From the NCBI GenBank assembly GCA_951406725.2, contig OX597819.1, positions 27,094,001 through 27,158,000 on the forward strand: a stretch of 64,000 bases of DNA, given 5' to 3'. Below, piece after piece: positions 1 through 64,000 of this stretch (its first letter is position 1; each line of letters begins with the position of its first letter). A program made the position numbers and the translations under genes. Source of the stretch: Octopus vulgaris. Lineage: Eukaryota. The notes beneath the pieces are model-generated. The model worked only from the letters and a program-made list of their open reading frames with translations. It had not been told where the DNA came from and ran no database searches.

Positions 1-28559: not shown

Positions 28560-29122
28560 GAACTTGAGTTCAAATTCCATCAAGGTTGACTTGGCCTTTC
28601 ATCCTTTCAGAGTCGATAAATTAAGTACCGGTTGCGTACTGGGGTCGATCTAATCGAACGGCCCCCTCTCCAAAAGTTTTGGGTCTTGTACCTAGTGTAG
28701 AAATTAATATATTCTTGGCCTAAGGCGGCGAGCTGGCAGAAACTTTAGCACACCGGGCGAAATGATTAGCGGTATTTCGTTGGCCGCTACATTCCGAGTT
28801 CAAATTCCGCCGAGGTCAACTTTGCCTTTCATCCTCTCGGGGTCGATTAAATAAGTACCAGTTACGCACTGGGGTAGATATAATCGACTTAATCCGTTTG
28901 TCTGTCCTTGTTTGTCCTCTCTGTGTTTAGCCCCTTGTGGATAGTTAAGAAATAGGTATTTCGTCTGCCGTTACGTTCTGAGTTCAAATTCCACCGAAAT
29001 CGACTTTGTCTTTCATCCTTTCGGGGTCGATAAATTAAGTACCAGTTGTGTACTGAGGTCGATCTAATCGACTGGCCCCGTCCCCCAAAATTTCGAGCTT
29101 TGTGCCTATACGAGAAAGAATA
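28560..29122 (+). mobile_element. SINE family A: partial copy followed by a copy with two 184-bp internal units
   Basis: gtatttcgt at 28772 and 28956. Confidence 0.9.
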
Positions 29123-30249
29123 TATTCTTGGGCTATATAACGTTTGTCTCTTTTACTTCTCTCTCGCCCTCACGTTAAAATAAGTACGTGTGAAGAAGTC
29201 TTGTGAGAAGTTAGACCAAGTTTCATGTGTATAAGTTTCTGTGTTTTTGTTTCCAACCTCATCTGGTTTTGTTAATTTAAAATTGATCTCATCATCGATT
29301 GTGACCGTAGTTGTTTTTTTAATGTATTTTTCTTTTTGCGTTTTTACCTTTTTTCTTTTAAATAGTGATTCCCAAATGATTCACAAAGGGTATCTAGGTG
29401 CACCTCGATTTTTGAATTGTAATATAACTTGAGGTTTTAAAAGATCCATACAAATGCTTGTCTGACATGAAAAAAAAAAAAAACGTTACTCACATCTATG
29501 ATTTATGTGTCATTAATAAAATATTATTAATAAAACATGAAGACGGCGAGCTGGCAGAATAGTTAACGCTAGAGACAAAATTCTCGGTAACAATTCTTCA
29601 CTTTACATTGTGATTCCACTAAGGATGACTTCGCCTTTCAACCTATTTGGTTGATAGCGTTCATAATTATCAGTTGAGCACTGGGGTGCGTTGTAATTGA
29701 CTAGAACCTCTCACCCACCGAAATTTTCAGGCCTTGTGTAGAAAGAATTAGTAAAACATAGTAAGTGATTGCTTTATATATTTTTCTAAATATTAAGCGG
29801 GGTTTATCGTTCCACATGAAATACACCGGAAATTTATTTTATTTCATCTCCTATGTACCAGGAAGTGAAAAAGATAAAGAACCTCCGAAAAAGGTTGTAA
29901 TTTAAGGGATACATCATTCATATTTCTATAGTCCGTGCGACTACGCTGGTTTTCTTAATTTTTTTTTTCCAGGAAAACTACTCTAAATACGTTTCACATG
30001 GCAGAATAAATCACAACATATTCCACTGTTTATAGCAGGAAAAAAAATTATTTCACTTATACTTCAAACGAAACTAACAAAGGGATATGTTTGAAAGAAA
30101 AAAAAACCATTGAATTTTCTTTTATATAAAAAAAAAACATGTGGAAACCACCTTGTCATTTATACTCAAGATGTTATCTAGTGTAGTCCACATTTTATTT
30201 TTTGGGGTTTTTTTTTGCTATGTTTATATGCTGTTGTTTTGTTGTTGTT

Positions 30250-30525
30250 TGTTCCTGCTCGAGCGAAGCCTGGCTCATAAGGGCTGGTTTCCCGAGTTCA
30301 ATGTTGTATAGGTTCCCCACCTGGATGGGACGCCGGTCCATCACAGGTGAGCTGCTAGATGCAGGAGGAAAGAGTGAGAGAAAATTGTGGCGAAAGAGTC
30401 AGCAGAAGTTCGTCATTACCTTCTGCCGGAGCCGCATGGAGCTTAGATGTTTCGCTCATAAACACACACATTGTCCTGTCTGAGATTCGAACCCGCGATC
30501 CTTCGACAGTGAGACCGCTGTGCCT
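30250..30525 (-). mobile_element. SINE family C (tRNA-derived), diverged
   Basis: Similar to 37670-37879; gggttcgaatc B-box on minus strand. Confidence 0.7.
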
Positions 30526-30705
30526 CCAATGTCTATATACTGCATCTATTTTCCCGCAAGTATTTGGTATGATTATTGCCTATATTACCCTAACATCGTT
30601 GACTTGGGTATTTTTATGTAACCTCATATATTGAGACATTGATGTCAAGTTACTTTTATTGATTATAATGTTGTGTTTATTGGGATTTGAAGGGAATGCT
30701 AACTA

Positions 30706-31108
30706 TCTTAATCTTTATATATAAACGTGAGGTTGTGTGGTGTCTGTCTCCTACGATTTAGATTCCTAACTACTCCCACATTTTGCGGTGCAGTTTAACC
30801 AAAACCGGGTATCTTATAGTCATAATTCATATCGAGCCTTTCTGGGTATTAGCGCTCGTCTACGATGAGTCTACGATTTTAAAAAAATTTACCATCAATT
30901 TTTCCCATTTTTAATGCATTTTTGGCATATATAAGGGAAGTAACTCTCTAAAAATTTATTATTAAATCTCAGAACGTAAAAAGCTACAGTAACACCCTCC
31001 CCCTTTGTGGTTAGCCATATTGAGATGGCTATTATACTTTACATCTCTAAAAATGCTAATATAGTTATTTCCCTTACAAACCCGAACAACGCCGGGCGAT
31101 ACTGCTAG
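30706..31108 (+). mobile_element. Non-autonomous Helitron-like element
   Basis: 5' TC (atctttatatataaa...gtctgtc), 3' GC hairpin cccg-aacaacgc-cggg, then CTAG followed by T. Confidence 0.75.
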
Positions 31109-31119
31109 TAAAAGATAAA

Positions 31120-31865
31120 AGAAACTGATGTAATATCAGCCATTGATGAAATGATCTTAAACTCAGCTATTTGCCCTGAGGAATTTCCAGTAACCTTCCT
31201 AAAAAGAAAAATAAATGCAAATGGACCTAAGCAAAAGGATTCCAGATTTTCTTCCAAAGCGTCCTTGCAAACGGCGAACTTGTCAGAGTGGCATAATATT
31301 TCGTATCCATAAAGGAGGAAGTAGAGCAGAGCCAAAATATTACAGACTTGTCTTTCTGACCTCACTTATCAGTGAAGTTATGGAAAGAATAGTCAGCAGA
31401 AGCTGGTCACGTTCCTAGAAGAGAATGATTTGCTTTCTGACACCTACAAAGAATCTACCTTACATAACTTCTGAAGCGTTATGACTGGATATTGAAACAG
31501 CTTATAAATCGCTCAAATGTGGATGTGATACATCTCGATTTCGCAAAGGCCTTCAATGAGATTGATCACGGGTTGATATACACCAAACTGCGTGAAATCG
31601 GCATAATAGGAAATCTGAGAGAATGGTTATATGACCTGTTACAAGCCAATCTGTAGCAGACAATGAGGTCCCTCTCCAAGGACGCATTAACAGTGAGTGG
31701 ACTGCTTCAGGGAGTTGCTTCGAGACCACTTCAGTCTATCGTGGTCCTCTCGAACAAACTATCGATTATAGAGGCTGTTTCTCTCATTAGTTATGCTTAT
31801 AATACAAAAATAGCACAGTCAAGAATCCGCTTGATGATAATTTTTCTACGGAAAAATCTAGAAGC

Positions 31866-31942
<77 letters not shown>

Positions 31943-32650
31943 AGGAGGAAACTACATTTAATTTAATGCAGGAAAATGTCAAGTCATCTGCAATCGGCAA
32001 GCTTGTGCAAACACTCTGCAGTAAAGTTTTTCAGACCAGATCTCAGAGCCAGGCAATCTCAGAGTCGAAATCAGTTTCTGGGCAACTTTACCTCTTTCCA
32101 TGCATATATATCACCGTGGTGGCGTCAGTGTGTAGATGAATGGAGAGATGGATTTTGAGAACTTTCAAAGCAAAAGACCAGGAAATTATGCTGGTCCAAT
32201 AGAGGAAGTGTGCCCTTAGCCGTCTAGAATACTACTCTCAAGTGTGGTCACCCCATAGTGTCTAATAGTGTAATATGAAACAATTCAATGGTGCTTTAGG
32301 AAGAAGATTGATCAAATAGAGAGAGGCTGAAAGGATTATGACTTTATTCCTTGGATCGAAGGTTAGATAGATTACATTGGGAAGATTCTGGAGGGGCTAA
32401 TAGTAAATTTTGTCAACGGGAGGTATATCAATCTCTAAACAAGATGTCACGACAAAATGCCAAAAGTTCCTACTCCCTACCTCGAGTAAAGACCAGATAT
32501 TGCAATAGCTCGGGATTCGAGGCCCCACAAATATTTAATATCTTGCCAAAAGAATCTGAGGTATCTACATGGAGCGAGAATAGATGTTTTCACGAAGCAC
32601 TTGACCTTCTGCCTATGGGTAAACCTATACTGCGGCAGAGCACACCCTCA
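31120..32650 (+). pseudogene. Decayed CR1/L2-group LINE ORF2 (RT)
   Basis: KGGSRAEPKYYRLVFLTSLISEVMERIV; VDVIHLDFAKAFNEIDHG; LEYYSQVWSP; PQIFNILPK. Confidence 0.85.
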
Positions 32651-33422
32651 TTCATCAAAAGCCAACGGGCATTGTAAGGATGATGATAATGGTGGCGCTC
32701 AAACATGGCCGCAAACTTTGAGGTGGAACACATAAAGGATTGTGCCATTGTTTCCATTAATTCGTGGACCATATTTGTGTTTTTTGTCAGCTGCATAATT
32801 ATGCTTCTGATTTCTCCAGGTGGAATGTGACCGTCGTTATTTGACTATCAAAACAACTATCAGTTTTTACTGGATAAGCTCAAGGAGCTTCGTTTTATCT
32901 CCCATGAGAATTGCAGATATATCAGCAGCTATTTAATTACCAACTTATGACAAATTATATATAAGTGTATATGTGAGCGTAATTTCTTCATAAATATCTT
33001 AAGTGTTTACGTTATAGCTAATTACAATATATATATACACACACACACACATAGCAGACAGCAATGGAGACAGACATAGACAGTCGTGTTTACGAATACA
33101 AACGCATCTGCTTTTGGGTCAAGACACGTGTCACTTATTTTCACGAAACTTTTCTTAAGACTCAATTAATTTAGTATATATATATATATATTAAGTAGAA
33201 GGAGGCGCCTCAGCATATGCAATCAATAAGATGTTAGGGCTACATTGCGAAAACATGCCTATATATGATCCTTAACTGTGGATATGCACCGATGTATGTG
33301 TAATATCATCCATGTTTATATATATGTATATATATATATATATCATATACACACACTTTATAAATTTACAAACAGATATACGCATAGATGCAAATGAATA
33401 CACACGCACATACTATATATAT

Positions 33423-33500
<78 letters not shown>

Positions 33501-33559
33501 TGTGTGTATTTGACTTTATATATGTATATATATACATATATAAATTCAAATCGAATAAC

Positions 33560-34135
33560 CGAACATTGAAAATTAACAATAGAGAACAAGCGAACGTGTG
33601 CATGGAATGTATTAGTTCGATTCTCGGTAAAGGTGGAAATAGAGGGAGGGCTTTTGACGTTGCGATCACAGCTCTTCGTCAGAAAGGAAAACGGAAAGGT
33701 CCAGAGAAGGAAAGATATCACCAACGTCTGTGGTTATATGAGTGAAATGACCGGAATTGGAAAGAGATGGAGAAAGGGGTTTTGGGGGACAGATGTAAAG
33801 TAAAGAAGGAAGAGGGGAAGAAAAGGAGAACTGAAGTAAAATGTAGTGAAGTGAAGTGGGGTGAAGTAAAAGGGCCATGGATAAATTAAAATCATTTCAG
33901 GCCGAGGTGCAAAAGCGACATACTCCAAAAGAATTTCAAGGTAGCGTAATCCAAGGATAGAATAAGAAAGCCCATGTATTAGGTACTCCAAATCAGTCAG
34001 AAGGACGTGGCGGGTCCGTATGAGCGTGCGGTAAATAGTCGAATCGAATAATATAACATTGAAAATAATAATGACAAAATAAGAGGAGATGCACAAGAAG
34101 TGTATTAGTTCTACGCTTTGTAACGTGGTAAAAAG
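33560..34135 (-). mobile_element. Penelope-like non-autonomous repeat with degenerate HHR (33652-33686)
   Basis: Shares accgcacgctca.acggaccc with 48318; minus TTT-CTGACGA-AGAGC-TGT-GATC-GCAACGTC-AAA. Confidence 0.65.
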
Positions 34136-34175
<40 letters not shown>

Positions 34176-34595
34176 CAAGCACATAATACCTGAATACAGA
34201 CAATATATACACACACGACACGCATAGACAAAGATAACTTTCGCCCACAACTATACACTATACACATGTACACTATTTGGTCACAGACTCACATATACAT
34301 GAGCACACACCAACTGCTTTTCACTATACACACCCATGTTAGACTTACTCATCCCTATTCACACATACACACTAACACACACTATTCCCTCACTCTTTCT
34401 CTCTCTCTCTCTCTCTCGCACACACACACTCGCGCACCTTAGGTCGTTGGGGTCACCATTACTGATTTTATTATTATCTCCCTTTCATTCAACCTTTTTT
34501 TCTCTAGTCATCTCACGATGTTGGACCGTTGAACTCTGCGCACTTTTTCTCTCTCCGTTTTTTTTCATTCTCTCTTTATTTTTTCCCTCTTAATC

Positions 34596-34631
34596 CTCTC
34601 TGTCGAAGAGCGTAGGTTCGAAACATCAAAG
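34596..34631 (+). ncRNA. Variant minimal hammerhead motif in a Penelope-like remnant (~34430-34715)
   Basis: CTCT-CTGTCGA-AGAGC-GTAG-GTTC-GAAACATC-AAAG. Confidence 0.55.
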
Positions 34632-34885
34632 GCTTTTCCATTTTTTTCCTGAGCACTAAACTAATACACCTGCTTGTTGATCCTACACCTGTCATCGTCT
34701 TTTTTTTTCTGTAAAGTTGGACTGCACACACACACACACACATGCACCGATAGAATAAGTACCAGGCTTGCAAAAACATATATACTGGAGCCGATTCGTT
34801 CTTCAAGGTGGTGCCTCAGCATGGCCGCAGCCTAATGATTGAGACAAATAAAAGATAAAAGTCTTTTTCATAAACAAATATACAC

Positions 34886-34951
<66 letters not shown>

Positions 34952-35289
34952 GTATATGTGTGTATACGTACGCGTGTGTATATGTTTACATTATGCATAT
35001 GCATAAACTTACTATATCTCTTACTTGTTTCTGTCAGTAATCTGCGGCCATGCCGGGGCATCACCGTTAAGGGTTTAATAGCTCAAAACAATCCCAATAA
35101 TTATTCTTTTAAGCCTGGTACTTATTCTATTCATCGAAACGCTAGATTATGAGGACATAAACAAACAAACACCAGTTTTCAAGCGGCGGTAGAGGAAAAG
35201 ACGCACATACACACACTTTCACTTTCCTTCAACCAAACCCACTCATAAGGCTTTTGTATTACCGGGGCTAGTGTGGAAGACGCCACATA

Positions 35290-35359
<70 letters not shown>

Positions 35360-35509
35360 TTGGACTCGGTCTTTCCCATGTTTAGAGAATGTATCGCAAA
35401 AACATCACACATACTTCTGTGACCTGGTCGTATAAAAGATAAGCTGATGTACAAAATTTCATCTATTTTTGGTGCAAAACAGTTGCCCACAACTTGTAAT
35501 CCTATTTCG

Positions 35510-35735
35510 TTACTACCCACAAGGGGCTAAACACAGAGAGGACAAACAAGGACAGACGAACGGATTACGTCGATTACATCGACCCCAGTCAGTAACTGGT
35601 ACATAATCTATCGACTACGAAAGGATGAACGTCAAAGTCAACCTCGGCGGAATTTGAACTCACAACGTAACGGCAAACGAAATACGGCTTCGCATTTCGC
35701 CCGGCGTGCTAACGTTTCTGCCAACTCGCCGCCTT
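35510..35735 (-). mobile_element. SINE family A
   Basis: Similar to the other family A copies. Confidence 0.88.
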
Positions 35736-35979
35736 ACAGCTTGTAATCCACGTACATAAAGATATATATGCATTCATTATCTTTATATGATATTATGTGC
35801 GTGTGTGTGTATATATATAACAAAGCGGTAACACATTAGTCTAAGTTTATGAGATGTAAATACAGACGCTTCTCCTAGCGATGCTATGACAACTGTTAGT
35901 GTTTTGATAGCTGCATAATTTGTTTTAAAAAACATATGGTGTGTGTCTGTAATGACGCACCATAACAAAGTGGCTCAAC

Positions 35980-36054
<75 letters not shown>

Positions 36055-36297
36055 CAGAGTGATGCAAAAGTAGGTATACAGTTATGAAAAAAAAAACCGT
36101 ACAATACTCGTTCATTTTTAGCAAAAAAATTTAAAGTTACGATAAAAGTATTATTATAGTTATGATAAATGTATTGTGATTAATGACACTGAAAATATCA
36201 AAAATGAGACTAACTAATTTAATGTGCTAAGTATTATAGCAGTAGAATTAAGTATTATAACATTGATGTAATACTGTATAACTACTTTTGGCGTTCA
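36055..36297. mobile_element. Tc1/mariner-type MITE
   Basis: TA-cagagtgatgcaaaagtaggtatacagt ... actgtataactacttttg imperfect TIRs. Confidence 0.55.
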
Positions 36298-36348
36298 GAC
36301 GAGTGTACTGGCATAGATGTGGCAACATTTGAAATTTTATCGAGGTAT

Positions 36349-36419
36349 ATGCAGCTGATGAAGACAAATCAAATCTACGTTGGCAAACGTATTTGAAGAG
36401 TCTAAAACCGGTACTGCAT
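36349..36419 (+). ncRNA. Hammerhead motif with extended stem II, GAAA box mutated
   Basis: ATGCAG-CTGATGA-AGAC..TCAAAT..ACGTT/AACGT..ATTTGA..GTCT-AAAA-CCGGTA-CTGCAT; 6-bp stem I; palindromic ACCGGT. Confidence 0.72.
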
Positions 36420-36599
36420 TATCCGTTTCTAGGTTTTTCATTTTTCAGAGGTAAGACAAATTTTTTTCATGTTTGTTGCACACACACGTCTTTACTAGTA
36501 CATACGCAGTGAAGCTATACAATAGCGTCGTATTTGTTACGATCGCTATTTTCCAGTAAATATCTAAAGATAGATACATAGATATAGATGATAAAAGAC

Positions 36600-36836
36600 G
36601 TTTCCCTTACAAATGCCCGATTGAGCTCACAAAAATCGATGCCAACTGAGCATTATCATGTTTTCGAAAAATATTGGCCATATTCGAACTTCAGGGCATG
36701 TGATCTACCTATGTGCCAAAAATCATTAAAATCAGTTGGACAGTGAGGGAGGAGTTAGAGTAACCTCAAACACACACACAGACAGACACCATTTCGTATT
36801 TATGTATATTGACTAGCACGCCCTCCTGGCCCGTGA
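36600..36836 (-). mobile_element. Helitron-like fragments
   Basis: Shares tttcccttacaaa with the 30.7-31.1 kb element; cagacagacac...tatatt resembles a reverse 5' end; followed by actag + GC-rich segment. Confidence 0.45.
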
Positions 36837-37417
36837 GTATCTTCAGTGAAATCTCCAATCTGTGGGAATAGATCTTAGATATCTGATTCCGTCAAGAGTT
36901 ACAGTTACATTTTCCCCTTTTCTTAAACAGTCTCAAGAACCTTATAAAATATCTAATGGGCGTCATTCCGTTTCCTCTAACTAGGCCATAATATATATGG
37001 TCACTTACAGACACATTTGATTGGCCCTCCGCCTATTTTGACGATGCGCATTCAGTTGTTTGTCGAAGTGGATAACTCATTAAATTCACGTATAATTGAC
37101 TAAATATTCCAAATATGGGTAACACTTTATATAATTCTCAAGCTGAATGGCTGTAGCACAACACATTGCAATGCTGTACCTTTGATTTGTACTACAACTT
37201 TTCCTACAGACCTCCATGCGCACTTTCCGTCTCCTCCCTTTTCTCTCACATGTCTTACGTTGACTCGAGACTAAGATAAAAGATACCTGTCGCAGTCCGT
37301 GCAGTGGAATCGAACCCGAGAACTCATAGTTGCAAAGCAAGCTTTTTAAAACCCTGGTAGTCTTGTAATATCCGGGTGGCATTGAGTACATATTAGGTGA
37401 TCACTGGCAAGTGGAAC

Positions 37418-37490
<73 letters not shown>

Positions 37491-37491
<1 letters not shown>

Positions 37492-37879
37492 TGGGAAGCA
37501 CTCTGTCGGTTACGACGACGAGGGTTCCGGTTGATCCGATCAACGGAACAGCCTGCTCGTGAAATTAACATGTAAGTGGCTGAACACTCCACAGACACGT
37601 GTACCCTTAACGTAGTTCTCGGGGATATTCAGCGTGACACAGAGAGTGACAAGGCCGGCCCTTTGAAATACAGGCACAACAGAAACAGGAAGTAAGAGTG
37701 AGAGAAAGTTGTAGTGAAAGAGTACAGCAGGGATCACCACCATCCCCTGCCGGAGCCTCGTGGAGCTTTTTTAGGTGTTTTCGCTCAATAAACACTCACA
37801 ACGCCCGGTCTGGGAATCGAAAGTGCGATCCTACGACCGCGAGTCCGCTGCCCTAACCACTGGGCCATTGCGCCTCCAC
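37491..37879 (-). mobile_element. SINE family C, full length
   Basis: Minus head gtggaggcgcaatggcccagtggttagggcagcggactcgcggtcgtaggatcgcactttcgattccc. Confidence 0.88.
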
Positions 37880-37916
<37 letters not shown>

Positions 37917-37964
37917 ATACATCAAGACACATATTTTACATAAATGTATGAATCGAATGTGAAA

Positions 37965-38335
37965 GCGTGTGACCCAGTGGTTAGGTTACTCCACTCACGA
38001 CTGAAGGTCGTGGTTTCGATTCCTGGATGTGGTGGTGCGTTGTGCTCCTGAGCAAAACACTCCATTTCACACTTGCTCTGCAATCACATCGACACCTGAC
38101 GCATGTAGAGGCAACGTCGACATGATGGAGAGTGAGTAAATGTACAGTACAACTATTTCATCACTACAAGTACATCAACTGTGCAGGTTGTCCAACAAAA
38201 AGTTGTGGAACCCTCAGCTGCCTTTTACGACTGGAGATTCCACAACTGAGAACACACGCGCCAACAAAGGAGTTTCTCTAGTGGTCGCTCGATCTGGCAA
38301 AAACTGCAGTCTAATCTCCCTCAAATCACATTGAA
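37965..38335 (+). mobile_element. Older tRNA-derived SINE
   Basis: tgacccagtggttagg A-box, ggtttcgattcc B-box, cctgagcaaaacact core. Confidence 0.7.
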
Positions 38336-38392
38336 CTATTTTTAAAGAATAATCACATTCAATAATGTAGTTCTAAACACTACTTAAAACAA

Positions 38393-38564
38393 TTCTATAT
38401 TTAAGAGATGAGGAATTATGTACATTATTTACATTATTTACAATTGACGGATATTTGTCCTCATCTTGTTTATTGTTAATACAACGTTTCAGCTGATATG
38501 TCTTCCAGTCTTCATCAAGTGTCTTGGGCGAATTTCGAACCTGGTTTCTCATTCCTAAGGTATT
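38393..38564 (-). mobile_element. Inverted tail copy of the HHR-SINE (HHR 38479-38522, core TTGATGA)
   Basis: Matches 19491-19653 and is the reverse complement of 39157-39303. Confidence 0.85.
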
Positions 38565-38676
38565 AGGTTGACTCAAGATTACGGGCATATAGCGTAGTGG
38601 TTAAGAGCGCGAGCTACTAACCCCAAGATTCCGAGTTTGATTCCAGGCAGTGACCTGAACTATTATTATTATTATT

Positions 38677-39079
38677 GAGTGAGAGAGCAGTGCATGCCAT
38701 CAAAGTGACACTAGGGTAAAATATACGAAGCCCAGTATACCCATCATGACTACCCGTCTGATAAGGGTACACTAGGCACATGCATCACAACCATATGTGC
38801 GCGACATGGTGATCTCATATCAAAATAAACAGCACATGACTTTGCAGGTGGGGCCCAGTTAGAATTTTCTTTAGGTCGAGTAACCCATCCCACTCCAAAG
38901 GTCCCTGAATAAGGGTTGTTTAAGGGTGTTGAGGCACATATCGTTAGCCACTAAGGGACATGCTCAACTGGTTAAGGTCAAACAACTGACAAGCAAATCT
39001 GTGGTATTGAGCAGAATATTTGCTGTAGCCCATCTTTTATACCAAGACAAAACAATGTACATGATAACACTTCCAATCA

Positions 39080-39080
<1 letters not shown>
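38677..39080 (-). mobile_element. (AAT)n-associated element, second copy
   Basis: Reverse complement of ~13836-14315 with internal indels. Confidence 0.85.
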
Positions 39081-39148
<68 letters not shown>

Positions 39149-39200
39149 ACATCCCAAAATACCTTAGGAATGAGAACCCAGGTTCGAAATTTCCCCCAAG

Positions 39201-39244
39201 ACACCTGATGAAGGCTGGAGGTTATATCAGCCGAAACGTTGTGT
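39201..39244 (+). ncRNA. Minimal type I hammerhead ribozyme, all core nucleotides intact
   Basis: ACAC-CTGATGA-A-GGCTG-gaggttatat-CAGCC-GAAAC-GTT-GTGT. Confidence 0.85.
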
Positions 39245-39994
39245 TAACAACAAACATGATGAGGACAAATACCCGTCAAATGTAAAGAATGTAAATAATG
39301 TACCACTTAAAACGACTGAATGATCATAACTGGAACACTTCTGATAATAATTCTGCTCGATCAGGATCAGCCTGTCTGAAATAGCAGAAAGGGATAAGTA
39401 CTGTGCCATTTCACTTCCCTTTTATTTTTTAAGGAAGAAAACAGCGCTCTTGACCCTTTTCCTTCATCCATGACTGGTGGGTGAAAGCCAAAACTTATCT
39501 TGAAACAGAAGACCTAACTCGAATGCTTCCAACAGTACAGATTGTACTAAAATCATCAAAGGATTGGGTGGTGTTTTTAAACCGGGCAATGGAGAGAAAA
39601 AAAAAAGGTCCTTCCGATGGGCTTCCATAAAGTTTCCGACAACTAAATTTAACTCTGTAGTCGATCCGAGGCTACTTTAAAGGATGCTCAAAATGCTCTG
39701 CGCAATGGAGTCAAACCTGAAACCATGGAGTTTCGAAGTGAACTTTTAACTTACACTTCACATGCCTCTTGAAGAAAGAAGGAAAACAGAAAAAGGCAGT
39801 CAGTCACTCAGACTGACAGTCAAAGATAATGTTCACAGGTTTTACATATGTAAATCAACACCGGAACAGCTTGCACAGAGAGAGTCATGTTTATCTATAT
39901 GTAGTACATATGTATGTATTTGTCTATACTTGTGGGATTGCACACTGTTAGCAGCTGATTAAGCGTATATTGACAGATGTATTCACACACACTT

Positions 39995-40068
<74 letters not shown>

Positions 40069-40429
40069 ATTAGGGAATAAACCCAAACTTACAGGGATAA
40101 ATTAGATTTAGGATTAAATCCAATTTTATAGTATAAATATATTATATTATATTAAATTAGAGATAAAACCACTATTAGGCAAATCAAACAGTGAAAAACA
40201 TAAGCCAATACATAAAATTAATTTTAAAATATAAAAGTTGAAAATAAAAAATTATTCAAATAATTTAAACTTATAAATTTTATATATATATACAAATATA
40301 TATATATATATATGTATGTATATTTTTATATTTATATATTATTTTATTAATTAATTAATTTTTTTTTTTTTATATATCAAAAGTATTAAAAGTTTAATAA
40401 AAGATAAAAGATATATATATATATACAAA

Positions 40430-40695
40430 GGCGCAGGAGTGGTTGTGTAGTAAGTAGTTTGCTTACCAACCACATGGTTCCGGGTTCAGTCCCACTGCGT
40501 GGCACCTTAGGCAAGTGTCTTCTACTATAGCCTCGGGCCGACCAAAGCCTTGTGAGTAAAAAGAAGCCCGTCGTATATATGTATATGTATGTGTGTGTGT
40601 TTGTCTCCCCAACATCGCTTGACAACCGATGCTGGTGTGTTTACATCCCCGTTGGTCGCAGTCAAATGACTGAAGCAAGTAAAGAGTAAAAGAGT
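40430..40695 (+). mobile_element. SINE family B with internal deletions
   Basis: Same head and tail as 26994-27400. Confidence 0.88.
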
Positions 40696-40696
40696 A

Positions 40697-41105
<409 letters not shown>

Positions 41106-41424
41106 TTGGTATAGTTAGTGTACGAATGGATTATAAGCGAATAGATGTGATGTATGTGCATATATATATATATATGTATGTATCCATATGGATGTGTGAG
41201 AGAGAGGCGGGGAGAGAGATGTTTCACTTGGTAGTGATCACCTAATATGTACTCAATGCTACCCGGATATTACAAGACTAACAAGGTTTTTAAAAAAGTG
41301 TAAACAGAAGTTAAGATAAAAACATGAACTAAACACGACAGGGAAAGTTTGAGAGGAAGTAGTGTGGGCAAGGTGGGAGTGTACGGCTATATATGGACGA
41401 AGAAAGTGAAAGAGAATCAAAGAG

Positions 41425-41481
<57 letters not shown>

Positions 41482-41766
41482 AAGCAAGAAAGAAAGGGAC
41501 AAGAAAACACTGGATGTAGAGGTGAAGATAGGGGTGATGTTAAAGGGAACGCATGCTGGTATGTTGAGGACATCCCTGTTAAAAAAATATACCATTTGGG
41601 GGTGGTGGAATATAGACACTTTGTTATCGGATATAATCCATTTTATAAGTGTTGGGAATTTGGGAAAACAGAGTGGGCGAAATAAGAGGGGGTGGGCGGG
41701 TTGGGAAAGCCAGATGGATGGATTGAGATAGATTAACAGTAGAGTATATTGATGGAAATCAAATAT

Positions 41767-41851
41767 ATACATACATACATACATACATACATACATACAT
41801 ACATACATACATACATACATACATACATACATACATACATACATACATACA

Positions 41852-41883
<32 letters not shown>

Positions 41884-42143
41884 CATACATACATACACAT
41901 ACACACATACATACATACATACATACATACATACATACATACATACATACATACATACATACATACATACATGCATACATACATACATACATACACATAC
42001 ATACACACACATACATACATACATACATACATACATACATACATACATACATACATACATACATACATACATACATACATACATACATACATACATACAT
42101 ACATACATACATACATACATACATACATACATACATACATACA

Positions 42144-42173
<30 letters not shown>
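41767..42173. repeat. (TACA)n microsatellite
   Basis: Direct reading. Confidence 0.97.
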
Positions 42174-42176
<3 letters not shown>

Positions 42177-42847
42177 TGCTTTAACTCGGCATAAAAATAC
42201 ATATATACACACATACATAGATACGAGATTGTTTTTTAGTTGAAATATAAAACAGAAACATCAAATTAAGTATATAAAGATTACATGATTCACTTTATTT
42301 CATTTATTAACGAGGAAAAAAATTGAATAGATTCCTTACAAGATACTTCTTCCCTAGTAAAGAAAACAAACAACCAAAAAAGAACCAACCTAACCCCTCT
42401 CTTCTCACTCACATACACACATGTGTGTGTTTGCGTGTGTCTGTGCGTGTCGAGAAGTTCGCTTCACAACCACGTGGTTTCAGGTTCAATCCTTTTTCGC
42501 TTTTTAATGTCATCACGCGCTGACCAATGCATTGTAAGAGTAAATTTGAAAGACGGAATCTGTGTGGAAACTATTGTATGAGAGAGAGAGAGTGTGGTGG
42601 GGGTTATCCCCTGCCACTTGACAACCAGTATTCTTTCCTTTACATCCCTGTAAGCAAGCGGTTTGGCAAAAGGGAACGACAGAATGATTATCCGACTTAA
42701 AAAGTACTGGGTTTGATTTGTTCGACTAAACCCTTCAGGGTTGGGTCCCAGCATGGATGTAGTCTAATGACAGGAACAAGTAAAGATTATGGAAAATTAA
42801 ACAGACAGATGATAATTCTTTCATATCTAATGTAGTATGCAGGATAA

Positions 42848-43605
42848 GACGGCGAGCTGGCAGAAACGTTAGCACGCCGGACGAAATGCTTAGCCGTATT
42901 TCGTCTGCCGTTACGTTCTGAGTTCAAATTCCGTCGAGGTCGACTTTGCCTTTCATCCTTTCGGGGTCGATAAATTAAGTACCAGTTACGCACTGGGGTC
43001 GATATAATCGACTTAATACCTATTTCTGCCCTTGTTTGTCCCCTCTATGTTTAGCCCCTTGTGGGTAATAAAGAAATAGGTATTTCGTTTGCCGCTACGC
43101 TCTGAGTTCAAATTCCGCCGAGTTCGGCTTTGCCTATCGTCCTTTCGGGGTCGATTAAATAAGTACCAGTTACGCACTGGGATCGATGTAATCGACTTAA
43201 TCCGTTTGCCTGCCCTTGTTCATCCTCTCTGTGTTTAGCCCCTTGTTGGTAGTAAAGAAATAGGTATTTCGTCTTCCGTTACATTCTGATTTCAAATTCC
43301 GCTGAGGTCGACTTTGCCTTTCATCCTTTTGGGATCGATAAATTAAGTACCAGTTACGCACTGTAGTTGATGTAATCGACTTAATCCCTTTGTCTGTCCT
43401 TGTTTGTCCCCTCTATGTTTAGCCCCTTTTGGGCAATAAAGAAATAAGGAAACGTTAGCACGTCGAGCGAAATTCATAGTGGTCGACTTTGCCTTTCATC
43501 CTTTCCGGGCCGATAAATTAAGAACCAGTTGCGTCCTGAAGTCGATCAAATCCAGTGGCCTCCTTCCTCTAAAATTTTGGGCCACGTGCCTTGAGTAGAA
43601 AATAA
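42848..43605 (+). mobile_element. SINE family A concatemer: three 184-bp units plus a partial unit and tail
   Basis: gtatttcgt at 42896, 43080, 43264. Confidence 0.92.
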
Positions 43606-45572
43606 TATACTTTGCAGGATAATTTATTTCAGTGTTTTTCTTTCACAGGAGACTCTTTGTCGCAGCATCGGAATAACCTTCAATCATTTGTAAATATTCT
43701 GTTGAAACGTTTTATCACTTACAAATGATTAACATGAATTAACATATAATGATGGGCTCTTAACCGTTTTCTTTTGCATGAGGCGGTGAATTAAGATAGT
43801 TGTTAGAGTACTGTGTAGATTGCTTTGCGATACTAGTCACGAATCTCTGGCTGCTGGGTTCAAATCCCACCGAAGTCAATTTTGTCATAGTTTTAGGTCG
43901 ATGAAAAGAAAATCGTCCATTCCAGAGTGGTAGATTTCAAGGAATTGTTAGATCGAAGTGGGGAGATGTCTAGCGATATCTCTTCCGGCTCTTTGCGTTC
44001 TGACAGCAACCTGAGACAACGAAGGTGCCAAGTTTTATGGATCCAAGTCAGCGGCCCTTCCTCTGATTAAACATCAGCTGCATGAAGAAAGGAGACTTGC
44101 ATGCATGGAGATCTTCCAGTCTTATTCAAGAAAATCTTAATCAGGCCTGCACATGAATATGCAAATGTATGTTCATTTTTAACCGGGGAAACCTTACCTT
44201 GTCCGAATATGTATATTTTTATTACTTAGTCAAAGGAAGAGGTATAAGGCCCAGGGCCCATGAATATTTTCTGGGTTTCTGTAATCTGCTGAATGAAAAA
44301 CTTGGTTCGAAAACTTAAACGAATATGGTCTCAGCAAAACATGTCCATGGGTTAGGTGTTTTGCTGAGTGTCAAGCCTCATCCAAATATGAAACGCCGTC
44401 ATTTTTCCCATCTGCCATTGTATCTAGCTCTGCATAATCCAATGTCATTGTCCTTAAAAGACAATAATGTGTGAGTTAAGTGAGATTTTGACTACAAGCA
44501 AAGAGAATGGTCACATAGAAGCAACGGTCACTAATGGTAAAATCTGTTAGAGGCAGCTAGGCATACATTAATCAAATACTCCACTGCATGAACAGAAATG
44601 TGAGGATATAATACTATACGTATTATATGTGTAAATATAATTGGCGCTTTTCAAACGAAATGATGCGCATTTGTTTCGAAAACTATTTTATTCGAGTACT
44701 TTTTTTACTTCTTGTTTAGAAACCGAAGAGGTTGGTGGGGGTCTTCATTTTGTATTCAACGCGCTTATAGTCAAAAGTAGAACCAAAACTAAGCATAATC
44801 GGAAAATGAAGATAGATCGCAAAAGCGTGAGCCGACTACTTGGGCCACACTTTTTTTTTTCGATTTCTCAATAAAATAGTAACCAAGGAAAAAAAACAAT
44901 ATATATTGGCCCTTGAGCGCCTTCCAGATGCCTTATTAGGTGAGATCTTATGATTGCATACATCATAAAAGATAAACGTTCATTATGTCATTCATTCACC
45001 AGGGTACATGTAGTCCCAATAGGATAAAACTCCAATCTAAACTCTACTCAGTACTATCTATTTAACATTTGGCATTGGTCTCGAGAATTTACCTTACTTG
45101 CTATCCTAGAAGTGCGGTTTGACGAGGGAGCGTAGCTTGTCAGAATTTAACAAAGAATGCAGGGAGCCGGAACAAATACAGCAAATCACCAAGTCCAATT
45201 TTCTTACATTTCTGCTAATCCACCGCCCTGGAAATGTAAGTGGTACGTTTTTATCGATTCTGAAAGAATGAACGATAAAGTTGACCTCGGAGTACGTACG
45301 TACGTGCATACATACATACATACATACATACATACATACATACATACATACATACATACATACATACATACATACATACATACATACATACAGTGCGCTG
45401 AGACTGGCATTCTATTCGGCGCAGCATCGATTCGGCCAAGTCAAAGCCTTAAAAGCAATGAAGCAACGAAATATACTACGTAGATAGAAATAAATCCAAA
45501 TGAATATAATCCGCATACTTCGTTCAAATCCTAGCCACGGCTATTTGAGTTACTTTAGTTGTTCGATTAGAA

Positions 45573-45637
<65 letters not shown>

Positions 45638-46302
45638 CGTGCGCGCGTGCGTATGCGTGTGTGAGTTTTTCGTGTGAGTAGATAAAACTATGAATAATAC
45701 CATGTATGTATTGGGTTAAAAACCTCTTTGGACTGAAAAAGTTGAAGGCTGCTTATGGAACACGAACCCACATCTCTAAACATCTGTGTGTGTGTGTATA
45801 ACTTCATTTCACCAACCCACTTTCAATCATTCGTCCACAAAGCCAACATATATGATCACCCATTGCAGGATATTTCTGATCAGACAGAAAAGGTCAAGGC
45901 ACCAAAGTGTTATGCACTACAGTAGTGCGTGAGAAAAACAAATATTTGTATTCATTTTCATAATACTCATAGAGTTCCCTAATTAGGTACATTTGCCATA
46001 ACCACTGATCTAACTCTCTTCCTTACCTGACCTTTCGTTAGTGTTTCACTTCCGTACACTCCCTGACATAAGAAAAAAATATTCTTATTTCACTTCTGTG
46101 AACCATATCGAACTATCAGTTCGTTGCATTTGTCACTTCACCATCACGTCGCCTAACCACCGGATACCCTCGCAGGTGCTCGGTAGGAAAGTTTTATTTT
46201 TCTTGTGTTTACTGTATATGTTCCTGTGCAAGTGTATATATAGACAGACCGACAGACAGTGTTGCGTTTAAGTGAGTGTATATTGCTTGTCTATACATAT
46301 AC

Positions 46303-46710
46303 TCTTTTACTCTTTTACTTGTTTCGGTCATTTGACTGTGGCCATGCTGGAGCGCCGCCTTGTTTAGTCGAGCAAATCGACACCAGGACTTATTCTTTTG
46401 AAGCCTAGTACTTATTCTATCAGTCTCTTTCGCCGAACCGCTAAGTTACGGGGACGTAAACACACTAGCATCGGTTGTCAAGCGATGTTTGGGGGGGGGG
46501 ACATATACAGACACAAACATATACACACACATACATATATGTGCACATATACATATATACACCGGGCTTCTTTCAGTTTCCGTCTACCAAATCCACTCAC
46601 AAGGCTTTGGTCGGCCCGAGACTATAGTAGAAGACACCTGCCCAAGGTGCCACGCAGGGGGAATGAACCCGGAACCACTTACCACTTACCTCACAGCCAC
46701 TCCTACGCCT
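46303..46710 (-). mobile_element. SINE family B
   Basis: Similar to the other family B copies. Confidence 0.9.
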
Positions 46711-46923
46711 ATATAAATAAACTCTATAAATAAATTTCTCTACATATATACCTCACAAATGTTTATTGAACTCATCGAAGTTATCGCACGTAGAAAGAAA
46801 ATATCTTTTGTACCTGATCGCGAGTGAAAACAATTCTTGATACATACATACATACATACATACATACATACATACATACATACATACATACATACATACA
46901 TACATACATGTACATACATGCAC

Positions 46924-47011
46924 TGCTCTTTATTAGAGTGGTTTTCTTTCTCAAAGTCATACTCGTCAGTCCAATATAGTTGTGTCCGCAACCCGAGTAG
47001 GTTATTACATA
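46924..47011 (-). pseudogene. Short duplicate of the Penelope GIY-YIG segment
   Basis: Near-identical to 49497-49584 (YVITYSGCGHNYIGLT). Confidence 0.85.
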
Positions 47012-47579
47012 TACATACACAAACATCCATACACACATGTACATACATACACAAACATACATACACACAAACATGCTTATACAAACACACAAACATGCAT
47101 ACACACACACTCACATATACAAAAATACATACATACACACACACACACACACATACACACACACACACACACGTTAGTCTGTGTGTATACTGACTCTTCA
47201 AAAATCTATGGAGAAACTCCGGAGTTACAGTCAATTATTTTTGCTCAGAATCAATTTATAATCTACTGAAATGTACCGAATGATCAATCAGTTAATATTT
47301 GTCTTTTATTAATATTGTACTTCATACACTCATAAAGTCATATATACGCATAATAATTAGAAACTGAAATTTCAAATTTAATAAAAGAAAAAAGAAGGGA
47401 AAATATGCAAAATCAAACCTTTAGTAATGAGAACAATCGCTATTTAAACTAATTCCAGTCTTGAAGGTTATGGGCGACAAACCCGAAATTGTAATTTAAA
47501 AAAAAAATATTAAATGCAATGTGAGGACAGGGTGTTTCTAATTTTTACTAATACTCAAGAATCTTCAGTGAAACGGCAT

Positions 47580-47730
47580 TTTGTTTTAGTCGAGTGAATC
47601 ACCCCCAGGACTTATTCTTTGTAAGCCTAGTATTTATTCTATCGGTCACATTTGCCGAACCGCTAATTTTACAGGGACGTAAACGCACCAACACCGGTTG
47701 GCAAGCGATGATGGGGAGACACGGACACCA

Positions 47731-47763
<33 letters not shown>

Positions 47764-47913
47764 CGGCGGGCTTCTTTCAGTTTCCGCCTACCTAAACCAA
47801 ATACGTCGGCCCGGGGCTATAGTAGAAGACAATTGCTCAAGGTGCCACGCAGTGGGACTGAAACCGGAACCATGTAGTTGGAAAGCAAGCTACTAACAAC
47901 ACAGCCCCTCCTA
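47580..47913 (-). mobile_element. SINE family B, diverged
   Basis: Similar to the other family B copies. Confidence 0.82.
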
Positions 47914-48289
47914 TATGTATATATATACATATATATATACACGCACACATATATATATATATATATGTACATTTAGATATATACACACATATACACACAC
48001 ATACATACATTTACATATATGGACGTATGAATACACATATATATACATTTACATACATTTGCATATATACACATGTATATATACATTTACATATATATGC
48101 ATTTACATATATATATATATATATATACATATATAAATTTACACATTTACACATATATACACATATATACATATTTACATTTACTTATATATGCACATAT
48201 ATATACATATATACATTTACATATACATGCACATATATACAAATACATATATATACACATATATACATGTACATATATATACATATACA

Positions 48290-48781
48290 TGCTTTCATGT
48301 TTGGATTAACGTTATATACCGCACGCTCACACGGACCCCGGCCTTCTGAGTGCCTTGGATAACCAATTCCTGGATTTTTACCCCTACGGATTACTGTTAC
48401 CATTCTTCCGGAGTACGCCGCTGTAATCGTGATTGGAAATCAAAAAAATTTATCCGTGACTCTTCCACTTTTTCCTCGTCCTCTTTTACCTTTCTTCTTC
48501 TACTTCCACTTTTCCACTTGTGTCGCCACCACTTACACCTACACAGACATTCACTACTTTTCAACATATCTGATTCAAAATGTGACCGCGTGTGTACCGT
48601 TAGCGATTTTTCTCCTCTGTCTTCCCTTCTCTGGATCTTTCTTTCTATGTTTCCGACGAAGAGCTCCGCTCGAAACGTTAAACCCTCCTGCTCTCCTTAT
48701 TTCCTGAGCGTCCAATAATACTATATTTGTTCCACATCCTCGCGTTGTTGTGTTTTTTTGTGCTTTCATGTTTGGATTAAC
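48290..48781 (+). mobile_element. Penelope-like non-autonomous element with 21-bp terminal direct repeat and HHR (48649-48683)
   Basis: tgctttcatgtttggattaac at 48290-48310 and 48761-48781; GTTT-CCGACGA-AGAGC-TCC-GCTC-GAAACGTT-AAAC. Confidence 0.75.
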
Positions 48782-48799
48782 TTTATATATATATATACA

Positions 48800-48870
<71 letters not shown>

Positions 48871-48879
48871 ACATACAGT

Positions 48880-49720
48880 AGTAACAGAGAGTAGGAATTT
48901 CGATTATCCCCACGTCATGAGTTGTAATATATATAAGAAATTAAAAAAAGAAAATATACACACTTTATATAGTTTTACTATGATTTTTAATATATCGACC
49001 GGTTTCGCTTTTGCTAGTCATAATATTACGGTTTACTTATTTGAATATGTATTTTCGTAAGAAGAAATTTTGTCCATGCGTGTGACGATATTTACTAGTG
49101 AATGACTTCGCAAGTAGAAAAATAAGGGGAGGTAATTGGTTATCGTTATTACTGTTGTGAGTAAGGGAGATAACTGTTCAGCTTTCGGTAAGGGGAGGGG
49201 AATATATATGTACAGACAAAAAATGTTTCGAAAAACGTGTTTAGTACGGAGATTTATGTACAGTGATGTAATCGTGAATTGAAATATTAAAAAAGATAAA
49301 AGTTGGTTATGTGTGCATATTAGGATATCTTCTGTATTTTTCAAAGAAAAAAGTTTCTTTATTTAAACGTTCTTGTGAAGAGATTGTGTCTTTGCACTGG
49401 TAGAAGGGGAAGACTGTGAAATTTGGTTTGATGTTATCTGCACGTTTTTCTATATGTTCACTGAGAGGGATTTGTCTCTCTTGCGGGAAACGGATTTGCT
49501 CTTTATTAGAGTGGTTTTCTTTCTCAAAGTCATACTCGTCTGTCCAATATAGTTGTGTCCGCAACCCGAGTGGGTTATTACATAAATTAGGTTCTCAGGG
49601 GCACAAGTGAAACTAGTTTTTATTGTGAACCTCTGTTCTTGTTTGAAAAGTAAGTTGGGGCAGGTTCCACAGTTTGGGCGTCCCAACCTACTTCAAGGCT
49701 CGGATTTCCTTTTAAAACAT
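48880..49720 (-). mobile_element. 5'-truncated Penelope-like retroelement: GIY-YIG endonuclease pseudogene plus 3' region
   Basis: GRPNCGTCP...[26 protein letters not shown], frameshift, LSEHIEK...ERLNKETFFFEKY; GAAACCGGTC HHR-like remnant near 48993-49025. Confidence 0.88.
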
Positions 49721-50239
49721 TTACATATATATACATGTGTATATATATGTAAATGTTTTAAAAGGAAATCCGAGCCTTTTAAATCCGTGTATATACATAT
49801 ATATACACACATGTACATATATATATATATACACAAATATATATACATATATACATTTACATATATATACACGCATATATACATACATTTATATATATAT
49901 ATATATACACAAATATATATACATATACACATTTACATATATATACACGCATATATACATACATTTACATGTATATATACACATATATATACATATATAC
50001 ATTTACATATATATATATATATTTACATATATATACACACATATATATACATAAATACACATACCTATATAAATACATATATACATTTACATATATATAC
50101 ACACATATATATATATACATAGGCTAAAATATATGCGTCACTAACGTGAACAAGAGCACTAATCAGCACCAGTATTTCTAGAAATAAGGGTCAAGACATC
50201 TCAGCGACCATAAGGAGATTGTCTAAGTTATTAAGATAA

Positions 50240-50307
<68 letters not shown>

Positions 50308-51019
50308 TATGACACCAATAGATTAAATACCAGGGCTTAAAGATAATAGTTCTGCGGTCGATTCGTACGACAAAAACTTTTGAAAGCGCTACTCCAGCAT
50401 TGCCGCAGTCTAATTACTGAAGCAAGACAAGACAAATGTGTGTGCGGCTGAATGGTTAAAATGTCCGCCTTGTAGCCATGTTATTTCGGGTTCACTCCTA
50501 CTCTACAGGGGGGCTAAGTTCGAAAAATGGTGCTTTTTAATATGTCAACCAATATCTTGTGAGTGAATTTAGGAGATGGAAAGTGCCTTCGTGCGTGTGT
50601 TTGTGTATAAACGTTGTCTTTCACCGCTTTACAACCCGCATTACTTCCTTTACGTTCTCGTTACTTGAGGTTACGTTTACTTAATCTGGTCGTGTATGAT
50701 TTGTAGGACATTTTAGCTGTTGTTTCTCTTTGGTTGAAGCGACAACGTATAGGCTACCCTGTTGACTATTCGTTATTTTGATTGAAGCTTGACCAAACAT
50801 CTGTTAAGTTCGCAGTAGCATAGTTATTTTAGATGTTCATTTGTAGCCGAATAGCGGGGAGCAAAGACGGGAAATTCGCTATGATTAATTATCTTATGTT
50901 TATGTTTGGGAACCAAAGTTGTTGTTGTTACTGATGTTTAGCCCTAGGCCAGTGCTGGCTGAGCAAACAAACATTTAAAAGATGTTTCAAACATCTTTAT
51001 TTAAGGCACAATGTAGTCA

Positions 51020-51150
51020 GACTGCATTATTCTAGATACACAGAATTTACTTTCACATTTAAGACAATAGAATCGACTTACTCGAGCGGTTCGCCACAAA
51101 GGGTTTTTTTTTAAATTACAATAATTGCGTCTACATGCGTCACAGGTTTT
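51020..51150 (-). pseudogene. Possible piggyBac C-terminal cysteine-rich domain remnant
   Basis: TCDACRR...VSRFYCLKCESKFCV fits CxxC...YCxxCxxxxC spacing. Confidence 0.5.
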
Positions 51151-51228
51151 TAAAATGTGATCTAAGTATTTAGGAAACCCCATACTAATTCTGGAGCAAC
51201 TTTTATGTCCCAATATTTGAGTGAGTTA

Positions 51229-51725
51229 AGGCGGTGAGCTGGCAGAAACTTTAGCACGCTGATGTCGACTTTACTCTTCATATTTTCGGGGTCGATAAAT
51301 TAAGTACCAGTTGCATAGTGGGGTCGATCTAATCGACTTGCCCCCTCCCGCAAAATTTCGGGCCTTGAGCCTAGTGCAGAAAAGAATATTTGAGTGAGTT
51401 GGCAGAGTCGTTAGCATGCCAGGCAAAATGCTTAGTAGCATTTCGTCAATCTTCGCATTTAAATTCCGCTGAGGCCGACTTTACTGTTCATCCTTCGACT
51501 CGATAAAATAAGGATTATTTGAATATCGGGGTCGATCTAATCGACTTATTTTCTCCATCGAATTTCTGACCTTGTGCCAAAAAATTTTTAATCGATATTT
51601 GAGCATATAAAATTCCACCGAGATCGACTTTCTCTTTCATCTTCCCGGGGTCGATAAAGTAAGTACTAGATGAGTACTGAGATTGATGCAATCGACTATG
51701 GCCCCTCCCTAAAATTACTAGCCTT
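51229..51725 (+). mobile_element. Three diverged SINE family A fragments
   Basis: ggcggtgagctggcagaa head and ggggtcgataaa core. Confidence 0.8.
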
Positions 51726-52016
51726 GAACTAGCTAGCGAGAGAGAGAGAGAGAGAGAGAGAGATGCGAAGTGCCGCCACAGAGTACCCAAATCCCATCCA
51801 CAAGACATTCAGCAATTCGAGATTTCATTAGTAAACATTTTGAATGCTGCTGGACAGTATTTTAAAACTCGGGGGGTCAGGATAAAGATTTATAGATGAA
51901 CATGTGAAACGTTGAGTTGCATGGAGCGGAGTCAAATTGTTATTAAATAATATAAGATTACATGTAGGTTGGTTTCAGTTTAGTTGATAATTCAATGATA
52001 TTCAGAAGTATTCATA

Positions 52017-52254
52017 CGGCGGCGAGCTGGCAGAATCGTTAGCACGCCGGGCGAAATGCGTAGGCGTATTTCGTCTGCCGTTACGTTCTGAGTTCAAATT
52101 CCGCCGAGGTCGCCTTTACCTTTCATCCCTTCGGGGTCGATAAATTAAGTACCAGTTACGCACTGGGGTCGATATAATCGACTTAATCCGTTTGTCTGTC
52201 CTTGTTTGTCTTCTCTCTGTTTAACCTCTTGTGGGTAGTAAAGAAATAGGTATT
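52017..52254 (+). mobile_element. SINE family A
   Basis: Near-consensus copy. Confidence 0.92.
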
Positions 52255-52630
52255 CAGAAGTATTCTCTTTTAAAAATTGTAATTTATATGCTTCAAATAA
52301 TTTCATTCTCTTCTTTGCATATTCTTCTATAATTTTTGTAAGTGTTTAAGTCGTACTTCAGTATGGCTTCACAAGGAGTAAATCGTAGAAGCGAATGTTT
52401 TGTTGTTCAAATTTCTACTTCTGGTCTTAAAAGGGATCATATCGCCTCAAAGACTATAAGTCATTAGCTCACGTTTCATTAGTTACTTTCAAATATACTC
52501 TTTGAACCTTGGGGTTGCTTAGGGACCATACTGTAAACAATCAATGAATTCCAGGTTCACCAATTATATTTTTAAGTGTTGCTGCTTTGAACCAAAATCC
52601 TCCTTCCGTCAATAGAAACTTCGGCAACTA

Positions 52631-53030
52631 TGACGAGCTGGCACAAACGTTAGCACGCCGGGCGAAATGCTTAGCGGCATTTCGTCTGCCGCTACGTTCT
52701 GAGTTCAAATTCCGCCGAGGTCGACTTTGCCTTTTATCCTTTCGGGGTCGACTAAATAAGTACCAGTTACGCACTGGGATCGATATAATCGACTTAATCC
52801 GTTTGTCTGTCCTTGTTTGTCTCCTATGTGTTTAGACCCTTGTGGGTAGTAAAGAAATAGGTATCTCGCCTGTCGCTACACTCTGAGTTCAAATTCCGCC
52901 GAGGTCGACTTTGCCTTCCATCCTTTCGGGATCGATAAATTAAGTACCAGTGAAACACCGGGGTCGATGAAATCGACTTAATCCCTCCCCACGAATTTCA
53001 GGCCTTGTGCCTATAGTAGACAGGATTATA
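52631..53030 (+). mobile_element. SINE family A with two internal units
   Basis: Duplicated B-box/core unit. Confidence 0.9.
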
Positions 53031-53770
53031 CATTCTACTATACTATATTTAGGTTGGTAATAATAACTGGTGGAAAACATTCGTGTGTAACAAGAGAGGG
53101 GGAGAGTGTAGCGTTTCGAACAGATGCATAAGTAAGATTAGAATCTATAAGGCGGCTAGCTCGATATGCTTAAAATAGCAGCTAAGTCTCTCTTAACTCA
53201 TATACTATTGACTTAAAAGAAGAAGGGTAACTCGGACAGTATCGTCGTCGATAAACTGTGATTAAATAAATAAACTATCTTCATCACGATTTGTAAGTTT
53301 ACTCGGTCAGGAGTAACCACCCGGTGCTAAACAACAGCTGTGTGTACATATTTACATACATGTATAAACACACACATATAAGTGGAGGAGAGTATAACTT
53401 GAGGGAATAGTAATAATCATTAGTACAAGGGTGACTTTGACACACTAGTATATGTATTAAGTAGACATAAGTGTACACACACATACACGCTCGGGGGAGG
53501 GAGTCCTTGTACATACAAACAGGAAGATATGGTTAGGTAAACTAGGTGCAACTGAGGTAGAAAGAAAATAAAGATCTTAAGAGTGCTGGTAAAAGTGGAA
53601 GCGGGATGTTTGTAATACGTAGCTGTTTAGTGGTATGAAAACTAGTCAGCAACAAGTGACGACCAGCGCCCTTCTGCGTGCATCTGAGTTAAAACCCAAC
53701 ATCAGGAGGTCAAAAAGGGGAAGCTGATGAGATGGCGGTGGGGGGAGCAATCAGAAGTGCTGTACCAAGG

Positions 53771-54352
53771 GTAGCGAGCTGGCAGAAACGTTAGCACGCC
53801 GGGCGAAATGCGTAGCAGTATTTCGTCTGCAGTTACGTTCTGAGTTCAAATTCCGCCGAGGTCAACTTTGCCTTTCATCCTTTCGGGGTCGATTAAATAA
53901 GTACCAGCTACGCACTGGGGTCGATATAATCCATTTATTCCGTTTGTCTGTCCTTGTTTGTCCCCTCTGTGTGTAACCCCTTGTGAGTAGTAAAGAAATA
54001 GGTATTTCGTCTGCCGTTACGTTCTGAGTTCAAATTCCGCCGAGGTCGACTTTGCCTTTCATCCTTTCGGGGTCGATAAATATAGTACCAGTTACGCACT
54101 GGAGTCGATATAATCGACTTAATCCATCTGTCTGTCGTAGTTTGTCTCCTCTGTGTTTAACCCCTTGTGGGTAGTAATGAAATAGGTATTTCGCCCGTTG
54201 CTACATTGTGAGTTCAAATTCCGCCGTGGTCGACTTTACCTTTCATCCTTTCGGGGTTGATAAATTAAGTACCAGTGAAATGCTGGGGTTGATGTAATTG
54301 ACTTGTCCTCTCCCCGAAAATCCAGGCCTTGTGCTTTTAGCAGAAAGGATTA
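53771..54352 (+). mobile_element. SINE family A concatemer, three 184-bp units
   Basis: gtatttcg at 53818, 54002, 54186. Confidence 0.92.
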
Positions 54353-54378
54353 TATTTAATGAAATCTATGGTCTGAGG

Positions 54379-54567
54379 TAGTGCTCTGCAACCGGTATAC
54401 CGCGGCACAGTGGTGTGTCATGAGACGGCCATAGGTGTGCCGCAGTGTAACCTGGATATAATTTGTTTCCTACGCTTTTAGTTGTATTTTTAGTTCAGGT
54501 GTGCCGCCGAATTCTGAAAGGAATATAAGTGTGCCGCAAGTGAAAAAAAAAAGGTTGCAGAACACTG
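54379..54567. mobile_element. hAT-type MITE
   Basis: TIRs tagtgctctgcaacc / ggttgcagaacactg; imperfect 8-bp flanks gtctgagg / gtctaaga. Confidence 0.72.
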
Positions 54568-55009
54568 GTCTAAGATAACACCACAAGCCGTGAAGTGATC
54601 TGAATGGTTTGATAAACTGGATTGTTTGACTACCAGAAACGATCGTGGGGCGATCACCCAAAAGTTGCCTCGTTTCGCTTTTATACTGCACATTAAAGGA
54701 GTCCTCAGCTCAATGAGATAGCGTCTATGTGATGATCAACCCTGCAAGAAATAGCAGCAAAATTTCTCAAAAGTCATACCTGGTGTCTATAATAGAGACG
54801 TGATAGTGGTAACTGAAACGTCTTTTATCATAAGTTTGCTCCGATCTGGCCTGAGGCTAAAAAAACAATATTGAACAGCTTGCAAGCAATGGAGTAAATG
54901 TCTAACTTCGTAACCACTTTAATACAACAGACCCATGAGCTGAAGTGTACCAGCATTGGATTTTGTGAATCTGTTATTACATTATTGGTATTTAGCTTTA
55001 GATAATACA

Positions 55010-55171
55010 TTTTATCGACCCTAGTGCGTAACTGGTACTTATTTAATCGACCCCGAAAGGATGAAAGGCAAAGTCGACCCCGGCGGAATTTGAACTCAGA
55101 ACGTAACGGCAGACGAAATACTGCTAAGCATTTCGCCCGGCGCGCTAACGATTCTGCCAGCTCGCCACCTT
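55010..55171 (-). mobile_element. SINE family A, 3'-truncated
   Basis: Similar to the other family A copies. Confidence 0.9.
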
Positions 55172-55182
55172 AAAAGAGTGAG

Positions 55183-55301
55183 ATGCTTACAGCACTAGAT
55201 TTCCCAAGTGGTCACTCATCAAAGTACTCACTAGCCTCGACGTTGCTTAACTTCGGTGACAGGACGAGAACCGGTGCATTCAACATGATATGGCCGTAAG
55301 C
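55183..55301 (-). rRNA. Dispersed full-length 5S rRNA copy (variant or pseudogene)
   Basis: Minus: gcttacggccatatcatgttgaatgcaccggttctcgtc...ccgaagttaagcaac...agtact..gatgagtgaccacttgggaa...gtgctgtaagcat; 119 nt; terminal stem gcttac/gtaagc; TTTT at 55172-55175. Confidence 0.9.
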
Positions 55302-55314
55302 AATAATAATAATA

Positions 55315-55488
55315 ATGGTTTCAAATTTTGCCACAATTTTTGGCGAGAGAGGATGAATCGATTACATCGACCCCAGTGTTCAACTGGTACTTATTTTATC
55401 GACCGCGAAAGGATGAAATGTAAAGTCGACTCGATGGAATTTGAACTCAGAACGTAGTGACGGATGAAATAGCGCTAAGCATTTCACC
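55315..55488 (-). mobile_element. SINE family A, diverged
   Basis: Similar to the other family A copies. Confidence 0.82.
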
Positions 55489-55489
55489 A

Positions 55490-57714
55490 ACACATTCTCA
55501 GGAAGGTACCCTCTCTTCTCCCTTCCATTCGACCTACAGACGCACACTTAGAGTATGCCTATTCACATGGGCCATTCTTGCCATATTCACCCACCTTTTA
55601 ACGAACTAACTGGATAACAGTACCACCCTCTCCACCCTCATTTTCCTTTTCAGGTGGAACCTGAAAAATTCAATGAGGCCTTGGCCAAAAAGGAAGGTGC
55701 TCGTCTTCAATCCTTTCAATTGCGTCCACTACACAATCTCGTTTGCCATAGCCACCAAACAGAGAAAAATTGTCCTCCCTTCCTGGCCAAAAGAAGGAGG
55801 CGGGGCGATCTTCATAATGGACCCAGACGATAGCAGGATCCGTCCTACATGAGACAATAAGTTCACGGCCCGAAAGTCCTCGAGAAGAGACTAGCCAGTT
55901 GTTACCCCTCGACGCCCAGAACCTCTCCGAGTATGTCTTCGCTCTTGCCCTCCACTAATCCCCTATAAAACTGTATCTTCATCGAGGAGACGAGCTGTGG
56001 AAAAGGCGTTCAACAAACGGTGACCACACCTGCTCACCGTTAAGGTATCGCTGGAGATGTCGCAGTCTTAATGCATGTCTGTGCATCCTCAGCCACGGTA
56101 TGCCCAGTCCTCCATGCAAAGAGTGCTGACAGTAAATGGACCGTCAGGAAGCGGAAGAGCAAACACACCAGCCCGTTCAACCACGAAGTGGAGTAAGTGA
56201 CGACGGTCAGGCGGTACTATATGACGGATGCGATGTACCCATTCGCCACCTCCGTCCGACATTTGAGGAACAGCTTCTTCTCGGCCCATTTCTGACTGAG
56301 ACTGGCCATCCTCTCTGTCACCTCGCTCCAGTTCTTGTCCGCTTGGAGATCCGGACCGAACCAAACACCGAGCAATTTAACAGGTCCTTCCTTCCAGCGC
56401 CTCACAACGCTGTTGGTTGGCATGTACCTACCTTTTCAAGTGCTGAGCTGCAGACTTACTGACTTCTCCTGGTTTATCATTGCTCTTGTCACTACTTCCT
56501 ATTCCTTGTCACGGTGACGTCGTCCGCATGCGCCGACACGAACCATCCGCATCCTAGTTCACGTGGGAATCCCCTCGAAACTTCCAGCTTTCGCAGTAAT
56601 GTCTCGACTGCCAGTACTTAGAGAAGGGGTTGGAGTGGGTATCCTTGACGAACCGAACGTGCGATATTAAACGATTCCAAGAGGTGGTTAGTTACGTTGA
56701 CTACCGAACAGATGTCACTGTACATTGCAGCGATCCGGCGTCTGAAAATGGGACCGAAACCAGCCGCCTTGAGGACAGCCTCCAAGTATAGATGGTCAAC
56801 CCTATCAAAAGCTTTCGATTGATCCAAATGGATCAGAGCCCCACCCATGCCAGGTTCTTTACCAACCCTCTCTATGATGTATGGAGTGAGGTGATGGTTA
56901 TCGCGTATAGTTCTGCTGGGGATAGCGCAAGTCTGTGTATTACCCACCAGTCTGTCAACGACAAGCGCCAACCTATTTGCTAACACCTTGATCAAAATTT
57001 TGTAATCTATATTTAGTAGTTACCGGCCTAAAGTTATCAACAATGTCCCCTTTCTTCGGGTCCCTTCTCAGTAGCGTTACCACACTTCGGCTCACAGATC
57101 CAAGTATTCTCCCATTCTGCTGCCAGTTGCAGTAGACATCTCCAAAAAACTCACCAAACAAGTCTGACATATGTATGAAGGGCAGACCATCCAATCCCGG
57201 AGACCTCACCCTCGTGCAACTAGCCAACGGGTTACGTATATCTTCAGTTGTTGTCGGTATTTCGCAGAACACCACGTTCTTGGCCGAAAGTCGCGGCATA
57301 CTATCAGGGTAGGAAGTGAAGTTCACTTCCGCCGCCGGGCCACCGCGCGCCCCGTACAGTTCAGCAAAGTGCCGCTGAAATTCCGCACAAATTTGCTTCG
57401 ACTCGTGTAGTATGCGCCCATCCAGACCCCTCAAAGACCGAATTGTAGTTTTAATTCGACGTTGCGCCTCGACCACCCTGGCACATCGAACGGCTTTCGT
57501 CTCCCCCCCCCCCCGTTTTAAAGCACGTGCCCTATCTCTGACAATGCAAGCTTCATGCTTGGTGTTGAGGAATTGAATCAGAACCAATCTCGCTTCCAGT
57601 ACGTCGGTCGCTATGCCTCTACTGAGTTCCTCTTTTAATTTCCTAACTAGATCTCTCTCTACTATGGTCTTCTCTATGACTAGTTCTCTGCTAAATTCTA
57701 CAGCTTCTACTCTC
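55490..57714 (-). pseudogene. Tx1/L1-clade LINE ORF2 (RT region), frameshifted and 5'-truncated
   Basis: SPGLDGLP, NFRPVT, KVLANRL, LDQSKAFDRVDH, VRQGYPL, AHADDV, VKLLGVWFG. Confidence 0.92.
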
Positions 57715-57778
<64 letters not shown>

Positions 57779-58394
57779 TAATACAAACTTTTTTTTAATG
57801 TAATCCGAAGGTTTAAAACAAACTTTTTTTTAATCTATGTATTAGACATTCACTGGTACAACACAAAAAAAAACCCAAATATATGGCACACTAGGCATAA
57901 CAACAACGTGAACTTCCAACCTGTTGTCTCTTGAGGTCTCTGGGTGAGACTTGGAGCCAACTTGTACAGACATAAAGCAAAAGTCAAACATAGAATAATA
58001 ATAATAATGATAATTGCCTTGTTCATAAACAAAACATTACTAGAAGAAATAACAAAGAAGTCATCGTTGTTTTGGTTTATGATTTCATTTTCTTTTAAAA
58101 CATCTTTTACATAAAGCACGTCAATGTACCTTGATATTTGTTTGTTTTTGTTTTTTAGATAACGTCAGTCTTCACAATTACTTATAAAAAACATGACAAA
58201 AACAAAATAAATAAATAAAAATACGATCTCAGACTCTGTCAATGAATATATGGAAAAGCTTATACAAATATTTGTTTTGATTTTTGTCTCATCTGTTTTG
58301 GGATCTCATTTAAGGTACATGCATTGTATGAAAATGTTTAATAAAACAATTTGTTTTTATTAGCACCGAACATTAGATATTTGGGCATACCTAT

Positions 58395-58740
58395 ACGAGT
58401 GTGCCTACCGCTGACTTTATTATGTATTTATATATATATGTATTAAATTCCGGTATTATCGTAATCAACCCAATCTTAAAGATATTTGTAGAAAATTTCA
58501 ATAAAAAAATTCTCACTTTTCTGAAATTTATGAGGAAACAAATTTGAATCATATGAATTATCAGAAATCCTAAGAATTATCAGAAATCTTCTCCACAACC
58601 CCCGAAAAAAAATTTTCACAACAGATTCTTTTATAATCAAAATTAGCACCATTCTTGTGGGCATTTGTAGAAAAGTTCAAAAAGGGTGTCCATTTTTCTA
58701 ATAGTTATGGGAAAAGAATGTCAGGTAGGAGTACACTCGT
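58395..58740. mobile_element. MITE with imperfect TIRs
   Basis: acgagtgtgcctaccgctgac ... gtcaggtaggagtacactcgt; AT-rich interior. Confidence 0.6.
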
Positions 58741-60574
58741 GTAAGTATATCGATATTTGAATTCGTTAATGCCACATTCATGGTTGTAAGGTCCATCAAT
58801 TACTTTCTTTCCATGTCTTCACAGTTAATCGTGAGATAAAAAAAAACATATTTTCGTAAAATACAAAAAATAGCGACTGATACGTGTCGACCTCCATAAA
58901 ATATATATACATTTTAATATTAGATATGTTTATGCAGGGACTATTGTTGTTTGCTGTATAAAGATGTGATGTATGTAATAAACAAAATAATTGTGGATGA
59001 AGTGTTTAACAGTTGTGTGATGTGGTCCCAGTAATTCCACATTTTAAGATGTTGTTTTTCAGCCCCAACTTAGTTCTGATCAAATACACATAGGACCAAA
59101 GGAAGTCCTGTTCTGCACTTTCCGTCATTTGTTTTTTTTTTCATTCATACAGCGTACATAGGACCACCTTAATCAATAATATACTTTATTTTTTAAGCAG
59201 CAAAGTACAATATGAAGGAAACTTTCAAGCAGATCAGACGAGCACACTGAGGTTCATTCGATGGCTCACCTTGCTTTAAATCGATGTTAATTTAAGCGGT
59301 GAATTCCGCATATATTTCGATAGTACCGTATAAATTACCGGAGTCATTCCTTAAAGAAAACTGAATCCTACCGTTTCCTACTATATGAAAATAGAAAACA
59401 ATTGACAGAGCAAGTGACGGAGGGGGATAATTGGTTCTATGCTTATTTTCGGTCATGATACTTTAAAAATAAATACATTTTCTACTATAGTACCATTAGT
59501 AATGGTACATGATGTTAGATAATAAAATAGCAATTAGTATTTTTGACAAAAATATTTCCATACACAAAAAGTAAATTCTTTATAAACATTTTTTTAATGT
59601 CTTCAGGCATCGTTTGTTTGTTATAATTTTTATATCAGCACTATTTTATTTTATATACATTTATTGATTTCAAAGATGAAAAAAATAAACTTAATTGCAA
59701 CATGTTGATGTAGAAAGGGTTGATCCAGATCAATCCTTTTCAAATCAGAACTACGGTCAAAAATATTTTAGTCATAAGATATACAGACTGTTTCAATATC
59801 TAGAACTAGATTGTCCAATGTAATGCTTCATTTATAAGCAGTAAAGTGTCCCTTTGGCTGCTATTTGTGAGACAGTAGATGTAGAGCTATCGTAGTGAGT
59901 CCTATGTGAACTTGGGTGCTCTGAATGATGTCCTTGTCGGTCTAGTGTATAAAGCGATATTCTTATAGTATATAAGATAAGGTAACTCCATACAAATCCT
60001 GTATTTTGATAACAACTGCGCTCGTGGCACTTGTTGCACGAGACCAATACATGTTTGAAGGACATGGTTTACTCTGCGCAAACCATGCCCAGAATAATGG
60101 TATACATTGTGCAGGTTGTTCAGCAAACCAAGACACCTGACCCAATATCATCACACCTTTTTCACAAGTCTAGTGATGACAGGTTGAGAAGTGATGGAGA
60201 CAGGTAGAAAATGCAACTGGAAGTATTCAGCTTTGACTCTACATACAATCGGCCATTAGGTGATGGTCGTTTTTAAGCTGTGTCTAGTTGAACAGGCGTT
60301 CATGAATACGAGTAGATAGTTCCTCACACCTTTGAACATGGAACAGACGTTTCATATATGATGTTTGGCTGAACTATTGAAAGAAGTAATGAAGCAAAAT
60401 ATGTTGTTAGAAAATCATTTTTCAGAAAATACATTTCAGGGTGAAGATTGAATTCAGTGGGCGTATTCACGAAGATGAATTTAGAATAATAAAAAACAAA
60501 ATGGTGAATAGAGGGTCGATTGAAATTCAAACAACTGTTTTACGAAATTAATGTTTGTATGGATTTCTTACAAG

Positions 60575-60762
60575 GCCAGCAGTTGTAAGAGGGCTGCGGC
60601 AAGTCGATTGCATCCACCCCAGTTCTCAACTGATACTTATTTTATCGACTCTGAGAACGACAAAGTCGACCTCAACGGAGTTTTAACTCAGAACGTAAAG
60701 ACAGACGAAATGACGCTAAGCATTTTACCCGGTGTGCTAACGAATCTATCAGCCCACCGCCA
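60575..60762 (-). mobile_element. SINE family A, diverged
   Basis: Similar to the other family A copies. Confidence 0.8.
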
Positions 60763-61449
60763 TCATTTATTTAATTTACGAAAATATAGAGGATTCTCTA
60801 GTCGGATTTGATGTAGGATGATTTAGCAACCAATATCATAATTGTTAGATTACTCACATAGATAATGTGTCTTCAGTTGTGAAGGCCTGTCTAGAACCAT
60901 CCATGCATTTTGCTGATAGCAAACATTTGCAACGAACTGAATACGTTTCCATCTCCTGAGTTAGTTTACTTCACTACGACTTAGAGTCCCATCTCTTGAC
61001 AGGCTAAATGCCTACCGAGGTGTTCTTTCTTAATTTAAGATGTTATGGTAGGATTGGAAGGAAATTTTACTACTACTCCTAGCAAATCTATCAACCACAC
61101 TTGAGCTTCTTTTAATTGGCTTGCAAGCAGACTTGGTCACTGTTGTCGCTTGTTAGACGCAGATCAACTTTGATTAACAAAATCTATATAAGATCTTGCA
61201 GCAGTGACTATCACGCCTTTTTTGTACTTTGAGAATTATATTATCCACTTATTCTTTCTTTTAAGTGGTAGGGTGTTACTTGAGGGACATTTAACTGCTA
61301 TTTTAAGCAAATTGAGCAACCATGTAAATGTTCCTTTCTCAAACATTGAGACCAGCCAACGTACATTATCGTCACCTTACATAGTGAAAAATATAATTCG
61401 GCAGCAATGAAGTAGGCACACATGTTGATGCTCTTATCTACCAGTCAAC

Positions 61450-61502
<53 letters not shown>

Positions 61503-62269
61503 TTATTCGTTCGATTCCATTCCAGCAAAAAAGTGTAAGAGTCACTTCCATTTCGTTATTTGAGAGAGATGGTTAGCGTAAGTAAGAAGCGATATGTTTA
61601 CTTAGGGAGGGTGAGAGAGATGATGAGATAGAGAGCTGAAATTATTTCCATTATATATATATAAATATACTTACATAAGCTCCATTGCAATAAGATTTTT
61701 TTTTAAGTAAGAAACTATAATAAAATTCAGTCAGGTATGGACCTATCCAACTACAAACATTAACTGGCTTTACCATACTTTTGCATTTATAAAACAAAAA
61801 TTTTCGTCATTTTTTTTATATATATTCCCCAATGATGAATAACGGTCAATTTAGTGCGAAAAATACTGCATCAAATCACCGGAATAGCAGAGACACTGAG
61901 AGGAAGTGGTGGCCATCCTAGAAATTCGTAAATATTTTACTCTAGCCGGGTGGTTTTAAATATATATAAATGTATTTCACATAACTAGTAAGAAAAAAGA
62001 CAATGTATTTATGCTTTAAAAAAAGCGGGGCAGATATATCGATGGTGGAAAAATTCGGAACGAATACGAAATATCACTTTTTATGTATGTTTAAGAATTG
62101 AAATATAAAATCATAACAATTATAAAATAGCAGAGGCTTTTGCGAATTGTATACTAAACGTTAAGACGACACTAAAAGTAGATTTTTTTTCTTTTTAATG
62201 AAATGGTTTGGTTAAAACGATATGCATTGCAGATGCTTGATTTAGGCACAAAAACAAATATAAGTTATT

Positions 62270-62752
62270 TATGTTATATTCCCCGTTAACTGTGACTTTG
62301 TTACAAAGATTTTAATTACAAATGCAAATTAATGGTTAAAAAAAAAAGGTCTTGTTTGCGACAATATAAACAACGTAAGCAAATAACCAGTAAAAGATGC
62401 ACAGGTTAAGACAGTATATATCATGGATGTTATCCTGATAAATGTGACTTAATCATTATAAAGATATTATACATCAAACATTTAAATCTCCTGTAAATGT
62501 GACTTTGTGAAGGCAATGTACATCATGGATGTTATCCTCAGTAAACACAACTTGGTGTTAAGGATTGACATCATACACTGAAACGTCTGTTGAAAGTGAG
62601 TTCAGCTGGTAAACACAATATAAATAATGTAAGCAAATCTCCGACAAAAGTGTTTCATAGTGAATTCCGTATATATTATGCATGCTAGTTGCAGGTTTAT
62701 GTGAGTTGGTTATAACAGTGAACGTTATGTAAGCAATTCTCCGATAGACGTG
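62270..62752. repeat. Highly degenerate ~51-bp tandem repeat
   Basis: catggatgttatcct twice ~102 bp apart; gtaagcaa(a/t)t three times; tgtgactt three times. Confidence 0.6.
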
Positions 62753-63693
62753 ATTTTAATACAACAATATTTATGTGTATATATATATATATATATTTAT
62801 GTATATATATATGTGTGTGTGTGTTTAAGTGAAACCTTCTCTAAACGTTGCTTGATTAATACGATGTATATATACAATATTGATATTCACTCCCAGCGAT
62901 ATGGGTTTGGTGACGATATCAAATATAAATGAAAAGTGGTTTGGTTGAGACAGTTTATATTGTAAATACAAAATACAAACTCCCGTTAAAACTTCAGTTC
63001 TTTACTTCAATATGCAGTGTAGAAAAATTTTCCAAAGTAAAAAAAAAAAATTGTTCCTCCATGATTATATATATGATTAAAACATATTTCAGTAAGATGT
63101 GGGTTAAGAAAATATACGTTGTAAATCTTAATTTCTGATCAAAATTGATTTGATTATGATGTATGATGAGTAATATTTGGTAAGTAGAGATTGACAAGAT
63201 ACTCCATAATGATTCAAAACTTGTGTCAGATATTGATTTGATGGTCTGTGAAATATGTTGTAGATTGATGAGTTTCGTTTAAAGAATCTCTGGCATCATT
63301 TAAAGTAGCAGGAATGTTAGGTCATTGGTGAATATTTTGAGCTTTTTCATATAAACAAGATGGTGGCTCGGATTAAAAGACTGTGCTTCTCATATTTTGA
63401 GTTTGAAGTTTTCTATTACTGTATTTATTTATATTTTCCTTTGTTCTTCTTCTTCTTCCTTGTGCAACAGTCGTAAACACTTAAGAGCTATTGAATGTAG
63501 ACCTTTTCTGTTCCTTTTTTTTTTCCTTTCTATAAAGTTATGATAGAATAATAATAACATAATACAAAAAGTAAAATGCCATTTGTTAGATTGCATAGTA
63601 TGCTGTGTGGAGACGAAGTATGTTTTGAATGATTGCAACGAACAGGATGTTCAGCGTTGCACAATCAAAGTGACATAAAAATAGGGAATTTCA

Positions 63694-63750
<57 letters not shown>

Positions 63751-64000
63751 CATAATATATATACATAATATATATACATACATATATACACACACACATA
63801 TATATATATGATGTGTATTTACATTACATGTACAATACACAGGGAGACTGAGATTTATATAAAACTTCTGTAAAACTTACTTCCAGCCATTCATGCATAC
63901 ATTTACGCATAGTTAACATGTATGCACTGAATCACGCTTACATATACATACAATCTATGCTTACATATACATTTGTAATATGCAGCTAGCATTTTGGTCA

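What the first reader, a model, noticed from the sequence alone, without database searches (positions are those of the whole stretch)
38393..39303. Second HHR-SINE copy with inverted upstream tail and a nested microsatellite-associated insert
Seen: an inverted tail (38393-38564, minus) lies ~18 bp before the tRNA head, so two hammerheads face outward on opposite strands. The plus-strand HHR (39201-39244) has an intact core. The linker reads (TAT)n here but (AAT/AAC)n in copy 1, and is split by a ~400-bp element. Established: inverted partial terminal repeats at the 5' end are a Penelope hallmark. Inference: the layout supports Penelope-type mobilisation, and a read-through transcript could form ~150 bp of dsRNA, a potential ADAR substrate.
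Basis: partly seen in the sequence, partly recalled or inferred. Interest (0 to 1): 0.75.

Follow-up and report, generated by a model that had tools for sequence, protein, structure and literature searches.

The report
Back-to-back Penelope ends, tRNA promoter
This is one old insertion of two back-to-back end pieces of a common protein-coding jumping gene (a Penelope element) rather than a separate SINE; that layout is well known, but the end piece starts with a tRNA-derived sequence that likely lets RNA polymerase III read the whole element.

Summary
The layout is real and is one insertion: a 12-bp target-site duplication flanks 38389-39303. The "SINE" is the pseudo-LTR of an autonomous Penelope/Poseidon-type element. 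Its tRNA-derived head follows the GIY-YIG gene end in 28 of 30 loci, and the hammerhead "tail" is the first ~55 codons of the reverse-transcriptase ORF. Outward pairs are common (44 outward, 5 inward in other loci); 38 of 45 have one arm ~30 bp longer, and 26 of 39 have duplications (control 30 of 1482). Inverted pLTRs, the 30-40 bp tail and opposite-strand hammerheads are published Penelope features. The left hammerhead is decayed. The (TAT)n linker is rare (8 places against thousands) and likely microsatellite turnover; a ~555-bp (AAT)n-seeking repeat likely inserted later. ADAR editing was not shown. What is unusual is the promoter: A/B boxes, 5' ends piled at the head, and T4+ runs depleted along the ORF suggest Pol III transcription; not found in my paper searches, not shown by RNA. 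The scan found this before on other DNA of this genome (e1-8669850).

The parts
38379..38390 (+). left copy of the 12-bp target-site duplication (last 1-2 bases shared with the element end)
38389..38564 (-). left arm: pLTR 'tail' positions 9-185 = start of the Penelope ORF, with the ~30-bp 3' extension; 9.4% from the column majority
38478..38523 (-). decayed minimal type I hammerhead (U3 with G8, stem mismatches)
38565..38580 (.). 16-bp filler at the junction of the two arms; origin not found
38581..38660 (+). tRNA-derived head (38583-38660) with the element's two upstream bases; A box 38590-38600, B box 38635-38644 (one C>T change)
38661..38676 (+). (TAT)5, 3' flank of the insert; part of the strand-switched linker
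38677..39079 (-). copy of a ~555-bp (AAT)n-associated repeat, lacking the first 47 nt and ~100 internal nt of copy L026
39080..39147 (+). (ATT)23, rest of the linker
39150..39303 (+). right arm: tail positions 1-154, without the 3' extension; ORF start codon at 39170, frame broken in this copy; 3.7% from the column majority
39200..39245 (+). minimal type I hammerhead with intact core; predicted cut after 39240
   Evidence: architecture as in PMC4209133
39302..39313 (+). right copy of the target-site duplication
19487..19762 (-). copy 1: single-arm pLTR (head, short AAC/AAT linker, tail to 185)

Best explanation
The stretch 38389-39303 is a single insertion of two head-to-head pieces of the terminal repeat of a Penelope/Poseidon-type retrotransposon, likely made when the element's enzyme cut both target strands about 12 bp apart and likely primed reverse transcription from both ends, on an RNA that likely starts at the tRNA-derived head. 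Shown: the repeat is the pLTR of an RT + GIY-YIG element; the duplication; one long and one short arm; the tRNA origin of the head. Inferred: one target end starts copying at ORF +165 (left arm, stopped after ~175 nt), the other at about ORF +134 (right arm, ran to the RNA 5' end two bases before the head), and the two cDNA ends were joined with a short filler. Inferred: the many solo 'SINE-like' copies arise when copying starts at the sites in the 5' pLTR of the element's own Pol III transcript. Inferred: later the AAT linker turned over to ATT and a separate (AAT)n-seeking repeat inserted on the strand that then read AAT. The locus is most likely inert.
For: pLTR identity: head within ~30 bp of the end of the GIY-YIG match in 28 of 30 loci fetched with the ORF end (one is the query, two are duplicates), tail in the other 2; RT upstream; L247 translates without a stop from the tail ATG into the RT N-terminus; frame open in 15 of 31 full tails. 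One event: duplications in 26 of 39 long/short or long/long pairs, mode 12 bp, vs 30 of 1482 mismatched flanks. Two ends: 38 of 45 outward pairs are long+short; 3' ends peak at 140-159 (51) and 180-185 (60) of 137. Either arm can reach further 5': short in 20, long in 16, equal in 8 of 44 (a few rows are mis-scored by the script), including short arms with >1.6 kb of ORF (L228, L231), so neither arm is simply a copy of the other. Biochemistry of the anole relative: cuts and extends both strands, predicted dimer, two internal RT starts bounding the tail (PMC11167929). Pol III: head aligns to the genome's own tRNA-Arg gene, 49 of 70 columns, 0 of 1000 shuffles; 60 of 62 complete heads stop within ~10 nt upstream (the test missed L067, so 3 extend); sense-strand T4+ runs 12 vs 30.1 expected and T5+ 0 vs 5.4 in 12 copies, while T3 is not depleted (161 vs 134) and 11 pieces of other Penelope families show 58 vs 55.7 and 16 vs 14.7. 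Linker: head followed by TAT at 8 places vs 5301 pattern matches (about 3900 places) for AAT; L252 has a pure TAT linker and no insert; the two inserts in the arms of L007 are no closer to each other (92.9%) than to other copies.
Against: RNA reads of a related species (about 6% of two runs) show equal depth on both strands, no pile-up of starts at the head or at the hammerhead cut, and 83-85% of reads running on into unlike sequence, i.e. mostly read-through copies. The 12 copies in the T-run test descend from one family, so it is in effect one ~2.6-kb sequence with about 4 runs expected. A natural 10-bp palindrome straddles the head's 5' edge and could itself stop or fold back cDNA. Arms of one insertion share minor variants only slightly more than unrelated arms (21 of 318 vs 2802 of 96323; 0 of 14 at this locus), which says little on one or two templates. 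13 of 39 pairs lack a clear duplication. The junction head/(TAT)n was not seen in a listed contig. Only tRNA-Arg was compared; ARAGORN and Rfam do not call the head a tRNA.
Confidence: 0.72

Rival explanations
1. Same element, one event, but the inversion comes from fold-back self-priming (for instance on an antisense RNA) that makes a hairpin intermediate, which the endonuclease cuts at staggered sites so that the tail ends up on either arm.
For: Proposed in PMC3846280 and, for the tail, PMC8557442. Many junctions are palindromes around the head's 5' edge (L040, L041, L058). Slight excess of shared minor variants within pairs.
Against: This locus has a filler, no palindrome, at the junction; single-arm copies also end at the head's edge; the two 3' ends match two RT start sites measured in vitro for a relative.
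Confidence: 0.17
2. Solo copies form a true SINE lineage: truncated pLTRs are transcribed by Pol III on their own and moved in trans by the Penelope enzyme, and this locus came from such a solo master.
For: Intact A box in 51 and B box in 50 of 92 full heads; solo copies far outnumber ORF-bearing ones (1 of 15 random sites has ORF); pLTRs can act in trans in rotifers.
Against: No column separates solo from ORF-linked arms (4 variable columns, lowest p 0.028 uncorrected); inserts in linkers are not inherited as a subfamily (L007).
Confidence: 0.08
3. Two independent neighbouring insertions, or a mis-assembly, put the inverted tail next to the head.
For: The family is dense (about one site per 53 kb); no listed contig spans the whole stretch.
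Against: One duplication flanks both arms; 44 outward vs 5 inward pairs elsewhere; the left flank/arm junction stands in contigs of three DNA runs.
Confidence: 0.02
4. The antisense linker-plus-insert block is an in-place inversion (or assembly flip) of an ordinary AAT-insert-AAT block, not microsatellite turnover followed by insertion. This concerns only the middle block.
For: The block ends exactly at the linker's edges and its reverse complement would give the usual layout of L005 and L026; it is the only antisense linker of 91.
Against: TAT-type linkers occur without insert, pure (L252) or mixed (L251, L253, L254, L259); no inverted repeats mark the breakpoints.
Confidence: 0.25

Closest known systems
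Penelope/Poseidon PLEs, e.g. Poseidon_Ac of the green anole (PMC11167929; parts 1-2 of 4 read)
   Same: RT + C-terminal GIY-YIG; ORF begins inside the pLTR beside the hammerhead, whose cut site lies within the ORF; two 3' ends 30-40 nt apart a little over 100 nt into the ORF
   Different: Here the pLTR opens with a tRNA-derived head and an (AAT)n run; the start codon lies 35 nt before the hammerhead core; ends at about +120-138 and +165
Pen2a/Pen2 of Adineta vaga (PMC3846280; passages read)
   Same: Adjacent inverted pLTR, 9-10 bp duplication around the whole insert, 31-bp tail on one of the inverted pLTRs, pLTR holding the first codons of the ORF, solo pLTRs
   Different: Their pLTR has TATA/Inr-like (Pol II) motifs; duplication here is mostly 11-13 bp; tens of thousands of copies here
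Minimal type I hammerheads of animal PLEs (PMC4209133; parts 1-2 of 4 read)
   Same: Extra base between 9 and 10.1, G10.1-C11.1, palindromic 15.2-16.2, short stem I; dual motifs 100-700 bp apart on opposite strands already noted in Schistosoma
   Different: No tRNA head mentioned in the parts read
Animal non-LTR retrozymes (bioRxiv 10.64898/2026.07.22.740005; part 1 of 5 read)
   Same: Short hammerhead repeats related to pLTRs
   Different: Those are head-to-tail tandem arrays; these are dispersed single or head-to-head copies
Octopus tRNA-derived SINEs OR1/OR2 (passages in PMC4824008, PMC4758252; Ohshima and Okada 1994 not read)
   Same: tRNA-derived heads in a cephalopod-like genome (tRNA-Arg origin recalled, not from a call)
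   Different: Described as CORE-SINEs; this unit has only a microsatellite between head and ORF start. Sequences were not compared

Membership tests
EN+ Penelope-like elements | single ORF with RT and GIY-YIG endonuclease | tested here: met
   RT piece hits PF00078, E 1.6e-9; GIY-YIG-type end read from translations (motif recognised from recall, not scored by Pfam for this family); RT-EN-head-tail collinear in long copies. No intact ORF seen in the loci fetched
EN+ Penelope-like elements | pLTR at both sides of the ORF, holding the first codons | tested here: met
   3' side 28 of 30; 5' side L247, L248
EN+ Penelope-like elements | inverted 5'-truncated copy and 30-40 bp tail at one end | tested here: met
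   38 of 45 pairs long+short
EN+ Penelope-like elements | short target-site duplication around the whole insert | tested here: met
   26 of 39 vs 30 of 1482
EN+ Penelope-like elements | minimal hammerhead in the pLTR | tested here: met
   (core pattern intact in 41 of 121 arms); cleavage itself not testable
Penelope/Poseidon clade | C-terminal EN with CCHH and without the CX2-5CxxC linker of Neptune/Nematis | tested here: met
   by eye on the L067 translation against the definition in PMC8557442; the other family L147 does have the linker
Penelope/Poseidon clade | RT phylogeny with reference members | not tested
   no reference set on hand
tRNA-derived SINE | tRNA-related head with A and B boxes | tested here: met
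tRNA-derived SINE | a lineage separate from its partner, amplified from non-coding masters | tested here: not met
   whole unit is part of the coding element; no diagnostic columns, 90 solo vs 31 linked arms; small sample
tRNA-derived SINE | transcription by Pol III | tested here: inconclusive
   sequence signs for, RNA reads silent
non-LTR retrozyme | head-to-tail tandem units each with a hammerhead | tested here: not met
   2 tandem vs 45 outward pairs
ADAR substrate | transcribed long duplex with A-to-G changes against the same individual's DNA | not testable with these tools
   duplex predicted; no raw RNA reads of the same species label, reads of a multi-copy family cannot be placed

The most novel reading that the evidence does not exclude
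A protein-coding Penelope retrotransposon captured a tRNA gene as its promoter, is transcribed over its whole ~2.7 kb by RNA polymerase III (hence no T4 runs), gets that uncapped RNA translated, and throws off tens of thousands of SINE-like solo ends by internal priming from both target strands: a direct route from a Penelope element to a SINE look-alike.
Probability: 0.45. Interest if true: 0.75.

Novelty: new variant of a known kind. Interest (0 to 1): 0.45.

Why it matters
The inverted layout itself is textbook Penelope. Two things go beyond it. First, about 50,000 natural insertion products let one read the still undefined Penelope integration step: one long and one short arm, either of which may be longer at the 5' side, inside a ~12-bp duplication, fits the two-strand, two-start-site biochemistry reported in vitro. 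Second, if Pol III really transcribes the coding element, it is a rare case of a translated Pol III RNA in animals and shows that tRNA-headed repeats annotated as SINEs can be ends of autonomous elements. Thousands of ~150-bp inverted pairs are also a pool of possible double-stranded RNA, but nothing marks this locus as special.

Tried and rejected
Rfam and ARAGORN on the window and on 34 loci: no tRNA or hammerhead call. PF01541 search gave other Penelope families, none with this pLTR next to it among 50 loci fetched; the partner was found from the flanks of heads instead. No ORF or known family found for the nested repeat (six-frame reading; earlier findings by sequence empty). Protein search with the ORF N-terminus gave one partial hit. 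Contigs of one probable RNA run show no cover of the unique left flank; contigs do not show absence. Family-wide changes in RNA reads: A>G 16 places vs T>C 12 and 16, G>A 21 and 19, C>T 18 and 23, no excess, but these are copy differences in another species and no test of editing. No host exon was looked for beyond an ORF list. Paper searches for a tRNA-headed or Pol III Penelope or a Penelope-dependent SINE gave nothing to the point (listings only); Repbase, Dfam, SINEBase and most subscription journals are not searched, and no supplements were opened, so the consensus may be on file under some name. Rejected: independent neighbours; retrozyme; two working hammerheads.

Full report
Observation. 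The window is G000:C6:27094001-27158000 of a 2.8-Gb animal genome. The arms pair over 146 bp at 89.7%. The plus hammerhead (39200-39245) has the minimal type I form of PMC4209133 (parts 1-2 of 4 read): intact CUGAUGA, one extra base, G10.1-C11.1, GAAAC-GUU with a palindromic centre. The minus one has U at position 3 with G8 unchanged and mismatches in stems I and II, so it is likely dead.

Not chance. With a blastn script I scored pairs of tails within 1.5 kb: 29 tail-anchored loci 15 outward / 2 inward; 29 head-anchored loci (26 with a tail) 12 / 2 and 1 tandem; 80 evenly spaced 10-kb stretches (14 with a tail) 5 / 0, one of the 5 resting on a 27-nt fragment; 57 ORF-anchored loci (44 with a tail) 12 / 1 and 1 tandem. 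The anchored sets are best hits and thus biased to well-kept copies; the spaced set is not. It gives 15 sites per 800 kb, about 50,000 in the genome, and about 1.4% chance of an outward neighbour (by hand). Contigs of public DNA runs also show other copies whose minus tail joins the head's first bases (table 5), and RNA reads of a related species hold strand-switching joints.

One insertion. Of 45 outward pairs (this one included) 38 have one arm ending at tail position 168-185 and the other at 135-165; 6 have an odd end and 1 two long ends. Dropping the 6, a direct repeat scores 7.5 or more across the outer flanks in 26 of 39, mostly 11-13 bp, against 30 of 1482 mismatched flank pairs. Here it is 12 bp with one mismatch, 38379-38390 and 39302-39313. 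The left arm is the long one. The left flank/arm junction stands in contigs of three DNA runs, one of which may be the source sample.

What the unit is. An earlier scan note (e1-8669850) said that this family is a pLTR; I tested that. Some heads share an upstream sequence that translates as the end of a Penelope-type GIY-YIG domain, the stop codon about 30 nt before the head. In 30 loci fetched with that piece, a head follows in 28 and a tail in the other 2. Further upstream lies a reverse transcriptase (PF00078). In L247 and L248 the tail stands at the 5' side and runs into the ORF; L247 translates from the tail's ATG without a stop into the RT N-terminus, and 15 of 31 full tails keep that frame open. 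So the 'SINE tail' is the first ~55 codons. The EN lacks the Neptune/Nematis linker (against PMC8557442 passages), which points to Penelope/Poseidon; no tree was built. Solo (90) and ORF-linked (31) arms show no diagnostic column. Arms are about 5.6% from the column majority and the long copies seen carry stops, so the family is old.

How it likely formed. For the anole Poseidon, PMC11167929 (parts 1-2 of 4 read) reports cutting and extension of both target strands, a predicted dimer, and internal RT starts that bound the genomic tail. The two 3' ends here, about ORF +120-138 and +165, fit that. Either arm may reach further 5' (short 20, long 16, equal 8 of 44, with a few mis-scored rows), so neither is a plain copy of the other. 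I infer two primers, one per target end, and joining of the cDNA ends in the middle, here with a 16-bp filler. A fold-back intermediate resolved by staggered cuts, as proposed in PMC3846280 and PMC8557442 (passages), is not excluded.

The promoter. The head aligns over 70 columns (49 identical) with a tRNA-Arg(ACG) gene of G000; none of 1000 shuffles scores as well (no other tRNA was compared). A and B boxes stand at tRNA spacing. Of 62 complete heads in L001-L140, 60 stop within about 10 nt upstream by script, 59 counting L067; single-arm copies end mostly 1-3 nt before the head (by eye). Along 12 copies (24 kb) the sense strand has 12 runs of four or more T against 30.1 in dinucleotide shuffles and none of five against 5.4, with T3 in excess; 11 pieces of other Penelope families are at expectation. 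These copies are not independent. All this fits Pol III transcription of the whole element, with solo pLTRs as products of priming in the 5' pLTR. RNA gave no support: in two raw-read runs of a related species (about 6% read) both strands are equal, no starts pile up, and 83-85% of reads run on into other sequence.

The middle block. The linker reads AAT/AAC in 85 of 91 head-to-tail linkers, is mixed in 3, absent in 2 and antisense only here. Genome-wide the head is followed by TAT at 8 places, by AAT in 5301 matches (about 3900 places, minus-strand hits being counted twice). L252 has a pure TAT linker without insert, four others mixed ones, so AAT can turn over to ATT. The insert belongs to a ~555-bp family (22 hits in 800 kb; another copy at 13786-14315) that mostly sits in (AAT)n with its sense on the AAT strand; in other pLTR linkers it is always in sense. 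The two copies in the arms of L007 are unrelated insertions. I infer that it entered after the Penelope insertion, on the strand that read AAT. An in-place inversion or assembly flip is the rival; the junction was not seen in listed contigs. I could not name the family.

Double-stranded RNA. A read-through would fold the arms into 135 pairs (duplex -204 kcal/mol). Whether the locus is transcribed or edited could not be tested: no raw RNA reads of the same species label were offered and family reads cannot be placed.

Against what is known. Inverted pLTR, one-sided 30-40 bp tail, short duplication and first codons inside the pLTR are described for rotifer Pen2a and PLEs in general; opposite-strand hammerhead pairs 100-700 bp apart for Schistosoma. 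A tRNA-derived, probably Pol III promoter in a pLTR did not turn up in six searches (listings only; repeat databases and supplements unseen). The scan had noted it on another piece of this genome; that note is a lead, not support.

Verdict. Real, explained, a member of the Penelope-like elements; new variant by its promoter. Interest 0.45.

Noticed in passing
window 55184-55301 (-): 5S rRNA match, 88 bits, above the gathering score; gene or pseudogene not checked
   Followed up: no
window 14389-14763 (+): 3' end of another (AAT)n-seeking retroelement whose frame looks like an R4/Dong-type endonuclease end (label recalled); 14 hits in 800 kb, and it sits in pLTR linkers of L010, L030, L037, L046
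   Followed up: partly
window 13786-14315 (+): second copy of the ~555-bp repeat between (AAT)n runs; many copies start within the same first 25 nt, which suggests a defined 5' end
   Followed up: partly
window 49310-49683 (-) and 49696-49777: GIY-YIG fragment of another Penelope family beside a near-perfect 82-bp palindrome
   Followed up: no
L147 1-2780, L152 1-2790: young Neptune-type family with many 781-aa open frames in G000 and a hammerhead with the U3-A8 core variant in its pLTR
   Followed up: partly
window 19487-19762 and L045: copy 1 shares both flanks with a copy on C10, so it was duplicated together with its surroundings
   Followed up: no
L054 346-1575: six heads in tandem at about 190-bp spacing, without hammerhead tails between them
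   Followed up: no
window 42896-43530, 53818-54276, 16416-17794, 21457-22028: tandem arrays of 184-bp, 52/47-bp and 189-bp units
   Followed up: no
P0001: an annotated 368-aa protein labelled Octopus sinensis holds a piece 81% identical to this element's ORF N-terminus over 32% of the query; likely a gene model that took in a copy
   Followed up: no
L072, L090, L102, L103, L114, L119, L138: several further, unrelated minimal hammerhead motifs in the spaced sample; L138 has an outward pair at 9826/9881
   Followed up: no
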